Source: Minisyncoccota bacterium (GTDB lineage Bacteria; Patescibacteriota; Minisyncoccia; UBA6257; UBA9933). Taken from it: DNA of 64,000 nt. Under the pieces are notes generated by a model. The model worked only from the letters and a program-made list of their open reading frames with translations, did no database searches and was not told the origin of the DNA. Below are positions 1 through 64,000 of this stretch, piece after piece. The translations under genes and the position numbers were made by a program. Location of the stretch: assembly GCA_041650415.1 (NCBI GenBank), contig JBAZLC010000003.1:2033-66032 (forward strand), read 5' to 3'. Within the stretch, counting starts at the first letter, position 1. Every line of letters begins with the position of its first letter.

Positions 1-692
1 CGGTTGAAGACGCCGCTCTTTCGGCGGGAGCCGCACGGGCTTATTTAGTTGAAGAACCGGTAGCGGCCGCTTTGGGCGCGCGATTGCCTGTGGACGAGCC
101 GACGGCCAGCATGATAGTCGATATGGGCGGAGGAACCACGGAAATAGCCGTTATTTCAATGGGCGGAGTGGTTATCTCGAGAAGTTTGAAAATAGCCGGA
201 GACAAATTAAACGATGATATAATTAAGTTTGTCCGCGACGAATTTAAATTGATGATAGGCGAGCCGACAGCTGAAGAGCTTAAAATGAAAATAGGTTCGG
301 CCATAGCGATGGATGAAAAATTGGAGCTCGCTATTCGTGGCAGAGACATGGCGACCGGATTGCCGAGAGAAGTGATAGTGAAAGGAGGCCATGTCAGAAT
401 GGCGATAAACCGTTCATTGCGTTCGGTGGTTGAGGCGATAAAAGAAACGATAGAAAAAGCGCCGCCGGAGCTTGTCGGAGATATTTTAAAAAACGGAGTT
501 TTTCTTTGCGGTGGCGGAAGTTTATTAAGAGGAATGAGTAATTTAATTCAAAGAGAGATTGCGGTGGAAGCTACAGTCGTGGATGACGCTTTAACATGCG
601 TCGTGCGCGGAGCGGGAATCATTACGGACAACATCGATAAACATTCCAAATTTCTCGCCGGGAGCTTGAAACCGATGGAAATTAATATATAA
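1..692 (+). CDS. mreB: Rod shape-determining protein MreB, 5'-truncated at the window edge (C-terminal ~230 aa present)
   Basis: The translation in the ORF-track frame (...VDMGGGTTEIAVISMGGVV...LCGGGSLLRGM...) matches the actin-like MreB family. The ORF is open to position 1, so the gene starts upstream of the window. Confidence 0.85.
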   Translation, partial: VEDAALSAGAARAYLVEEPVAAALGARLPVDEPTASMIVDMGGGTTEIAVISMGGVVISRSLKIAGDKLNDDIIKFVRDEFKLMIGEPTAEELKMKIGSAIAMDEKLELAIRGRDMATGLPREVIVKGGHVRMAINRSLRSVVEAIKETIEKAPPELVGDILKNGVFLCGGGSLLRGMSNLIQREIAVEATVVDDALTCVVRGAGIITDNIDKHSKFLAGSLKPMEINI

Positions 693-709
693 TATAGGAT
701 TATAAAACT

Positions 710-904
710 ATGGGAGGAGTACCTACAAAACATCACACACGTTCAAAGACCGGGCGACGCCGGTCGCATTTGGCTTTAAAGCCCTCGCAGATTCATGCGT
801 GTTTAAAGTGCGGCTCGCCGATTGTCCCTCATCGATTTTGTTCAAATTGTGGAGACTATAAGGGCAGAGTGTTAAAGAAGCCGAAATTGAAAGTCAAAAA
901 ATAA
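710..904 (+). CDS. rpmF: 50S ribosomal protein L32
   Basis: 64 aa and basic, with an N-terminal [16 protein letters not shown] motif and a C4 zinc ribbon (CLKCG...CSNCG) typical of bL32. Confidence 0.85.
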
Positions 905-905
905 T

Positions 906-1328
906 ATGGCTACAAGACACTTGGCTCGTTCAATCGTTCTTCAATCGTTGTATGAGTGGGATTTTTATGGCCGCAAAAGCGACCTGCCGAAAATCCTGGA
1001 ACGCAATTTGGAGGAATTTGGACCGGGAATTGACGAAACCGATTTTGTCTGGAAGATAGCAGACGGCATAGTGAAAAATTTCAATAATTTAAATAAGATA
1101 ATAGAAAAATCAGCGCCGGAATGGCCGTTAAGCCAGATTTCAATAATAGACAGGAATGTTTTGAGAATCGGGCTTTACGAATTGATGTTTGCTGACAGGA
1201 GCGAGGTTCCCGCGAAAGTCGCGATAAACGAAGCGATAGAGTTGGCAAAAAATTATGGCGGACCGAATTCGGGCAAATTCATCAATGGAGTTTTGGGAAC
1301 GGTATATAACGAAATGGAGAAAAAATAA
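906..1328 (+). CDS. nusB: Transcription antitermination factor NusB
   Basis: 140 aa. [17 protein letters not shown] and a conserved C-terminal region resemble the NusB family, and the size fits. Confidence 0.75.
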
Positions 1329-1342
1329 AAATAATTTAAACA

Positions 1343-1963
1343 ATGAATAAATCAAAAGAAAAATTAGAGAGGTCGTTGGGAATTAAACTCTTTTTAAAAG
1401 GGGACCGTTGTAATTCGCCGAAATGTGCGATGACAAGAAGGCCTAGCCGTCCGGGAGTTCATGGCGCCAAAAGGCGCAGAGCGCCGTCTGAATACGGAGG
1501 ACAGCTTATGGAAAAACAAAGAATGAGAGCTAGTTACGGCCTTAGAGAGGCCCAGCTTGAAGAAATCGTTACCAAGGCCATGGATAAAAAAGGAGCCGGC
1601 GGAGTCGGCAACTCAATAATAGAGACTCTGGAAAGGCAGTTTGCCAATGTTGTTTTCCGTTTGGGACTTGCCAATTCAAGAACCATCGCCAGGCAATTGA
1701 TTACTCACGGGCATTTTTCGGTAAACAAAAAGAAAATAAAAGCGCCGTTTTATCCGTTGAAAGTCGGCGAAGTTATTTCAATAACCCCGAAATCCAAAGA
1801 ACTATTGATTTTTAAAGACCTATCCGATAAACTTAAAAAATACGATACGCCGGAATGGCTTTCTTTGGACAAGGAAAAACTTGAAGGCAAATTGTTGGCC
1901 TTGCCCAGCAACATGGAAATGCCTTTTGATATTAACTTGGTCGTCGACTATTATTCAAAATAA
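1343..1963 (+). CDS. rpsD: 30S ribosomal protein S4
   Basis: 206 aa with a zinc-finger N-terminus (CNSPKC) and an S4 RNA-binding domain. Sits directly upstream of rpoA, as in the alpha operon. Confidence 0.9.
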   Translation: MNKSKEKLERSLGIKLFLKGDRCNSPKCAMTRRPSRPGVHGAKRRRAPSEYGGQLMEKQRMRASYGLREAQLEEIVTKAMDKKGAGGVGNSIIETLERQFANVVFRLGLANSRTIARQLITHGHFSVNKKKIKAPFYPLKVGEVISITPKSKELLIFKDLSDKLKKYDTPEWLSLDKEKLEGKLLALPSNMEMPFDINLVVDYYSK

Positions 1964-1974
1964 TTTATAAACTT

Positions 1975-2757
1975 ATGGAATACGCACGTTTAAGCGATAC
2001 TGTAAAAATTAAGAAAATTTCCGAAACCGAAAAGGAGGGAGTTTTTGAAGTTGAAGGACTTTACACCGGATACGGCCTTACTTTGGGCAACGCTTTAAGG
2101 AGAGCACTTCTTTCTTCTTTGCCGGGCGCAGCGGTCACTCAAATAAAAATTAAAGGAGCGGAACATGAATTTTCCACGCTTCCGGGAATTTTGGAAGATA
2201 TAGTCGAGATAACGTTAAATCTGAAAAAGGTTCGTTTTCATTTCTACGCTTCCGAGCCGCAAATTTTAACCTTAAGAGTTAAGGGCGAAAAAGAAGTTAC
2301 CGCCGCCGACATAAAAGGCAACGCCCAGGTTGAAATCGTCAATCCTGAAGCGCATATCGCCACTTTGACCAATAAAAACGCGGAATTGGAAATGGAAATT
2401 ACGGTTGATAAAGGAGCCGGATACGTTTCGGCCGAAGCGCGCAAAACGGAAAAACTTCCGATTAAAACAATCGCCGTAGACGCGATTTTCTCGCCCGTGG
2501 TTAAAGTTAATTTCTCGATTGAAAATATGCGCGTCGGCGACAGAACGGATTTCAACAGACTGAAAATTGAAATCGAAACAGACGGCAGCATTTATCCTTC
2601 AAGCGCTTTGCGCAAAGCTTCGAATATTTTGAAAGACCATTTCGAAAAAATGGCGGAAATCGAAGTCATGGAAGATGAAAATGAACCCGCCGAGGAAGAA
2701 GCCAAAGAAGAAAAATTGGAAAAGAAAGAAAAGAAAACAAAAAAGAAGAAAGCGTAA
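1975..2757 (+). CDS. rpoA: DNA-directed RNA polymerase alpha subunit, N-terminal domain only; C-terminal domain replaced by a short acidic/lysine-rich tail
   Basis: Alpha-NTD (dimerisation/assembly) motifs are present (TLGNALRRALLSSLPGAA, EDIVEITLNLK). The protein ends at 260 aa with ...EDENEPAEEEAKEEKLEKKEKKTKKKKA, with no alpha-CTD-like sequence. It lies between rpsD and rplQ. Confidence 0.85.
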   Translation: MEYARLSDTVKIKKISETEKEGVFEVEGLYTGYGLTLGNALRRALLSSLPGAAVTQIKIKGAEHEFSTLPGILEDIVEITLNLKKVRFHFYASEPQILTLRVKGEKEVTAADIKGNAQVEIVNPEAHIATLTNKNAELEMEITVDKGAGYVSAEARKTEKLPIKTIAVDAIFSPVVKVNFSIENMRVGDRTDFNRLKIEIETDGSIYPSSALRKASNILKDHFEKMAEIEVMEDENEPAEEEAKEEKLEKKEKKTKKKKA

Positions 2758-2760
2758 TTT

Positions 2761-3111
2761 ATGAAACACTTAAGCTCCAACAGAAAATTCCATCGCAAAA
2801 AAGGGCAGCGAAAAGCCCTTTTTAAAAGCTTGGCTGACAATTTCATTTTGAAAGAAAAAATGGAAACTACTGAAGCTAAAGCCAAAGAAACTCGTACCAG
2901 AGTTGAAAAATTTATCACTCTTGGCAAGAAGCAAAATTTGGCGAGTTTTAGAATTTTGATGTCCAGATTGAATAAAAAAGCCGCCGAAAAAGTTTATTTT
3001 GATTTGGCTCCGCGCTATAAAGACAGAAAAGGCGGATTCACCAGAATAACGAAATCGGCCGTTCAAAGGAAAAAAGACGGAGCAAAAACGGCAATAATAG
3101 AGTTTGTTTAA
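2761..3111 (+). CDS. rplQ: 50S ribosomal protein L17
   Basis: 116 aa. HRKKGQRKALFKSLADN... matches bL17 and the gene follows rpoA. Confidence 0.85.
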   Translation: MKHLSSNRKFHRKKGQRKALFKSLADNFILKEKMETTEAKAKETRTRVEKFITLGKKQNLASFRILMSRLNKKAAEKVYFDLAPRYKDRKGGFTRITKSAVQRKKDGAKTAIIEFV

Positions 3112-3123
3112 ACCGGTGTGGGG

Positions 3124-3151
3124 TTGACAACAACACAATAAATAATATAAT
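3124..3151 (+). promoter_or_regulatory. Sigma70-like promoter upstream of tuf (TTGACA, 16-nt spacer, TATAAT)
   Basis: TTGACA at 3124-3129 and TATAAT at 3146-3151, read by eye, ~115 nt upstream of the tuf ATG. Confidence 0.5.
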
Positions 3152-3268
3152 TAAAAGCGTCGCGTAAAAAAACGTAAAAAATAAATAACGAAACGTGGAT
3201 CCTGAAATATGAAACAAACTGGATTAAACAATGTTTCAAATTTCAAGTTTTAAGTTTCAAAAAAAACA

Positions 3269-4468
3269 ATGGCTGAAAAAGCAAAATTTGATAGAAGCAA
3301 GCCGCACGTAAACGTCGGCACAATAGGACACGTCGACCACGGCAAGACAACTTTGACCGCGGCGATTATGCATATCCTTAAATTAAAAGGTCTTATTGAA
3401 AAAGAAGAGGGAGTCAATCAAATTGACAACGCGCCCGAAGAAAAGGCTCGTGGAATTACGATTGCCTTGCACCACTCGGAATATCAATCGGAAAAAAGGC
3501 ATTATGCCCACATCGATGCTCCGGGACACGCGGATTACATTAAGAACATGATAACCGGCGCGGCGCAGATGGATGGTGCGATTTTGGTCGTTGCCGCCAC
3601 CGATGGTCCGATGCCTCAAACAAGAGAACACATTCTTTTGGCTTACAACGTAGGCGTTCCGAAGATGGTTGTATTTTTGAACAAGTGCGATATGGTGGAT
3701 GATCCGGAACTTATCGACTTGGTTGAAAGCGAAATTCGCGAACTTTTGAAGAAATATAATTTCCCCGGAGACGAAACTCCGATAATCAGAGGTTCGGCGC
3801 TTAAAGCTCTTGAAGCGAAATCCGCCGATGATGAAGATGCCAAGCCGATTCTTGAACTTATCAAAGCTCTTGACGATTACATTCCGGAGCCGGTCAGGGG
3901 CACCGATAAACCGTTCTTGATGCCGGTTGAAGATATTTTCTCGATTGAAGGAAGAGGAACAGTCGTTACCGGAAAAGTTGAAAGAGGAATCGTGAAAGTA
4001 AACGAAGAAATCGAAGTTATCGGTATTAAACCGACGCAAAAGACGGTTGTTACCGGGATCGAAATGTTTAATAAACTTCTCGATGAAGGAAAAGCCGGAG
4101 ACAACGTTGGAATTTTGCTCCGCGGACTCAAGAAAGAGGACGTTGAGCGCGGCCAGGTTATTGCCAAGCCGGGAAGCGTTACTCCGCACTCTGAATTCAC
4201 GGCGGAAGTTTACGTTTTGAGCAAAGAGGAAGGAGGCAGACATACACCGTTCTTCAAAGGTTATAAACCGCAATTCTACATCAGAACAACCGATGTTACC
4301 GGAGAAGCCGTTTTGCCGGAAGGCGTTGAAATGGTTATGCCGGGCGACACCGTAAATTTGACGGTTAAGCTTATAGCGCCGGTTGCTTTGGAAGAAAAAC
4401 AAAGGTTCGCTATTCGCGAAGGCGGAAAGACGGTTGGCGCTGGTTCAGTAACAAAAATCTTAAAATAA
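3269..4468 (+). CDS. tuf: Elongation factor Tu
   Basis: 399 aa. [15 protein letters not shown]1 motif, with DAPGH and NKCD motifs; full length. Confidence 0.97.
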
Positions 4469-4485
4469 AAATATAAAATAGCACA

Positions 4486-4824
4486 TTGGACATGGCCAAA
4501 AAAAAGGAAGAATTAGAACAAGGCAAAATAAGGTTGCGGGTTAAATCGTACGACCACAAGCTGATAGACAATTCTTTAAAGCAGATTATAGACATCGCTT
4601 TGAGGAATGGCGCGGAAGTGGTTGGTCCGATTCCTTTGCCGACCGAATTTAAAAAGTATACGGTTAACCGTTCAACTTTCGTTCATAAAAATTCCCGCGA
4701 GCAATTCGAACTTCGTGTCCATAAGCGTTTAATAGATATTTTGACTCCGAGTCCGAAAATAATAGAAGCTTTGTCGAGTCTGACATTGCCGGCAGGAGTA
4801 GAAATCGAAATCAAAATGGCATAA
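4486..4824 (+). CDS. rpsJ: 30S ribosomal protein S10
   Basis: 112 aa. RIRLRVKSYDHKLIDNS...HKNSREQFELRVHKRLIDI matches uS10. Confidence 0.9.
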   Translation: MDMAKKKEELEQGKIRLRVKSYDHKLIDNSLKQIIDIALRNGAEVVGPIPLPTEFKKYTVNRSTFVHKNSREQFELRVHKRLIDILTPSPKIIEALSSLTLPAGVEIEIKMA

Positions 4825-4833
4825 AGCCAAAAA

Positions 4834-4866
4834 AAGATTCCCCGAACAGGGGAGTCTTTTTTATTT
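4834..4866 (+). terminator. Rho-independent terminator after rpsJ
   Basis: AAGATTCCCC-GAACA-GGGGAGTCTT hairpin followed by TTTTTTATTT, read by eye. Confidence 0.6.
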
Positions 4867-5281
4867 CGCATATTATTTCCTCTTCACCGCGCTCCGGCGT
4901 AAGTGAGTTCAGAAAATTTAATTTTCCCTTAACCCGCTTCGCCCCGTCCAGCGCGGGGCTCGCTAGTCCTCGCGACGGCGAGATTTTATTGGTCGCTTCG
5001 CTTCCGAATTATAATAAAACCACCAAGCTCGCCTGCTGCGGGGTTTCGGAGAAAACAAAATTTTCTTCTCAAAATACAGAATAAACCTTTTTCATAGCCA
5101 GCATTTTGGAGCGAGGTTATAAATTGATGAGCGAAAGGGAAAAAAGCGGGAAAATTGCGTTGTTTGAATCCCGAAGCGTAGCGAAGGTTGAGTTCGCTAT
5201 TTTCCGTCGGTTTTTTACTTTGAGCGAATACAATTTATCCGAGCGGAAAACGCTGGCGGGAAAAGATTTATTTGAATGGGG

Positions 5282-5310
5282 TTGACAAATGCCATTTCTT
5301 TGAGTATAAT
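5282..5310 (+). promoter_or_regulatory. Consensus sigma70 promoter (TTGACA, 17-nt spacer, TATAAT) inside the rpsJ-rplC spacer
   Basis: TTGACA at 5282-5287 and TATAAT at 5305-5310, with a TG two nt upstream of the -10 box; perfect hexamers with optimal spacing. Confidence 0.6.
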
Positions 5311-5316
5311 GTAGCC

Positions 5317-5410
5317 AGTGAGTGTGAATTTTCCTTGTTGCCAAGACGCAAGTCGCGGCAAAATTCAAGGAATATTTATCCAGTCCCCCCGCGAAAGCGG
5401 GGGGTTTTTG
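5317..5410 (+). ncRNA. Short structured transcript (~90 nt) or transcription attenuator: nested hairpins ending in a strong intrinsic terminator
   Basis: Downstream of the consensus promoter there are nested inverted repeats (GAATTTT/AAAATTC, TTCCTTG/CAAGGAA, TTGCC/GGCAA, with a GAC-GCAA-GUC GNRA-capped apex). These are followed by CCCCCCGC-GAAA-GCGGGGGG plus TTTTTG at 5385-5410. No ORF is present. Confidence 0.4.
5385..5410 (+). terminator. Intrinsic terminator/attenuator (CCCCCCGC GAAA GCGGGGGG TTTTT)
   Basis: A perfect 8-bp GC stem with a GAAA tetraloop and a T-run. Confidence 0.65.
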
Positions 5411-5445
5411 TTGTTGCGAAAATTAGGCAAATACAGCATAATTAT

Positions 5446-5590
5446 CTTGCGGCTGCAAGAGAGCACTCACTGCTTTTTATGCCTAAGTGGCCACGAGAGA
5501 GCACTCACTAAACAAAAAAACTGGAGGTCACCATCGTGGCCACTTAGGTAGTAAAAACTGGCGGCGTTCGCCGCCATTGCAGCCGCATAA
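5446..5590 (+). other. Highly structured non-coding segment (long leader of the rplC operon or a second ncRNA) with nested long-range inverted repeats and a 14-nt direct repeat
   Basis: GCGGCTGCAA (5450-5459) pairs with TTGCAGCCGC (5577-5586). CCTAAGTGGCCACG (5482-5495) pairs perfectly with CGTGGCCACTTAGG (5535-5548). There is a GGCGGCG-TT-CGCCGCC hairpin at 5561-5576. The direct repeat AGAGAGCACTCACT occurs at 5458-5471 and 5496-5509. Confidence 0.35.
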
Positions 5591-5732
5591 TGGAGACCTC
5601 GAAAAAGCCAATTGGCATTGACTTATTTTTTGCGATTTGCTATATTTAGCTTCAATATAATGTTGAGTTTTTCAGTTAAAAGTTTATAATCAGTTTTTAG
5701 GATTTAGCCCAAAATAATTAAAATTATTTGAG

Positions 5733-5762
5733 ACAGCCGGCTAAACCTGGCTGTTTTAAATT
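5733..5762 (+). promoter_or_regulatory. Hairpin plus U-run immediately upstream of the rplC start codon (possible attenuator/translational operator)
   Basis: ACAGCC-GGCTAAACCT-GGCTGT followed by TTTTAAATT, 9 nt before the rplC ATG at 5771. Confidence 0.35.
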
Positions 5763-5770
5763 GACTCGAG

Positions 5771-6370
5771 ATGGCATTCATTTTAGGAAAAAAATTAAAA
5801 ATGTCCCAAATTTGGAAAGATGAAAAAATCATTCCGGTGACGCTTGTTGAAGCCGGCCCGGTTACGGTTACCCAAATCAGAACAAAAGAAAAAGACGGTT
5901 ATGAAGCCGTTCAGGTTGGTTTCGGAAATAAGAAGGAAAAGAACGTTAAAAAGCCCCAAAGAGGCCAATTTGGGAAGCTTGGAAATTTTCAATACGTAAA
6001 AGAATTCAAAGCTGATGGCGATTTTAACGTCGGAGACGTTTTAAACGTCAGCCAATTCAAAGAAGGCGATAAAATAAAAGTCAGCGGTTTGAATAAAGGC
6101 AGAGGATTTCAAGGCGGAGTAAAAAGACACGGCTTTAGCGGCGGTCCGAAGACTCACGGTCAGAAAAATCGTTTACGCGCTCCGGGTTCCATCGGTTCGA
6201 CGGCTCCTCAAAGGGTTATGCCGGGCAGGAGAATGGCGGGCAGAATGGGCCAGGAAAGAATAACGGTTAAAAATTTGAAAGTCGCCGCGATAGACGAAAA
6301 AAAGAATATTTTAATGGTAAGAGGAGCCGTGCCCGGAATGAGAGGTACGTTGCTTGAAATAAAAATTTAA
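5771..6370 (+). CDS. rplC: 50S ribosomal protein L3
   Basis: MAFILGKKLKMSQIW... matches the canonical uL3 N-terminus; 199 aa. Confidence 0.93.
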   Translation: MAFILGKKLKMSQIWKDEKIIPVTLVEAGPVTVTQIRTKEKDGYEAVQVGFGNKKEKNVKKPQRGQFGKLGNFQYVKEFKADGDFNVGDVLNVSQFKEGDKIKVSGLNKGRGFQGGVKRHGFSGGPKTHGQKNRLRAPGSIGSTAPQRVMPGRRMAGRMGQERITVKNLKVAAIDEKKNILMVRGAVPGMRGTLLEIKI

Positions 6371-6374
6371 AAAT

Positions 6375-6998
6375 ATGAAAGTTGAAGTTTTTGATAAACA
6401 AAACAATAAGATTGGAGAAATCGATTTGCCGGAAAGAATTTTCGGATTGAAATGGAATGCTGACCTGGTTCACCAGGCGCTTATCGCGCAATTGGGAAAC
6501 AGCCGCGAGCCGTTGGCGCATGCCAAAGGCAGGGGCGAAGTCCGGGGAGGAGGCAAAAAGCCGTGGAAACAAAAAGGCACGGGCCGCGCAAGGCACGGTT
6601 CAATCCGCTCGCCGATTTGGAAAGGCGGCGGCGTAACTTTCGGTCCAAACAAAGAAAGAAATTTCAGCAAGAAAATAAATGCCAAAATGAATCGTTTGGC
6701 GATTTTCACCGTTTTGTCGAGAAAAGTTAAGGATAATGATTTGAAAGTCGTTGAAAGTTTTGCTGCAGTGGCGGATAAAACGAAAGACTGGAATACTTTC
6801 TTGAAAGGCATGATTGATTTGAGGTCAAAAGCTTTGATAATTCCGACAGCGGAAAATAATATCAATAAAACGATTTCAAACATAAAAAATGTCAGTTCAA
6901 TAAACCCGAAATCGTTGAACGTCCGCGATTTATTGAAGGCAAAAAACATAATTATTGAAAAACAAACGGTAAGCGATATAGAAAAACATTATAAATAA
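6375..6998 (+). CDS. rplD: 50S ribosomal protein L4
   Basis: KGRGEVRGGGKKPWKQKGTGRARHGSIRSPIWKGGG matches the uL4 core. Confidence 0.93.
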   Translation: MKVEVFDKQNNKIGEIDLPERIFGLKWNADLVHQALIAQLGNSREPLAHAKGRGEVRGGGKKPWKQKGTGRARHGSIRSPIWKGGGVTFGPNKERNFSKKINAKMNRLAIFTVLSRKVKDNDLKVVESFAAVADKTKDWNTFLKGMIDLRSKALIIPTAENNINKTISNIKNVSSINPKSLNVRDLLKAKNIIIEKQTVSDIEKHYK

Positions 6999-7000
6999 AC

Positions 7001-7309
7001 ATGGCGATTTCAACAGGAAAAAATAAAAATGGTTCGGTCATGCTGATAAAGCAGCCGTGGATTACCGAAAAAGCCGTTAATGCGGGCGCTTTAAGGAAAT
7101 ACGTTTTTATGGTTGATGATAAAGCCAACAAGCCCGAAGTTAAAAAGATGATAGAAAAAATTTATTCCGTTAAAGTCGCCGATGTGAATATTACGAACAC
7201 CAAAGGAAAAACCAAAAGGCTCGGCAGAAGCATGGGCAAAACTTCAGGTTTTAAAAAAGCGATAATCACGCTTAAAGAAGGAAATACTATAGATATAATG
7301 CCAAAATAA
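7001..7309 (+). CDS. rplW: 50S ribosomal protein L23
   Basis: 102 aa with uL23-like sequence, positioned between rplD and rplB. Confidence 0.85.
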   Translation: MAISTGKNKNGSVMLIKQPWITEKAVNAGALRKYVFMVDDKANKPEVKKMIEKIYSVKVADVNITNTKGKTKRLGRSMGKTSGFKKAIITLKEGNTIDIMPK

Positions 7310-7322
7310 ATAAATTAGAGAT

Positions 7323-8153
7323 ATGAAAAAATACAGTCCTACAAGTCCATCAAGAAGAGCTATGACAACCGTTAACTACGGTGTTTTAAGTGGAGCCAAA
7401 CCGCTCAAGAAATTATTAAAAAACTTGAAGAGCCATTCCGGAAGAAATAATCAGGGCAAGGTTACGATGAGGCATCAGGGCGGCGGAGTGAAACAGCTTT
7501 ACAGAATGGTAGATTTCAAGCAGAATAAGTTAAACGTCCCCGCTAAAATTGAAGGATTGGAATATGATCCATATAGAACTTCTTTTATAGCCCGTCTTTT
7601 GTATAAAGATGGTGAAAGGAGTTATATTCTGGCTTCAAAGAATATGAAAGCCGGAGACGAAATAATAGCCGCTGAAAACGCGCCGTTGAAAGAAGGAAAC
7701 AGATTAAGATTGAAAAATATTCCGGTTGGCTATTTTGTTTTTAACGTTGAAATAGACAGAAACAAAGGAGGACAAATGGCGAGGTCTGCCGGTTCTTACG
7801 CCGAAGTTTTGGCGCAGGAAAACGGATACACCAACCTGAAATTGTCTTCGGGAGAAGTCAGAAAACTTTCCTGGGAGAATTTCGCTTCTTTGGGACAAAC
7901 TTCCAATTCAGACCATAATCTTACCGTTATCGGAAAAGCCGGCCGTTCAAGAATGATGGGTATCAGACCTACGGTTCGCGGTTCGGCTATGAATCCCGTC
8001 GATCATCCGTATGGAGGAGGCGAAGGAAGAGGACCGAGAGGCACCAAGAGGCCGAAGACGTTGTGGGGCAAGATTACTGGAGGAAGAAAAACGAGAAAGA
8101 AAAAGAAATGGTCAAATAAAATGATAATTAAACGCAGAGGTAAAAAAAGGTAA
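7323..8153 (+). CDS. rplB: 50S ribosomal protein L2
   Basis: 276 aa with the conserved uL2 C-terminus (GGGEGRGPRGTKRPKT). Confidence 0.95.
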   Translation: MKKYSPTSPSRRAMTTVNYGVLSGAKPLKKLLKNLKSHSGRNNQGKVTMRHQGGGVKQLYRMVDFKQNKLNVPAKIEGLEYDPYRTSFIARLLYKDGERSYILASKNMKAGDEIIAAENAPLKEGNRLRLKNIPVGYFVFNVEIDRNKGGQMARSAGSYAEVLAQENGYTNLKLSSGEVRKLSWENFASLGQTSNSDHNLTVIGKAGRSRMMGIRPTVRGSAMNPVDHPYGGGEGRGPRGTKRPKTLWGKITGGRKTRKKKKWSNKMIIKRRGKKR

Positions 8154-8165
8154 AAATAAAAAAAC

Positions 8166-8471
8166 ATGTCAAGATCATCAAAAAAAGGTCCGTATATAGA
8201 TCCGAAGCTTTTAAAAAAAATGGCCGGGTTAAAGGCGGACGAAAAAAACACGGTGATTAAAACGTGGTCGCGCGATTCGGAAATTTCTCCGGAAATGGTT
8301 GGTTTCGTTTTCGGCGTCCACAACGGCAAAGATTTTATAACTGTCAGAGTCAGCGAAGAAATGATAGGCCACCGGCTCGGCGAATTTTCTCAGACGAGAA
8401 AGTTTGTAAGGCATGGAGGAAAGATTCAGAAAGAATTGGAAAAGAAAGCTGAAGATTCGCAGAAAAAATAA
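8166..8471 (+). CDS. rpsS: 30S ribosomal protein S19 (with a short basic/acidic C-terminal extension)
   Basis: SKKGPYIDPKLLKK...GHRLGEFSQTR matches uS19; 101 aa. Confidence 0.92.
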   Translation: MSRSSKKGPYIDPKLLKKMAGLKADEKNTVIKTWSRDSEISPEMVGFVFGVHNGKDFITVRVSEEMIGHRLGEFSQTRKFVRHGGKIQKELEKKAEDSQKK

Positions 8472-8479
8472 GATTATTT

Positions 8480-9007
8480 ATGAAAACCCAAATTGCAAAA
8501 CTGAATTATTTACGCATAGCGCCCCGTAAAACCAGGCTTGTTGCGAGCATGATAAAAGGATTATCGATAAACGAAGCGGAAGCCCAATTGCTGGTTAACC
8601 CTAAAAGGCCCAGCGACGCGGTTTTGAAATTGCTCCGTTCGGCGGTTGCCAATGCCAAAAATAATCAGAAGCTGGACCCGGAAAAACTTTTCGTGAAAGA
8701 AGTCAGAGTCGATAACGGACCGATGCTGAAAAGGTTTATGCCGAGAGCGATGGGCCGCGCCAGCGGAATAGAGAAAAAAAGCAGTCACATAACTTTGATT
8801 CTTGGCGAGGCGGAAAATTTGAAAGCGCCGCGCTTTAAAATAGCCAAAGTTGAAAAGGTTTCAAAGAGGGTTAAGGAAGAAATGGCTAAAAAGAGTAGGA
8901 AAGAAAAAGAAGAAAAGGAACACGAAAAAATAAAAGGAGCGGAACCGCAAAAGCAGGCCGAAAAGCCGGGCTTTACGAAAAAGTTCTTTAGGAGAAAATC
9001 AATATAA
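8480..9007 (+). CDS. rplV: 50S ribosomal protein L22 with a ~60-aa K/E-rich C-terminal extension
   Basis: A uL22 core (LNYLRIAPRKTRLVASMIKG...HITLILGE) is followed by a low-complexity KEKEEKEHEKIK tail. Confidence 0.88.
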   Translation: MKTQIAKLNYLRIAPRKTRLVASMIKGLSINEAEAQLLVNPKRPSDAVLKLLRSAVANAKNNQKLDPEKLFVKEVRVDNGPMLKRFMPRAMGRASGIEKKSSHITLILGEAENLKAPRFKIAKVEKVSKRVKEEMAKKSRKEKEEKEHEKIKGAEPQKQAEKPGFTKKFFRRKSI

Positions 9008-9013
9008 AAAATC

Positions 9014-9682
9014 ATGGGAAATAAAATTAGGCCAAATTCATTAAGGACGGGAGTTATCAGAGGCTGGTCGGGAAATTGGTTCCCGAAAAGAAATAAATTC
9101 GGCGCTTCGCTCGAGGAAGACATTTTGATTAGAGAAATAATAAACGAAAAAATCGGCAATGCCGGCATCGATAATATTTTGATAGAAAAAGCCGGAGAAA
9201 ATTACAGAGTGACCATTAAGGCCTCGCGTCCGGGAATAATCATCGGCCGCGGCGGAAAAGGAGTTGAAGATTTAACGAAACTTTTGGAAAGCAAATTGAG
9301 AAAAATAAGAAAAGAAAGAAAGAACGACGGAGTGATTTATTTGAATTTAAATATAGAAGAATTAAAGAGGCAGGATGTTTCGGCTAATGTTACCGCGCAA
9401 AACATCGCTTGGGATTTGGAAAAAAGAATTCCGTCTCGCCGGACTATTAAAAAATATTTGGACCAGGTAATGCAGAACAGAGACGTTCAAGGTGCGAAAA
9501 TATTACTCAAAGGAAGATTGGACGGAGCTGAAATCGCTAGAGATCAGCATTTGGAAAAAGGAAAACTTCCGCTTCAGACGTTAAGGGCGAATATTGATTT
9601 CGGTACAGCAACGGCCCGGACGACTTTCGGAGCAATCGGAATAAAGGTTTGGATATATAAAGGAGACGTATTTCAAAAATAA
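9014..9682 (+). CDS. rpsC: 30S ribosomal protein S3
   Basis: 222 aa with a KH domain plus the uS3 C-domain. Confidence 0.93.
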   Translation: MGNKIRPNSLRTGVIRGWSGNWFPKRNKFGASLEEDILIREIINEKIGNAGIDNILIEKAGENYRVTIKASRPGIIIGRGGKGVEDLTKLLESKLRKIRKERKNDGVIYLNLNIEELKRQDVSANVTAQNIAWDLEKRIPSRRTIKKYLDQVMQNRDVQGAKILLKGRLDGAEIARDQHLEKGKLPLQTLRANIDFGTATARTTFGAIGIKVWIYKGDVFQK

Positions 9683-9684
9683 TT

Positions 9685-10101
9685 ATGTTAATGCCTAAAA
9701 AAGTAAAACATAGAAAATGGCAGAAAGGACGATCAAAGACCAGGAAGGTTGAGACTCGCGGGACAAAATTGTCTTACGGTTCTTTTGGGCTGCAAGCTTT
9801 GGAAAACAGCTGGATTAATTCCCGCCAGATAGAAGCGGCGAGAAAAACCATCAGCAATTTCACCAAGAGGGGCGGAAAAATTTGGATAAGAATTTTCCCC
9901 GATAAGCCGATAACCAAGAGGCCGCCGGAAGTTACAATGGGCGGAGGAAAAGGAGCCGTGGAATATTATGTTTTCCCGGTTAAAGTCGGCAGAATGCTTT
10001 TTGAGCTCGACGGATTGCCGGAAGCGGAATCAAAACAAGCGTTGAAAAGAGCCGGTTATAAATTGCCGGTTAAGACCAGAATAATTTCAAAATCACAATG
10101 A
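9685..10101 (+). CDS. rplP: 50S ribosomal protein L16
   Basis: 138 aa matching uL16. It ends in a TGA that overlaps the rpmC ATG (ATGA), which shows TGA is a stop in this genome. Confidence 0.93.
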   Translation: MLMPKKVKHRKWQKGRSKTRKVETRGTKLSYGSFGLQALENSWINSRQIEAARKTISNFTKRGGKIWIRIFPDKPITKRPPEVTMGGGKGAVEYYVFPVKVGRMLFELDGLPEAESKQALKRAGYKLPVKTRIISKSQ

Positions 10102-10301
10102 AAGACAAAGAATTTCAACAAGTAAAAATAAAGCCGATAGAAGCCCTTAATAAGGACTTAGTTGATTACCGCGAAAAATTGAGGAAATTCAAGTTTGATT
10201 TGAGCCAGGGGAAGGTGAAAGATATCAAAGAAATCAAGAAAACGAAAAAAGCGGTTGCCAGAATATTAACGGTAATGAATCAAAAAGATTTAAATAAATA
10301 A
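10098..10301 (+). CDS. rpmC: 50S ribosomal protein L29
   Basis: 67 aa, helical and lysine-rich, at the uL29 position. Confidence 0.85.
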
Positions 10302-10305
10302 AAAC

Positions 10306-10536
10306 ATGAAAAGGAATTTACAAGGAATAGTAGTTTCCGACAAAATGGAAAAAACAAGAGTAGTCGCCATCACGCGCTTGAAAAAGCATCCGCGCTACCT
10401 TAAGTACTACAAAGTTACCAAGAATTTTAAAGCCCATGACGAAAAGAATGAATATAAAACGGGTGATAAAGTTGTTATAGAAGAAACAAAACCGATGTCG
10501 AAGGATAAAAGGTGGGTAATAATTTCTAAGATTTAA
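10306..10536 (+). CDS. rpsQ: 30S ribosomal protein S17
   Basis: 76 aa with an OB-fold uS17 sequence ([16 protein letters not shown]). Confidence 0.9.
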
Positions 10537-10540
10537 ATTT

Positions 10541-10906
10541 ATGATACAAGAAAGAAGTATTTTAAAAGTTGCGGATAACAGCGGAGCGAAAATAGTCCGT
10601 TGTTTCAGAATCCTTGGAGGAACCAGACGGCGTTATGCTTCGGTCGGCGACATTGTTGTCGCTTCAGTTCAGAAAGCCGAACCGCGCAAAGCTTTAAAAA
10701 AGAAAGATATCGTCAGAGTGGTGGTAGTCAGACAAAGAAATCCGTTAAGGAGAAATGATGGTTCGTATATCCGTTTCGATGAAAATGCCGTTGTTGTCGT
10801 TGATAAAAAGGAACCGAAAGCGACTCGTATTTTCGGACCTATCCCGCGCGAAATAAAAGAAATGGGATATGAAAAAATAGCGACAATGGCGGAAGAAATA
10901 GTGTAA
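10541..10906 (+). CDS. rplN: 50S ribosomal protein L14
   Basis: MIQERSILKVADNSGAK matches the canonical uL14 N-terminus. Confidence 0.95.
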   Translation: MIQERSILKVADNSGAKIVRCFRILGGTRRRYASVGDIVVASVQKAEPRKALKKKDIVRVVVVRQRNPLRRNDGSYIRFDENAVVVVDKKEPKATRIFGPIPREIKEMGYEKIATMAEEIV

Positions 10907-10920
10907 AAATTCATACAAAC

Positions 10921-11226
10921 ATGAAAATAAAAAAAGACGACAATATAAAAATAATCGCCGGTAAGGATAAAAACAAAACCGGAAAGATTCTGAAAGTCCT
11001 CATAAAAAAGGAAAGAGTTTTGATTGACGGCTTAAATCTTTATAAAAAACACGTTCGTCCGAAAAGACAAGGAGAGAAAGGAGAAACCGTTTTGGTTCCG
11101 AGGCCGATTAATATTTCAAACGTAATGCTGGTTTGCCCGGCTTGCGGCAGAGCGACAAGGACCGGTTTTACCGTAACCAAAGGAAAGAAAACAAGAATCT
11201 GCAAAAAATGCGGAGCAACTATATAA
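10921..11226 (+). CDS. rplX: 50S ribosomal protein L24 with a C-terminal C4 zinc-ribbon extension
   Basis: A KOW motif (IKIIAGKDKNKTGKIL) is followed by CPACG...CKKCG. Confidence 0.85.
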   Translation: MKIKKDDNIKIIAGKDKNKTGKILKVLIKKERVLIDGLNLYKKHVRPKRQGEKGETVLVPRPINISNVMLVCPACGRATRTGFTVTKGKKTRICKKCGATI

Positions 11227-11230
11227 AAAC

Positions 11231-11737
11231 ATGGAAAAGAAAACAAAGAAAAACGATTTAAAAAATCCAAAAATAGAAAAAGTTGTCATTAACGTCGGCG
11301 TTGGAAGAATTTCCCAGCAACAGGAATTTGAGACCAAAATTTTGCCGGAAATAATAAGCAGCTTGTCTTTGATTGCCGGACAAAAGCCGGTTATTTGCAA
11401 ATCCAACAAATCAATCGCCGGATTTAAATTAAGAGCGGGCCAAACAGTGGGCTTGAAAGTCACTTTAAGACGCCAAAAAATGCGAGATTTTGTGGCAAAA
11501 TTGGTAAATATCGCTTTACCGCGCGTCCGCGATTTCCAGGGAATCAGTCTGAAAAACATCGATAAAAACGGAGGTCTGACGATAGGCATGAAAGAGCATA
11601 TTGTTTTTCCGGAAATAGATTCTGAACTCTCAAAGTTTGACTTCGGTATGGAAATAAGTATTGTAAGTAGTGCGAAAAACAAGGAAGACGCGATAAATTT
11701 ATACAAGTCGATTGGAATTCCGTTTAAGAAATCATAA
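11231..11737 (+). CDS. rplE: 50S ribosomal protein L5
   Basis: 168 aa matching uL5. Confidence 0.92.
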
Positions 11738-11742
11738 ATAAC

Positions 11743-11928
11743 ATGGCAAAAGAATCAGTAATCGCGAGAGCGAAAAAAAAACCGAAATACTCAACCCGCA
11801 TCAGCAGGCGCTGCTTTAAGTGCGGCCGCAAAAGGGGATATTTGAGGGATTTTGAATTATGCAGAATTTGTTTCAGGGAATTGGCTTCACGCGGAGAAAT
11901 ACCCGGAATAACAAAGTCATCGTGGTAA
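11743..11928 (+). CDS. rpsN: 30S ribosomal protein S14, zinc-binding type Z
   Basis: 61 aa with [20 protein letters not shown]. Confidence 0.92.
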
Positions 11929-11935
11929 TATAAAT

Positions 11936-12322
11936 ATGTATATAGATTTATTGACTAAAATTAAAAATGCCCAAGCCGTCAAGAAAGAAATCGCCAAGTC
12001 GGCGTTTTCGAAAATGGACGAGCAAGTATTGGAAATTCTTTTGGCAAAGGGTTATATTTCGGGCTTTGAAAAAAAGGGTAAAGGCGCCAAGCGCGTTTTT
12101 GATATTCAATTGAAATACGATAAAGACACTAATGACGGCGCCATCGCCGGAATAAAATTTATCAGCAAGCCTTCGCGTAAGATGTATATCGGCTATAAAG
12201 AAATAAGGCCGATAAAATCCGGCTATGGATTGATGGTACTTTCTACGCCCGATGGAGTTTTGGCCGGCGGAGAGGCGAAAAAGAAGAAAATTGGAGGAGA
12301 ATTATTATTCGAGATTTGGTAA
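11936..12322 (+). CDS. rpsH: 30S ribosomal protein S8
   Basis: 128 aa matching uS8. Confidence 0.9.
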   Translation: MYIDLLTKIKNAQAVKKEIAKSAFSKMDEQVLEILLAKGYISGFEKKGKGAKRVFDIQLKYDKDTNDGAIAGIKFISKPSRKMYIGYKEIRPIKSGYGLMVLSTPDGVLAGGEAKKKKIGGELLFEIW

Positions 12323-12332
12323 ACATAAAATT

Positions 12333-12878
12333 ATGTCAAAAATAGGAAAAAAACCCATAGTTGTTCCGGCAAGCGTTGAAGTTAAAATTGACGACGGCTT
12401 TTTATTTTTTAAAAGCTCAAACGGGAATATGAAATTGGAAGTGCCGCGCGGTATAAAAGCCGAACTGAAAGAAAATGAATTAACGTTTTCTCCGGAAAAT
12501 AAATTGAGATTGACGCAAGCGCTTTGGGGTACGGCCAGAGCTTTGGCGAATAACGCCATAAACGGATTGTCTTCGGGATTTGAAAAAAGCTTGAAACTGG
12601 AAGGAGTCGGCTACAGGGCGGCAATGGAAGGCGAGGCTTTGGTTTTGAATTTGGGATTGTCTCATCCGATTAAATTTATTCCTCCGCAGGGAGTGAAAAT
12701 TTCCGTTGATAAAAACGTAATTCAAGTTAAGGGTTATGACAAAGGAGCCGTAGGTCAATCAGCGGCCAAAATAAGAGCTTTCAAGAAACCGGAGCCGTAT
12801 AAAGGCAAGGGAATCAGATACAGCGATGAAATTATCCGTAGAAAAGCCGGTAAGAAAGTCGCCGGAACGGCAAAATAA
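12333..12878 (+). CDS. rplF: 50S ribosomal protein L6
   Basis: MSKIGKKPIVVP matches the uL6 N-terminus. The longer 12252 start on the ORF track overlaps rpsH and is probably spurious. Confidence 0.9.
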   Translation: MSKIGKKPIVVPASVEVKIDDGFLFFKSSNGNMKLEVPRGIKAELKENELTFSPENKLRLTQALWGTARALANNAINGLSSGFEKSLKLEGVGYRAAMEGEALVLNLGLSHPIKFIPPQGVKISVDKNVIQVKGYDKGAVGQSAAKIRAFKKPEPYKGKGIRYSDEIIRRKAGKKVAGTAK

Positions 12879-12891
12879 TATAATTTAAAAT

Positions 12892-13251
12892 ATGAAAAAA
12901 AGAAAAGCTTTAAACGAAATAAAGGATAGAAGGAAGAAAAGAACAAGGGCGAGATTGTCCGGTTCTTTGGAGCGCCCCCGCTTTTCGGTTTTCAGGAGCA
13001 ATAGCTATACTTACGTTCAAATAATAGATGATGAAAATGGAAAGACTTTGGCAAGCGCTTCGACTATGGAATTGAAAAAACAGGCAAAAGCGCCGGGAAA
13101 AGAATTGGCGGCAAAACTTGGAGAGCTTATTGCCAAAAAAGCGGTTGAAAAGGGAATCAAGAAAGTCGTTTTTGACAGGGGAAGTTATAATTATCACGGC
13201 CGGGTTCAAGCAGTTGCCGATGCCGCGAGAAAAGGCGGTCTTGAATTCTAA
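12892..13251 (+). CDS. rplR: 50S ribosomal protein L18
   Basis: 119 aa with the uL18 C-terminus ([21 protein letters not shown]). Confidence 0.9.
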
Positions 13252-13284
13252 TTATCCAATTATCTAATTAACTAATTATCTAAC

Positions 13285-13746
13285 ATGTATAAAGGACAAG
13301 TAAAACCTAAAAGTGAATTTAAAGAAAAAGTTTTGGATATGCGCCGCGTAACACGCGTTGTTGCCGGTGGTAAAAGATTCCGCTTCCGCGCGACCGTTGT
13401 TATTGGCGACGAGAAAGGAAGAGTCGGAGTCGGAATAGCCAAAGGATTGGACGTCGCTCAAGCGGTGGAAAAAGCGAAATTAAACGCCAAAAAAGGATTG
13501 GTAACAATTACGTTAAAAGACAGAACGGTTGCGCATGAAATCGACGCTAAATTCAGCGCGGCGAGAGTTGTTATCAAGCCAGCGAAGAACGGACACGGTC
13601 TTAAGGCCGGAGGAGCGGTTCGCGTGGTTTTGCTTTTGGCCGGAGTTAAAGACGCCACGGCGAAATGCACGGGCAGGACTAAAAATAAATTAACAAACGC
13701 TTTAGCGGCAATGGAAGCGTTGAAAAATTTAAAAACTAAAAATTAA
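13285..13746 (+). CDS. rpsE: 30S ribosomal protein S5
   Basis: 153 aa matching uS5. It is followed directly by rplO, with no rpmD/L30 gene between. Confidence 0.92.
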   Translation: MYKGQVKPKSEFKEKVLDMRRVTRVVAGGKRFRFRATVVIGDEKGRVGVGIAKGLDVAQAVEKAKLNAKKGLVTITLKDRTVAHEIDAKFSAARVVIKPAKNGHGLKAGGAVRVVLLLAGVKDATAKCTGRTKNKLTNALAAMEALKNLKTKN

Positions 13747-13750
13747 AACT

Positions 13751-14179
13751 ATGCAACTTCATGAATTAAAATCAAAATCTAAATCTAAAGCCCGTCAGCG
13801 AATTGGCAGGGGAGGCAAAAGAGGCACTTATTCGGGAAAAGGACAAAAAGGCCAGAAATCCCGTTCGGGTCACGTAATCAGACCGGCGGAAAGAGATTTA
13901 ATCCAGCGCTTGCCGAAACTCCGCGGTTTCAGATTTAAACCCTTAAAAGAAAAGCCGGTTGTTTTGAATTTGGGCTTTTTGACCTCGAAAATAAAAAGCG
14001 GCATAATTAACAGAGATGCCCTGATTGCCGCCGGTTTGATAAGTAAAAATGAAAAGAATATAAAAATCGTCGGCCAAAAAAAAGAAGGCGGGTCGATGAA
14101 AGCAATTGAAATTAGCGGTCTTAAAGTCTCGAAGAAATTAAAAGACGAGATAGAAAAAGCCGGAGGCAAAGTGGGTTAA
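13751..14179 (+). CDS. rplO: 50S ribosomal protein L15
   Basis: 142 aa and glycine/lysine-rich, matching uL15. Confidence 0.9.
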   Translation: MQLHELKSKSKSKARQRIGRGGKRGTYSGKGQKGQKSRSGHVIRPAERDLIQRLPKLRGFRFKPLKEKPVVLNLGFLTSKIKSGIINRDALIAAGLISKNEKNIKIVGQKKEGGSMKAIEISGLKVSKKLKDEIEKAGGKVG

Positions 14180-14187
14180 TTAAAATA

Positions 14188-15456
14188 ATGAATAAATTAG
14201 TACAACTTTTTAAAATCTCCGACCTTAGAAAAAAAATCTTAATGGTCGGGCTTTTGCTCGCGGCGACAAGAGTTTTGTCGGCGATCCCTATTCCTTCGGT
14301 GGACGCTTTTAAAATGAAAGAATTTTTGGCCTCAAGCCAATTATTCGGTTTTGTTAATCTTTTTTCCGGAGGCGGTTTAAGCAGTCTTTCAATAGTTATG
14401 ATAGGCGTGGCGCCTTATATTACGGCGACCATCATCATGCAGCTTTTGACAATGATTTTTCCGAAATTGAAAGAAATGTATTACGAAGAGGGAGCGGCTG
14501 GGAAAGCGAAGTTTAATCGCTGGTCGCGCTATATTACGGTTCCTTTGGCCGGGCTTCAGGCTTACGGATTTTTGAATATTTTGGTTTCTCAAGGCGTTAT
14601 TTCTCAAATGGGACTGTTTGATTTGATTAAAAACGTCGTTATCGTTTCAGCCGGGTCAATGGTTTTAGTTTGGCTTGGCGAATTGATTACTGAATATAAA
14701 ATAGGTAACGGCATTTCCTTGATAATTTTTGCCGGTATAGTTGCCAGTCTTCCCGCGACTATCGGCCAGGCTTTCTTTTCTTATACCGCCGAAACTTTGC
14801 CGACGTATTTGATTTTCGCGATTCTGGCGGTTTTGGTAATTGCCGGAGTGGTTTTTGTAAACGAAGGCGAAAGGAAAATTCCGATAGCTTACGCCAAAAG
14901 AGTAAGAGGAATGAAAATGTATGGCGGCGCTTCAAGTTATCTGCCGCTTAAAGTAAACCAAGCTGGAGTTATTCCGATAATTTTCGCCATTTCCATTTTG
15001 CTTTTTCCGCAGTTTATAGCGCAAGCGGTGGCGATTTTTTCTAAAAGCTTGTCGCTTACGCTTACGGACTGGGTTAATTATGTTTTTAATAACCAGTATC
15101 TTTACAGCGCTTTTTACTTCTTTTTGGTTGTGGTTTTTACCTATTTTTATACCGCGGTTACCTTCGATCCGAAGGAAATATCGAAAAATCTCCAGCGTTC
15201 TGGTGGGTTCGTCGCGGGCATAAGACCGGGCGAGTCAACTACCGGTTTTCTTTCAAAAATAATCAACAGATTGACTCTTTCGGGCGCTTTATTTTTGGGA
15301 GTAATAGCGATTTTGCCGAATCTTACTCAAATGGCGACAGGCATCAAAATTTTGACAATCGGCGGCACCGCGCTCTTGATTGTCGTTTCGGTCGCTCTTG
15401 AAACAATCAGGCAAATCAATTCTCAATTGATAATGAGAGAATACGAGGAAATTTAA
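14188..15456 (+). CDS. secY: Protein translocase subunit SecY
   Basis: 422 aa with 10 predicted TM segments, in the conserved position after rplO. Confidence 0.93.
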   Translation: MNKLVQLFKISDLRKKILMVGLLLAATRVLSAIPIPSVDAFKMKEFLASSQLFGFVNLFSGGGLSSLSIVMIGVAPYITATIIMQLLTMIFPKLKEMYYEEGAAGKAKFNRWSRYITVPLAGLQAYGFLNILVSQGVISQMGLFDLIKNVVIVSAGSMVLVWLGELITEYKIGNGISLIIFAGIVASLPATIGQAFFSYTAETLPTYLIFAILAVLVIAGVVFVNEGERKIPIAYAKRVRGMKMYGGASSYLPLKVNQAGVIPIIFAISILLFPQFIAQAVAIFSKSLSLTLTDWVNYVFNNQYLYSAFYFFLVVVFTYFYTAVTFDPKEISKNLQRSGGFVAGIRPGESTTGFLSKIINRLTLSGALFLGVIAILPNLTQMATGIKILTIGGTALLIVVSVALETIRQINSQLIMREYEEI

Positions 15457-15473
15457 TTGATAATCGAAAATTT

Positions 15474-16166
15474 ATGAAGGCTATTATAGTTATGGGTCCG
15501 CAGGGTTCGGGCAAAGGAACTCAAGCGGAACTCTTAGCTAAAAAATTAGATCTCTTTCACTTTGACAGCGGCCAGTATTTGAGGGCGGTTCTTTACGATC
15601 CGGCGTCCAAAAATGACAAAGTAATCCAGAGGGAGCGTAAACTTAACGAGGCTGGAATTTTAAACACTCCGTCGTGGATTTTAAAAATATTTTCCCAGAT
15701 TGTTAAAAAAACAGCCGCGCTTAAAAAGGGAATTGTTTTAAGCGGTTCCCCCCGGACTATTTACGAAGCTTTTGGTTATAATCAGGGTGAAAATAAAAAA
15801 AATAAGACCGGCTTAATGGATGTTTTAAGTAAATCTTATGGGAAAGAAAATGTTTTTACGTTCGTATTGGATATTCCACTAAAAGAATCGCTTAAAAGAA
15901 CAAGCGGCAGGCTGACTTGTTCCGTTTGTAAAAGTCCGTTTATGGTCCAGAAATATAAAATGGATTCTTGTCCGTTTTGCGGAGGCGAGCTGGTAAGACG
16001 TAAAGACGATAATAAAGAGGGCATTATGAAAAGACTGGAAGAATACAAAAATCGTACAACGCCGATTTTGACTGAACTTAGAAAGAGAAAATATAAAATT
16101 ATTAAAATAGACGGCACTCCTTTGCCTTATAAAATTCATAAAGCGATTATTGGCAAGGTAAAATAA
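15474..16166 (+). CDS. adk: Adenylate kinase (zinc-binding LID domain)
   Basis: A GPQGSGKGTQAE P-loop and a CSVC...CPFCGG lid. Confidence 0.9.
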   Translation: MKAIIVMGPQGSGKGTQAELLAKKLDLFHFDSGQYLRAVLYDPASKNDKVIQRERKLNEAGILNTPSWILKIFSQIVKKTAALKKGIVLSGSPRTIYEAFGYNQGENKKNKTGLMDVLSKSYGKENVFTFVLDIPLKESLKRTSGRLTCSVCKSPFMVQKYKMDSCPFCGGELVRRKDDNKEGIMKRLEEYKNRTTPILTELRKRKYKIIKIDGTPLPYKIHKAIIGKVK

Positions 16167-16171
16167 TTTTA

Positions 16172-16942
16172 ATGGCAAATCTTATAAAATCTCCAAAAGA
16201 AATAAAAAATATTGCCGTTGCCGGCAAAATTTTGGCGAAAATCCTTAAAGTTTTGGAGAAAGAAGCCAAGATAGGCGTTTCTTTAAAACAACTGGATAAT
16301 CTTGCCTATCAATTATCAAAAAAGAACGGCGTTCAGCCGGCTTTTTTGGGCTATCGGCCCGACGCCGCTTATAAGCCTTTTGGCGCTTCAATTTGCGCTT
16401 CGTTAAACGACGTTATCGTTCATGGCTTGCCGAATAATTACAAACTCCGTTCCGGAGATATTTTAAAAATTGATTTTGGCGTTGAGTATCGCGAAGGCGG
16501 AAAAAGTTTTTTCGCGGATTCGGCAACAACCGTCGGTTTGGGGAAAATTTCGAAAGATGCCGGAATTTTAATAAAAGCGACAAAAACAGCACTTGAAAAA
16601 GCGGTTAAAGCCGCCAAGCCCGGCAATACGTTGGGAGATATCGGTTATGCCATTGAAAGATTGGCGCGGGAAAATAAATTAAGCGTGTTAAAAGAATTAA
16701 CGGGTCATGGCACCGGCTTGGCCCTGCATGAAGACCCAATAATTTATAATTTCGGCGATAAAGGCAAGGGGATGGTTTTAAAACCCGGAATGGTTTTAGC
16801 CATTGAACCGATGCTTTCAACAGGCTCATGGGAAATCATTCAAAGGCCCGATGAAAGCTGGGCAACGGCCGACGGCGGCTTATCGGCTCATTTTGAGCAC
16901 ACATTGGTAATCATTGAAAGGGGACAGAAAGTATTGACGTAA
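16172..16942 (+). CDS. map: Type I methionine aminopeptidase
   Basis: 256 aa with the pita-bread fold metal ligands (HG, D, H, E motifs), positioned after adk. Confidence 0.9.
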   Translation: MANLIKSPKEIKNIAVAGKILAKILKVLEKEAKIGVSLKQLDNLAYQLSKKNGVQPAFLGYRPDAAYKPFGASICASLNDVIVHGLPNNYKLRSGDILKIDFGVEYREGGKSFFADSATTVGLGKISKDAGILIKATKTALEKAVKAAKPGNTLGDIGYAIERLARENKLSVLKELTGHGTGLALHEDPIIYNFGDKGKGMVLKPGMVLAIEPMLSTGSWEIIQRPDESWATADGGLSAHFEHTLVIIERGQKVLT

Positions 16943-16969
16943 ATTTAATTAAGTTTAAAATTATTAAAC

Positions 16970-17692
16970 ATGAAAATACATTTATCCGTAATTATTCCGG
17001 CGTATAACGAGGCAAAGAGAATATCTCCGGCCTTAATTGATATAGATAAATATTTTAAAAACGTGGATTACGACTACGAAATTATCGTTGTCGATAATAA
17101 TTCGACCGATGCCACAAAAGAAGTCATTGAAAGACTTTCTCATATTATTAAGAATTTAAGAATGATTGAATGCAAAACTCCGGGCAAAGGCGCGGCGGTT
17201 CAAGCGGGCATGCTTAACGCCAAAGGTGAATACAGATTATTCATAGATGCGGATGGTGCCATTAAAATAGACCACCTTGATAAATTCTGGCCGTATTTAA
17301 AACAGGGTTACGATATTGTTATTGGCTCAATAGAATTAAAAGACGCGAAAATAGTGGAACATGACGCGGGGTACCGCAGATTACTCGGTAAACTGGCGAA
17401 ATATTTGATAAGAGCTTTGACTATTTGGGAAATTCATGACACCCAAAGAGCATTCAAACTTTTTCCGGCAGAAGCCGCCGAAAAAATATTTTCCCGCCAA
17501 ACGGTTATGAAGTGGCTGTTTGATATAGAAATTCTGATTCTTGCCAAAAAAATGGGGTACAAGATAAAAGAAATTCCGGTCACCTGGATAAATCCGGCGG
17601 AGAGTAAAGTGGTTTTTGCGGATTACTTTCGCTCACTGAAAGAGCTTTTCAAAATAAAATGGAGATTAATAACGGGAAAATATAATATATGA
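16970..17692 (+). CDS. Family 2 glycosyltransferase (DPM1/dolichyl-phosphate sugar transferase-like)
   Basis: VIIPAYNE...VVDNNSTD...DADG motifs of GT-A GT2 enzymes. Confidence 0.75.
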   Translation: MKIHLSVIIPAYNEAKRISPALIDIDKYFKNVDYDYEIIVVDNNSTDATKEVIERLSHIIKNLRMIECKTPGKGAAVQAGMLNAKGEYRLFIDADGAIKIDHLDKFWPYLKQGYDIVIGSIELKDAKIVEHDAGYRRLLGKLAKYLIRALTIWEIHDTQRAFKLFPAEAAEKIFSRQTVMKWLFDIEILILAKKMGYKIKEIPVTWINPAESKVVFADYFRSLKELFKIKWRLITGKYNI

Positions 17693-18144
17693 AAACTTAT
17701 TTAACAAAAGAACGCTACGAAGAATTAAAAGCTGAACTTCAACGGCTCAAAATTGAAGGTAGAATGGAAATCGCCGACCGCCTTAAAAAATCGAAAGATT
17801 ACGGCGATTTGAGTGAGAATTCGGAATATTCGGATGCCAAAGACGCGCAGGCAAAATTGGAAGCTAAAATTTTTGATATTGAAGAATCGCTCAAGGAAGC
17901 GGTTATAATTAAGAAAAGCGCGAATAGGGATATTGCCGGCGTTGGCTCGACGGTTGAGGCTCAAAAAGGCATGAAAATCGTTGTTTATACAATTGTGGGC
18001 TCAAACGAGTCGAAACCCGAGGATAACCTGATTTCGAACGAATCGCCCCTGGGAAGGGCATTTTTAGGCCGAAAAGCGGGCGATATGGTGGAAATGGATG
18101 CTCCTTCGGGCAAAATAAAGTATAAAATACTTAAAGTAACCTAA
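17689..18144 (+). CDS. greA: Transcription elongation factor GreA
   Basis: 151 aa with the conserved DLSENSEY acidic-tip region and an FKBP-like C-domain. Confidence 0.85.
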   Translation: MKTYLTKERYEELKAELQRLKIEGRMEIADRLKKSKDYGDLSENSEYSDAKDAQAKLEAKIFDIEESLKEAVIIKKSANRDIAGVGSTVEAQKGMKIVVYTIVGSNESKPEDNLISNESPLGRAFLGRKAGDMVEMDAPSGKIKYKILKVT

Positions 18145-18147
18145 ACT

Positions 18148-19383
18148 ATGTTAGACGTTAATTTAATCCGCCAAAATCCGGAAATCGTCAAAGAGGGAAT
18201 AAAAAAGAAGAATTACCCCCCGTCTTTGGTTGATGAATTTTTGGCAGTAGACGAGGAATGGCGGAAATTAACCGAAGAGACGGACGGACTGCGCTCCCAA
18301 CAAAAAAAACTTTCCGAGGAAAGAAAAATAGAAGAGGCAAAATCTTTAAAGGGGAAAATCCAATCTTTGGAGGAAAGTTTGCGTTCCGTTGAAGAAAAAA
18401 GAAAGCAACTTTTAAATAAGTTTCCGAATCTTCCTTTTGAAGACGTTCCGGTGGGAAAAGACGATTCCGGAAACGTTGTTTTAAAAGTTGTCGGCGATTT
18501 GCCGAAGTGGGATTTTGCGCCGAAAGATTACATGGAACTCGGCCAGAATCTCGGTATCATCGATACTGAAACAGCTTCAAAAACGAGCGGCAGCCGATTT
18601 GGTTATCTTAAAGGCGGAGCGGCAATGCTGGAATTCGCTCTGATTAAACTGGCGATGGAAAAGGCGATGAATAAGGGTTTTGTCCCGGTTGTGCCACCGG
18701 TAATGATAAAAAGCGAAATGATGAAAGCGATGGGTTATGTCGATCGCCGCGAAGATCAGGACGAAACTTATTTTTTGGATAAAGACGATTTGTATTTGGT
18801 AGGCACTTCCGAGCAATCAATCGGGCCGATGCATAGCGGAGAAATTTTTGATGAAAAAGATTTGCCGAAAAGATACGTCGGTTTTTCAACCTGTTTCAGG
18901 CGTGAAGCCGGTTCATACGGAAAAGACACAAAAGGTATTTTAAGAGTCCATCAGTTCGATAAAATCGAGATGTTCAGTTTTTGCAATCCGGAAAACTCCA
19001 AAGAAGAGCACGAATTGATTTTAAGCATTGAAGAAGAGCTTATGCAGGCGCTTAAATTGCCGTATCACGTTTTGAGGATTTGCACTGGCGATTTGGGTTC
19101 TCCGGCAGCGGCGAAATACGACGTCGAAACCTGGGTTCCGAGCGAAAATAAATACCGCGAAACTCATTCAACTTCAAATTGCACGGACTTCCAGGCAAGA
19201 AGGCTGAATATACGCTATAAAGACAAACAGCAGGGGAATAAATTCATCCATACGCTTAACGGCACGGCTTTTGCCATCGGCAGAATGATTATTGCCATTA
19301 TCGAAAACTACCAGCAAAAAGACGGCTCAATCTTGGTTCCCGAAGTTTTGCGGGAATATGTGGGAGTGGATAGGATAAAATAA
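18148..19383 (+). CDS. serS: Seryl-tRNA synthetase
   Basis: 411 aa with an N-terminal coiled coil plus class II motifs (FRREAGS, GTAFAIGR). Confidence 0.92.
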   Translation: MLDVNLIRQNPEIVKEGIKKKNYPPSLVDEFLAVDEEWRKLTEETDGLRSQQKKLSEERKIEEAKSLKGKIQSLEESLRSVEEKRKQLLNKFPNLPFEDVPVGKDDSGNVVLKVVGDLPKWDFAPKDYMELGQNLGIIDTETASKTSGSRFGYLKGGAAMLEFALIKLAMEKAMNKGFVPVVPPVMIKSEMMKAMGYVDRREDQDETYFLDKDDLYLVGTSEQSIGPMHSGEIFDEKDLPKRYVGFSTCFRREAGSYGKDTKGILRVHQFDKIEMFSFCNPENSKEEHELILSIEEELMQALKLPYHVLRICTGDLGSPAAAKYDVETWVPSENKYRETHSTSNCTDFQARRLNIRYKDKQQGNKFIHTLNGTAFAIGRMIIAIIENYQQKDGSILVPEVLREYVGVDRIK

Positions 19384-19401
19384 ACAACTTTAAAATTTAA
19401 A

Positions 19402-20244
19402 ATGACTCCCCATACCTATATCAATTTTGATAAAAAATATAAAAAGGAAGACCAAAAATTTAGGAAGTATAAAATTATCGCCGCAGTGGCGGGTTTTTTG
19501 ATTTTACTTGGCGGATTTTTTTATGCGGTTGTTTATTCACCCTTATTCCAAGTAATAAAGATTAACGTTGATAATCCGTTGGTTGACGGTGATTTTGCGA
19601 ATAATTTGAAAGATTTTTTCGTAAATCAGTCTAAATTCACCAAATTTCTTGGTCCGGATAATATTTTAATTTGGAATGGAAATAAATTGGAGAAATTTGA
19701 AAAAGATCCGGAGATCGCCGAGATAAGCCTTAAAAAAGATTACGCGGAAAGGACGATAGAGATTAACGTTAAATTACGGGAAAGATTCGGAGTGTGGTGC
19801 CAAAATAGCCAACAAGTGAATACCTCAAGCACCGAACAGCAAGTGGCAGAGTCTTGTTGGTGGTTTGATAAAGACGGCGTTCTTTTTGCAGCAGCGCCGG
19901 AACTTGAAGGAAATGCAATAAACAAGGTTGATGATTTTTCCGGCAGAGATTTGATGTTAGGTGGTTCGGCACTCGATGAAAGATTTATTTCTAATTTAAC
20001 CGGAATTTTCGGGGTTTTGGAAAAATCCGGTCTTGGCATACGGGCTTTAAAACTGGAAAATCTTGCTCTTCAGGAAATTGTTTTCGATCAGCCACAAACC
20101 TCTTTACCGAAAATATATTTTAGTTTGCGGGAAAATCCGGAATTTACTCTGGCGGCGATTAACGACTTAAAAAAAATCGGCCTGGAAAAAATAGCCTATA
20201 TCGATTTAAGAGTGGGGAATAGGGTGTACTACAAGCTTAGATAA
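19402..20244 (+). CDS. FtsQ/DivIB-like cell division protein (N-terminal TM plus POTRA-like domain)
   Basis: Cytoplasmic basic N-terminus, one TM, then FQVIKINVDNP and a C-terminal IDLRVGNRVYYKL resembling FtsQ. The call is by pattern, not a strong match. Confidence 0.5.
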   Translation: MTPHTYINFDKKYKKEDQKFRKYKIIAAVAGFLILLGGFFYAVVYSPLFQVIKINVDNPLVDGDFANNLKDFFVNQSKFTKFLGPDNILIWNGNKLEKFEKDPEIAEISLKKDYAERTIEINVKLRERFGVWCQNSQQVNTSSTEQQVAESCWWFDKDGVLFAAAPELEGNAINKVDDFSGRDLMLGGSALDERFISNLTGIFGVLEKSGLGIRALKLENLALQEIVFDQPQTSLPKIYFSLRENPEFTLAAINDLKKIGLEKIAYIDLRVGNRVYYKLR

Positions 20245-20313
20245 TTGGTGAATTGGTGAATTAGTTTTAAAACCAATTACCAAATTATCTAATTAACTAA
20301 TTATCCAATAAGC
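20245..20313. terminator. AT-rich convergent-junction hairpin (probable bidirectional terminator) carrying a 23-bp motif also found at 13258-13280
   Basis: TTGGTGAATTGGTGAATTAG...CCAATTACCAA inverted repeat, with AATTATCTAATTAACTAATTATC identical to the rplR-rpsE spacer. Confidence 0.35.
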
Positions 20314-21498
20314 TTACTTAGTCGCGTTATATATCGCCTGAATTTCGGCGGCTGAAAGCGCGCGGTTGTAAATGCGAACGTCGTCAATAAAGCCCGAAAA
20401 ATAGGCAGATGATGAATGTAGACATCCAGCATACCAATTTAAAAAAGTGGCCGAAAAAGGCGTTGTATGATTTCCTGAATTAACCTGAACGCCATTTAGA
20501 AAAACATATAATTTTTGCGAATCGCCCTTGCCAACAATATAATTCCATTGATTAGGAATAACAGTTCCTCCGGTTATAGCTCCTGTTTGTGCTCTGGTTA
20601 AAATAATCGCTCCTGAATTTACACCCAAATAATCATCTTTAAGGGCTTGTCGTCCAATTGCCGCTCCACTTGTAACAGATGTTGGATATATCCAGACAGA
20701 CCACGTAAAATTATATGTGTTTGAAAGTGGTATTGGTTCTCTATTTGTGCCAACTCTTTGAGTTGTTCCGTTAAAACTTAGCGCATAACTTCCGACTTTG
20801 CCTGTTGTATATGCAGGCCCATTCGTAAGAGTCCCATTATTTCCATTCCCACTCGAATCATATGCGGTAGTTCCGGAACCTTCATCAAACTTCCAATAGC
20901 CTACAAGTCCCATATCTCTCAATCCGGGAGTAAGAGACACATTAGTGCCGATAGAATAGACTCCGGGATAAGCATCGCCGTCTTTTATCGCAATATCTTG
21001 GTATTTAGTAGTTTCAAATAAAGCGGTTAAGCTCCAAGAGCCTCCCGTGACATATGTATAGTAATTTCCGGTACTTGTGGTATTTATAGGGTCTGCAGGC
21101 AAAGAACTCAAAGGATTGGTAAATGAAATATCGGAGAAATGAACCGGTATCCATCCCGTGCCATCGGTTTTTCTGTAGTTTGTTGAGTTGGAACAAGCAT
21201 AACTCCAGCCTGTAGGTAGAATAGGAAGTCCTAAATTGGCGCAGGTAGCCGAAGAATCGGGAATAGAGACGTATACTGTGTTTATAGAACCTATACTTGT
21301 GCCTCCATCGGCTTGATACAATCCTATAGCGCTATGAATTGTCTGCAGGTCCGACATTCTTGTTGAATCTCTGGCTGATCTCATCTGTTCTGCCGGATTT
21401 ATCGTTATTACCACTACTGCGGACAATATGGCTAAGACTGCGATGACTATGACAAGTTCAATTAATGTGAAGGAGTTAGGCCTGCTAATATTTCTCAT
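20314..21498 (-). CDS. Type IV pilin-like protein: N-terminal prepilin cleavage/methylation helix plus C-terminal LamG/concanavalin-A-like lectin domain
   Basis: N-terminus is MRNISRPNSFTLIELVIVIAVLAIL (class III signal/pilin helix). C-terminus has VGYWKFDEGSGTTAYDSSGNGNNGTL...IDDVRIYNRALSAAEI, a classic LamG_3 pattern. Confidence 0.8.
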   Translation of the reverse strand: MRNISRPNSFTLIELVIVIAVLAILSAVVVITINPAEQMRSARDSTRMSDLQTIHSAIGLYQADGGTSIGSINTVYVSIPDSSATCANLGLPILPTGWSYACSNSTNYRKTDGTGWIPVHFSDISFTNPLSSLPADPINTTSTGNYYTYVTGGSWSLTALFETTKYQDIAIKDGDAYPGVYSIGTNVSLTPGLRDMGLVGYWKFDEGSGTTAYDSSGNGNNGTLTNGPAYTTGKVGSYALSFNGTTQRVGTNREPIPLSNTYNFTWSVWIYPTSVTSGAAIGRQALKDDYLGVNSGAIILTRAQTGAITGGTVIPNQWNYIVGKGDSQKLYVFLNGVQVNSGNHTTPFSATFLNWYAGCLHSSSAYFSGFIDDVRIYNRALSAAEIQAIYNATK

Positions 21499-21501
21499 TG
21501 C

Positions 21502-23382
21502 TTACAATTTATAAATAAATATCGAAGTTCCCGCTTTATAGTCGGGTTGATAAGGATTTTTAATTTTTTGGAGCCATTGATATTCGTCTTCCGGATTTCG
21601 CTGCTGGCCTGGAACGAGTTTGCCTAAATTATTTTGGAGATTATTTATTGAAACCGCGAGCCAATGAATGCCGACATCGGCCGGATTGCCCTTGGAAGAT
21701 CTCCAATCTTCAAATTTATCATCTAAATAATAACTCGGGCTTCCTCCGCCAAAATATTCAACCGCGATTTTATCTACTTCTTGCGCCGCGACAAAATTTT
21801 TGAGTTTAATCAAATCTTGTCCCCAGTCGTAGTTTGAATCGGTTACGTATTGATAACCGTTTTTAGTTCCGCCGCCTAATTCGTTAAAGAATGAAAGAAA
21901 ATTTGGAGCGACAAGCAAAGTTTCGGCAAAATACCAAATGACGATCGCGCCGACAAAAACTCCTTTAATGGAAATTTTCAAAATATCGTTTTTAAAACTT
22001 TTAATTTTCGATTCAAAGCCTTCTCTTTGGTTTGAGCTGCCGTTATTAAACCATCTTTTGATTCCCGACGCGGCCAAAATGTAAATAAAAGGCAGAGTTG
22101 GAAGAATATGCCGGACGCCGATATTTAACGGGCTTTTCATGCTATAAGCCCAATAAAATATTACAAAAAATATCATTGAGAACTCGGCAAAATGCGTGCT
22201 TAGATAATTCAAAAAATTAATTTTGATACTTGATACTTGATACTTGATACTTTTGAAAATGTGCCAAATAGACACTATAAACGACAGAGCTATTAAAATT
22301 AATGAAGCGATTTGCTCTTTTAGCGCGAAAACAACGGGGAAGTAATACCACCAGCCTGCGGCTGAAACTTCGCCTAAGAAATAAGACGTGTTTCCTCCCG
22401 ATGAGCGTTGAAACACCATCAAAACTCCAAGTATGTATTCTCCAAGCGGCCGCAGAATTTTATTCCCCGCCATCATAATATTTAAATCGGCTATACATCT
22501 TATTCCTTTGCAGTTTTGTAACCCCCCGTCATTTCCGCCGGCGAAAGAAGTAAGTGTGAATTGGGTGTCTAAAATTTGTTTTTCAATGGGGTAATTCATG
22601 GTAAAGAGGAAATAAACGCCATAAACCAAAACATAGCCGATTATGAAAATAACTCCGGTCGCGAAAATATATTTCAACAGAGAAATGAATTTTTTCTCGC
22701 GCAAGACGAAAAGCGAAAAAATTATAATTAGAATTCCGAAAAAGGGGACGAGCAGAACGGCGGAAAATTTCATAAGTTGGGCGATGCCAAAAGCTATTCC
22801 CGCCCAAACAAAATTCTTTTTATTCGTGTTTAAGAGAAATTTTACAAAATAATAAGTCGCCGCGAATATTCCCAGTGCCGCGCCCAAATCGGTCGTTACA
22901 TAGTGACCGTGAGCCAGAACCGTGGGCGACATGGCGAAAAGAAAAGTCGGTAAAAGCGCCCACCAGCGGCCGATCAATTCCTTGGACCAGATAAAAATAA
23001 ATAGTATTAAAATAAGCGTTAATAATATTGGTCCAAAACGGGAAGTTTGGACTATTTGGTCGGCGTTATTGTCTGATTCGTAAAGGAATTGCGTTCCGGC
23101 CGCCCACTGGCCGTTAACATCGCTTTGCCACGCGGATTTATCGGTTGGGAAATTGAGATTTTCAAAAAGTAGCGGCAGAGCGGCTATGACTTTAATCAGT
23201 GGGGGATGCTCGGGGTTCAAACGGTAATCAAAATATTTTACATAACCGTAGCCTGCCGGAATATGCGCGAGTTCGTCCATAATCGCGGATTCTTGGCTTG
23301 AAGAATAAAGCATTAAACTGAAAGAAGACGCTATAATCAGAAAAGTAAAAGCCCATGGGAAAATTTTATTAATATTTATCAT
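21502..23382 (-). CDS. GT-C fold glycosyltransferase of the PMT/ArnT (GT39/GT83-like) family, 626 aa, multi-pass membrane
   Basis: An N-terminal DELAHIPAGYGY...RLNPEHPPL motif typical of PMT_2/ArnT transferases, with >10 TM helices. The gene is 4 bp upstream of the pilin gene and co-oriented. Confidence 0.7.
   Translation of the reverse strand: MININKIFPWAFTFLIIASSFSLMLYSSSQESAIMDELAHIPAGYGYVKYFDYRLNPEHPPLIKVIAALPLLFENLNFPTDKSAWQSDVNGQWAAGTQFLYESDNNADQIVQTSRFGPILLTLILILFIFIWSKELIGRWWALLPTFLFAMSPTVLAHGHYVTTDLGAALGIFAATYYFVKFLLNTNKKNFVWAGIAFGIAQLMKFSAVLLVPFFGILIIIFSLFVLREKKFISLLKYIFATGVIFIIGYVLVYGVYFLFTMNYPIEKQILDTQFTLTSFAGGNDGGLQNCKGIRCIADLNIMMAGNKILRPLGEYILGVLMVFQRSSGGNTSYFLGEVSAAGWWYYFPVVFALKEQIASLILIALSFIVSIWHIFKSIKYQVSSIKINFLNYLSTHFAEFSMIFFVIFYWAYSMKSPLNIGVRHILPTLPFIYILAASGIKRWFNNGSSNQREGFESKIKSFKNDILKISIKGVFVGAIVIWYFAETLLVAPNFLSFFNELGGGTKNGYQYVTDSNYDWGQDLIKLKNFVAAQEVDKIAVEYFGGGSPSYYLDDKFEDWRSSKGNPADVGIHWLAVSINNLQNNLGKLVPGQQRNPEDEYQWLQKIKNPYQPDYKAGTSIFIYKL
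22223..22250. repeat. Perfect heptanucleotide tandem repeat (TTGATAC)x4 inside the GT-C CDS
   Basis: TTGATACTTGATACTTGATACTTGATAC, read by eye; it encodes SIKYQVSSIKI in the minus-strand frame. Confidence 0.8.
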
Positions 23383-23571
23383 AAGGTCGCAAATTAATTA
23401 ATATTTTTATTTAATAAATCAAATTTCAATAAAATTCTATAAAAATTCTTTTAAAAAGTTATTAACATTTTAAGTATAACAAATTTGTTGTAAAATTAGA
23501 ATATAGGTAAGTTGATAAGTTAAAAATTAAATTAATCTTAAAGGTCGAAAAATTAATTAATAAAAAATAAA

Positions 23572-23691
23572 ATGGTTAAGAAAAAAGTAAAAAAAGCGTC
23601 AAAAAAAGTGAAGAAGGTAGCAAGAAAACCTTCTAAAAAGAAAGTGACCAAGAAAACAAAAAGGGCGGCTAAGAAAAAGAGCCGCAGATAA
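23572..23691 (+). CDS. Small lysine-rich basic protein (39 aa), hypothetical
   Basis: ATG...TAA ORF encoding MVKKKVKKASKKVKKVARKPSKKKVTKKTKRAAKKKSRR. It is not on the ORF track (<60 aa) and overlaps the next ORF by TAATG. Confidence 0.35.
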   Translation: MVKKKVKKASKKVKKVARKPSKKKVTKKTKRAAKKKSRR

Positions 23692-23996
23692 TGTATTTAA
23701 ACCCGCTTTGGACCAAGCATTCGGAGGCTAAGATGAGATTTCATGGCTTATCTAAGCAAAGGGTAAGGCGGGTTTTAAATTCTCCAAAAAGAATTGAAAC
23801 CGGCATAGCGCCGAATACGGTCGCGATGATGCAGGTTGCCGGAAGTAAAAAACACCCACATGAAATATGGGTGATGTTGCAAAAAAAGGCTAAGCAGACA
23901 AAAATAATTTCCGCCTGGCGGTATCCCGGGACAACCAAGCCCGGAGAACCATTGCCGGCGGAAATTATTTCGGAGATGGAGGAATCTTTACTTTAA
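23691..23996 (+). CDS. Hypothetical protein (101 aa)
   Basis: ORF with moderate complexity and no confident family assignment. Confidence 0.4.
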   Translation: MYLNPLWTKHSEAKMRFHGLSKQRVRRVLNSPKRIETGIAPNTVAMMQVAGSKKHPHEIWVMLQKKAKQTKIISAWRYPGTTKPGEPLPAEIISEMEESLL

Positions 23997-24167
23997 GTCG
24001 TAGCGTCTGGTGGGGTCTTCAAGATTTGCCTTTCTTTCATCTATTGCTTCTTTTTTGGTCATAACAACTCCATCGGGACCGATTTGAAAATCTCTTTTTT
24101 CTTCAGCCGGCGCCGCTTGTTGTCCTGCTTCGGGTTTTTCTCCTTTACTAAATATTTCTTTAAACAT
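23988..24167 (-). CDS. Hypothetical small protein (59 aa) convergent with the previous ORF
   Basis: Minus-strand ATG...TAA ORF (MFKEIFSKGEKPEAGQQAAPAEEKRDFQIGPDGVVMTKKEAIDERKANLEDPTRRYDLK); weak. Confidence 0.25.
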   Translation of the reverse strand: MFKEIFSKGEKPEAGQQAAPAEEKRDFQIGPDGVVMTKKEAIDERKANLEDPTRRYDLK

Positions 24168-24235
24168 TTTTATAATTAAAATCTAATTTGTCTTGCGACC
24201 TTGATTTATAATTGACATAATAATACCATAAAACC

Positions 24236-25249
24236 ATGAAACTTTCAATAGGGATAGTGGGTTTGCCGAACGTCGGTAAATCCTTGCTTTTTAAAACACT
24301 TACAAAACAGGAAATAAACGTCGCCAATTATCCTTTTGCTACCATAGACCCGAACGTGGGTGTGGTTGCGGTTCCCGATGAGCGGCTGGATAAACTGACA
24401 AAACTCAGTAAATCAAAGAAAACCATTCCGGCAGTGGTTGAATTTTACGATATCGCCGGATTAGTTAGGGGCGCTTACAAAGGCGAAGGGCTTGGGAATC
24501 AATTTCTTTCGCACATCCGCGATGTTGCCGCGATTGTCGAAGTCGTGCGATGTTTTGAATCTGCGGAAATAATTCACGTTGAAGAAAAAGTTAATCCGAT
24601 AAGGGATTTAGAAACGATAAACGCCGAACTGATTTTTAAAGATTTGGACGGCGTTGAAAAACGGCTTGCTAAACTTGAAGGCGAGGCAAGAAGTGGAGAC
24701 AAACAAAAAGCCAAAGATTTTGAGATTTTGAAAAAAATTCGTGAAGAATTAAACAACGGAAATTTGCTTTTTAAACTGGATAAAGAATTGCTTAACGAGC
24801 CGATAGTAAAAGAAATGAATTTATTGGCCGCCAAGCCGCAGATATATTTATTAAACGGCGCGCCCGAAGACGTAAGCGATGAACTTAAAGCGCGGATAAA
24901 ATCTTTGGGAGCGGATTATTTAATAATTAATCTGGCGGAAGCGGATTCAGACAGTATAAATAAACTGATTCAAAAAGCGTATGAAATACTGGATTTGATA
25001 AGTTTTTTGACTACCGGAGAAGACGAGACTCGCGCCTGGACAATCAGAAGGGGAGCAAAAGCTCCGGAAGCGGCCGGTGAAATTCATACCGATTTTGAGA
25101 AAAAATTCATTCGCGCCGAGACCGTAAATTGGCAAAAACTTATTGAGGCCGGTTCATGGACCGCGGCTAAACAAAAAGGCTGGCTAAGATTGGAAGGCAA
25201 AGACTATGTCGTTCAAGATGGAGACGTGCTTGAAATCCGGCACGGATAA
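24236..25249 (+). CDS. ychF: Ribosome-binding ATPase YchF (Obg-like GTPase family with TGS domain)
   Basis: GIVGLPNVGKS...ANYPFATIDPNVGVV...DIAGLVRGA and a C-terminal TGS domain (GKDYVVQDGDVL). Confidence 0.9.
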   Translation: MKLSIGIVGLPNVGKSLLFKTLTKQEINVANYPFATIDPNVGVVAVPDERLDKLTKLSKSKKTIPAVVEFYDIAGLVRGAYKGEGLGNQFLSHIRDVAAIVEVVRCFESAEIIHVEEKVNPIRDLETINAELIFKDLDGVEKRLAKLEGEARSGDKQKAKDFEILKKIREELNNGNLLFKLDKELLNEPIVKEMNLLAAKPQIYLLNGAPEDVSDELKARIKSLGADYLIINLAEADSDSINKLIQKAYEILDLISFLTTGEDETRAWTIRRGAKAPEAAGEIHTDFEKKFIRAETVNWQKLIEAGSWTAAKQKGWLRLEGKDYVVQDGDVLEIRHG

Positions 25250-25276
25250 GATTTTAGTCGCATATTATTTCCTCAT

Positions 25277-25339
25277 TAAGGTGCTATGACGCGTCATAGT
25301 GCTATGCTATAGCATAGCACTTGAAAAATGGCACCTTTT
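25277..25339. terminator. Bidirectional terminator made of overlapping perfect palindromes
   Basis: CTATGACGCGTCATAG (16 bp) and AGTGCTATGCTATAGCATAGCACT (24 bp), flanked by AAGGTGC...GCACCTTTT. It lies between convergent ychF and the PAP2 gene. Confidence 0.6.
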
Positions 25340-25365
25340 ATCTCTTAATGGAGAATTTATTTATA

Positions 25366-26004
25366 CTATTCCGAAATAAGTTTATAGCTTTTAGGAAAGA
25401 GTTTTTTTGAAATCTCAAAAATAGAATAAGTTATGAAAAACGCAGCGGCGACATCAATGGAATAGTGGTAATGGCCGAGCAGAACCAGTATGCCGAAAAT
25501 GATTGAAATCGCGATAAAGGTTATTCTTAGGCGGAATTGTTTCCAAAAAATCAGCGCCATTAAAAACGGCATTCCCGTGTGTCCCGAAAAGAAAAGGTCT
25601 CCACCGAAAAATACTTTGCCGATAAGCCGGCTGTCCGGAAGTGGAGCGAGTTCGGGATACAAGCCGATATGAGTAAGTGTGATAAAAATAGAACGGATTA
25701 AAATAAATAAAGCGATTGACTTAAGAGTAAAAGGAAAATATTTAGGTTCACAAAGAAGAACAATAAAGCCGAAAATAAAAATCGTTACGCCGCCATAAAC
25801 GAATAAATCGCCGACATTCATAACGGGGATATTATCTAAAATAAGGTCGGCTACTCCATTGCTGGCTTTTCTGGTGGCGAAAACGCTCGCGCCGTAGTTT
25901 ATAAAAAAACTTGTGATTAAAAAAATTGCGCCGAAGGCGGTTGAGTTAATAAATTCTTTTTGTGTCCACTGATTTTTATGTTTGGCAATTAAATCACGAA
26001 TCAT
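25366..26004 (-). CDS. PAP2-superfamily membrane phosphatase-like protein
   Basis: Multi-TM, with FSGHTGMP (PSGH-like) and GHYHYSIDV (SRxxxxxHxxxD-like) motifs. Confidence 0.6.
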   Translation of the reverse strand: MIRDLIAKHKNQWTQKEFINSTAFGAIFLITSFFINYGASVFATRKASNGVADLILDNIPVMNVGDLFVYGGVTIFIFGFIVLLCEPKYFPFTLKSIALFILIRSIFITLTHIGLYPELAPLPDSRLIGKVFFGGDLFFSGHTGMPFLMALIFWKQFRLRITFIAISIIFGILVLLGHYHYSIDVAAAFFITYSIFEISKKLFPKSYKLISE

Positions 26005-26042
26005 AGTTTAAATAATACAAATTTTTTCGGCTTAAATCAAGT

Positions 26043-26071
26043 TTGACAAATAGGGGATTTTGTTTTAATAT
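26043..26071 (+). promoter_or_regulatory. Sigma70-like promoter (TTGACA, 17-nt spacer, TAATAT) for the 26123 gene
   Basis: TTGACAAATAGGGGATTTTGTTTTAATAT, read by eye. Confidence 0.45.
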
Positions 26072-26122
26072 AGCTGGAAAAGCAGTTCACTAAAAAATCC
26101 ATACAGGAAGGAGATTTAGACA

Positions 26123-26719
26123 ATGGAAGGTATCTATGAGTTTTTGTATTGGTGCCCAATGTGGGCGGTTGCGGGCGCGTTGTATTTCTTGGTTATCGGC
26201 ATCCTTTTTATTATCCGTGACTGGCAGGAAGGGTTGCCGTATAACATTTCCGTGGCGTCGCAGCAGGGTGATTTAGCTCTGATTGTGGCGATTCTCATCG
26301 GCGTGGAAATCCTGAAACGGCAACAATCGTTGCCGGAGTGGATGGGGACAAATTTTCAATTCATACTTTTCGCGGTGAGCGTTTCATTTGGTCTTTTATA
26401 CCAACTCGTCGTTTTTTTTCTCGGCAATAAGTGGGGGACGGCTGCGGACGCTTTTCATAACATGTTCATCGCGCCGTTGCTCCTGTTTATGCTGGTTACC
26501 ACAGTCCCAGTCACCGTGCTCTATGGCGTATGGTTTGAAAAAACATGTGTCATTTTTTGTCTACTTGTGTGGCTTTTGACCTTACTCTTTGATATCATAG
26601 ACGGTCGCCTTCAGCAACCGGAGTGGCACGCGGACCATGGTATCGACTTGCCGCTTTGTCGTGTGCGGCGACGAGACCGGTTAGGCGCCTTATTGGGAGT
26701 GCCAAAGAATATTCCTTAG
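26123..26719 (+). CDS. Hypothetical polytopic membrane protein (GC-richer than surrounding genome, SD-preceded)
   Basis: 198 aa and hydrophobic, with AGGAAGGAG 7 nt upstream of the ATG. Local GC is visibly higher. Confidence 0.5.
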   Translation: MEGIYEFLYWCPMWAVAGALYFLVIGILFIIRDWQEGLPYNISVASQQGDLALIVAILIGVEILKRQQSLPEWMGTNFQFILFAVSVSFGLLYQLVVFFLGNKWGTAADAFHNMFIAPLLLFMLVTTVPVTVLYGVWFEKTCVIFCLLVWLLTLLFDIIDGRLQQPEWHADHGIDLPLCRVRRRDRLGALLGVPKNIP

Positions 26720-26748
26720 ACTTACATATCGCATGCAGTCAATACGCC

Positions 26749-26778
26749 CGCCTTTTCTTCGGAAAAGGCGGTTTTTTA
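26749..26778. terminator. Intrinsic terminator (CGCCTTTTC-TTCG-GAAAAGGCG plus T-run) at a convergent junction
   Basis: Perfect 9-bp stem followed by TTTTTTATTTTT. Confidence 0.6.
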
Positions 26779-27870
26779 TTTTTCCAAAAGTTTTTTATAA
26801 GTTTTCAATAATTTTTTGCTTAAAAACTTTATGTCTTCTTTTTCGGCGAGTTTTTGGGCGTTTTTGCTCAAGCGCTCGCGGAGAGATTTATCTTCTATTA
26901 GTATATCAAGATATTTTTTAACTTCGTCGTCGTTTTTGGCTATCAAGCAATTTTCATTGTGAATCAGCCAGCCGCGGTAAGTCGGAAGTTCTTTGACCAA
27001 GATTGGCAAGCCCGTGGCGGCCGCTTCCAATAAAACCATGCCCTGGTTTTCTCCCGATGAAAGGAAAATAAAAATATCAATCGCGTTAAAAGCCGCGCAA
27101 ATATCGCCGCTGGAAACGTACCCCGTGAATTTAACGTTGTTTGGCAAAACTTTAGGCAGACCCTTTGCCATTAATTTGCTGTAAATTTTTCCGAACCAGA
27201 TAAATTGTTGTTCCGGATGAGTTTCCGCTAGTTTGATGAATTTGTCGACGCCTTTTCTCGGTATTACCAATCCGACGCTTCCAATGACCAGTTTTTCGCA
27301 ACCGAATTGTTTTTTGCCCTCTTCCTTTTTTTGGTGGTTTGCATAATAGATGGAGCAATCGACGCCGTTCGATTGGACGAATAATTTTTCGGCGGGCAGA
27401 CCATAATTTTCAATTAAAAGATTTTTCGTGTATTCGCTCGGGCAAAAAATTAAATCAGCCTGGCCGTAGGCATAGGCCAGGTATTTTTTGGCGATTGGGA
27501 AAATCAGTTTGCCGAAGCGGAAAACTTCCGGAATTTCTTCGGCTACAACATGCGCCCAAATAATCACTTTTTTCCCTTGTCGCCGGGCTTTTTTTATAAG
27601 CCATAAAGATTTTAGCCACGGAGTGTTTATTTGTAAGATATCACAGGAGCCGTCCCACTTTTCGGTAAATGGAATATTTAGCGATTTAAGAGTGCGTCTC
27701 TGATTTTCGTAAGAAGCCAATAATCCTGTGCCGATGTTTTTATAAAGAATTCCGCCTAGAAAATAATAATATTCCAGATAAAGGCAGATTTTTACGTTTA
27801 AAGCGGGAATGCCGTTGTTTTGCGCGGTAAGACGGACAAGTTTATTTTTTATTTTTGGCAATTTTTTCAT
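26776..27870 (-). CDS. Family 1 (GT4) glycosyltransferase
   Basis: 364 aa with a GT-B C-terminal domain including EGFGLP-like GMVLLEAAATGLPIL. Confidence 0.75.
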   Translation of the reverse strand: MKKLPKIKNKLVRLTAQNNGIPALNVKICLYLEYYYFLGGILYKNIGTGLLASYENQRRTLKSLNIPFTEKWDGSCDILQINTPWLKSLWLIKKARRQGKKVIIWAHVVAEEIPEVFRFGKLIFPIAKKYLAYAYGQADLIFCPSEYTKNLLIENYGLPAEKLFVQSNGVDCSIYYANHQKKEEGKKQFGCEKLVIGSVGLVIPRKGVDKFIKLAETHPEQQFIWFGKIYSKLMAKGLPKVLPNNVKFTGYVSSGDICAAFNAIDIFIFLSSGENQGMVLLEAAATGLPILVKELPTYRGWLIHNENCLIAKNDDEVKKYLDILIEDKSLRERLSKNAQKLAEKEDIKFLSKKLLKTYKKLLEK

Positions 27871-29026
27871 AAAAATCGATTAATTTATTCGTAATTTTTT
27901 CGTTGGAATATTCTTCGGCTTTTGCGCGGGATTCTTTACCGAATTTCGCGGCCAAACGGCTGTTGGAAAGAATTTTAAGCGCTTTTTCCGCCATATCTTT
28001 CGGATCATCGGTTTTGGCAAAAAAACCGTTTTTACCGTCTACCATAAGAGAGGGTTCCGACAGTCCTTTTTCTTTAACTACTACCAATGGCAATCCCGTT
28101 GCCATTGCCTCAAGGATCGCGAGAGGCATTACTTCATTTTTGCACGCAGTCATGTAAAGGTCGTTGGCCTGTATAATTTTTACGATATCTCCCTTAAAAG
28201 TATAATTATAAGGTCCGGTAAATATTACTTTTTCTTTCACTCCCAGTTCTTTGGCAAGTTTTTTTAATTTTTCTTCTTCCGGGCCGCCTCCCGCTATTAC
28301 CAATGTCAGGTCGGGCATTTTTTTAAGCATTATGACAAACGCGCGAATTATTTGGTCTATGCTTTTTTCATAACTTACGCGTCCGATGTAGCAAATAGAT
28401 TTTCCTTTGATTCCTAAGCTCTTTTTTATTTTTTCTTTCTCCTTTTTGCTTGAAACGGGGTTAAACGATTCAATATCTATCGAGTTTCGCAAAAGAACAA
28501 CCTCACTTTTCAGCCCGCTTTTTTTTAAATCTTTTAGCATCTCATCCGACGGCGTTATTACGAAATCGCAGCGGTTATAAAATCCGGCAGTCAGTTTCCA
28601 GGAAAGTTTTTTCATCCAATCGTAATCGAGTTTTACATGCTTTAAATAGTGGTCGTAAAAAGTGTGATGCGTGCCTATAAATGGAACTTTTAAAATTTTG
28701 GCGGTGAATAATCCTTCGGTACCAACCAAAAGCGGAGTGTGAACGTGAATAACGTCCGGTTTGAATTTTCTTAGATAGGGCAGTGAAATGCCGAGCGGTA
28801 TGGTAAAGCGTTCGCCCGGATAAACGAGCGCGGGCAAAGAAGGCAACCGGACTATTTTGAAATTATCCGATTGGGTAAAACGCGGGTCGTCACCGAAATT
28901 TTTAGCGACGGTAAATACCATTACTTTATGTCCGAGATCGGCCAGCATTTTGGCCGATTGATAGGCGACTTTGGCGACGCCGTTCGTCTGTGGAGGAAAT
29001 GTATCGCTAAAAATGGCTATTTTCAT
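27842..29026 (-). CDS. Family 1 (GT4) glycosyltransferase
   Basis: 394 aa with MKIAIFSDTFPPQTNGVA (GT4 N-terminus) and a C-terminal GT-B domain with EAMATGLPLV. Confidence 0.8.
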   Translation of the reverse strand: MKIAIFSDTFPPQTNGVAKVAYQSAKMLADLGHKVMVFTVAKNFGDDPRFTQSDNFKIVRLPSLPALVYPGERFTIPLGISLPYLRKFKPDVIHVHTPLLVGTEGLFTAKILKVPFIGTHHTFYDHYLKHVKLDYDWMKKLSWKLTAGFYNRCDFVITPSDEMLKDLKKSGLKSEVVLLRNSIDIESFNPVSSKKEKEKIKKSLGIKGKSICYIGRVSYEKSIDQIIRAFVIMLKKMPDLTLVIAGGGPEEEKLKKLAKELGVKEKVIFTGPYNYTFKGDIVKIIQANDLYMTACKNEVMPLAILEAMATGLPLVVVKEKGLSEPSLMVDGKNGFFAKTDDPKDMAEKALKILSNSRLAAKFGKESRAKAEEYSNEKITNKLIDFYEKIAKNKK

Positions 29027-29856
29027 ATTAGATTAGTATGTAAAAAATCAAGGATAATTTCAATGGTTTCGTCTTGAGAATCCGTCCCGATGAAATGGCT
29101 CTTGCTTTTTGAGATAATAATTTTAGCTCCTTTGATTGTTTTTGCCATATCCTTAATTTCCGTTTTGGTGACAAAAAAATCTTTTTTACTCCAAACAATA
29201 ACAGTGGGAATTTTTATCTTTTTAATCGATTCGCTGAAGTCAATGTCTGCCATACCCGAAATCATCCAGAAGTTTATTGATAATGGCATTGTCATAAAGC
29301 CGTGCCTTACAGATTCCCAATAACCTTCCGATTTTTTATGCTGGTAATAATAATAATTTTTTCTTTTTTGCCATATTAGCATTGCTGCCGCTAAATTAAC
29401 CAAACCGGCGGCAACGGGACTTAAAAAATCAATTCCCCAGTATCTAAAAGGATTAACATGATTCACGCTTATTAAAATTAGTCCCTTTACGTTTTCGGGG
29501 TGTTTATCAATGTATTCAAGGGCGATTTGTCCGCCGAATGAATAACCCACCAGAACAAAATTATTGATATTTTCCTTTTTGATTATTTTATTTAAATCAT
29601 CGGAAAAAACAGGCATTCGGTAAAGCTCTTTATTTTTTGATTTATCAGAAAATCCGTGTCCTCGTAAATCCGGCGCCAAAACGTTATATTTGCGTTCATG
29701 TAAAAATTTCATTGGCCCCTCCCAGGTTGTGTGGTTTGAAGAAAGGCCGTGGAGCAAAACCACAGTTGGCCTGCCCGGAAACGACATGTCGCAAAAATAA
29801 GCGATTTTTCCTTTGCCGGTTTCTGCCGATTTTTGTTCAAGATGACTATTGTTCAT
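29023..29856 (-). CDS. Alpha/beta-fold hydrolase
   Basis: VVLLHGLSSNHTTW and a GYSFGG nucleophile elbow. The start is probably the internal MNNSH methionine, which avoids overlap with the DedA gene. Confidence 0.7.
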   Translation of the reverse strand: MNNSHLEQKSAETGKGKIAYFCDMSFPGRPTVVLLHGLSSNHTTWEGPMKFLHERKYNVLAPDLRGHGFSDKSKNKELYRMPVFSDDLNKIIKKENINNFVLVGYSFGGQIALEYIDKHPENVKGLILISVNHVNPFRYWGIDFLSPVAAGLVNLAAAMLIWQKRKNYYYYQHKKSEGYWESVRHGFMTMPLSINFWMISGMADIDFSESIKKIKIPTVIVWSKKDFFVTKTEIKDMAKTIKGAKIIISKSKSHFIGTDSQDETIEIILDFLHTNLI

Positions 29857-30430
29857 TTTTTTTGTTTTTTTGGCGATAGAAAAATATAAAAATAACAATA
29901 ATGCCGATGCCTAGAGATGTGGCACTAAAAATTCCGAGAGCAGAATTTATATTGTCAATCGCTTCTCCAAAGAAATATCCCAATAAGAGCAAGCCAAAAG
30001 ATTTGGCGAGCGTCGCTATCAGGTTAGCTGAAACAAATTTGTAAAAAGGCATTCTAACCAGGCCGGCGGCAACGAGAAAAATTCCACCAATACCTTGCGC
30101 CATTTTGCCGACAAAGAGAGTTCTTGTTCCGTGTTTTTCAAAATGTTTTTCTATTGGGACGACTTTTTCAATGGGAAAACCGATGTATCTACCCCATCTT
30201 TCCAAGAATTTCTCTCGCCCCCATCTGCCGATGGCATAATAAATTATGTCGCCACCTACGTCACCGAAAATTACTACCAGATAAGTTGTGACAAAATTCA
30301 TGAGTCCAAGCGAGACAATAAAGCCGGCGATAACGGTAATTATCGGGCCTTCAACCACGACGACGGGTAATAAAAGAATGTATTTATACTGAATTAGAAG
30401 CTCTATTATTTGTTCAAGTGAAAAAAACAT
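29846..30430 (-). CDS. DedA/SNARE-associated (TVP38/TMEM64) family membrane protein
   Basis: 194 aa with DedA topology and a conserved G...R...G core. Confidence 0.7.
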   Translation of the reverse strand: MFFSLEQIIELLIQYKYILLLPVVVVEGPIITVIAGFIVSLGLMNFVTTYLVVIFGDVGGDIIYYAIGRWGREKFLERWGRYIGFPIEKVVPIEKHFEKHGTRTLFVGKMAQGIGGIFLVAAGLVRMPFYKFVSANLIATLAKSFGLLLLGYFFGEAIDNINSALGIFSATSLGIGIIVIFIFFYRQKNKKNEQ

Positions 30431-30509
30431 ATGCGTTTATTATAAAACTTTTTGATTAATTATAATAGATATTTTGAATAATTATAAACAAGAAGTATAA
30501 TATGAGTAC

Positions 30510-31430
30510 ATGAGAAACAAAATAATTTTCGGTGCGGTATTTGTTATTGTCGTAATTATAGCGGTAATAACTTTTTTGGGAATTAATAATAAACAGCCGG
30601 GCAACCAGGATAAAGCGGCGGTTTTTAATTGTACCGACGGAAAATCGATAACTGCCGTTTTCCATTTGCCCGATGATAAAAACGTTGACCTTGTTTTAAG
30701 TGATGGAAGAAAATTATCGATTCCGCGCGCGATTTCCGGCTCGGGCGCGAGGTATGCCAACGCGGATGAAAGTTTTGTTTTTTGGAACAAAGGCAACACC
30801 GCTTTTATCACCGAAAACGGGAAAACTACTTATCAAGATTGCGCGACAAATGATTCCGAAAGCAATTCCGCGCAAAATTATTCAACGGCGAAATATATCA
30901 GTGATAAATACGGCTTTGAAATAAGTTTTCCTTCAAATATCGTTCCCGAATATCAATTTAAACAGTATTATCATCTTTCCAATAATTGGCGCGCCGAAGC
31001 GTCTTCCGAGAGCAAAGGAGACGTTTTGTTTTCCATTCCGGTTTTTAGGGTGGACAATGGGGGAGTCGCCACGGGCAAACCCTATCCGCTTTATTTTGAC
31101 GCGGAAGTGAGAATAGGCGCAAGCTCTGACCCGGCAGAAGTCGCCAATTGTTACAAGCCTGACCCGGGCTATGAGAATCAGCAAATAACGGACGTTCAAA
31201 TAAATGGAGTTGATTTCAAGAAATTTGATTTTGGCGGCGCCGGAATGATGCAGTATCTTCAAGGAGTAAGTTATAGAATCGTCCGCGATAATGCTTGTTT
31301 GACAATAGAACAGATTAAAACCGGTTCAAGCTACAGAGACGACTCGATGCTTCCGGGAATTCCGGACGAACAGCTGAATGGCTATTACATAGAAGCGGGG
31401 AATATAATTCAAAGTTTAAAATTTAATTAA
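30510..31430 (+). CDS. Membrane-anchored protein with N-terminal MliC-like (lysozyme inhibitor) domain plus C-terminal domain of unknown function
   Basis: Signal/TM N-terminus, then CTDGKSITAVFH...SGSGARY...FVFWNKGNTAF...DC matching the MliC family signature. Confidence 0.6.
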   Translation: MRNKIIFGAVFVIVVIIAVITFLGINNKQPGNQDKAAVFNCTDGKSITAVFHLPDDKNVDLVLSDGRKLSIPRAISGSGARYANADESFVFWNKGNTAFITENGKTTYQDCATNDSESNSAQNYSTAKYISDKYGFEISFPSNIVPEYQFKQYYHLSNNWRAEASSESKGDVLFSIPVFRVDNGGVATGKPYPLYFDAEVRIGASSDPAEVANCYKPDPGYENQQITDVQINGVDFKKFDFGGAGMMQYLQGVSYRIVRDNACLTIEQIKTGSSYRDDSMLPGIPDEQLNGYYIEAGNIIQSLKFN

Positions 31431-31444
31431 TAAAAATAGGCAAA

Positions 31445-31473
31445 TAAAAAACGCCGGATTTCGGCGTTTTTTA
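31445..31473. terminator. Bidirectional intrinsic terminator (A-run, ACGCCG hairpin CGGCGT, T-run)
   Basis: AAAAAACGCCGGATTTCGGCGTTTTTT between convergent genes. Confidence 0.6.
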
Positions 31474-31475
31474 TG

Positions 31476-31868
31476 TTATTTTTGGGGCTGAAGATAAGCT
31501 TTTACTTTTTCAACAAACTCGTCTAAAGAAGAGCCTTTTTTGATGAAATCGGTGGCGCCCATGTCTTTTGCGGCTTTAATGTCGGTTTCGGGCATATTGG
31601 GGTCGCTGAAAGCGGTCAAAAAAGCTATTTTTGAATCTTTTAGTTCCGGAATTTTTTTGAGTTCATAAAATAAATCGACTCCGTTCATAATTGGCATTTT
31701 AACGTCAAGCAGAATTAAATCGGGAATTTCTTTTTTGGCAACTTCAAGCCCTTCCACGCCGTTGGTAGCGGAAATAATTTTAAATCCGGCGGAATTCAAT
31801 TTTGTCGTATAAATTTTTATGATTTCCGGTTCGTCGTCAACCATAAGTATTAATGGCGGGTTTTTCAT
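31476..31868 (-). CDS. Stand-alone response regulator receiver (CheY-like REC) protein
   Basis: 130 aa with DD...D phospho-acceptor and K motifs (LILMVDDEPEI...LILLDVKMP). Confidence 0.85.
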   Translation of the reverse strand: MKNPPLILMVDDEPEIIKIYTTKLNSAGFKIISATNGVEGLEVAKKEIPDLILLDVKMPIMNGVDLFYELKKIPELKDSKIAFLTAFSDPNMPETDIKAAKDMGATDFIKKGSSLDEFVEKVKAYLQPQK

Positions 31869-31910
31869 ATTTTCGTTTTTTAAGTTAATTATTTTAATGG
31901 GGGAATCAAT

Positions 31911-34061
31911 CTATGCTAATGGCAGACTGATAGTGAAAATACTTCCTTTTTCCGGCTCGCTCTTCTCAAGTTTAATGGAGCCCTTCATGGATTCCATAAG
32001 TAATTTTCCGATATAAAGGCCCATGCCGCTTCCGTATTCTTTACTGTGCATGAATTGGCCGTTAACGGTTTGGAATTTTTGGAAAAGCAAACTTTGGTCT
32101 TCGGGTTTTATTCCCATACCGGTATCGGAAACCGAAAGTTTGACAGAATCTTTTTCTTTTAAGATTTCCACAGTCACTCCGCCTTTTTCGGTGTATTGTA
32201 GCGCGTTAGATACGAGATTGATTATTACTTGTTTTGTTCTTTCCCGGTCGGCGACAACGCGCGTTTCGGCGCGTTCGGGAGGTGAAAATTTAATGAATAA
32301 ATTTTTAAAATCGGCTTGAGGTTTTAATGAATCTGTAACTTCTTTGGCGACTTCGGACAAATCGAAAGAATCGGAACGTAGTTTTATGTGGCCGCTTTCA
32401 ATTATGGCCAAATCCAAAAAATCATTTATTATTCCAAGCAATCTTATACTGCTCTTGTTAATAGATTTTACCATTTCTTTTGAATCTCCGCCAGAATTTG
32501 TGTTGAGCGCGGGCGATTCAAGCAGCAACTCGCTGTTGCCCCGGATGATTGCAAGGGGAGTTCTGAGTTCATGGGCGGCAATGGTAACAAAAGAATTTCT
32601 GGCTTCGTCTAAAAGTTTTTCCTGCGTAATATCTTCGATTAATATGACTATTCCGGCAATTTTGGAAGCGGACATTACGGGCGTAAAAAACAATTTCAAA
32701 AACTTTGAACCGAATCTGACGTCATCGGTCATAACGATTTTTCCGCTTGACGCCGCTTTCTCGTAAAAAGACTTCAAATTTATCGAATTTTTCACTTTAT
32801 TTTCTACTTCCTGAAAAGAGAACGGGTTTTTTTCTCCAAATTCGAATAAATGGCTGACGTATTCGTTTGACAGGAAAAGCTGATAATTGGCATCCAATAA
32901 TATAAATCCTAACGGCAAACTATTAATAGAAGAGAGCAAGCGCGCCTTTTCAAGTTCAAGTTCGCCGTAAGAAGCGCCAAGCCTTTCAGCCATTAAATTA
33001 AGAGTTGTTGCCAATTGGCCTATTTCATTATTTGAAGAAATATCGGCCTTCGCGTTGAGATTTCCCTTGCCGATTTCAACGGCGGTATTGGTTAAAATTT
33101 CAATAGGCTTTGTTATTCTTTTTGAAAGATATGGCGTAATAATAATATTAATGGTAAGTCCTACTAGTGTTAAAAATATCGCCCAAAAAGAAGTATTTAT
33201 TATCGGCGCATAAGCTTCCATTATCGGAACTTCTATTATTACTGCCCAGTCGGGTTGACCGAGTTGTTCCATTGTTGTCACAACATAATCGCCGGAAATT
33301 CCTCTTAAAATTTCCGCCTCTTCAATTATTCTTTCAGTCCCATTTACGAATTCGTTGACTTCTTCAAGGCTATCAGTTAAGTTTTCGCCTTTCAAAATGC
33401 GGCTGGTGTCATTAAATGCTATTAACCTTCCCTTTTTATCTACAACATATACCAAACCTTCGTTGCCGATTTTTATACTATTAACCAAATCCCACATAAA
33501 TTTTAAATTAGTTTCAGCTATCAGCATTTCTTTAGAATCTCCGAAAATATTTTTTATTGGTACGGCAATAGCAATCAACGGTTCGTTAGTAATTTCGTCT
33601 ATATATATTGGGCTAATATATGTATCGCCGGATTTTGTTATAGAAAAAGCCCTTTCTTTTTCTTCGGGGGTAACTAATTCAGGCATTTTTATCTCGGAAA
33701 GTCGGGAAACGGCAGTGAAATTTTCTCTATCGGGATATGCTATTATTAATTGGCGAAATGACTTGTCGGCGCCTAAAAGTTTTTCCAAAAAATCTATCTC
33801 GCCTTTTTCCGACGCATTTACCAAATTTGAAAACTTAGCAGTCGAATTTAATAAATTTATTTTTTCTTGAATGAAATTTTTAACGGCATTTCCTGCGTCT
33901 TCGGCAATAAGACGTTGTTCATTGGTAAGAGATTGCTTTTGTGATTGATAATTAAAAAAAATAGAAAAACTGTTGACGATTAAAAGGATTGCGCCGAATA
34001 GGGACGTAAAAACAACAATTAAAGTAAAAGTTATGCTTCTAAATTTAGTTTTTTTATTCAT
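31911..34061 (-). CDS. Sensor histidine kinase: TM, extracellular Cache-like domain, HAMP, PAS, HisKA, HATPase_c
   Basis: 716 aa with an H-box (AAHELRTPLAII), a G-box (GSGMGLYIGK) and a HAMP segment. Immediately upstream of the REC gene. Confidence 0.85.
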   Translation of the reverse strand: MNKKTKFRSITFTLIVVFTSLFGAILLIVNSFSIFFNYQSQKQSLTNEQRLIAEDAGNAVKNFIQEKINLLNSTAKFSNLVNASEKGEIDFLEKLLGADKSFRQLIIAYPDRENFTAVSRLSEIKMPELVTPEEKERAFSITKSGDTYISPIYIDEITNEPLIAIAVPIKNIFGDSKEMLIAETNLKFMWDLVNSIKIGNEGLVYVVDKKGRLIAFNDTSRILKGENLTDSLEEVNEFVNGTERIIEEAEILRGISGDYVVTTMEQLGQPDWAVIIEVPIMEAYAPIINTSFWAIFLTLVGLTINIIITPYLSKRITKPIEILTNTAVEIGKGNLNAKADISSNNEIGQLATTLNLMAERLGASYGELELEKARLLSSINSLPLGFILLDANYQLFLSNEYVSHLFEFGEKNPFSFQEVENKVKNSINLKSFYEKAASSGKIVMTDDVRFGSKFLKLFFTPVMSASKIAGIVILIEDITQEKLLDEARNSFVTIAAHELRTPLAIIRGNSELLLESPALNTNSGGDSKEMVKSINKSSIRLLGIINDFLDLAIIESGHIKLRSDSFDLSEVAKEVTDSLKPQADFKNLFIKFSPPERAETRVVADRERTKQVIINLVSNALQYTEKGGVTVEILKEKDSVKLSVSDTGMGIKPEDQSLLFQKFQTVNGQFMHSKEYGSGMGLYIGKLLMESMKGSIKLEKSEPEKGSIFTISLPLA

Positions 34062-34078
34062 TTGTCTTTCGTCTGTCT

Positions 34079-35080
34079 TTATCGAATTATCTCATCAGCT
34101 TTTTCCAAAAATCCTTCGCTTAAATTTAATCCCATTTCTTGGGCTGTTTTATAGTTTACGCGTAATACGGCTTCCGGAGTTACAATAGGAATAGTTCCCG
34201 GAGAAATTCCTTTAAAAATTTTATCTGCTAAAGGCGCAGCCAGTTTTCCTGTTTCGATATTATCCGAGACATAGCTGAATATTGCGCCATTCTCGGCCTC
34301 AAAAGCAGCGCCTCCGCTAATCGGTATTTTATGTTTAAGAGCAAATTCGCTTATTGTTTTCCAGCCATCGGGCGATTGAGCAATGTCTTCCGGCATTATA
34401 AATATTGCGTCTATTCCGGTATTTTCTAAAGAATCCCTCTTTTGTATTTCAGCTTTTAATTCTTCAACGGTTGTTACGGGAGATTTTACAAGATTAACAT
34501 TTAATTCAAGAGCTAACGGTTCAAGAATTTCAAGAGCAATTTTCGTTGCTGGATAGTTAACATTATAAATTATATACAGGTTTTTTAATTGGGGAACTAT
34601 TTCAAGTAATAACTTAAATTTTTTTGCGGTTAATTCCGGAGCGGGGTAACGCACTCCTGTGATATTTCCACCCGGTTCGCGCGTGTTGTTTACTAAATCT
34701 ACTCCTTCAAGCGTCGCCAACGCGAACACAATAGGTGTTCTAATATCTTTAGTTGCATCTTTTGCTGTTAAAGAGGGTTCTGTGGGCACCGTAAAAATTA
34801 GGTCGACTTTTTCTTCGAGAAATCTTTTAATTGCCGCTTTTTCGCCTTCTGGGTCGGCGTTTAGCCTGACAATATCGTAAATTACGTTTTTGTCCTCAAT
34901 ATAGCCTAAATTTGTCATTTCCTGCTTAAAACCTTCAGCTATATCATAAAATAATTCTATTCCTGATAAAATTCCGATGCGGTAAACTTTTTCCGATTTT
35001 TGTTGAAAGAATATATAGCAAGCTCCGGCTGCCAATAAAACAATTACGATTATTATTTCAATAAATAATCTTTTTTTCAT
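34079..35080 (-). CDS. ABC_sub_bind-family (PF04392-like) substrate-binding protein, membrane-anchored
   Basis: 333 aa with an N-terminal TM, then a periplasmic-binding-protein-like fold (RIGILSGIELFYD...TVPTEP). Confidence 0.65.
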   Translation of the reverse strand: MKKRLFIEIIIVIVLLAAGACYIFFQQKSEKVYRIGILSGIELFYDIAEGFKQEMTNLGYIEDKNVIYDIVRLNADPEGEKAAIKRFLEEKVDLIFTVPTEPSLTAKDATKDIRTPIVFALATLEGVDLVNNTREPGGNITGVRYPAPELTAKKFKLLLEIVPQLKNLYIIYNVNYPATKIALEILEPLALELNVNLVKSPVTTVEELKAEIQKRDSLENTGIDAIFIMPEDIAQSPDGWKTISEFALKHKIPISGGAAFEAENGAIFSYVSDNIETGKLAAPLADKIFKGISPGTIPIVTPEAVLRVNYKTAQEMGLNLSEGFLEKADEIIR

Positions 35081-35083
35081 AAT

Positions 35084-36067
35084 TTATTTAAGTTTTAAAT
35101 TGTTGACTACAATTTCGGCGGCGTCAAATTTGTTTTTAATAAAACCGTATTTATAGCTGGCATCTATCACTGGTTGGATATCGTTTTTATTTATGTTGTC
35201 TTTAAAAAGCGGCAGGGCGACTTTACTTGCCAAGTCTTTTGCCAATCTTGTGTTTTTAGAAAGGATATTTGGCAATTCTTCTTTATTATTCGCTATATAT
35301 TTATTTGCTTCGCTAATTGCGTTAATAAATGCCAATTCTTTTTCCAAATTCGTTTCCAGTCATGAATTCTTGGCAAACCAACTTCCAAGCATTAATCTTG
35401 AAGAAATAGCATTAAAAGGGTCGTCGTCCAATACCCGCGCAGTCCCATTAGACAAACTTAGTGTTATATATGGCTCATTCAAAATACCAGCATCTATTGT
35501 CTTGTTTTTTAAATCGGACTCCATTTGCGAATAGGGAACTTCAACAACTTTTATTTTATTATAATTTAAATTATTTTTTTCTACCCAGGCTTTTAGGGCT
35601 AAATCGGCTATATTATTAAAACTATTCACGGCTACAATTTTGCCTTCCAAATCTTCCGGTTTTTTGATGTTTGAATTTACGGCTACCAACAATTTATGGA
35701 TAGTCGCGCTATTAGACGAATCTCTAAAAGCTCCCGGAGCAATAAATTTATAATCTAATCCTTTTTGATGCATGGTAATTATAGATACTATATTTGAAAA
35801 ACCAATGTCCAAATTTCCCGATTCAACCTCTGGAATGATTGTCTCACCGCTTGGCATTGAAATAAGTTCTATTTTTAAGCCTTGTTTTTCAAAAAATCCT
35901 TCATTCTTAGCCACAAGCAATTGCAGGCAATCTATAATTTCTATGTATCCGATTCTTATTTTCCCAACTTGTTTTGTTTTTGTTATTTCCTTAGTTAGCA
36001 AAAAATACCCTCCCGCCCCCGCCAATATGATAGCGGTAATTATTCCCACTAATATTTTTTTATTCAT
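35084..36067 (-). pseudogene. NMT1/SsuA-like substrate-binding protein gene interrupted by one in-frame TGA (at 35360-35362)
   Basis: The ORF-track ORFs 35360..36067 and 35084..35347 share one frame: ...WFAKNS-TGA-LETNLEKELAFINAI... Together they give an ~328-aa SsuA/TauA-like SBP. TGA is used as a stop elsewhere (rplP, GT2). Confidence 0.55.
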
Positions 36068-36202
36068 AAAAAATAAATAGTTAATTCTTCAATATATAGT
36101 CATTATAGGCTTTTCTTGGGGCTTGTAATAGTGGATAAATAGATGTATTCTTTATTTAGTTTCAACGAAACGCCCTCACGGGCATTTTTAGTGTAAAAAG
36201 AC

Positions 36203-38017
36203 ATGAATTTAAGAAATATAGCCATTATCGCGCATGTTGACCACGGCAAAACCACTTTAGTGGACGCTCTTTTGAGACAATCGGAAAATTTTAAAATGAA
36301 AACCGACGCTCCGAAAGACTTGATTATGGATTCGAACGAACTTGAAAGAGAAAGGGGAATTACCATTTTTTCCAAAAACGCCTCAATCAAATACCACGAT
36401 ATAAAAATAAACATTGTTGATACTCCGGGACACGCCGATTTCGGCGGAGAAGTCGAACGCATCATGCGCATGGTTGATGGCGTGCTTTTACTTGTCGACG
36501 CCAAAGAGGGCCCGATGCCTCAGACGAAATTCGTTTTGAGAAAAGCCATTCAGGCCGGACACAAAATAATCGTCGTTATAAATAAAATAGACAAGCCGAA
36601 CGCCAGGCCGGAGTGGGTTTTAAACGCCACTTATGATTTGTTTTTCGAACTTGGAGCCAGCGAATCGCAAATAGAATTTCCGGTAATTTACGCTTCGGCG
36701 ATTACGGGCAAAGCCGGCTACGAGCCGAATCTTGAAAAAATGGAAAACGTGGAATGTATTTTTGAAACGATTATAAAATATATTCCCGAGCCGGTTGTCG
36801 ACGAATCAAAGCCGTTGCAAATGCTGACGGTTAATTTGGCGTACGATAATTATAAAGGGAAAATCGCGGTGGGCAGACTTTATTCCGGAACTTTAAAAAA
36901 GGGAACAACCATAGCGTACATAAATCGCAATGGAGAAATAAAACAAATCAAACTTACTTCGGTCATGCTTTTTGACGGCTTGAATAAAATTGACGTTGAA
37001 GAGGCAAGTGCCGGAGATATTGTGGCGGTCGCCGGAATTCCCGATATCTCAATAGGCGAGACAATCGCCGACCCGAAAAATCCGATTGCTTTGCCGACAA
37101 TTCAGATAGACGAACCGACAATTAAAATGACTTTTGGCGTAAATACTTCGCCGTTTAAAGGCAAAGAAGGAGAGTACACGACTTCACGTAATTTAAAAGA
37201 CCGGCTTGAACGCGAACTTGAAACGGACGTTGCGCTCTCGGTCGCTCCAGGGGAAACAACCGATCGCTGGGTCGTTTCCGGCCGCGGAGAACTTCACTTG
37301 GCGATTTTAATTGAGAAAATGCGCCGCGAAGGTTTTGAGCTGGAAGTTTCCAAGCCCCAGGTTATTTTTAAAGAAGTAAACGGTAAAAAAATGGAACCGA
37401 TGGAACTTGTTTCCATTGAAACGCCCGAGGCGTATTCGGGAACTATAATTGAAATGATGGGCAAGCGTTCCGGCATAATGAAAGAAATGCGGGTTGACCA
37501 GGGGATTGTTTATATGGATTTTACCATTCCGACGCGGGGCTTAATCGGTTCGCGCGGAGAATTTTTGACCAGCACAAAGGGCATGGGAATCATGAATAGC
37601 ATCTTTTTGGGCTATGAAGAATATAAGGGAGAAATTCGTCCCGAGACGCGCGGTTCAATTGTGGCTACCGAGACGGGAGTCTCAAATAACTTCGGCTTGG
37701 TTGCCGCGCAAGGCAGAGGAAAATTGTTTATGAGCGCCGGCGTTCCGGTTTATGAAGGAATGGTTGTCGGCCAAAACGCGAAAGCGGGCGATATTCCCGT
37801 GAATGTTTGTAAACAAAGAGAGCTTACAAACTTCAGAGCTAAAAACGAAGGGCTTCAGGACCAACTTGAAGTGCCTCTTACTCTTACTCTTGAAGACGCT
37901 TTAAGTTATATCGGCGATGATGAAATGGTTGAGGTTACTCCCAAGAGCGTCCGTATTAGAAAAATACTTCTTACCGAAATCGAAAGAAAAAGAGTCAGAC
38001 GCGACGTAAAGAATTAG
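36203..38017 (+). CDS. typA: Translational GTPase TypA/BipA
   Basis: 604 aa with [23 protein letters not shown] and NKID motifs, in BipA-type domain order. Confidence 0.93.
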   Translation: MNLRNIAIIAHVDHGKTTLVDALLRQSENFKMKTDAPKDLIMDSNELERERGITIFSKNASIKYHDIKINIVDTPGHADFGGEVERIMRMVDGVLLLVDAKEGPMPQTKFVLRKAIQAGHKIIVVINKIDKPNARPEWVLNATYDLFFELGASESQIEFPVIYASAITGKAGYEPNLEKMENVECIFETIIKYIPEPVVDESKPLQMLTVNLAYDNYKGKIAVGRLYSGTLKKGTTIAYINRNGEIKQIKLTSVMLFDGLNKIDVEEASAGDIVAVAGIPDISIGETIADPKNPIALPTIQIDEPTIKMTFGVNTSPFKGKEGEYTTSRNLKDRLERELETDVALSVAPGETTDRWVVSGRGELHLAILIEKMRREGFELEVSKPQVIFKEVNGKKMEPMELVSIETPEAYSGTIIEMMGKRSGIMKEMRVDQGIVYMDFTIPTRGLIGSRGEFLTSTKGMGIMNSIFLGYEEYKGEIRPETRGSIVATETGVSNNFGLVAAQGRGKLFMSAGVPVYEGMVVGQNAKAGDIPVNVCKQRELTNFRAKNEGLQDQLEVPLTLTLEDALSYIGDDEMVEVTPKSVRIRKILLTEIERKRVRRDVKN

Positions 38018-38026
38018 CCGTTATTT

Positions 38027-38875
38027 TTATTTACAATTATTTTCGAATTTTTCCAAGTACTCCGGATTTTTTCGCAAAATTTCATCGATGTAGGGAGAGC
38101 CGTTGTTAAAAAGATTATTGAAAGATTCGCAGACAGCCGTGTTTTTAACATTTTTTTCGCCGGATTCGATATCAAGGCTTCCGGCGAGATTTTTTTCTTC
38201 GTCCGGTTTTTTAACTTCAACAACGGGCGATTCGGCACCTTTTGAGTCTTCAATGCTGGTTGCGGAAAAACCGCCGGCCGCGCCGGTAGGAGTAGAGGAA
38301 GCAGACAGTCCGGCGGATGGGGCGAACATTGTAACCGTTTGCGGAACATTTTCCGGAACGCTTTGCGCGGTATTTCGTGCGTTATCTTGCTGAACGCTTT
38401 TTTGGAAAGTTTGTTGAATTGTGGCAACGGCGCCTGTCTCGATTCCGTCACCAAGAGCGGCCATGGAATCACTTATCGAGTTATTTAAATCTTCCAAAAG
38501 TTTTGTTTCTTTGGATGGGTCGGGATTATTTTGGGCAATACTTTCTATTTCTTTAAGCCTGCGTCCGGCGAATTCCAGCTGGAGCAATGGTTTTTCGTCG
38601 GTGCTTGCGACGGTCAAACTGACGGATTCGTAAGCGCGTTTCATCGGATAAAGCAGGCTGTCTATTCCGGCATTTGTCTGGTCGGCGTAAACCGCCGAAG
38701 AGCTAACAACAAGCATTAAAGATATTACGCCGGCAAAGCCGAGCGCGAACGGGCGGTATGAATACCGGCTTTTTTGAGCCCCGGGGAATTTATTTCTGAA
38801 GCTTACCATGTAAACGGATTTGGTTTTTTCCAGAAAATCCTTATTAGCTTTTAATATTTTATTAAAATCTTTCAT
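38027..38875 (-). CDS. Putative anti-sigma factor (cytoplasmic N-domain, one TM, Q/S/T-rich extracytoplasmic domain)
   Basis: Immediately downstream of the ECF sigma gene (TAAATG junction), with a single TM and a low-complexity periplasmic part. Confidence 0.45.
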   Translation of the reverse strand: MKDFNKILKANKDFLEKTKSVYMVSFRNKFPGAQKSRYSYRPFALGFAGVISLMLVVSSSAVYADQTNAGIDSLLYPMKRAYESVSLTVASTDEKPLLQLEFAGRRLKEIESIAQNNPDPSKETKLLEDLNNSISDSMAALGDGIETGAVATIQQTFQKSVQQDNARNTAQSVPENVPQTVTMFAPSAGLSASSTPTGAAGGFSATSIEDSKGAESPVVEVKKPDEEKNLAGSLDIESGEKNVKNTAVCESFNNLFNNGSPYIDEILRKNPEYLEKFENNCK

Positions 38876-39445
38876 TTATTTTAAATTATCTTTTATTTTG
38901 TTTTTGATGCGCATGGCGCTGATTCTCAGCGAGCCTTCGCTTTTGTCCAACATTCGCGATATTTCACGGAATGAAAGCTGGGCGATGAAGCGCATTTCAA
39001 AAATCTCTTGTTCTTCCGGCTGTAAGGTTTTTAAAAATTCAAATACTTTATTTAATTCAATTTTATTTTCCAGACGTCGGGATTCATCGATGGCGGAAGC
39101 CTCTTCAAGGATTTCTTCTTTAAGTTCGGAAAAATTATTCGATTTTTTATTATCTGAACTGCGATAATAATCTATAAGAGTGTTTCTCGCCAATTGCCAA
39201 AACCAGGAGGAAAAGTTTCCCAATTTCGGGTCGAACAATTCAACTTTGCTTACCAGTTTTAGAAAAATATCTTGCGCTAAATCTTCGGCGGTTGGTTTGC
39301 TGCGAGTCCGGCTAAACAGAAATCCGAATAATCTATTCGCGAAATATTTGTAAATTTCTTCGGCGGCTCCGGCGTCGCCTTTTTGCATTTTTTTGGCGAG
39401 ACGGTTTAATCTCCGCCCGCGGTAATTTTCCAAGAGATTATCCAT
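38876..39445 (-). CDS. ECF-type RNA polymerase sigma factor (sigma-70 regions 2 and 4)
   Basis: DLAQDIFLKL...FSSWFWQLARN (region 2) and LQPEEQEIFEMRFIAQLSFREISRML (region 4 HTH). Confidence 0.8.
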   Translation of the reverse strand: MDNLLENYRGRRLNRLAKKMQKGDAGAAEEIYKYFANRLFGFLFSRTRSKPTAEDLAQDIFLKLVSKVELFDPKLGNFSSWFWQLARNTLIDYYRSSDNKKSNNFSELKEEILEEASAIDESRRLENKIELNKVFEFLKTLQPEEQEIFEMRFIAQLSFREISRMLDKSEGSLRISAMRIKNKIKDNLK

Positions 39446-39619
39446 AGTATATTACGAATATATTGTAATAATGTTACTTTGGCAAGCCTGGATTACCGCT
39501 TTTGAGATACTAATTTTATTGACAATGGAAATTTTCGGATCCATACTGATTAAAGTTAAGCTTAGGTCTTAAACAATTAAACATGACTGTTTTTGAATAA
39601 ACAAAGAAAAGGAGGCTTT

Positions 39620-41062
39620 ATGAGTAATATTCAGAAAACGGGCAACGGTTTGAAAAAGCGGGTGTTCCCGGACGGCAAAAACGTTTATTTCATCGACACC
39701 AGCGCTATCATGCATAATCCGAGTGTCGTTGAGAAGCTCAGCTCCGACGGGAACGTGGTCGTTCTGTCAATTTACGTTTTGGCGGAGCTCGATGCCGCCA
39801 AAAAATTTCAGGATGAGAAAGGAGTAAACGCCCGTACGATCGCCCGGCTCTTGGACGAATACCGAAGCCAGGGATCATTGGTTTCCGGAGTCAAAACGAA
39901 AAGCGGCGGGATCATTGTTGTTGACCACAATGGCGATGATAAAGCTTTCAAAAAACGCATGGCGGGTCTCGAAAAGACCAACGATAATCGCATCATCGAT
40001 GCGGCTCTCAGATGGAAGAATGAATCCGAGGGAAAGTATAAAAAGATCGCCTTGGTGAGCAAGGACATCAATTTGCGGGTGAAGGCGAACGCTTTCGGTA
40101 TCGACTCCGAAAATTACGAAAGCGACAAAAGCATCGCCAGACTCGACGAATTGTACTCGGGTTTCGCCGGCGTTTCTTTGGAAAACCCCGATTTTCTCAG
40201 GTTATTAAACCAAACTGGTTCTTTTTCGGTAAACGCTTTATCTGAACCGGACCTGGCAAAAATCGGTGCGTTGATGCCGAATCAGTGCTTGGAGATCAGC
40301 GTCAGCGAGAAAACTGCGCTGGCGATTTTCAAAAAATCTCAAGGCGTGTTCACCCTCGTGAAAAAACCTGTTCGTCCCGGCCTCGAAGAAGAAAAAAACG
40401 TTTCAGTCAGACCCAGGAATAACGAGCAGGCATTCGCCTTCAAGTTGCTCATGGATCAAACGATTTCCTTGATTGCTTTATCGGGGAAGGCCGGTACCGG
40501 AAAGACTTTGTTCGCGCTTCTTGCGGCCTTTGAGCAATTGGGAAATCCGTACAAAGGGATTGAGGTTTATCGGCCGAACGAAGAAATCGGAAACAAACTG
40601 GGAGCTCTTCCTGGGGACATCGGCGAAAAATTCGGCCCATGGACAAAACCTATCTTCGACAACCTCAGGTTGGTTTTGAAAAACGGCAAGGACGACGGGA
40701 AACAACATACAGGCAAAGGCCACAATATGACGAGGGATTATCTGGTTGAGAGCGGCCAATTCGAGATTATGCCGATAAACTTTATCAGGGGGAGGAGTAT
40801 AAACAACGAATTCGTTATCGTCGACGAAGCGCAAAATTTATCTCCTCACGAGATAAAGACCATCCTTACCAGGGCGGGCGATGGCACAAAGGTTGTGTTG
40901 ACGGGCGATTGTTCCCAGATAGACACTCCTTATCTCGATCCAGTCAGTAACGGCCTCTCGTATGCGATCGAAAGATTCAAAGGACAGGAAGTTTTTGGAA
41001 CACTTACGCTTCAACGCGGCGAGAGATCGTATCTTTCCGAGCTGGCGGCTAAGTTGATGTAA
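39620..41062 (+). CDS. PhoH-like ATPase with N-terminal PIN domain (YlaK-type)
   Basis: VYFIDTSAIMHNP (PIN) and LIALSGKAGTGKT (PhoH P-loop). The ATG at 39620 is preceded by AAGGAGG. The gene is ~50% GC, clearly richer than neighbours. Confidence 0.8.
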   Translation: MSNIQKTGNGLKKRVFPDGKNVYFIDTSAIMHNPSVVEKLSSDGNVVVLSIYVLAELDAAKKFQDEKGVNARTIARLLDEYRSQGSLVSGVKTKSGGIIVVDHNGDDKAFKKRMAGLEKTNDNRIIDAALRWKNESEGKYKKIALVSKDINLRVKANAFGIDSENYESDKSIARLDELYSGFAGVSLENPDFLRLLNQTGSFSVNALSEPDLAKIGALMPNQCLEISVSEKTALAIFKKSQGVFTLVKKPVRPGLEEEKNVSVRPRNNEQAFAFKLLMDQTISLIALSGKAGTGKTLFALLAAFEQLGNPYKGIEVYRPNEEIGNKLGALPGDIGEKFGPWTKPIFDNLRLVLKNGKDDGKQHTGKGHNMTRDYLVESGQFEIMPINFIRGRSINNEFVIVDEAQNLSPHEIKTILTRAGDGTKVVLTGDCSQIDTPYLDPVSNGLSYAIERFKGQEVFGTLTLQRGERSYLSELAAKLM

Positions 41063-41069
41063 TGACGGT

Positions 41070-41110
41070 TTCCCCGGGCGCTGATTGATTTCGCGCCCGG
41101 GGATTTTTTA
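41070..41110 (+). terminator. Strong intrinsic terminator (TCCCCGGGCGC...GCGCCCGGGGA plus TTTTTT)
   Basis: 11-bp GC-rich stem and a T-run after the PhoH-like gene. Confidence 0.7.
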
Positions 41111-41149
41111 ATTGTAATTTTATCTAAATTAGTGTAAGATAGGCGTTAT

Positions 41150-41641
41150 ATGAATAAAAATCTTACTATTTTGTTGGTTATCATGGCGATTGTAATTGCT
41201 TTGGTCGGCGTTTATTTATTTATGGGAAATAAAAATGAAGATGAAACAGGGGAGAATTTAAATAATAATATTAATAATCAAAATCAAATGGAAAATAAAA
41301 CTTTGGAAGATGGTTTGCAAATAATAGATGAAGTCATTGGAACCGGCGCTGAAGCGAAAGCCGGAGATATTGTCAGTGTGAACTATATTGGCACTTTGGA
41401 AAACGGCAAAAAATTCGACAGTTCTTACGACAGGAATCAGCCGTTTTCTTTTACTTTGGGAATCGGACAGGTGATTAGGGGTTGGGATGAAGGAGTTGCC
41501 GGAATGAAAATCGGCGGCAAAAGAAAACTTGTTATTCCGCCGGCGCTTGCGTATGGCAGCCAAGAAGTTGGCAATGGTTTAATTCCCGCGAATTCAACTT
41601 TAATTTTTGAGGTTGAGCTTTTAGGCGTTCAATCGCAATAA
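41150..41641 (+). CDS. FKBP-type peptidyl-prolyl cis-trans isomerase, membrane-anchored
   Basis: An FKBP domain (VNYIGTLENGKKFDSSYDRNQPFSFTLGIGQVIRGWDEGV...LIFEVELL) after an N-terminal TM. Confidence 0.88.
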   Translation: MNKNLTILLVIMAIVIALVGVYLFMGNKNEDETGENLNNNINNQNQMENKTLEDGLQIIDEVIGTGAEAKAGDIVSVNYIGTLENGKKFDSSYDRNQPFSFTLGIGQVIRGWDEGVAGMKIGGKRKLVIPPALAYGSQEVGNGLIPANSTLIFEVELLGVQSQ

Positions 41642-41656
41642 TTAAAATATAATTCA

Positions 41657-42907
41657 ATGAATAAATCTTCCGGTTTCTACAATCTTGGTATTGCTCCGAA
41701 CATCTTGGAAATACTTGATAAGTTTAATTTTAAAGTTCCTACTCCAATTCAGGAAAAGTCTATTCCTTTGTCAGTGGAAGGAAAAGATATGATAGGCGTT
41801 GCTCAAACGGGCACGGGCAAAACGCTGGCTTTTGCCATTCCAATGATTCAAGCCGCGCTTAACGGCAAAAAAGGGCTTGTAATATTGCCCACAAGAGAAC
41901 TTGCTTCCCAGGTAAATAACGTTTTTCGCAAATTCGGAGCGCCTCTTGGAATAAAAACGGCCGTGCTTATCGGAGGTGAACCTATCCGCCATCAAATTAG
42001 GAATATCCGCGAAAATCCGCAAATTATAATCGGTACTCCGGGAAGAATTATCGACCATTTGGAACAAAAAATTATTTCCCTTAAATCCGTTGGCGTGCTT
42101 ACGCTCGACGAAGCGGACAGGATGCTTGATATGGGTTTTGCTCCGCAATTAAAATTGATACTTCAAGCCGTGCCCCGTGAAAAACAAATGCTTCTTTTTT
42201 CGGCAACCATGCCGAAAGATATCGTTGCTATGGCGCAAGCTCACATGAAACTTCCACTACGGGTTGAAATCGCGCCTTCGGGCACTACGGCAACAAAAGT
42301 CACCCAGGAACTTTTCTTTGTGGAGAAAAACGACAAACCCAGGCTTTTGGAAAAACTTTTATACGAATACCGCGGTTCCGTTTTGATATTTATAAAAACA
42401 AAATTCGGGGCGAAAAAAATCGCTTCAAATGTCCATTCGATGGGACACACGGTTACCGAGCTTCACTCAAACCGTTCGCTTAAACAGCGCCAGGATGCGC
42501 TTGAAGGTTTTAGAAACGGCAAATACCGCGTTCTTGTGGCAACGGATATTGCCGCGCGGGGAATAGACGTAAAGGGGATTGAACTTGTTTTGAATTACGA
42601 CCTTCCCCAAAGTTCCGAAGATTACGTTCATCGCATCGGCAGAACGGCGCGTATCGGCGCGGACGGACACGCCATTTCTTTTGCCACGCCGGATCAGCGC
42701 GGCAAGGTAAAAGGCATAGAAAGGCTTATTCGGACGGCATTGCCGGTTTCAAGGCTTCCGGAGCTTCCGCCATTACGAAGAAGCGATTTGATACGCGAAA
42801 GAACAGAGCCGCGTTTTAGTAGAGGCGGTTCCGGCAGGAATAGTTTTGGCAGAAACAAAAGACTTTCAGAGCGTAGAAGCTCTAATTCTTATAGGGGCAG
42901 GAGATAG
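41657..42907 (+). CDS. DEAD-box ATP-dependent RNA helicase with RS/RG-rich C-terminal tail
   Basis: Q-motif, AQTGTGKT, DEAD and SAT motifs, with ...SRGGSGRNSFGRNKRLSERRSS at the C-terminus. Confidence 0.9.
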   Translation: MNKSSGFYNLGIAPNILEILDKFNFKVPTPIQEKSIPLSVEGKDMIGVAQTGTGKTLAFAIPMIQAALNGKKGLVILPTRELASQVNNVFRKFGAPLGIKTAVLIGGEPIRHQIRNIRENPQIIIGTPGRIIDHLEQKIISLKSVGVLTLDEADRMLDMGFAPQLKLILQAVPREKQMLLFSATMPKDIVAMAQAHMKLPLRVEIAPSGTTATKVTQELFFVEKNDKPRLLEKLLYEYRGSVLIFIKTKFGAKKIASNVHSMGHTVTELHSNRSLKQRQDALEGFRNGKYRVLVATDIAARGIDVKGIELVLNYDLPQSSEDYVHRIGRTARIGADGHAISFATPDQRGKVKGIERLIRTALPVSRLPELPPLRRSDLIRERTEPRFSRGGSGRNSFGRNKRLSERRSSNSYRGRR

Positions 42908-42910
42908 TAG

Positions 42911-43873
42911 CTATTTTTCAGCTTTTATCTTATTTAAAATCTCTCTCACTTTTTCAATACTTTCGTCGTCTAAAATTGAAATCGCCATTGCTTTCGGGTT
43001 TATGCCTTTTAGAATCGCGAGTTTAACTTTTAAATCTTTCGGCGCAAGCTGGTCGCTTTTGGTTAAAAACAAATACTCATCTTTTTTTAGAAGTTCGGCG
43101 TTATACAAACCAAGTTCTTTTCTAATAGTTTTGTAATCTTTGCGCGGGTCAGGGGATTCGGCGGAAATAAAATGAAAAATTATTTTTGTTCTTTCGATAT
43201 GGCGCAAAAATTTTATACCCAGGCCTTTACCTTGCGAAGAGCCTTCTATTAATCCCGGAATGTCAGCTAAAACCAGTTCGTAATAAACTCCCAAATTCGG
43301 CTCAAGAGTCGTAAAGGCGTAGTTTGCCACTTTGCTTTTTGAATTTGTGAGCGCGTTTAACAAACTGGATTTTCCAACGTTTGGAAGTCCGACAAAACCG
43401 ATATCGGCAATAAGTTTTAATTCCAGCCGCAATTCAAATTCTTCTCCGGGCAGGCCGGGCTGAAATTCTTTCGGGCTTGTATTACGGGAAGAACGGAAAT
43501 GAAAATTTCCCTTACCGCCGTTTCCGCCTTTTGCCAAAAGCGCGCGTTCGCCGATTTTTACAAGCTCAATTTCTTCGCCGGTAGTCAAATTATGAATCAG
43601 TGTGCCAACCGGAACTCTTAGAATTAAATCTTTTCCATCTTGCCCGTCTCTGAATTGACTTCTGCCTTCTTGTCCGTTTTCGGCGGAAAGTATTTTTTTA
43701 AATCGAAATTGGTTAAGAGCGCTTAAATCGGCAATGGCTTCGGCGTAAACGCTTCCGCCTTTTCCGCCGGTCGCGCCGGTCGGCCCCAAACTCATTAAAT
43801 TTTTATTAAAAGCCACGGCGCCTTTACCGCCATTTCCCGAAGAAACTTTTATTTTTACGTCGTCTATTAACAT
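42911..43873 (-). CDS. obg: GTPase Obg/CgtA
   Basis: An N-terminal glycine-rich Obg fold (GNGGKGAV...GGKGG) plus a G-domain (GLPNVGKSSLL, DIPGLIEG). Confidence 0.9.
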   Translation of the reverse strand: MLIDDVKIKVSSGNGGKGAVAFNKNLMSLGPTGATGGKGGSVYAEAIADLSALNQFRFKKILSAENGQEGRSQFRDGQDGKDLILRVPVGTLIHNLTTGEEIELVKIGERALLAKGGNGGKGNFHFRSSRNTSPKEFQPGLPGEEFELRLELKLIADIGFVGLPNVGKSSLLNALTNSKSKVANYAFTTLEPNLGVYYELVLADIPGLIEGSSQGKGLGIKFLRHIERTKIIFHFISAESPDPRKDYKTIRKELGLYNAELLKKDEYLFLTKSDQLAPKDLKVKLAILKGINPKAMAISILDDESIEKVREILNKIKAEK

Positions 43874-43918
43874 GTTTTTATTATAGGTCTTTTTGAATAA
43901 GTTGTAATAGGAAAAAAT

Positions 43919-43950
43919 AAAAGGCCAATTCCGGGAGGAATTGGCCTTTG
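43919..43950. terminator. Bidirectional terminator hairpin (GGCCAATTCC-GGGA-GGAATTGGCC)
   Basis: Perfect 10-bp stem flanked by an A-run and T-rich sequence, between convergent obg and the GC-rich coiled-coil gene. Confidence 0.55.
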
Positions 43951-43979
43951 TGTGGTTGGTGCGTGTAGCGTTTGCGGGT

Positions 43980-44630
43980 TTACTCGGTCTTCTCGGACAG
44001 GTCGGCGTCGGGGTCGTCGGCGATCGGCTGTGCCAGGATCTTCTGGATAGCGAGAATCGTGTTCTGCAGGTCGGTCCTCGTGGGCCGCTTGGGCAGATTG
44101 GCGATTTCGCTTTCCATCTTTTTCCTGGCGGCGATGAAGCGCAGGATGATTTCCTTGCGCTTGGCGCTCTTCCTCGAAAGTTTCTCGACGGCTTTGCCGA
44201 GCTTCTCCTTCTGCTCGACGAGACGATTGTTGTTCTGTTCGAACATTTCGGCCTTCTCGTCCGATTGCTGGATCTCTTCCCGGAGACGTTTAATGAGTTC
44301 TTCGGTCTCCGCGATACGCTCTTCGGCGTCTTTCTCGAAATCGGCGAGGCGCTTTTCCGTTTGGGTCAGTATTTCCTCGTACCAGGACAGCAGCGTGCCG
44401 AGCATGTCGATTTTGACTTTCATGCCGTTGATTTCGGCTTCGGCCAGGATCAGGGGAATGGGCTTCCTTTCGCCTGTCTTTTTGTCGACGGCTGTAAAAT
44501 CCAGGACCATGCCCGACATTTCCGAAGGCCGTCTCATTTCCATCAGTTTCTGGAAAATGTCGTCGGCGCTTTCGGGACCGCCCATGTTCGCCAACCCCAT
44601 CAATGTTTTCATGATCTGCGATCGCTCCAT
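43980..44630 (-). CDS. Hypothetical coiled-coil protein, ~216 aa, encoded in a ~55% GC island with a canonical SD
   Basis: The minus-strand ORF starting MERSQIMKTLMGLANMGG... is charged and coiled-coil-like (EEILTQTEKRLADFEKDAEERIAETEELIKRLREEIQQ). It is preceded by AAAGGAG. The overlapping plus-strand ORFs have antisense-like composition. Confidence 0.6.
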   Translation of the reverse strand: MERSQIMKTLMGLANMGGPESADDIFQKLMEMRRPSEMSGMVLDFTAVDKKTGERKPIPLILAEAEINGMKVKIDMLGTLLSWYEEILTQTEKRLADFEKDAEERIAETEELIKRLREEIQQSDEKAEMFEQNNNRLVEQKEKLGKAVEKLSRKSAKRKEIILRFIAARKKMESEIANLPKRPTRTDLQNTILAIQKILAQPIADDPDADLSEKTE

Positions 44631-44808
44631 CTTTTTCTCCTTTCCTTGAGTTTGGTTTCCGATTAAAACACTCCTATAAAAAAACGCTATTACGCGTGTA
44701 ATTTGTATCAATGTGCTATTTTAAAACTGCGCTTATTTAAGCAAATTTATGATTTTTTGTCAAATAAAAAGCCGCTTCCGCGTCTCTCGGTGTTTGTTAT
44801 AGTTTATT

Positions 44809-45279
44809 TTAAACTAATAAAAACGCTCCAAGAGCAAGTACTGCTAAGGCGGCGTAAAAAAGAGAAATATGCGGAGACATCATGGCCTTTCTTATTTCAA
44901 TTTCTTTAAATGGCGGAAGTTGGGGAGAAGTAAATTCTTGCGGCCAAACTCCGTTTTGGAAATATCCATTCATCGCGTCGGCAATTTCGTTTCTTCTTGT
45001 TTTATAATTCGCCCGGAAATTTTTATTTACCGCGTCTATCACGCAGAAAAATATCACCATAACTATCCCCAAAAGCAAAATTTCTTTATTTTTTGTCTGA
45101 AATGCCCAGCCGATTGAAGCGCCCCAAAGAGTTGCCGCCCAAGTTTTTATTTTCACGGACATGTCGTCGTATTTATCCATCTGGTTCTGCGACATCTCGA
45201 ATTCCGTTTTGACTATTTCAAACTGTCCGTCACAATCTATTCTTGAAGGAGCTTTTTTGGTTAAAATCGCGGTTTTCAT
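44809..45279 (-). CDS. Hypothetical membrane protein (156 aa, 2 TM)
   Basis: ORF with two hydrophobic helices and no recognisable family. Confidence 0.4.
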   Translation of the reverse strand: MKTAILTKKAPSRIDCDGQFEIVKTEFEMSQNQMDKYDDMSVKIKTWAATLWGASIGWAFQTKNKEILLLGIVMVIFFCVIDAVNKNFRANYKTRRNEIADAMNGYFQNGVWPQEFTSPQLPPFKEIEIRKAMMSPHISLFYAALAVLALGAFLLV

Positions 45280-45282
45280 AAA

Positions 45283-45603
45283 TTATGCAATAATAAGTTG
45301 CGCTATAGTGGCGGCCGCGACTATTAAGATAAGAGAGGCGATAGTGTAAATTATCATTGAGACAGCTTCTTTTTTAAGTCCGTCTAAATAAAGCAAAATC
45401 GGCTTGCCGAAAATCAGCATAGCCATTACGGCAGTTGAAATTACGAAGGTCATCAAAAAAACCATGGGTCCCAAGACGCTTTTATCATCGTCCGGTCCGA
45501 AAATTTTTCCGGCAATAGGCATAAATATTGCTACTAATGCGATATATGCCGCCGCGCACACGGCATTAATAAAAGCGCGTTTTATTATTGTGTTTTTAGT
45601 CAT
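45283..45603 (-). CDS. Hypothetical small membrane protein (106 aa, 3 TM)
   Basis: ORF with three hydrophobic helices, 4 bp upstream of the previous gene. Confidence 0.4.
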   Translation of the reverse strand: MTKNTIIKRAFINAVCAAAYIALVAIFMPIAGKIFGPDDDKSVLGPMVFLMTFVISTAVMAMLIFGKPILLYLDGLKKEAVSMIIYTIASLILIVAAATIAQLIIA

Positions 45604-45630
45604 ATGGCAATTATATCTCTAATTATCTTA

Positions 45631-46758
45631 TTACTCAAGATATTTTTTGCCCTTAAGTTTGTTCGGGAGTAAATCTTTTTCCGTGTATTTATCATAGCCC
45701 TTACCGTAGCCGATATCTTTCATAAATTTTGTGACGGCGTTTCTTAATTCCATCGGAATGGGCAGATTACCGTAAGTTTTCACGTCTTCCACGGCTTCAA
45801 AATAAGCGTCATGCGAACGCCGACTTTTTGGCGCGAGAGCCAGATACGCGACCCCATGAGCCAGATTTATAGCGCACTCGGGCAAACCGATTATTTCAAC
45901 CGCACGAAAAACATCGTTGGCGATTTTAAGAGCTCCAGACCCGGCTAGTCCAACGTCTTCGGAAGCGAATATTACCATCCGGCGGGCGATAAATTTTGGG
46001 TCTTCGCCGGATTCAACCATACGGGCTAAATAATAAAGTGCGGCATCAGGGTTTGAAGCCCGCATGCTTTTTATGAAAGCACTAATGGTATTGTAGTGTT
46101 CTTCGCCTTTTTTATCGTAGCGAATATGTTTTGATTGCAAAGCGTTTTTTAGAGTTTCAATATTTATTTCTTTATAAAGGCTTTGAGTTGTTTCAATAAG
46201 TCCTAAAAGCTGGCGGGCATCGCCGTTGGCGAAATTAACCAGCCATTCGCGAGCCGCTTTGTCCGGCGTTATTCCGGTGCTGTCTATAATCAATCCGAGT
46301 TCCTCGGGCGAGAGTTCGTTTAAAACAAAAATCCGGCAGCGTGAAAGAAGCGGAGCGATGATTTCAAAACTCGGGTTTTCCGTGGTCGCGCCTATTAAAG
46401 TCAGCCTGCCGCTTTCGACGTAAGGGAGTAAGAAATCTTGCTGGGCCTTATTAAACCGGTGAATTTCGTCTAAAAATAAAATAGTCGGTTTTAATCCTTG
46501 CTGATTTTTTACGATTTCTTTTATATCGTCTTTTCCGGCTGAAACCGCCGAAAGTTCGACTAAGTCGGCGTTTAAAGACTTGGCGTAAATTTTGGCAAGT
46601 GTGGTTTTACCGACTCCGGGCGGGCCCCACAAAACAAAAGAGAATAAATGCTTCTTTTCTATGGCTTCACGAATTGGCTTGCCCGGCCCGACTAAGTGTT
46701 TTTGACCTATGAAATCGTCAAGCGATTTAGGCCTTATTTTTGCGGCTAAAGGTTGCAT
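45631..46758 (-). CDS. rarA: Replication-associated recombination protein A (RarA/MgsA AAA+ ATPase)
   Basis: LAAKIRPKSLDDFIGQKHLVG...LWGPPGVGKTTLA, with a MgsA C-terminal domain. Confidence 0.88.
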   Translation of the reverse strand: MQPLAAKIRPKSLDDFIGQKHLVGPGKPIREAIEKKHLFSFVLWGPPGVGKTTLAKIYAKSLNADLVELSAVSAGKDDIKEIVKNQQGLKPTILFLDEIHRFNKAQQDFLLPYVESGRLTLIGATTENPSFEIIAPLLSRCRIFVLNELSPEELGLIIDSTGITPDKAAREWLVNFANGDARQLLGLIETTQSLYKEINIETLKNALQSKHIRYDKKGEEHYNTISAFIKSMRASNPDAALYYLARMVESGEDPKFIARRMVIFASEDVGLAGSGALKIANDVFRAVEIIGLPECAINLAHGVAYLALAPKSRRSHDAYFEAVEDVKTYGNLPIPMELRNAVTKFMKDIGYGKGYDKYTEKDLLPNKLKGKKYLE

Positions 46759-46841
46759 ATATCCGCAGTTTAAATCTTGTTAAGAGTATTTTCAAGACGC
46801 CTGGAAAAGCATAAAAAAGCGAGATATGGTAAAATTAATTA

Positions 46842-47729
46842 ATGGAACCAGAGAACAAAAATCGGATTTTTATTATTATTGCGGTGCTTTTATCAGTAGT
46901 AATTATCATGGCCGCGGCGTATTTTTATTTATTGCTTTATAAGGAGTCACTGGAATTAAAAAATTCTTTGGATATCGCCAAAGAAAATATCAGCCGCGCT
47001 CAAAAAGACAACGCGGATTTACAAGAGGCGAATGATAATCTTTCAGAAAGCCTGGCGGCATCGCAGGCGCAAAACGCCGTGTTTGAATCGCAGATTCGGG
47101 AAATTTCAGGAACCGTGGGAACTCTGCAAAAATTAAGCCAAACAGATCCCGAACTTCTTAAAAAATATTCTAAAGTTTATTTTTTGAGCGAAAATTATAT
47201 TCCGGCAAAACTTGTTCAGATAGATTCTCAATATCTTTGGGAAAAAGCTAAGCCTCAGCAAATTCAAGGGGACACGGCGCCGTTTCTTACGAATATGCTT
47301 ATTATGGCAAGCAGCAGCGGAATCAACTTGGAGATTGTTTCGGCTTATCGCTCGTTTTACGACCAGCTGCTCACAAAAACAAGTTACAAAGTCCTTTATG
47401 GTTCGGGCGCAAATCAATTTTCTGCGGATCAGGGATATTCCGAACACCAATTAGGCACGACAGTTGATTTAACCGTGCCAAAGCTTAATGGTTTGTCTTT
47501 ACAATTTGAGAACGACGACGCCTACGCCTGGCTAAGGGGCAATGCTTACAAATTCGGATTCGTCCTTTCATATCCGAAAAATAACTCTTATTACCAATTT
47601 GAGCCGTGGCATTGGAGATTTGTCGGCATCGCTTTGGCGACAAAATTGCATACTGAAAACAAGAATTTCTACGACTTAACCCAGCGTGAAATTGACGAGT
47701 ATCTTATCTCTCTTTTTGATTCGCAGTAA
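46842..47729 (+). CDS. D-alanyl-D-alanine carboxypeptidase, peptidase M15B (VanY-like), membrane-anchored with coiled coil
   Basis: SAYRSFYDQ...HQLGTTVDL...EPWHWRFVG, the VanY zinc-peptidase motifs. Confidence 0.75.
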   Translation: MEPENKNRIFIIIAVLLSVVIIMAAAYFYLLLYKESLELKNSLDIAKENISRAQKDNADLQEANDNLSESLAASQAQNAVFESQIREISGTVGTLQKLSQTDPELLKKYSKVYFLSENYIPAKLVQIDSQYLWEKAKPQQIQGDTAPFLTNMLIMASSSGINLEIVSAYRSFYDQLLTKTSYKVLYGSGANQFSADQGYSEHQLGTTVDLTVPKLNGLSLQFENDDAYAWLRGNAYKFGFVLSYPKNNSYYQFEPWHWRFVGIALATKLHTENKNFYDLTQREIDEYLISLFDSQ

Positions 47730-47734
47730 ATAAT

Positions 47735-48106
47735 TTACTTATTTGTTGGCGAATAAAAAACAAATTTATATCCGTCCGGGTCTTTGACGACAAATTCCCG
47801 TTTGCCCCACGGCCAGGTTTTCGGCTCGGTGCGGGGGACTACGCCGTTGTTTTTAATGAATTCAAAATATTTATCTATGTCTTCAACTTCAATATAAGTA
47901 TAAATGCCTGTTCCTTTTGGCTTAATGCCCGACTCGTTTTTAATCGGCGTTTTGTTTTCATCAATAAAAGCGAGAGTAAAATCGCCAAGTTTAATACGGA
48001 CGCCGTCATCGGATTTTTTCGCGTCAAAACCGAGCTGTTTATAAAACTCGTGAGTTTTTTCGAGATTACTGGCGTAAAATAAATTTGAATGTATGCGTTT
48101 AATCAT
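47735..48106 (-). CDS. VOC/glyoxalase-bleomycin resistance family protein
   Basis: 123 aa with a glyoxalase-like beta-alpha-beta-beta-beta pattern. Confidence 0.6.
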   Translation of the reverse strand: MIKRIHSNLFYASNLEKTHEFYKQLGFDAKKSDDGVRIKLGDFTLAFIDENKTPIKNESGIKPKGTGIYTYIEVEDIDKYFEFIKNNGVVPRTEPKTWPWGKREFVVKDPDGYKFVFYSPTNK

Positions 48107-48125
48107 GTATAGATTTTATTTTAAA

Positions 48126-48515
48126 TTATCTTTTCCACTCCGCGACTTCGGGGTGAAAATCTACTTGGCGTTCCGGTATCCCAAGCGATAACCCGTAACG
48201 CTTTGCTTCATCGTATTGTTCTTTGTTTTTCCTATCCACATAAAAAATCTTGTTTCGGAAAATAATATAGTGGTGCGTTTCATTTTTAAAATCGGCGTAC
48301 CATTCGTGGTCGGGGTCAAGCGACTTGCTGATTATTTCGGCAATCTCTTTAGCTTTATTCTCCGGGATTTTAACGGTATATAACGTCCATTGCGAAAGCC
48401 ATGGTGTTTCATGTTCTTCCGTCACTTCTTCAACCTCGGTGCTTAAAATCTCAATACTTTCAAGGACATCTCTACTTTCCAAACTTTCTTCAATTATTAC
48501 TCCTTTGTAGTCCAT
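48126..48515 (-). CDS. Hypothetical protein (129 aa)
   Basis: ORF with no recognisable family. Confidence 0.4.
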   Translation of the reverse strand: MDYKGVIIEESLESRDVLESIEILSTEVEEVTEEHETPWLSQWTLYTVKIPENKAKEIAEIISKSLDPDHEWYADFKNETHHYIIFRNKIFYVDRKNKEQYDEAKRYGLSLGIPERQVDFHPEVAEWKR

Positions 48516-48565
48516 ACCAAGTTTATTATATCAAAAAATCGTTGTTTTGGAGAGGGAAGCTATAT

Positions 48566-48594
48566 TGACAAAATCAAACAAATCTGTTATAATA
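48566..48594 (+). promoter_or_regulatory. Consensus sigma70 promoter (TTGACA, 17-nt spacer, TATAAT)
   Basis: TTGACA at 48566-48571 and TATAAT at 48589-48594, read by eye. It is divergent from the 48126..48515 gene. Confidence 0.6.
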
Positions 48595-48600
48595 TAGGCG

Positions 48601-48895
48601 GAAGGGATGAGAAAAAATTCTTTCCTGAACTGGCAAAATGCCATTTCAAAAGTTCTTTACAATAAGAAACTGGGTAGCGGAGCGTACTAGACTAAATCGA
48701 GAATTCATATTTTTACATTTTTCCTTTATTTTTCTCATATAAAGAATTCTCGATTCCTCTCCATATCTTCAGTCCTTGCCGGAACCATACAATTTTTCTT
48801 TTCCGGGAATTGGACCAACTGAAGATGGAGAGGATAGCTTTCGCCATCCCATCCCTTATAAAGGAGACTCTCGCGAGCCTCCTTTCTTTTTTTAT
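48601..48895 (+). ncRNA. Candidate ~300-nt structured ncRNA of unknown class (consensus promoter to intrinsic terminator, no convincing ORF)
   Basis: 5' AAGGGATG pairs with 3' CATCCCTT. CGAGAATTC (~48700) pairs with GAATTCTCG (~48746). CTCTCCATATCTTCAGT pairs with ACTGAAGATGGAGAG as a long helix. The terminator is AAAGGAG-ACTCTCGCGAGC-CTCCTTT plus a T-run at 48860-48895. The only ORF is 27 codons (48608-48691). Confidence 0.45.
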
Positions 48896-48936
48896 ATTTA
48901 TTTTGTCGTGGATAATGATGGTTTGGGGATTACTTA

Positions 48937-49827
48937 TTAATTAGTGTTAATAAATATTTTTAATACCCTTGATTCAATTTTTTTAATAAATTTTTCCCAT
49001 CGACCATCTTCTATTTTATCGCTATGTTTTAAAGGACCAATATTTTCTTGAGATAAAATATAATTTTGTTTATTTATATCGCTAAGATTAATAAAATAAA
49101 ATTGATTGTTAAGTTCTTTTGTTTCTTCGTTAAATGGAGATGCTATAAGAAAATTATCATATTTTTCTAAAACAGCCATTTTTATATTTCCATTTGAAAC
49201 TATATAGAGATGAGCATTTTGTGCTATTCTATGCCCCAAATCTTGACAAAAAGTTATCATTAGTAAAATTATAAATAATATCAACGAAAAAAAACCGAAC
49301 GAGCTTTTTCCAAACCATCTTTTAATCTGATTTTCTAAAAAGAATTTGTCTAAAAAAAATGTTATTATTGGTTCCTTTTCGTTTTTTTCTTTAAATTTCG
49401 GGACTAAAGTGAAAAGAATTAAAATATAGAGAAAAAATAAAGATGTAACAATCAAACCTTCAATAAGGATATATAAGTACGATTTCGTAATAAAAGCTCT
49501 CATGAACCAGATTGGTATACTATAAGCAAAAAAGACACTTAAAAATTGAATTTGTACGGAGTCTTTTTTTTGAGCAATGAGCCTATAGACGAGTTTCGCC
49601 ATCATTCCCGCCATAAGTAAAGATAGAAAGATAAAAAAAGAAACAAATACTATTTCAAACGTAGAGATATTTATAAATTTTGATGGTATTCCAAAATAAT
49701 CAAAATAAGCACTTCTATATACAGACGCAAGCCCATATCCGAGAGAAGTTAGTAGTCCTAAAAAAATTGCGTCGCTAAAAAATCTACCTAGATTATTATT
49801 TTGTTTTGTTTTTGATGTATTTTCCAT
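48937..49827 (-). CDS. Hypothetical polytopic membrane protein, very AT-rich (296 aa)
   Basis: Long ORF with multiple TM helices. It is a compositional outlier, noticeably more AT-rich than neighbours. Confidence 0.5.
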   Translation of the reverse strand: MENTSKTKQNNNLGRFFSDAIFLGLLTSLGYGLASVYRSAYFDYFGIPSKFINISTFEIVFVSFFIFLSLLMAGMMAKLVYRLIAQKKDSVQIQFLSVFFAYSIPIWFMRAFITKSYLYILIEGLIVTSLFFLYILILFTLVPKFKEKNEKEPIITFFLDKFFLENQIKRWFGKSSFGFFSLILFIILLMITFCQDLGHRIAQNAHLYIVSNGNIKMAVLEKYDNFLIASPFNEETKELNNQFYFINLSDINKQNYILSQENIGPLKHSDKIEDGRWEKFIKKIESRVLKIFINTN

Positions 49828-49919
49828 TATTTTTTATAATTACATTTTTTCATTCTTGATTGACTCCCGATGTCATAATTGTATATCAAAAATTGACATT
49901 ATCAAACCGAAATTTTTAA

Positions 49920-49948
49920 TTGACGTCTTTCTTGATTTGGGTTATTAT
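49920..49948 (+). promoter_or_regulatory. Putative promoter (TTGACG, 17-nt spacer, TATTAT), followed by a CCTGT/ACAGG hairpin and a strong SD, for the pyrF-pyrE fusion
   Basis: Read by eye. AAGGAGGT lies 8 nt before the ATG at 50012. Confidence 0.4.
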
Positions 49949-50011
49949 CCTGTCAGCAAACAGGGAGCATTTATTGCTTTATTTTACAACTAAACAAGGA
50001 GGTAAAAGGTT

Positions 50012-51316
50012 ATGTTAGCAAGAGAAAGGATTATCGTCGCGTTGGATGTTGGTGACATGGACAAGGCCTTGTTTTTTGTGAGCCTCCTCGCTTCCCGGGG
50101 AGTGTGTTTCAAGGTCGGACTAGAGCTCATAACTTCGGTTGGCGGGCCGGAAATCACCAAAACCATGAGTATGCTCAACGGCAGAGTTTTCTACGACGGG
50201 AAGTTCAATGACATTCCCAACACAATCGCCGGAGCCGCCAAAGCGGTCGCCAAGATGAAGGTGAAGATGTTCAATTTGCACGCTTCATCTGGCATCGAAG
50301 GCATGCGGGCGGCCGTGGCAAACAAAGGCCAGTCGCTTGTCCTGGCAGTGACCGTTCTCACCTCGCTTGAGGAGAACAATGCCCATCTGATTTTCGGCGC
50401 GCCGAGCAAGGCGAAAGTCTTGCAGTTCGCGCGCGACGCGAAACTCGCCGGCTGCGACGGCATCGTTTGCTCGCCGCAGGAACTCGAATTCCTCGCGAAG
50501 AACGACGAGGTCAAAAGCCTGCTTAAGGTCACGCCTGGAATCCGGGCATCCAATGCAGCGCCTGACGACCAGAAAAGGACTCTGACGCCGGAAGAGGCGG
50601 CATACAAGGGCGCGGATTTCCTGGTCATCGGACGACCCATCACGACCGCGAAAGACCCGGTTGAGGCGGTCCTGGAAATCTCGGCGGAAATCGCCAGAGG
50701 GCTGAAAAAGAAACTCCACATGCTTCTGTTCAATTCGCAGAAGATTAAGTTTGGGGCTTTCAAACTCAAACTTCATGAAGAGTTCCCCAATGCGCCGCTG
50801 TCGCCGATTTACATGGACATCAGGAACCTGTCCGAGCCAGCCTACGCGCTTATCGGAGATATCCTGCACGAATTCGTCGTGCGAAACGGCATCGAGTTCG
50901 ACTACGTCATCGGAATCCCGAAGGCGGGCGAACCCATCGGCCGCGCTCTGGCGAACGCAATCGGCAAACCGCTTCTGCGGATGGGAAAGATCGAAGACAA
51001 GGGCAGCCGGAAGATCTCGGCGAATATTCTCGACCAGTTCGAGCCGGGCAAACGCGTCATTTTGGTGGATGATGTTATCACTAAGGCGGACACCAAGAGA
51101 GAAGCCATTAACGCCGTGAAGGCAAACGGTCTCGAGGTGGCGGCCACTGTGGTGCTCTACGACCGGCAACAGGGCGGCCTGCATGACCTACTCAGTGAAG
51201 GCAATCACGCCTACGCCGTTACCACACTGGAAGACACTCTCAGTTTTCTCGTTAGTGAGAAGAAAATCTCCAGCGAGAAGATGGACGACGTCATGGCGTA
51301 CATAACCGCAAAATAG
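50012..51316 (+). CDS. Bifunctional orotidine-5'-phosphate decarboxylase (N-terminal) / orotate phosphoribosyltransferase (C-terminal) fusion
   Basis: N-terminal IIVALDV...KVGLEL...DGKFNDIPNT matches the PyrF type. The C-terminal PRTase motif VILVDDVITKADT with flanking IGIPKAGEPIG matches PyrE. The gene is ~55% GC with a canonical SD. Confidence 0.75.
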   Translation: MLARERIIVALDVGDMDKALFFVSLLASRGVCFKVGLELITSVGGPEITKTMSMLNGRVFYDGKFNDIPNTIAGAAKAVAKMKVKMFNLHASSGIEGMRAAVANKGQSLVLAVTVLTSLEENNAHLIFGAPSKAKVLQFARDAKLAGCDGIVCSPQELEFLAKNDEVKSLLKVTPGIRASNAAPDDQKRTLTPEEAAYKGADFLVIGRPITTAKDPVEAVLEISAEIARGLKKKLHMLLFNSQKIKFGAFKLKLHEEFPNAPLSPIYMDIRNLSEPAYALIGDILHEFVVRNGIEFDYVIGIPKAGEPIGRALANAIGKPLLRMGKIEDKGSRKISANILDQFEPGKRVILVDDVITKADTKREAINAVKANGLEVAATVVLYDRQQGGLHDLLSEGNHAYAVTTLEDTLSFLVSEKKISSEKMDDVMAYITAK

Positions 51317-51340
51317 GGAACTCGACAATTCCCAAAAACC

Positions 51341-51378
51341 AAAAAGCCCCGCAATTTGCATCGCGGGGCGTTTTTTTA
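51341..51378 (+). terminator. Intrinsic terminator (GCCCCGC...GCGGGGC plus TTTTTTT)
   Basis: AAAAAGCCCCGCAATTTGCATCGCGGGGCGTTTTTTTATC. Confidence 0.65.
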
Positions 51379-51387
51379 TCTAAAAAA

Positions 51388-51564
51388 TTATAATCCTAAA
51401 GCTCCAAGCGCTTTGTAAATCAGGAATGCCGGCCAAACAATGGCTTTTAATACGCCGAGGACTCCCATCCAGAATGTATCCGCGTGCTGGATGAAATAGA
51501 CCAAAGCGCCTATCAAGCCTAAGCCGTATATGGCGCCTGAAGCGCCGCCGCCAGAATGACACAT
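51388..51564 (-). CDS. Hypothetical small hydrophobic protein (58 aa, 2 TM)
   Basis: Minus-strand ATG...TAA ORF MCHSGGGASGAIYGLGLIGALVYFIQHADTFWMGVLGVLKAIVWPAFLIYKALGALGL. It is in a different frame from the low-complexity 60-aa ORF on the track. Confidence 0.35.
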   Translation of the reverse strand: MCHSGGGASGAIYGLGLIGALVYFIQHADTFWMGVLGVLKAIVWPAFLIYKALGALGL

Positions 51565-51607
51565 ATTTTAAATATATAAATAAATTAATTATTCGACCTT
51601 GTATTTA

Positions 51608-52348
51608 TTAATTTGATTTTACACGGAAGGTAATTAAATAATTTTCTTGCCCTATTGTCGCGCTTGCGACGCGTGAAGGTTTTACATTTTCGATAGAAAT
51701 TTGATATGAATCAAAAGCCACAGGTGGTTTATTTGAAGATACGTCTATCGTTTCTTTATCGGTATCACTTTCAAGCGTTATATTGGTTGTTACCCAGCCG
51801 GCCTGGATACATTTGACATCAATCGGGCAGCGGCTATCTTTGACTATTTTATTAAGCGTTATGCGAACGCCATTTATAAAAACGCTTTTTCTAATACTAA
51901 TTTCTCCAAGAGTCGGGTCGCCGGCATCTCCGGGAAGTTCTTCCAGACGGTCAACAGATAAAGTGGCGCCTTCGGTAAAGTTTCCAAATACTTGGACTTT
52001 TTGATTGATAAGCTGACCCACGACATTGCTTACTTTAATAATAAGTGGCATCGAATAAGCTACGTCTCCACCGCTGTTTTCAGGCGAACCGAGAATAAGA
52101 AAAAATCCGTCTCCCGTTTGTTTTAAAATTCCGGTAAACGACGGCTGATTAGGGCATGCTTTGAATTCGCATTTTGGTCCGGTTCTGCCGACATACGAAC
52201 CATCAGGGCAAATCAAAGCTTCTTGAGTGCAAAAAACTTGTTCGGGAACTTCGGATTTTTGATTAACAAACCAATAAACGCCGTAAGCGCCACCGCCGAT
52301 TATTACAATTGCGAGAATGCTAAAAATAATTTTTGTTTGAGTTTTCAT
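51608..52348 (-). CDS. Hypothetical secreted/membrane-anchored protein (246 aa)
   Basis: N-terminal TM/signal and a cysteine-containing extracytoplasmic domain; no family recognised. Confidence 0.45.
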   Translation of the reverse strand: MKTQTKIIFSILAIVIIGGGAYGVYWFVNQKSEVPEQVFCTQEALICPDGSYVGRTGPKCEFKACPNQPSFTGILKQTGDGFFLILGSPENSGGDVAYSMPLIIKVSNVVGQLINQKVQVFGNFTEGATLSVDRLEELPGDAGDPTLGEISIRKSVFINGVRITLNKIVKDSRCPIDVKCIQAGWVTTNITLESDTDKETIDVSSNKPPVAFDSYQISIENVKPSRVASATIGQENYLITFRVKSN

Positions 52349-52881
52349 TTTGTAAAAAATTCTTCCATTTTATCTAATGCTTGCAGGTTGGGAAAATCCG
52401 TTATTATTTTTCTTGCTTCATCTATGCTGAGCCATTTTGTATCGTGAAATTCTTTTAAATCGACATTAAATTCGGAGCCGTCGGTTTCAAATCGATACCA
52501 TATATCCAGATGCTCTTTGCAAGGTTGAACCGTATTATTGATCGGCGTAATTGTAAGTAAAAATGGCTTTATTTTCTCTTTAATTTTGTTTTCTATGCCA
52601 AGTTCTTCTTGAATTTCTCTATTTAGAGTTTGCATCAAGTTTTCTCCTTCATCTATATGACCGCCTGGGGATAGCCACAGACCGGATTTTTTATGATGAA
52701 TTATAAATACTTGTTTAGTTTTTGAATTATAAGGTAGAAAATAACAACAAAAATGGCTTATTGGATTTTCATCTCTTGTAAGCTTGCCTTCATCAACCCT
52801 TTTTAGGAAATAATTATATATGTCTTCAACACAAATATTTTGACTAAATTCATTTTTAATATAATCGTATGAATTATTCAT
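52345..52881 (-). CDS. NUDIX hydrolase
   Basis: Nudix box GGHIDEGENLMQTLNREIQEELGIE. Confidence 0.8.
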   Translation of the reverse strand: MNNSYDYIKNEFSQNICVEDIYNYFLKRVDEGKLTRDENPISHFCCYFLPYNSKTKQVFIIHHKKSGLWLSPGGHIDEGENLMQTLNREIQEELGIENKIKEKIKPFLLTITPINNTVQPCKEHLDIWYRFETDGSEFNVDLKEFHDTKWLSIDEARKIITDFPNLQALDKMEEFFTK

Positions 52882-52956
52882 ATTAAACTATTATAAAGGT
52901 TTTCTTGAGGTCGGAAAAGGGGACTAACTGATTAGTCTCAGTCGTGTTATGTAAAT

Positions 52957-53436
52957 TTAATGAGATGCAAGATATTGGTCAAAAAGTTTAATAATTTGCG
53001 TGTCTTTTAGCTCTCTCTTGCTTTGCCGGTAGCCATCCCTTGAGCTAAAGATATATGCCTTACGGAAAGCTGTTGGCGACAGAGTGGCAATAGTTAGATT
53101 TTCAATTTGGATATTAACAACATCATGAAGTGAGTCACAGATTTGATCTTTAATGAGAATATCTTTTTCTGCGAATGAAATTTTCTCCCCGGTCCCGTCA
53201 ATAAATTCATGTTCATTTTTATCAAAAACAAAAAATCCATTTTTCTGCATAAATTCCTTGAGTTTACTCCAATCTTCATTTAGCAATTTTGAATCTATAA
53301 GCAGATCTATATCATTAACTGTTTTGAACGGTCCCAAATAAAGTGAAGCGCCCGCAGAGCCGTATAAAAGAGATTTAATCCCTTCGTTTTGAAGTAGTTG
53401 AATAATTTTAATTATTCTCTCGTGTAGGTTTTCCAT
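52957..53436 (-). CDS. Nucleotidyltransferase-fold protein (Pol-beta superfamily, ANT/LinB-like)
   Basis: LYGSAGASLYLG...NDIDLLI fits the GS...DxD nucleotidyltransferase motif. Confidence 0.5.
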   Translation of the reverse strand: MENLHERIIKIIQLLQNEGIKSLLYGSAGASLYLGPFKTVNDIDLLIDSKLLNEDWSKLKEFMQKNGFFVFDKNEHEFIDGTGEKISFAEKDILIKDQICDSLHDVVNIQIENLTIATLSPTAFRKAYIFSSRDGYRQSKRELKDTQIIKLFDQYLASH

Positions 53437-53440
53437 TTTG

Positions 53441-53512
53441 CTGCGGGGCTAGGAATCGAACCTAGAACTTCAGATCCAGAGTCTGACGTGTTGCCAATTG
53501 CACCACCCCGCA
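53441..53512 (-). tRNA. tRNA-Gln (anticodon CTG)
   Basis: A manual cloverleaf from the reverse complement: acceptor TGCGGGG/CCCCGCA with a U1:A72 pair, U8, a short D-stem (GTG/CAC) and anticodon stem TCAGA/TCTGA. The anticodon loop is CTCTGGA with anticodon CUG. The T-stem is CTAGG/CCTAG with loop TTCGATT. The discriminator is G, and no CCA is encoded. Confidence 0.8.
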
Positions 53513-53523
53513 AGATTTAACTT

Positions 53524-54225
53524 TTAAAGATTATTATAATTCCGGAAATTTATCAAATTTTTAAACTCGTACACCTCTTTTTTTCTGGATATTTGAATTT
53601 TATATCTGCTTTTATTGGGCTTAAATCCTAATTTTTTTAAACTCGCATATACAATATTAAGCAGGGAAGTATTTTTATTTGAGAAGAAAATTTTATATGT
53701 GCTCGTAGGCAGATGAACGCAAAAACTTCCCTCGGCTTCATATAGACCTCTTAAAAAACTTACCAAATAGTCGTTATTTTCACAAATCCATTTCGGTAGT
53801 TTAAAATTTAATTTAGCGCGGTTTCCGCTTGGAATCCCTAATCTTTTACTGACAAATTTTTCGTAAACGCTTATTTTTACGCAATTTGAATTTTTAACTT
53901 TCATATAGGTCGGTTTTTTAGAGAAAATCTTCTCAATAATACCGCCGTATCTATTTATAAATCCTTTATTTTTGGAATTGCACGAAATTATAAGCCGTTC
54001 GGTTCGCGGGAATTTACCGATATGTCCATCTCCAAGTACAACACCGACTAATTCCGCCAGATATTTATCTTTTTTAAAATCCGGGTAGTTGCTTTTAATT
54101 TTACCTGCGGCCTTCATTTTGTCCGCCCATTTTTTGAAATTGTTAATTTTCTTCCGCTTAAAAGTTTCGGAGATTTTCTTTACGCTTGGATGCGTTTCTT
54201 TTGTAAGCCCCTTATTCCATGGCAT
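53524..54225 (-). CDS. Free-standing double-motif LAGLIDADG homing endonuclease
   Basis: Two LAGLIDADG motifs, LAELVGVVLGDGHI and LVSFLRGLYEAEGSF, in a 233-aa protein wedged between dnaX and tRNA-Gln. Confidence 0.75.
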   Translation of the reverse strand: MPWNKGLTKETHPSVKKISETFKRKKINNFKKWADKMKAAGKIKSNYPDFKKDKYLAELVGVVLGDGHIGKFPRTERLIISCNSKNKGFINRYGGIIEKIFSKKPTYMKVKNSNCVKISVYEKFVSKRLGIPSGNRAKLNFKLPKWICENNDYLVSFLRGLYEAEGSFCVHLPTSTYKIFFSNKNTSLLNIVYASLKKLGFKPNKSRYKIQISRKKEVYEFKNLINFRNYNNL

Positions 54226-54280
54226 TAAATAATAATACCATATTTCAGGATTTTATACTACCACTAGACGAATTAAGAAT

Positions 54281-55414
54281 TTAACTTTTAAGCGCTTCTA
54301 TAATGGCTATCTCGAAAGGAACTATTACGAAGGGGGAGTATCGCATTTCCGTGTGCGCTTCAATAAGCAGCTTCATAAGCTTAATGGTTTTTTCGGCATC
54401 GGCGGATTTGGAATGTTTTTTTATAGCCTTCAATTCCTGGTCTGTCATTTCACGGCTAAAAACTTCTTCAAGCTCCGGGCTGAATTTCAAAGATAAAACC
54501 TTACGCAAATAATGGATTAAATCTTTATTGAATTGAATTAGGTTGTAGCCGTTTTCGTTAATTTCCGAAAGAAATTTTAAACTACCGGCTAAATCTTTAC
54601 TTATTAAAAGCTCTGCCAGTTCGGAAATCCGCTTGAAAGCCACTTGGCCGATAATGCTTTCCACGTCTTCCATTTCTATCTGAACTTCTTTCTTTTTATT
54701 TTTTGTCGTTTTTTGCTTCAATGAAGCTATCTGGTCAAGCAATGATTCCGCATCTCTGAAGCTTCCGCCGCCACTTGCGGCAATAAGTTCTATGGCGGAA
54801 TCGGAAATGTTTATTTTCTCTAACTTGGCGATGCTTTTCAGCTTTCCGATAATCGTTTCAAGCGGCAAACGCTTAAAATGGAATCTTTGAGTTCTTGAAA
54901 CGATCGTTGCCGGCATTTTTTCCAGTTCGGTAGTTACTAAAATCATCATCGCGTGCTCTGGTGGTTCTTCCAAAGTTTTAAGCAAAGCATTGAATGCATC
55001 CTTGGTTAGCTGATGGGCTTCATCAATAATATAGACCTTGCGGGTTAAAGCGGCGGGGGACACACGGATATTTTCTTTAAGATTTCTGATTTCGTCTATG
55101 CCTCTGTTTGAAGCGGCGTCTATTTCAATAACGTCCAGCGCCCGACCGGCATCTATTTCAAGACAAGCAGAACATTCATTACAAGGTTCTCCGGTTTTCT
55201 TAAAAACCTCGTCGGTCTGTCTTTTTTGGCAATTAGCAAGCTTGGCGATAATTCTTGCCGTAGTGGTTTTGCCGCTGCCCTTTGAGCCGTAAAATAAATA
55301 AGCGTGGGCTAAGCGGTCCAGCCGGCCGGCATTTTTAAGGGTTTCAGAAATAACATCCTGTCCAAGGATGTCTTCAAATGATTTTGGCCGATATTTTCGG
55401 TAGAGAACTAACAT
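54281..55414 (-). CDS. dnaX: DNA polymerase III subunit gamma/tau (short form)
   Basis: YRPKSFEDILGQD...GSKGSGKTTTARI and a clamp-loader AAA+ domain with a zinc module (CNECSAC). Confidence 0.9.
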   Translation of the reverse strand: MLVLYRKYRPKSFEDILGQDVISETLKNAGRLDRLAHAYLFYGSKGSGKTTTARIIAKLANCQKRQTDEVFKKTGEPCNECSACLEIDAGRALDVIEIDAASNRGIDEIRNLKENIRVSPAALTRKVYIIDEAHQLTKDAFNALLKTLEEPPEHAMMILVTTELEKMPATIVSRTQRFHFKRLPLETIIGKLKSIAKLEKINISDSAIELIAASGGGSFRDAESLLDQIASLKQKTTKNKKKEVQIEMEDVESIIGQVAFKRISELAELLISKDLAGSLKFLSEINENGYNLIQFNKDLIHYLRKVLSLKFSPELEEVFSREMTDQELKAIKKHSKSADAEKTIKLMKLLIEAHTEMRYSPFVIVPFEIAIIEALKS

Positions 55415-55584
55415 AATTTACTTATAATAATAGAATAATTGCTTTAATACAACTCTCAATACTCGAAAATCTTCTTTTCCCGGTTTAACCGGTCAAGATC
55501 CGCCGACTGGAAAAGGCAGGTTTTCGCTTTTCGCCTAAAATGTAGGTTTTATGGGCTTAATTTGACTATTTCTTGACCTGCGTC

Positions 55585-55612
55585 TTGACAAGTCCGAAAA
55601 CCGCGCTATAAT
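55585..55612 (+). promoter_or_regulatory. Consensus-like sigma70 promoter (TTGACA, 16-nt spacer, TATAAT) for the 3D-domain gene
   Basis: TTGACAAGTCCGAAAACCGCGCTATAAT, read by eye. Confidence 0.5.
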
Positions 55613-55626
55613 AAGGAAAATACTAT

Positions 55627-56121
55627 ATGAGTACAACCGCAGTCTTAGTGCTGCCTTTTTTTATAGCGAGCTTAGTCGCTGCCGGGCCACTTATCAATGT
55701 GGACCCCAGCCACGCGGAATCAGTAGACGCGCTCAAATCAAGCCCGCTTCAAAGTCAAAAAGTAGAGCTTTTAGCTCAAGGTCATCCGGTTCTGAAAGAA
55801 TCGTCAGTTTTGCGGGATTCAGCCAATAAACCTCAAAAAGTGGTCAAAATTCTTGCCACGGCTTATTCAAGTTCGGTTGATGAGACGGATGACACTCCTT
55901 TTATAACTGCTTCGGGAAATCACGTGAGAAATGGAATCGTTGCCGCCAACTTTTTACCGTTCGGTTCCAAAGTTAGATTGCCGGCGGTTTTCGGCGACAG
56001 AGTTTTTACCGTTGAAGACAGGTTGAAAGACGGTTATAATGACAGAGTTGATATTTGGTTTCCAAGCAAGGGAGAAGCTTTAAATTTTGGAGTTAAAATC
56101 ACCGACCTGGAAATCCTTTGA
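55627..56121 (+). CDS. 3D (MltA-like) domain-containing cell-wall protein
   Basis: ATAYSSSVDETDDTPFITASG...VAANFLPFGSKVRLP...DRVDIW, the pattern of a 3D domain. Confidence 0.7.
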   Translation: MSTTAVLVLPFFIASLVAAGPLINVDPSHAESVDALKSSPLQSQKVELLAQGHPVLKESSVLRDSANKPQKVVKILATAYSSSVDETDDTPFITASGNHVRNGIVAANFLPFGSKVRLPAVFGDRVFTVEDRLKDGYNDRVDIWFPSKGEALNFGVKITDLEIL

Positions 56122-56125
56122 TAAA

Positions 56126-57436
56126 ATGTTTCAAAATAAAAAAACTTCGCGATATTTCACAATTCTCATTAGTTTAATAATTATCGCTGTATGTTTTTTC
56201 GCCGGATTTAAGGCCGGTCTTTTTTTATTTTCAAAAAAAACGCAAATGGTCGCTTCAGTCGCCCCGGCGATAACCGAAACAATTTCAACTTCGACTCAAG
56301 CGGCCGTGATTGTTAAAGAAAATTATTGCGCTCCGGACATAAAATTTTCGGAAGAATCAGATAAAGAATTTTGCTCTCAAAAATCCAAAATCGGAGGCGA
56401 AAAAGGATTGGAAATAAACTTAACGGCGTCGAAAGCTTTTCTTTATGAAAACGAGAAATTAACCAATGTTTTTCCACTGGCTTACCAATCACAGGAAGGA
56501 AAATGGTTTCAGGCGCCAACCGGTTATTATTTTGCCGGAGCGAAATACGAAAAACACGTATCCTCGATTTTCCCGGTAACAATGCCTTACGCTTTCCAAT
56601 ATTACGAAGACTTTTTTATTCATGGTATTCCGTACTATAAAAACGGCGAACAAGTTACCTCAAGCTTTACCGGAGGCTGTTTGCGGTTTGGTGAAGGCAT
56701 AGACAAACAAATATACGATTTTATAAATCCGGGCGACCAAATTTTGGTTTATAAAACTTTTGATGATTTAGAACTTAAAGAAGGATTTTCCGCTCAGGTT
56801 GATTTGAAAGATTTTTGGATTCGCCAAAGATACAATAATCCATATCGCAATTCATGGATTTTCGGCGGAACGGAATATTTAAAGTTTGATTATTACCAGC
56901 ATACTGGACTTGATTTCGCGCCGAATCCCGATTCAAAAAATAAAAACGTTTATTCCATTTATGACGGCGTCGTTTCTGAAGTTGTAAAGCTTGGAGAAGT
57001 TGACCATGGTTTTGGCAATACGGTAATTATTGAACATAAAATCTCTTCGGCGAGTTCGACAAAAATTAAAACTATTTATTCTTTATACGGACATCTTTCT
57101 TTAATTGACATGGGTATCGTCAAAGGAGCTATAATAAAGAAAGGAGAGAAAATCGGTGAAATTGGCAACAGCGGTTATGGCTGCGAAAATTACTGGCGCA
57201 TAGGAAAAGATGGCTGCGAGGAAACCGGCAAAGCGGATACACATCTTCATTTTGAATTGAAAAAAGCCCCTGTTTTGGAAAATCCCGAGAAAGGGGACGC
57301 ATGTCAGGGTCCGGGCGCCGAATGGCGGTTTTGCTATGGTTCCACGCCTGAATATCCGGGAGATTACGGCTATTACGACCCAACAGAGTACTTATTTACC
57401 AAACTACAAACTACAAACACGAGCATAACAAACTAA
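56126..57436 (+). CDS. Bimodular peptidoglycan hydrolase/remodelling protein: L,D-transpeptidase (YkuD) domain plus M23 (LytM) metallopeptidase domain
   Basis: FIHGIPYYKNGEQVTSSFTGGCLRF matches the LDT catalytic motif H...S.GC.R. HTGLDFAP...HLHFEL matches M23. The start is taken at the ATG at 56126, just after the upstream stop. Confidence 0.7.
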   Translation: MFQNKKTSRYFTILISLIIIAVCFFAGFKAGLFLFSKKTQMVASVAPAITETISTSTQAAVIVKENYCAPDIKFSEESDKEFCSQKSKIGGEKGLEINLTASKAFLYENEKLTNVFPLAYQSQEGKWFQAPTGYYFAGAKYEKHVSSIFPVTMPYAFQYYEDFFIHGIPYYKNGEQVTSSFTGGCLRFGEGIDKQIYDFINPGDQILVYKTFDDLELKEGFSAQVDLKDFWIRQRYNNPYRNSWIFGGTEYLKFDYYQHTGLDFAPNPDSKNKNVYSIYDGVVSEVVKLGEVDHGFGNTVIIEHKISSASSTKIKTIYSLYGHLSLIDMGIVKGAIIKKGEKIGEIGNSGYGCENYWRIGKDGCEETGKADTHLHFELKKAPVLENPEKGDACQGPGAEWRFCYGSTPEYPGDYGYYDPTEYLFTKLQTTNTSITN

Positions 57437-57439
57437 TAA

Positions 57440-58138
57440 ATGTACGAATACACCACGGAAAAATTTTCCGGTCCCATTGAAAAGCTTTTGGAACTTATTG
57501 AAGAAAAAAAGCTCGAGATAACCGATTTGAGCCTGGCGGAAATAACTGCCGATTTTTTAGAATACGTTAAAAAAATCGAAGCGATTGAACCGCGTCTACT
57601 TGCCGATTTTGTCGCCGTTGCCGCCAGTCTTTTGCTTATAAAATCAAAATCTCTCTTGCCCGACCTTAAGTTAACGACTGATGAAGAAGAAAATATAAGA
57701 GATTTGGAAGGCCGGTTGGATTTTTACCGCAATTTTAAGCCGGCAATGGCTCATATTAAAAGATTGGCGCAAGAAAAAAACGTTGAAATTTCCAGACCGT
57801 TGTTTTTCTGCAGGCCAGAAGTTTTTTACCCGTCGCCCAAAATTACAATCGAAAATTTATTGAAAGCGGCGGAGAAAGTTTTGGAAGCTATCCGCGAGAT
57901 GCCCGAAGAGCAAAAAATAGAACGCTCGCTCGTAACGCTTGAAGAGAAAATAGAAGAAATAGTCGCCAGGCTAAAAGCGGAATTGGAACATTCCACAAGT
58001 TTCGGAAGTTTATTAAAAGACAAACCGCGTTCGGAAGTAGTGGTTCTATTCCTGGCGCTGCTTCATTTGCTTGCCGGACAAAAGATAAGCGTTCAGCAAA
58101 ACAAGGGTTTTTCTGATATACTAATAGAACAAAAATAA
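57440..58138 (+). CDS. scpA: Segregation and condensation protein A
   Basis: 232 aa with FSGPIEKLLELIEEKKLEITDLSLAEIT typical of ScpA. Confidence 0.85.
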   Translation: MYEYTTEKFSGPIEKLLELIEEKKLEITDLSLAEITADFLEYVKKIEAIEPRLLADFVAVAASLLLIKSKSLLPDLKLTTDEEENIRDLEGRLDFYRNFKPAMAHIKRLAQEKNVEISRPLFFCRPEVFYPSPKITIENLLKAAEKVLEAIREMPEEQKIERSLVTLEEKIEEIVARLKAELEHSTSFGSLLKDKPRSEVVVLFLALLHLLAGQKISVQQNKGFSDILIEQK

Positions 58139-58143
58139 AAATT

Positions 58144-58716
58144 ATGGAAGAAAATAAGAAAAATATAACAGCGGAAGTAGAGGCTTTGCTATTTGTTTAT
58201 GGCGAAGAATTGGAAGTGAAAAAGATTTCTAAAATGCTCTCGAAAAACAGAAGTAAGGTTTCCGAAGCGGAAGTCAAAGACGCGATAAGCGAACTTCAAA
58301 AAAAATATGCGGAAAACGGCGGATTGAATTTGCTTTTTTCAGACTCGCCGGCCGGGCAAAAAGTCCAGCTCGTAACAAAACCTGAATTCGCTCCGCTTAT
58401 TGAGGAATTCATTAAAGACGAATTTAAAGAAGATTTGACTCCGGCGTCGCTTGAAACGCTTTCTTTAATCGCGTATCTCGGTCCGGTTTCAAGAGCGCAG
58501 ATAGATTATTACAGGGGAGTGAATTCCAGTTTTATTTTAAGAAATTTGCTGATGCGCGGATTGGTTGAACGGTATAATGACCCGCAAAGAGCGAACATAT
58601 ATCTTTATCAGGCCAGTTTTGATTTATTGAAATACTTGGGGATTTCAAAGATTGAAGACTTGCCGGAATATGATAAGTTTAAAGCTATAATAAACAACCA
58701 ACAACAAACAACATAA
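58144..58716 (+). CDS. scpB: Segregation and condensation protein B
   Basis: 190 aa with EALLFVYGEEL and winged-helix repeats; follows scpA. Confidence 0.85.
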   Translation: MEENKKNITAEVEALLFVYGEELEVKKISKMLSKNRSKVSEAEVKDAISELQKKYAENGGLNLLFSDSPAGQKVQLVTKPEFAPLIEEFIKDEFKEDLTPASLETLSLIAYLGPVSRAQIDYYRGVNSSFILRNLLMRGLVERYNDPQRANIYLYQASFDLLKYLGISKIEDLPEYDKFKAIINNQQQTT

Positions 58717-58719
58717 AAT

Positions 58720-59856
58720 ATGCAAATACAAGCAATATTACTTTCTTTGGTTATTTTGTTATCGATAGCGATAAATTCGGGAACGCATAACAACGCTCCT
58801 TCTTTGGCGTCTTCGCAAACAATTCAAACAGAACAAAGCGGGCAAATAGCCGCACAGGCGGCAAAACAAGATGTCGCGAGAACGGAAGAAAAAACAATTG
58901 AAAACAAACAGCCGGAATTAAAAAATCCGTTTATTGTTTTCATCGGCGATGTTTATTTGGCGGTTTCCCAAAGAGCAATTAGTCTGGGGAAAAGCCTTGC
59001 CCTTGCCGCGAGCAGTATTGGCGATAATTCCGCCAAAGACCCTGTTCCGGCGCCAAATTCAACTTCTACTTCCGATTCAACCCTTATTTCAAAGCCCGAT
59101 ATCGCCGAAGTCCAATTAAAATGCGACCCGAGCGGATATGATTTTACCAATAAAGCGATGCTCGCGAAATACATAGACGACGGAATAATTTTTGAATCAA
59201 ACTCCGAAAACCGCTGGCCCATTGCCTCAATAACCAAATTAATGACGGCCGTTGTGGCTCTCGAAAAAACCGATACGGGTAAAGAGATAAAAATTACCGA
59301 GGAAATAGTCAACGTGGAAGGCTTGGCGGGAGGCTTTAAAGTCGGAGAATCTTTTAAAGAGCTTGATTTGATTAAGGCGATGCTTGTGGCTTCAAGCAAT
59401 GACGCGGCGGAAGCGATAGCCGAGAATTTCGAAGGCGGAAAACAGGCATTCGTGGATGAAATGCAAAAGAAAGCCACGGGGCTTAAAATGTTTCAAACGA
59501 CTTATTTGGAACCGACCGGACTTTCTTTTATCAATCAATCTACGGCAAAAGATTTATCAATTTTAATGTCTTATATTTATTCCGAGCATCCGGAGATTCT
59601 CGATATTTCCCGCCAGGAAGAAATCAGAATAATAGACCTTCAATCGGGCAAACTTAAAAAAATATTGAATATCGATAAATTTGCGGGGCAGGAAGATTTT
59701 GTCGGCGGCAAAACCGGATTCATAGACGAGTCGGGCAGGAACTTAATAGGGGTTTTCGATATTTCCGGGAAAATGATTGTTACCGTTGTTTTGGGAGCGA
59801 ATAATTCATTTGACGAAACAAGCGAATTAAAAAGCTTAGTTCAAAATTGTTTGTAA
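58720..59856 (+). CDS. D-alanyl-D-alanine carboxypeptidase (peptidase S11, PBP5-like)
   Basis: SITKLMTA (SxxK) and SSN motifs with an N-terminal signal/TM. Confidence 0.8.
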   Translation: MQIQAILLSLVILLSIAINSGTHNNAPSLASSQTIQTEQSGQIAAQAAKQDVARTEEKTIENKQPELKNPFIVFIGDVYLAVSQRAISLGKSLALAASSIGDNSAKDPVPAPNSTSTSDSTLISKPDIAEVQLKCDPSGYDFTNKAMLAKYIDDGIIFESNSENRWPIASITKLMTAVVALEKTDTGKEIKITEEIVNVEGLAGGFKVGESFKELDLIKAMLVASSNDAAEAIAENFEGGKQAFVDEMQKKATGLKMFQTTYLEPTGLSFINQSTAKDLSILMSYIYSEHPEILDISRQEEIRIIDLQSGKLKKILNIDKFAGQEDFVGGKTGFIDESGRNLIGVFDISGKMIVTVVLGANNSFDETSELKSLVQNCL

Positions 59857-59877
59857 TTTATAGTATGTAGTTTAAAT

Positions 59878-60951
59878 ATGTACAGTACCCACATTTTTTT
59901 AATAATTAAAATTATTTGCGCGTTTGTTTTATCTTTCACTTTGGCGCTTGCCCTGTCACCGGCCTTGATAAGGCTTCTTTATAAATATAAATGCTGGAAG
60001 AAAAAGCCTCGCGAGTTCGCTCCGGGCGGAGAAAGAACTCCGATTTTTACCGAGCTTCATGGCACGAAAGAAATTTCAACTCCGCGGATGGGAGGAATTT
60101 TAATTTGGGGAACGGTTTTGATAATCAGCCTGGGAACTTTTATCGTTTCCAAATTCATGCCCGAAGCGCTGGGAATGAAAGTGAATTTTCTTTCGCGTTC
60201 GCAAACCTGGCTGCCGCTTTTCAGTTTGGTGGCGGCTTCGATTCTTGGGCTTGTCGACGACATATTGGTTATAAACAATAAAGGTAAATACATCGGCGGG
60301 GGAATCAGATTTAAAGTGCGAATGGCTTTAATCGGATTGATAGCGGCCGCGGGCGCCTGGTGGTTTTACGTCAAGCTTGGCTGGTCCAGCATCTATATTC
60401 CTTTTTACGGAAATTTGGAAATAGATGGTTTCTATATGTTGCTTTTTATCATTGTCGTTTTGGCGACTTTTTCGGGCGGAGTGGTGGATGGCCTAGACGG
60501 GCTTTCGGCCGGAGTATTAATGCCGATTTTTGCGGCTTTCGGAGTTATCGCTTATTCAAGAGGACTTTATGATATGGCGACTTTCATCGCGATTATTATA
60601 GGTGCTTTGCTGACTTATTTGTGGTTTAACATTCACCCCGCAAGATTTTATATGGGGGAGACGGGCATCATGGGGCTTACCGTTGTTTTGGCGGTCATCG
60701 CTTTTTTGACGAATTCCGTTTTATTCTTGCCAGTTATCGCTTTCGTGTTAGTGCTTGAGTCGGGCTCGGTGATAATTCAATTACTCTCGAAAAAGTTCAG
60801 AGGAAAAAAAGTGTTTTTGTCGGCGCCCATACACCATCATTTTGAAGCTCTTGGCTGGCCGGAAACGCAAGTAACCATGCGTTTTTGGATTATCTCCGGC
60901 GTCTTCAGCGGCCTTGGATTAGTCTTGTTTTTCCTAAGCAAATTCCTCTAA
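59878..60951 (+). CDS. mraY: Phospho-N-acetylmuramoyl-pentapeptide transferase
   Basis: 357 aa, polytopic, with the C-terminal APIHHHFEALGWPETQVTMRFWII signature and a DD motif (GLVDDILV). Confidence 0.88.
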   Translation: MYSTHIFLIIKIICAFVLSFTLALALSPALIRLLYKYKCWKKKPREFAPGGERTPIFTELHGTKEISTPRMGGILIWGTVLIISLGTFIVSKFMPEALGMKVNFLSRSQTWLPLFSLVAASILGLVDDILVINNKGKYIGGGIRFKVRMALIGLIAAAGAWWFYVKLGWSSIYIPFYGNLEIDGFYMLLFIIVVLATFSGGVVDGLDGLSAGVLMPIFAAFGVIAYSRGLYDMATFIAIIIGALLTYLWFNIHPARFYMGETGIMGLTVVLAVIAFLTNSVLFLPVIAFVLVLESGSVIIQLLSKKFRGKKVFLSAPIHHHFEALGWPETQVTMRFWIISGVFSGLGLVLFFLSKFL

Positions 60952-61210
60952 TTGCTTATGTTGATAACTTTAGTTTGCTTGTTCTTGCGATTTTGATATA
61001 ATGATATCAGATCGTTAAAACAACCAGAGGAGATGGAGGGACAATATAGTCCCAACTACCGCATGACAAGTGCGAGCTTCGTTCAAAAGACAAAATTGTC
61101 CCCTGTGATGTCTCAAAATGACGGGAACGTGAACAAAGCTTACGCGCGCATTCGCGGAATGGCTAATCGCCGAATGGTATAGAGCCTTCCATCTTCTCTT
61201 CTCGATACAA

Positions 61211-61240
61211 GCCGTGAACTCGTTTCACGGCTTTTTTCTT
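61211..61240 (+). terminator. Intrinsic terminator (GCCGTGAA-CTCGT-TTCACGGC plus TTTTTT)
   Basis: Read by eye; it ends a short transcript from an upstream promoter around 60977-61005. Confidence 0.55.
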
Positions 61241-61247
61241 TACTTGA

Positions 61248-61303
61248 CCCCACACATAAGAAATTATGTGTGGGGTTGACAAATTTAGATGACGTGCTAT
61301 AAT
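61248..61303 (+). promoter_or_regulatory. Perfect 12-bp inverted repeat (CCCCACACATAA-GAAA-TTATGTGTGGGG) abutting a consensus sigma70 promoter (TTGACA 61276-61281, TATAAT 61298-61303)
   Basis: Operator-like palindrome whose 3' arm ends one nt before the -35 hexamer. Confidence 0.55.
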
Positions 61304-61309
61304 ACGATT

Positions 61310-61668
61310 AAGTTCATTGAGATAGTTTTGAAGGAGAAGGCTGGGTCGGTACTCGTCCTCAGCGGCGGCATAGTCTAGGGTTGACTGCGTTGTTTCATCC
61401 CGCACCTATGCGCAGTGCAGCCGGAGGCAACGCTTGGGGCCAACACAAACGCCGGCGAATGGGCCCCGGTTTGCGAATTGGGTGCATCGCATGAAGCGTT
61501 ACGGATGCGGTCGTCGCCTCCCTGGATCTCTCGCGATTCTGCGGTGGTTGAATTTCCCGCAAATCATCCTCGAGAGCAGGAGCCGAACTGCAAATCCGGG
61601 CCGCGGCACGTCCCAGTCTTCTCCCCCTATATAGCCGGAAACTTTCAGTATAGTTCCCGGCTTTTTTA
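61310..61668 (+). ncRNA. Candidate GC-rich (~56%) structured RNA (~360 nt) or long riboswitch-like leader ending in an intrinsic terminator, upstream of the amidohydrolase gene
   Basis: Driven by the consensus promoter. Many local helices (TGGGGCC/GGCCCCG, CGCAT/ATGCG, CGCCGGCG palindrome). Terminator AGCCGGAAAC-TTTCAGTATA-GTTCCCGGCT plus TTTTTT at 61633-61668. The ORFs on the track have non-protein-like composition. Confidence 0.4.
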
Positions 61669-61699
61669 TTTGTCTTTAAATTTGCTATAATAAACCCTA

Positions 61700-63157
61700 A
61701 TGACTACGCTTATTAAAAACGTTCAACTTATTGACGGCTCCGGTAAACCGGCTTTTAAGGCGGATGTTTTAATCCGCAATGAAAAAATTTCCGCAATAGG
61801 CAATTTCCCAACCTATAAAGCTCACGATACTATAGAGGGTTTTGGCGCGTATCTTGCGCCAGGCTTTATAGATATAAATAACAATGCAGACCACTATTTG
61901 ACGCTTTTCTCAAATCCTTCGCAAAAGGATTATTTATTAGAAGGCGTTACCACGATTATCGGCGGCCAATGCGGAGCATCGCTCGCGCCATTGCTTTATG
62001 GTTCTTTGGAATCGATTAAAGATTGGGCGGATATCGGGAAAATGAATATCGGTTGGCACACGGTTAAAGAATTTTTGAATATTCTAAACGGTTTGAAATT
62101 TGGAGTTAATTTCGGCACGCTCGCCGGCCACCGCACGATTCGCCAGGCGCTAGCCGGAGATTCAAAAAGAGATTTATCGGGAAGCGAATTGAAAATTTTT
62201 AATTTGATTTTAAACCGCGCCTTGAAAGACGGCGCCTTTGGATTTTCAACCGGACTCGGATACATTCATGCCAAACAAACCTCTTACAACGAAATAAAAT
62301 CTCTTGTCGAAGTTGTCGCGAAAAACAAATCGCTTTACGCGACGCATTTACGGAACGAAAAAAGGGGACTGCTCCAATCGGTAAATGAAACAATCAGTAT
62401 TGCCAAAGAAACCGGAGCCAGAGTTTTAATAAGTCATTTCCGCCCGCTTTCAGGCTACGGTACGGATTACGAAGAAGCGATTGATTTGATAAGTAAGAAT
62501 TCCGCCAGAGCCGACGTTTGTTTTGATATTTATCCTTCGGATTTAAGCGCGGTTTTGGTTCACGATATTTTGCCCGAATGGGTTAAAGAAGGAAATACCG
62601 AGACTATTTTAAAAGACATCGAGACTCCCGGATTCAGGAGTAAAATTATGCGCGAGCTTCCACGATTCAGTATTGATGAAACGATTATTTTAAACGCGCC
62701 CTTAAACGCTTATTTGAACGGTAAGTCCTTAAAAGAATTTTCCGAAAACAGGGATTTGAAGCCTGCCGAAGGAATTTTGGAATTAATGAAAATAACCGGT
62801 TTGCGGGCGGTAATTTCATATAAAAACGTCAGTCTGAAAAAGACCATAAACGCCATAAAAAACGACAGAGCGATTGTCGCTTCGAATAATATTCCGAAAA
62901 CTTTCACCGGACTTTTGGAATTGGCGGAAAAAGGGAAATCTTTGCCTATTGAAACCGCGATTTACAAAATTACCGGTTTTCCGGCGCAGCGTCTCGGATT
63001 AAAAAATAGGGGATTGCTAAAAGAAGGATTCGCCGCCGACCTTACGCTTTTCAAGAACGCGCAAATTAGGGAAGTTATCGTGGCAGGCAAAAGAGCTGTA
63101 AAAGACGGAACTTTCCAAAATATTTTGGCGGGTCAAATTTTAAAACATGAAGTTTAA
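61700..63157 (+). CDS. Amidohydrolase family protein (N-acyl-D-amino-acid deacylase/D-aminoacylase-like)
   Basis: 485 aa with IDINNNADH metal-binding N-terminal and Amidohydro_3-like architecture. Confidence 0.7.
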   Translation: MTTLIKNVQLIDGSGKPAFKADVLIRNEKISAIGNFPTYKAHDTIEGFGAYLAPGFIDINNNADHYLTLFSNPSQKDYLLEGVTTIIGGQCGASLAPLLYGSLESIKDWADIGKMNIGWHTVKEFLNILNGLKFGVNFGTLAGHRTIRQALAGDSKRDLSGSELKIFNLILNRALKDGAFGFSTGLGYIHAKQTSYNEIKSLVEVVAKNKSLYATHLRNEKRGLLQSVNETISIAKETGARVLISHFRPLSGYGTDYEEAIDLISKNSARADVCFDIYPSDLSAVLVHDILPEWVKEGNTETILKDIETPGFRSKIMRELPRFSIDETIILNAPLNAYLNGKSLKEFSENRDLKPAEGILELMKITGLRAVISYKNVSLKKTINAIKNDRAIVASNNIPKTFTGLLELAEKGKSLPIETAIYKITGFPAQRLGLKNRGLLKEGFAADLTLFKNAQIREVIVAGKRAVKDGTFQNILAGQILKHEV

Positions 63158-64000
63158 AGCATTTGGCGGGAGAACTCCCGATTACATTTTTATCGTTTGC
63201 GCTTTACTGCTGACCGTTTTTGGATTGGTCATGCTTTCTTCGGCGTCTTCGGATTTGGGAAAGATAAAATTTGACGATACTTATTATTATTTAAAACACC
63301 AAATTATTTACGGATTGGGATTGGGCGCCATCGGATTTTTATTCGCTTTTTTCATAGATTACCGTTTTTGGCAAAGAATAGCAGCGCCCCTGCTTATCTT
63401 AAATTTATTTTTACTTGTTTTAGTTTTCACGCCTTTGGGTTTTTCGCACGCCGGCGCGAGCCGCTGGCTGGATTTGGGATTTATGTCCATTCAGCCCGCC
63501 GAACTGCTTAAATTTTCTTTTATAGTTTATCTTGCCGCCTGGCTGGCTCCGCGTGCAAAAGGCGCGAATAAAGACGCGCGCCAAAAAGATTTTTGGGCGG
63601 GATATTTTCCGTTTTTAGTCATTTGCGGGCTGGTGGCGGTTTTAGTCGTTATTCAACGTTCGACTTCCGCCGTGGCGATTATTATGGCGGCCGGACTTTT
63701 GGTTTATTTTGCCAGCGGCGCCAGAATTTCTTACATTCTTAGCACTATTCTTATTGGGCTTGTGGCATTTGGCCTGCTTATTTCTTTTTCACCGTACCGT
63801 TTGGACCGCGTGGAAACTTATTTTAAAATGATTACTCATTCGGAATCGATAGATTATGAATCCAGCGCTTTCCAGGTTAATCAATCATTAATATCTATCG
63901 GATCGGGAGGTTTAACCGGCGTGGGCTTCGGTCAATCAACGGCCAAATTTAAACGCCTGCCGGAACCGATAAGCGATTCTATTTTCGCGGTTATCGCGGA
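63147..64000 (+). CDS. SEDS-family peptidoglycan glycosyltransferase FtsW/RodA, 3'-truncated at the window edge
   Basis: ATG at 63147 overlapping the amidohydrolase stop. Translation MKFKAFGGRTPDYIFIVCALLLTVFGLVMLSSAS...SIQPAELLKFSFIVYLAAW...LPEPISDSIFAVIAE matches FtsW/RodA. No stop before 64000. Confidence 0.75.
   Translation, partial: MKFKAFGGRTPDYIFIVCALLLTVFGLVMLSSASSDLGKIKFDDTYYYLKHQIIYGLGLGAIGFLFAFFIDYRFWQRIAAPLLILNLFLLVLVFTPLGFSHAGASRWLDLGFMSIQPAELLKFSFIVYLAAWLAPRAKGANKDARQKDFWAGYFPFLVICGLVAVLVVIQRSTSAVAIIMAAGLLVYFASGARISYILSTILIGLVAFGLLISFSPYRLDRVETYFKMITHSESIDYESSAFQVNQSLISIGSGGLTGVGFGQSTAKFKRLPEPISDSIFAVIA

Follow-up and report, generated by a model that had tools for sequence, protein, structure and literature searches.

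A candidate stand-alone structured RNA gene with its own promoter and terminator in a Candidatus Paceibacterota genome

Does a short intergenic region in a metagenome-assembled genome of a Candidatus Paceibacterota bacterium (Patescibacteria/CPR) encode an RNA that functions in its own right? In the 64-kb stretch of DNA that we analysed (the window), the region lies between two minus-strand genes, which encode a 129-aa protein (48126-48515) and a 296-aa protein (48937-49827). The flanking proteins are listed at NCBI as WC461_01740 and WC461_01745 (Candidatus Paceibacterota bacterium), and the contig is also found in ENA under ERZ27247363. An earlier note, written from the sequence by eye, described a consensus promoter, about 300 nt rich in helices and a terminator at this place, and left two options, an undescribed non-coding RNA (ncRNA) or the mRNA of a small protein. 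Our data bear out the former option, as the promoter-to-terminator unit is conserved, has no conserved ORF and belongs to no Rfam family. We consider it likely that the region is a functional stand-alone ncRNA gene on the plus strand.

The transcription unit and its homologues

The unit begins with a sigma-70 promoter at 48565..48593 (plus strand), consisting of TTGACA (48565-48570), a 17-nt spacer with a TG at 48585-86, and TATAAT (48588-48593). This is an extended -10 promoter (TGnTATAAT), and its consensus match is 12/12 with the TG in addition. The promoter named in the earlier note is hence real, with its first base at 48565 and not 48566. Only two perfect TTGACA-17-TATAAT sequences occur in the 64 kb when both strands are searched; as a baseline, shuffled sequences average 0.52 matches when one mismatch is allowed. 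From the promoter spacing we infer a transcription start at ~48600.

At the other end is an intrinsic terminator (48860..48893, plus strand), as the earlier note had stated. Its 26-nt hairpin at 48860-48885, AAAGGAG-A-CUC-UCGC-GAG-C-CUCCUUU, is followed by the U-tract CUUUUUUU, which runs on to 48893 and is present on the plus strand only. The terminator escaped a simple scanner owing to the A/C mismatch in its hairpin. The predicted primary transcript, i.e. the putative ncRNA, extends from 48600 to 48893 (plus strand, ~294 nt) and is bounded by a promoter and a terminator that are both conserved. A perfect promoter and a full terminator would predict an abundant, discrete RNA.

The second perfect promoter of the window belongs to another unit (5282-5412, plus strand), a candidate orphan hairpin RNA of ~95 nt with a fold z of -6.6, whose strong terminator CCCCCCGCGAAAGCGGGGGG is followed by a T-run. 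It has no Rfam match and is located between rpsJ and rplC, which are an unusual 950 nt apart. Both perfect-consensus promoters of the window precede orphan structured RNAs, as predicted here. A GC-rich element at 5447-5590 (plus strand) contains nested long inverted repeats (TGCGGCTGCAA..TTGCAGCCGCA and CCTAAGTGGCCACGA..TCGTGGCCACTTAGG) and the direct repeat GAGAGCACTCACT twice; it has a fold z of -7.5 and no Rfam match, and could represent a further structured RNA or else a palindromic element that is mobile.

We found two homologues of the RNA gene, both on contigs of related Candidatus Paceibacterota, and the homology search suggested earlier has thus yielded two relatives that keep the element with promoter, core and terminator. 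The first, L050 (3954-3593, minus strand), is on a Logan contig that was reached through closer homologues of the neighbouring 129-aa protein. In this synteny search we applied nhmmer, blastn and a covariance model to the loci, and only L050 was positive; the RNA is absent from 44 species-representative Patescibacteria loci carrying the 129-aa gene and from 15 further contigs. The second, L071 (6362-6680, plus strand), is a full-length homologue from the JGI metagenomes and was retrieved by the 17-mer TGGGTAGCGGAGCGTAC, which is invariant between the window and L050. The scan of metagenome contigs with this 17-mer gave 31 matches, one of them true (L071), and more distant members without the 17-mer would escape a scan keyed in this way. 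The other matches fall in unrelated sequence, including the two best partial ones, L084 and L078, which were inspected.

The promoter reads TTGACA-17-TACAAT in L050 and TTGACA-17-TATAAT in L071. The terminator hairpin and its U-tract are kept in both, and the A/C mismatch that the window shares with L071 is an A-U pair in L050. Overall, the -35 element, the extended -10, the terminator hairpin and the U-tract are retained in 3/3 copies.

Other searches were negative within their scope. The covariance model of the core found no additional copy in 486 kb of related loci, blastn found no homologue in phage and plasmid collections, and a 16-mer scan of viral contigs gave only four chance matches. 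A six-frame concatenated pseudo-protein query against 5.8 billion proteins detected no called ORF over RNA homologues. Over the whole window, a tRNA-Gln is the one Rfam 15 match above the gathering threshold, while E <= 10 gives nothing credible, only noise, on the locus and on both homologous loci; the orphan unit matches no Rfam 15 family. We found no description of such an RNA in the literature. With three known members, the family appears to be uncatalogued and apparently narrow as judged from these searches.

The two neighbouring proteins differ widely in distribution. The 129-aa protein has at least 960 homologues at E <= 1e-30 across Patescibacteria and no Pfam, NCBIfam or PADLOC match, i.e. 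it represents a widespread uncharacterised family. The 296-aa protein is predicted to sit in the membrane; it is an orphan for which 5.8 billion proteins contained a single homologue, 26% identical, and it was of no help as a synteny marker. Its gene sits in a stretch of 31% GC, compared with ~41% for the genome; in the related locus L046 an unrelated 253-aa gene occupies its position, and the 45 nt after the stop codon are shared. Further along the window, at 50012-51316 (plus strand), one 434-aa ORF fuses OMP decarboxylase (PyrF) to a PyrE-like phosphoribosyltransferase domain, in a 50% GC segment well over the local average. As a separate observation on the groundwater contigs L095 and L094, an 86-aa GIY-YIG ORF is called between dnaG and a GrpB-family gene in L095 (9027-9287) and none in the otherwise identical L094, a difference that rests on the listed gene calls.

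Secondary structure and its conservation

The 298-nt stretch has a minimum free energy (MFE) of -93.8 kcal/mol compared with -63.4 +/- 4.8 for shuffled sequences (z = -6.3), and 0/200 shuffles fold as well. The complementary strand folds about as well or better (z = -5.5), so the folding energy cannot tell which strand is the relevant one. We obtained a consensus fold with RNAalifold on the three copies (window, L050 and L071), in which three 5' hairpins (H1-H3) are followed by a three-way junction, formed by the closing helix H4 and by H5 and H6, and then by the terminator.

H1 (48600..48625, plus strand as all elements below) has 9 bp, GGAAGGGAU / AUUCUUUCC, around an 8-nt loop; three of its pairs alternate between A-U and G-U across the three copies and zero are broken. 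H2 (48626..48648), UGAA.UGGCA-AAA-UGCCA.UUCA, has a conserved base and a tip of variable length: L071 has 10 nt inserted there, and the 56-nt insertion of L050 itself forms further hairpins. H3 (48653..48668) is an invariant 5-bp stem, UUCUU / AAGAA, with a variable loop (UACAAU vs UAAUAGCA).

The three-way junction is closed by H4, whose 5' strand (48671..48684, UGGG..GCGGAGCG) contains the invariant 17-mer and pairs in the consensus with the 3' strand AGCUUUCGCCAUCCCA at 48836..48851. Ten of its 12 pairs are invariant, and a 2-nt indel (AC) falls in the internal loop of the 3' strand. The strand between H4 and H5 (48685..48695, UACUAGACUAA) is unpaired in the consensus and has one substitution among the three copies. 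H5 (48696..48754) consists of an 11-bp stem, AUCGAGAAUUC / GAAUUCUCGAU, with 11/11 pairs invariant, and a U-rich loop of 35-37 nt (48707-48743 in the window), which has a conserved core, UUUUUCCUUUAU, several substitutions and one 2-nt indel. H6 (48755..48834) is an irregular 80-nt hairpin with an AU bulge, internal loops (G, UU, CAAC and G) and an apical loop of 14-16 nt; 25/27 pairs are invariant, the other two show wobble changes, and the apical loop is variable with a 2-nt indel.

Three helices had been proposed by eye, and two of them stand in full. The 9-bp helix of CGAGAATTC (48698-706) with GAATTCTCG (48744-52) is present, is really 11 bp long (H5) and is invariant in all copies, and the ~15-bp helix of CTCTCCATATCTTCAGT (48757-73) with ACTGAAGATGGAGAG (48818-32) is part of H6 and equally invariant. 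The third, a pairing of the 5' and 3' ends by AAGGGATG (48602-09) and CATCCCTT (48850-57), exists in the window, where the single-sequence MFE fold uses it, but it is not conserved in L050 and L071. Its 5' arm (48602..48609, AAGGGAUG, with the partner CAUCCCUU at 48850-48857) reads GAGAGAAU in L050 and GAAAGAAU in L071, neither of them complementary to the 3' arm, which is unchanged. We regard it as a window-only alternative; in the consensus the local hairpin H1 replaces it in all three copies.

The 203-nt core (48650-48852) is 90.5-94.3% identical among the three copies, with 93.5% between the window and L071 and 90.5% between the window and L050, while the 5' 50 nt are 69-77% identical. At the DNA level the flanking protein genes of the window are 79-80% identical to those of L050 and ~72% to L071, the latter over the only alignable coding stretch. 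Variation avoids the stems: 13/163 paired columns are variable versus 26/118 unpaired ones (Fisher p = 0.0014), and 66 of the 69 gap columns are unpaired. Leaving out the terminator, 7/9 stem substitutions are G-U-compatible on the plus strand, which has P ~0.008 by our own estimate that assumes one third to be compatible by chance. The same wobble changes read on the minus strand are C-A mismatches, and unpaired cells number 9 on that strand vs 4 on the plus strand. Pairs changed on both sides are 0/83, a count that comes from only three close sequences. In our reading of the alignment, the avoidance of stems by substitutions and indels indicates selection on the structure since the copies diverged.

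Coding capacity, neighbouring genes and history of the locus

The window does contain the 27-codon ORF that the earlier note had listed (48607-48690). However, the idea of a small-protein mRNA fails on the homologues: the ATG is ATA in L050, and in L071 the frame and the C-terminus differ after the H2 indel. No ORF is common to the three copies in any frame, and the 2-nt indels in the H5 loop, the H6 loop and H4 disrupt every longer frame. As the 27-codon ORF is not conserved, we conclude that the unit is not a small-protein mRNA.

A related proposal is a type I toxin mRNA, a kind of mRNA with extensive structure whose translation is controlled by 5'-3' pairing. Like the hok-type mRNAs, the unit is a compact promoter-to-terminator gene of ~300 nt with strong folding, and the window copy alone adds a small ORF and a possible pairing of the ends, which the MFE fold indeed joins. 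An internal AUG at 48825 would also yield a hydrophobic peptide of 39 residues. But the ORF from 48825 has three unrelated C-termini in the three copies and runs through the terminator in the window, and the start codon of the 27-codon ORF is only 6-7 nt away from the predicted 5' end and follows the purine tract without spacing. The end pairing and the ORF are not conserved, no antisense RNA gene is evident, and the pseudo-protein query had returned no called ORF. We give hardly any credence to a small-protein or toxin mRNA controlled by 5'-3' pairing.

Could the unit instead be a cis-acting leader (a riboswitch, an attenuator or a long 5' UTR), either on the plus strand or, read on the minus strand, of the operon that begins with hyp129 (the gene of the 129-aa protein), idi or purH? 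Riboswitch and T-box leaders likewise combine a promoter, a large conserved fold and an intrinsic terminator, and a same-strand gene follows the terminator by ~75 nt in L050 and ~180 nt in L071. The H5 loop can also pair with 10 nt of the 5' arm of the terminator in an anti-terminator-like way. However, this match is not above chance: the conserved 10-nt match arises in 13% of shuffled loops, and the loop-terminator pseudoknot or anti-terminator was set aside. The next gene 3' of the RNA is the convergent orphan gene in the window, leaving no gene to regulate there, and is unrelated in the other two loci, VanY in L050 and an orphan 264-aa protein in L071. There is thus no conserved downstream gene, and no Rfam match either. 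The downstream genes of both L050 and L071 carry promoter-like sequences of their own; that of VanY, TGnTAAAAT located 6 nt before the start codon, is the same with the RNA upstream (L050) or without it (window). With a convergent neighbour in the window and a conserved promoter owned by VanY, the region is not simply the 5' UTR of a longer mRNA.

The case for a minus-strand leader is that this strand folds as well and points into an operon in all three loci. A putative back-to-back promoter at 48525..48533 (minus strand) has the extended -10 TGATATAAT, 9 nt before the ATG of the 129-aa gene. The block CAT-N9-TTATTATAT-CAAAAAATCG-TTGTTTTG aligns in 5/5 related loci, and it adjoins the RNA promoter wherever the RNA is present (window, L050 and L071). 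The gene behind this block is hyp129 in the window, L046 and L002, idi in L050 and purH in L071, and the divergent operon runs idi-138aa-hyp129 in L050 and purH-idi in L071. We infer that the divergent block acts as a promoter. Its extended -10 is located between the element and the ATG of the operon, and therefore the element would lie upstream of the start site and not in the 5' UTR of the operon. A minus-strand leader would also leave the conserved perfect promoter and the U-tract of the plus strand unexplained, and it would turn the wobble changes into C-A mismatches. Taken for either strand, a cis-acting leader seems very unlikely to us.

Promoters close to start codons are not limited to this site. 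Extended -10 elements (TGnTAAAAT or TGATATAAT) are found 6-9 nt before the starts of VanY (46826-46841) and of the 129-aa gene (48516-48533), and also at 3520-3540 of L050, and Shine-Dalgarno (SD) motifs occur upstream of only 5-7/72 ORFs. These sequence patterns suggest that initiation in this organism may be mostly leaderless or SD-independent.

The high identity of the core raises a further question, namely whether the three copies resemble each other through recent horizontal transfer and not through selection on an RNA. The DNA would then be a mobile or selfish cassette, either MITE- or REP-like or simply a fragment transferred recently. The RNA core is 90-94% identical, above the 72-80% of the flanking genes, and its identity does not track genome distance, as the pairwise values given above illustrate. 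The downstream context is different in all three loci and the local GC content is 31% vs ~41% elsewhere. In the closest relative, L002, the flanks are joined directly and the RNA gene is absent at the site; L046 has a different, palindrome-bearing segment of 225 nt there, and a 4-nt repeat, ACGA, is found at both junctions in the window.

Against a cassette, the same divergent block abuts the RNA promoter in the three loci and also exists in the two loci without the RNA, which fits vertical descent with loss. Next to the RNA, L050 and L071 have idi genes that are 84% identical. We set aside an insertion into an empty site (as represented by L002 and L046) because the divergent block is common to all five loci and because of this identity of the idi genes. 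The element lacks terminal inverted repeats, neither the 64-kb window nor the 486 kb of related loci contains a second copy, and the Pfam annotation of the neighbours in the three loci reveals no transposase, integrase or reverse transcriptase gene nearby. The ACGA repeat is equally compatible with a microhomology-mediated deletion, and the avoidance of stems by substitutions and indels speaks against a cassette as well. On balance we regard the mobile cassette as unlikely.

A recognisable repeat family does exist in these genomes. A perfect 24-nt palindrome, AGTGCTATGCTATAGCATAGCACT, at 25287-25321 of the window is a member of a REP-like intergenic repeat family that also occurs in a related genome, and copies of it at 818-857 and 2368-2412 of L046 occupy the site of the window's RNA gene.

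For the stand-alone RNA gene, the simplest account of these loci would be an ancestral back-to-back promoter pair, of which the divergent operon later changed and the RNA was lost in the lineages of L046 and L002; the ACGA repeat fits such a loss by microhomology-mediated deletion. The gene appears, from this comparison, to be ancestral to a clade of Candidatus Paceibacterota at the genus or family level. The two closest relatives sampled do not have it at this site, and it is therefore probably an accessory gene and not an essential one, unless it has been relocated elsewhere in the genomes of L002 and L046.

Relation to known RNAs and possible modes of action

The earlier note had recognised no features of RNase P RNA, tmRNA, SRP RNA or 6S RNA by eye, and both Rfam 15 (E <= 10) and ARAGORN confirm this, with ARAGORN reporting for the window the tRNA-Gln only and no tmRNA. 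6S RNA (RF00013) has no match at E <= 10, and the consensus here is branched, where 6S RNA is a rod with a central bubble. A tRNA-like end as in tmRNA is missing. On direct reading, the P4/CR-I/CR-V sequences of RNase P RNA and the GNAR-capped helix-8 motif of SRP RNA are absent. Retron msr-msd, TnpB/IscB omega RNA and IS110 bridge RNA were rejected too, as Pfam annotation of the three loci gave no adjacent reverse transcriptase, TnpB/IscB or IS110 recombinase, and PADLOC found nothing.

One may still ask whether the unit encodes a highly divergent version of one of the housekeeping RNAs (6S, SRP, RNase P or tmRNA). The consensus promoter suggests high constitutive expression, the sequence is under strong constraint, the RNAs of Patescibacteria can be atypical, and none of the four RNAs is found by Rfam in the 64-kb window. 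Yet no model matches any of the three copies even at E <= 10, the hallmarks just listed are missing from the branched consensus, and an essential RNA would not be expected to be missing from its site in the two closest relatives, as this one is. A housekeeping RNA in disguise is, in our view, highly improbable. The likeness to 6S RNA is of a general kind: small to medium size, expected abundance, a strong promoter and a proposed protein-binding role in trans. In structure the two differ, as 6S RNA has a long helix with a central bubble and the RNA here has three 5' hairpins and a three-way junction, is longer (~295 nt) and does not match the model.

A likeness may also be found in the orphan ncRNA classes known from comparative genomics, e.g. 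the raiA motif, which have hundreds or thousands of representatives. RNAs of the raiA motif type, too, come from stand-alone genes of a few hundred nt with their own promoter and terminator; several stems surround junctions, the internal loops are highly conserved, and neither coding potential nor an obvious target is apparent. Unlike them, the RNA described here has no sequence or structure match in Rfam 15, shows 0/83 covarying pairs among its three sequences, and is known from three contigs of one Paceibacterota clade instead of hundreds or thousands of members. The RNA is of a familiar kind, an orphan bacterial ncRNA, and the family itself is previously uncatalogued.

As to how the RNA may work, we propose that the plus strand would be transcribed from the consensus extended -10 sigma-70 promoter and that transcription would stop at the unit's own intrinsic terminator, giving an RNA of ~295 nt. 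This RNA would fold into H1-H3 and the three-way junction closed by H4, in which H5 with its U-rich 35-nt loop would be stacked next to H6, and it would be expressed and act in trans. The mode that we prefer, tentatively, is that of a stable trans-acting scaffold or decoy that binds protein in a ribonucleoprotein. We favour it because stems, bulges, internal loops and junction strands are near-invariant over 203 nt, beyond what a short seed would need. Near-invariance of stems, loops and junctions is typical of RNAs that are recognised in three dimensions by a protein or a ligand.

Our second choice, a more doubtful one, is an antisense regulator that base-pairs through the U-rich H5 loop. We examined the UCCUUU of this loop as an anti-SD-like seed and rejected it, as 72 translation-initiation regions show no enrichment of complementarity to it and SD motifs are rare. 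It is also conceivable, and on present sequences rather unlikely, that the H4-H6 core serves an unrecognised ribonucleoprotein as its RNA subunit, or that it is a catalytic RNA or one that binds a ligand, in either case specific to a small clade of ultra-small Paceibacterota. If so, this would be a functionally new class of structured RNA and not another base-pairing regulator.

With three sequences, the RNA is a candidate and not yet a discovery, and it offers a concrete target for metatranscriptomic and structural follow-up. Bacteria of the Candidate Phyla Radiation have tiny genomes and few recognisable regulators, and to our knowledge almost nothing is known about their non-coding RNAs. 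If the unit is confirmed to encode a constrained, independently transcribed RNA of 300 nt, this would suggest that RNA-based functions are under-annotated in these organisms.

Follow-up and report, generated by a model that had tools for sequence, protein, structure and literature searches.

A strongly promoted, terminator-bounded GC-rich unit between mraY and an amidohydrolase gene in a patescibacterial genome: a candidate strain-specific non-coding RNA

The gap between mraY and the amidohydrolase gene

The window, by which the whole 64-kb stretch of DNA analysed here is meant, contains a cell-wall/division cluster in which an amidohydrolase gene of the Amidohydro_1/3 type (D-aminoacylase-like) lies between mraY and ftsW-murG, the slot usually taken by murD. 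This gene order is kept across many Paceibacteria-like genomes, and orthologues of the amidohydrolase are found in L001, L003, L009, L083 and other related loci. The gap between mraY and the amidohydrolase gene holds two tandem units, A upstream and B downstream (Table 1). The genome is Paceibacteria- or Wolfebacteria-like, and an NCBI Candidatus Paceibacterota MAG has the identical amidohydrolase protein on record. A contig of an ENA assembly (L081) shares 7.3 kb with the window, the whole of B among them, at 100% identity, the two assemblies being possibly not independent; one assembly with the contig is ERZ27247363. Neither tandem repeats nor CRISPR or TIGR-like arrays were found in the window.

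Shine-Dalgarno sequences are essentially absent from this genome, as judged from all the gene starts examined in the window (e.g. 906-61700), and A/T-rich leaders precede the starts. A clear AAGGAGG ribosome-binding site was seen just once in the window, at a PyrF-PyrE fusion gene (OMP decarboxylase plus phosphoribosyltransferase; 50012-51316, plus strand) with 55% GC and a GC3 of 0.71. It adjoins an ORF of 26% GC on the minus strand (48937-49827) that has no Pfam match, and this region is probably horizontally acquired. To our knowledge, the non-coding RNAs of Patescibacteria (CPR) are almost uncharted. Literature searches on non-coding or structured RNAs in these bacteria gave nothing relevant except group I introns in tRNA genes, and such introns are reported to hide tRNA genes in Patescibacteria (PMC13011429).

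Table 1. Features of the mraY-amidohydrolase region in window coordinates, orthologues of unit A in coordinates of their own loci, and the upstream flank of the amidohydrolase gene in relatives
Feature	Position	Strand	Details
PBP5-like peptidase gene	58720-59856		
mraY	59878-60951		
Non-coding gap from mraY to the amidohydrolase gene			749 nt
Unit A	60975-61239	+	directly downstream of mraY; RNA 61026-61200
A promoter	ending at 61002		TTGCTT, 16-nt spacer, TGaTATAAT (extended -10)
A closing helix	61026-61040 / 61185-61199		
A terminator	61209-61239		
A orthologues	L089 105-308; L086 1-160; L001 5097-5385; L087 1-170; L088 5860-5580 (-)		
Perfect 13-bp palindrome, GAAA loop	61247-61276	+	ACCCCACACATAA / TTATGTGTGGGGT; arms 61247-61259 / 61264-61276, 13/13 complementary
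B sigma-70 promoter	61276-61303	+	TTGACA 61276-61281, 16-nt spacer, TATAAT 61298-61303; extended -10 TGcTATAAT
AT-rich initial transcribed region and leader	61304-61332	+	27.6% GC
B closing helix, 5′ strand	61333-61348	+	GGAGAAGGCTGGGTCG
GC-rich core of B	61349-61608	+	60.8% GC, 260 nt
B closing helix, 3′ strand	61609-61624	+	CGTCCCAGTCTTCTCC
91-aa ORF	61415-61690		continues through the terminator
66-aa ORF	61434-61634		GGAGG 6 nt 5′ of the TTG start at 61434
B intrinsic terminator	61633-61671	+	bulged stem-loop 61633-61662 (-13.5 kcal/mol), then TTTTTTATTT
Amidohydrolase extended -10 promoter and ATG	61683-61702	+	TGCTATAAT at 61683-61691, 8 nt before ATG 61700
Amidohydrolase gene	61700-63157		followed by ftsW and murG
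Flank in L082			89% amidohydrolase identity; different terminator and AT-rich ORF end upstream; contig ends 142 nt before the gene
Flank in L083			87% amidohydrolase identity; nothing upstream, gap 63 nt
Flank in L086 / L089			78% amidohydrolase identity; only a short A-type RNA upstream
Flank in L001 / L087 / L088			76-77% amidohydrolase identity; A-type RNA and a small Cys-rich (zinc-ribbon-like) ORF upstream
Flank in L084			76% amidohydrolase identity; AT-rich sequence upstream

Signals, folding and coding capacity of unit B

Unit B is preceded by an inverted repeat with a GAAA loop that had been described in a preliminary description as a perfect 12-bp palindrome abutting a perfect TTGACA/TATAAT promoter; the repeat is perfect over 13 pairs, and the promoter agrees with the consensus at all 12 positions and carries the additional TG. 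As RNA, the palindrome would form a hairpin of -21.2 kcal/mol. Perfect hairpins of at least 11 bp occur only three times in the 64 kb, this one included (shuffled sequences gave a mean of 0.06), and the other two are bidirectional terminators. No second copy of the palindrome was found in the window or in IMG/VR. The palindrome overlaps the -35 box by a single base, which ends the one and begins the other, and its right arm, GTGTGGGG, doubles as part of a GGGG-TTGACA motif of other strong promoters, GGGGTTGAC recurring at 3120 and 5278 in the window and also in L015 and L042. This overlap weakens the case for a dedicated operator, and the palindrome might act either as a hairpin or roadblock against read-through from A or as a repressor site.

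The promoter itself is the sole 12/12 match between 60000 and 62500 and one of five in the window. It is homologous to the promoter of the A-type RNA in L001, with which it agrees at 24 of 28 positions, 13 of the 16 spacer positions among them. Of the five perfect promoters in the window, three (3120, 5278 and 61272) have GGGG immediately 5′ of the -35 TTGACA, as do promoters in L015 (8989, minus strand) and L042 (3388, minus strand). The promoter at 3124 and that of B have GTGTGGGGTTGACAA in common. The GGGG may be a lineage-specific upstream promoter element.

Transcription of B is predicted to start near A61310, by the standard distance from the -10 box. The predicted transcript (61310-61668) has 56.5% GC and its segment 61333-61624 has 61.3%, as against 40.6% for the window, in keeping with the GC-rich element described earlier, and the jump from 27.6% in the leader to 61% falls exactly at the block enclosed by the closing helix. 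The two 16-nt strands of this helix form 14 Watson-Crick pairs and one G-U pair on the plus strand; the latter exists on that strand only, and the plus strand is thereby favoured. The 5′ strand contains AGGAGAAGG, which resembles AGGAGATGG of A and matches the P1 helix of A at eight of nine positions. An intrinsic terminator had been noted about 30 nt before the amidohydrolase start, and this is where it lies: its stem-loop is followed by T6 (61662-67) and ATTT, and it ends about 30 nt 5′ of ATG 61700. A consensus terminator scanner missed it because of the bulged stem.

The interior shows no folding excess. The minimum free energy of the plus strand lies at z = -1.8 to -1.9 relative to dinucleotide shuffles, and the two halves of B fold at z = +1.1 and +0.3, that is, no better than shuffles. 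The long-range closing helix is the sole feature of the fold above chance, and the earlier impression of a region full of local helices does not hold. For neighbouring non-coding units of this genome, the z-scores are -6 to -9. An RNA from the minus strand was considered and rejected. It folds at z = -4.0 to -4.7, but composition and the terminator hairpin explain most of this excess, and the value falls to -2.6 for the core only; no promoter or terminator lies on that strand, and the G-U pair of the stalk would become C-A.

Three other units in the window also draw attention by their folding. First, at 48565-48900 on the plus strand, a perfect TTGACA-17-TATAAT promoter between two minus-strand genes precedes an AT-rich unit of about 290 nt, closed by GGAAGGGAUG/CAUCCCUU and ended by a terminator at 48862-48895 (z = -6.4, no Rfam match). 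Second, in the plus-strand region 5278-5592, a hairpin RNA of about 85 nt (5316-5405) with the terminator CCCCCCGCGAAAGCGGGGGG-U5 is driven from a perfect GGGG-TTGACA promoter at 5282 (z = -6.6, no Rfam match). Third, a 145-nt three-way junction at 5448-5592, closed by GCGGCUGCAA/UUGCAGCCGC and with repeated GAGAGCACUCACU, folds at z = -8.8 and has no Rfam match. The hairpin RNA and the junction lie upstream of a putative ribosomal-protein operon starting at 5771. A, 5316-5405, 5448-5592 and 48600-48900, with z-scores of -6.4 to -8.8 and no counterpart in Rfam, are far more promising than B as new structured-RNA families.

Two ORFs lie within B, and the shorter one has GGAGG 6 nt before its TTG start, which might suggest that B encodes a small protein of 91 or 66 aa. 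This reading is hardly tenable. Homologues of the 91-aa ORF were found neither by word-indexed search nor by exhaustive phmmer against 1.84 billion representatives, a concatenated six-frame query of B gave no match to proteins, and no Pfam match was obtained; the protein-level conservation that, according to the preliminary description, would have marked ORF 61415-61690 as a real gene was thus not found by any homology search. GC content is flat across codon positions (GC1/2/3 of 0.58/0.51/0.58 and 0.56/0.62/0.62), whereas real genes here have a GC2 of about 0.37. Since Shine-Dalgarno sequences are not used in this genome, the GGAG-like stretches of B are not ribosome-binding sites. Moreover, the longer ORF reads through the terminator, and the ENA record calls no gene within B. 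The protein databases do not contain even a self-match of B; as no ORF has been called in it, the unit itself is absent from them, and the protein searches therefore argue against coding only, not against non-coding relatives. As the core matches no protein in any frame, it is no obvious gene fragment either. By these tests of its sequence, B is non-coding.

Known RNA families offer no match. A cmscan of the whole window against Rfam 15 at the gathering threshold returned tRNA-Gln only, and at E<=10 there was no credible match on 861 nt and none at all on the 381-nt interval of B, in agreement with the earlier failure to match the element to known families by eye. ARAGORN placed no tRNA or tmRNA in this interval, its only tRNA being the tRNA-Gln at 53440, and the group I intron model RF00028 had no match there at E<=10. 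Three specific candidates were inspected and rejected: RNase P RNA, for which the P4 strands are absent by eye; an intron-bearing tRNA, for which inspection showed no T-loop, no 7-bp acceptor stem with discriminator and no CCA end; and 6S RNA, whose rod shape is missing. That B belongs to one of the known classes (RNase P RNA, tmRNA, 6S, SRP, group I intron or intron-containing tRNA) and has merely diverged strongly is very improbable. Its size, GC enrichment, strong promoter and closing stalk do resemble those of housekeeping RNA genes, and tRNA genes hidden by group I introns are, as noted above, known from Patescibacteria. However, the Rfam and ARAGORN results and the lack of the diagnostic parts speak against this idea, and a housekeeping RNA would not be missing at this locus in sister lineages.

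Unit A, relatives of the locus and the amidohydrolase promoter

Unit A is a far better defined RNA. It folds at z = -6.8 (6-7 standard deviations beyond shuffles) into a four-way junction and is conserved at the same locus in two sister lineages (L089/L086 and L001/L087/L088), with a variable insertion in one arm. A G-C pair of its P1 closing helix in the window is replaced by A-U in L089, a compensatory change read directly from the sequences, and its orthologues share the hairpin GGAC-AAUAUA-GUCC and the motifs RCGCGCAU and GGYAUAGAGCC. No Rfam match to A was obtained, the L089 orthologue giving noise only.

B lies at the same locus and on the same strand as A and repeats its order of parts: promoter, AT-rich leader, purine-rich stalk strand, interior, pyrimidine-rich strand, linker and terminator. 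The two have in common the stalk motif AGGAGAWGG (AGGAGAUGG; eight of nine positions), a pyrimidine-rich CUUCUC 3′ strand and an AUAYA linker. The 3′ half of the B terminator repeats that of A at 16 of 18 positions (z = 5.5 against shuffles, p about 0.001). Outside the terminator and the promoter spacer, the likeness of the boundary modules, stalk and leader included, is not significant; local alignment of the 5′ module of B with A gave p of about 0.19. The cores align no better than shuffles, and nhmmer found no cross-match between them. Unlike A, B has neither the GGAC-AAUAUA-GUCC hairpin nor RCGCGCAU nor GGYAUAGAGCC, its core is 260 nt long with 61% GC as compared with about 60-140 nt and about 48% GC, and it is missing from the sister lineages that keep A. 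Base pairing between the two RNAs, through the conserved GCGCAUUCGC of A and GCGAAUGGGC of B, was considered and rejected, its RNAduplex energy being matched by 10% of shuffles.

B has so far been found in one strain only. The orthologous loci at 87% and at 76-78% amidohydrolase identity lack it, it occurs once in the 64-kb window, and none of the 87 related loci of other genomes contains it. When 80 mraY loci of related genomes were searched by nhmmer with A and B, the self contig alone was returned, and B as a query of tblastx and blastn (word size 7) gave nothing below E 0.5 in the rest of the window or in any locus outside its own contig. A blastn search in distant mode against phage and plasmid collections had no match, nor had IMG/VR scans with two 18-20-mers of B and the palindrome. 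A scan of JGI metagenomes with the promoter pattern of B and L001 found only an organism of the L001 type, which carries A and not B. The lack of conservation that had been named in advance as a refutation of the idea is therefore what was observed among the orthologous loci and the databases searched. In these, no homologue turned up that could show covariation or selection on B.

The flanks of mraY and its gap to the amidohydrolase gene are an insertion hot spot in this clade. The gap contains a small ORF, GIY-YIG-like by eye, in L008 (1840-2100), a small Cys-rich ORF, zinc-ribbon-like by eye, in L001 (5495-5676), open reading frames of 66% GC in L025 (5500-6480) and tRNA genes of unusual build in L015 (5090-5310), and the mraY flank of L083 carries a PD-(D/E)XK gene (Pfam PDDEXK_3; 1337-1723). 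B might be nothing but a recent, functionless foreign GC-rich insertion in this intergenic hot spot, possibly inside a duplicated A-type cassette, that is transcribed between native signals. Such an origin is possible, though it is not the reading we prefer. It would account for the strain specificity of B (missing from the loci at 87% and 76-78% identity, with no trace in the short flank available at 89%), for a core folding no better than shuffles, for a GC content 20 points above that of the genome, and for the unrelated inserts that the same gap holds in L008, L001, L025 and L015. However, a random insertion would not call for so much order, with a 12/12 promoter and its extended -10, a stalk set exactly around the GC block and a clean terminator, and a core without protein match in any frame is no obvious gene fragment. 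Since B shows no folding excess and has no relatives, this alternative remains a serious competitor to a non-coding RNA gene.

A MITE-like miniature mobile element with terminal inverted repeats is improbable. The GC block is bounded by inverted repeats of 16 nt, TTGAC occurs on both sides of the palindrome, and relatives differ in presence or absence of the unit, all of which would suit such an element. Nevertheless, B is a single copy in the window and is not seen in the 87 other loci, no target-site duplication surrounds the inverted repeats, these have a G-U-type mismatch as expected of an RNA helix, and the equivalent helix in A shows compensatory change.

The position of the terminator had also suggested a large riboswitch or attenuator controlling the amidohydrolase, an idea that the analysis does not support. 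An extended -10 motif (TGNTATAAT) stands 6-13 nt 5′ of the start codon in L001, L082, L083 and L089 as well, and the promoter is thus kept also in relatives without B, for instance L083, where 63 nt without any element separate mraY from the gene. As this conserved promoter is the gene's own and is present also where the element is not, the amidohydrolase mRNA would be leaderless or nearly so; with a separate promoter for the gene, B would not gate it, and the terminator of B would mainly insulate the amidohydrolase promoter. It is unlikely that B is a cis-acting leader controlling read-through into amidohydrolase-ftsW-murG. The same orientation and a terminator 30 nt 5′ of the ATG are what such a leader would have, and a read-through mRNA could be translated, since translation here does not need a Shine-Dalgarno sequence. 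However, an independent conserved promoter lies between terminator and ATG, the association does not hold in close relatives, no Rfam aptamer matches even at E<=10, and there is little structure, with no convincing antiterminator pairing in the minimum free energy folds inspected by eye. B is therefore probably not a riboswitch for the adjoining amidohydrolase.

Reading of unit B and comparison with known systems

The signals and boundaries of B, its non-coding status, its absence from the relatives examined and the independent promoter downstream of it are all established at the level of sequence. The reading that we favour, with a probability of roughly one half, is that B is an autonomous, strongly promoted and terminator-bounded unit for a strain- or species-specific non-coding RNA of about 360 nt, probably an A-type cassette, or the signals of one, enclosing GC-rich sequence from outside. 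RNA polymerase would start at about 61310 from a consensus sigma-70 promoter with extended -10, of the class found at other strongly expressed units of this genome. The transcript would pair 61333-61348 with 61609-61624 and thereby enclose the 260-nt core of 61% GC in a stalk like those of stable-RNA genes, transcription would stop at the intrinsic terminator 61633-61667, and the amidohydrolase, with an extended -10 promoter of its own, would be made from a separate, leaderless mRNA. As to origin, the interior of an A-type cassette would have been replaced by GC-rich, probably foreign, sequence. The independent, possibly acquired non-coding RNA proposed in the preliminary description is consistent with the results, though unproven. 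B would be transcribed and stable and would act in trans, perhaps by binding a protein or as a decoy; possibly, it has no function at all.

Should B turn out to function as an RNA, it would represent a gene that a minimal genome has gained recently, by birth or by acquisition, and would show how a conserved RNA cassette can serve again around a different interior. A more speculative and rather doubtful extension is that B forms part, with A and the unit at 48565-48900, of a Paceibacteria-specific class of cassette RNAs not described before, in which the expression scaffold is conserved and the interiors are hypervariable. The scaffold would then consist of a strong GGGG-TTGACA promoter, a closing stalk with purine-rich 5′ and pyrimidine-rich 3′ strands, and a terminator, and B would be a captured foreign GC-rich sequence under high expression, serving perhaps as a decoy, in defence, or as an RNA aimed at the host of the episymbiont. 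The practical value of the analysis is mostly corrective, in that the amidohydrolase is probably not riboswitch-controlled.

Among known systems, terminating riboswitch leaders resemble B in being long untranslated RNAs with an intrinsic terminator just 5′ of a gene on the same strand. They differ from it in that at the B locus a promoter intervenes, no aptamer family is recognized, the association with the gene is not conserved and no antiterminator is identified. 6S RNA is about 100 nt shorter than B, for which no rod with a central bubble is predicted and no Rfam 6S match was obtained at E<=10; the two have in common a promoter of the abundant-RNA type and ends paired in a closing stem. Stand-alone bacterial sRNA and stable-RNA genes differ from B in that it lacks conservation and a known partner or target and has a much weaker predicted structure, but they share with it a consensus promoter, a terminal stalk, a Rho-independent terminator, the lack of an ORF and a GC content above the genome average.
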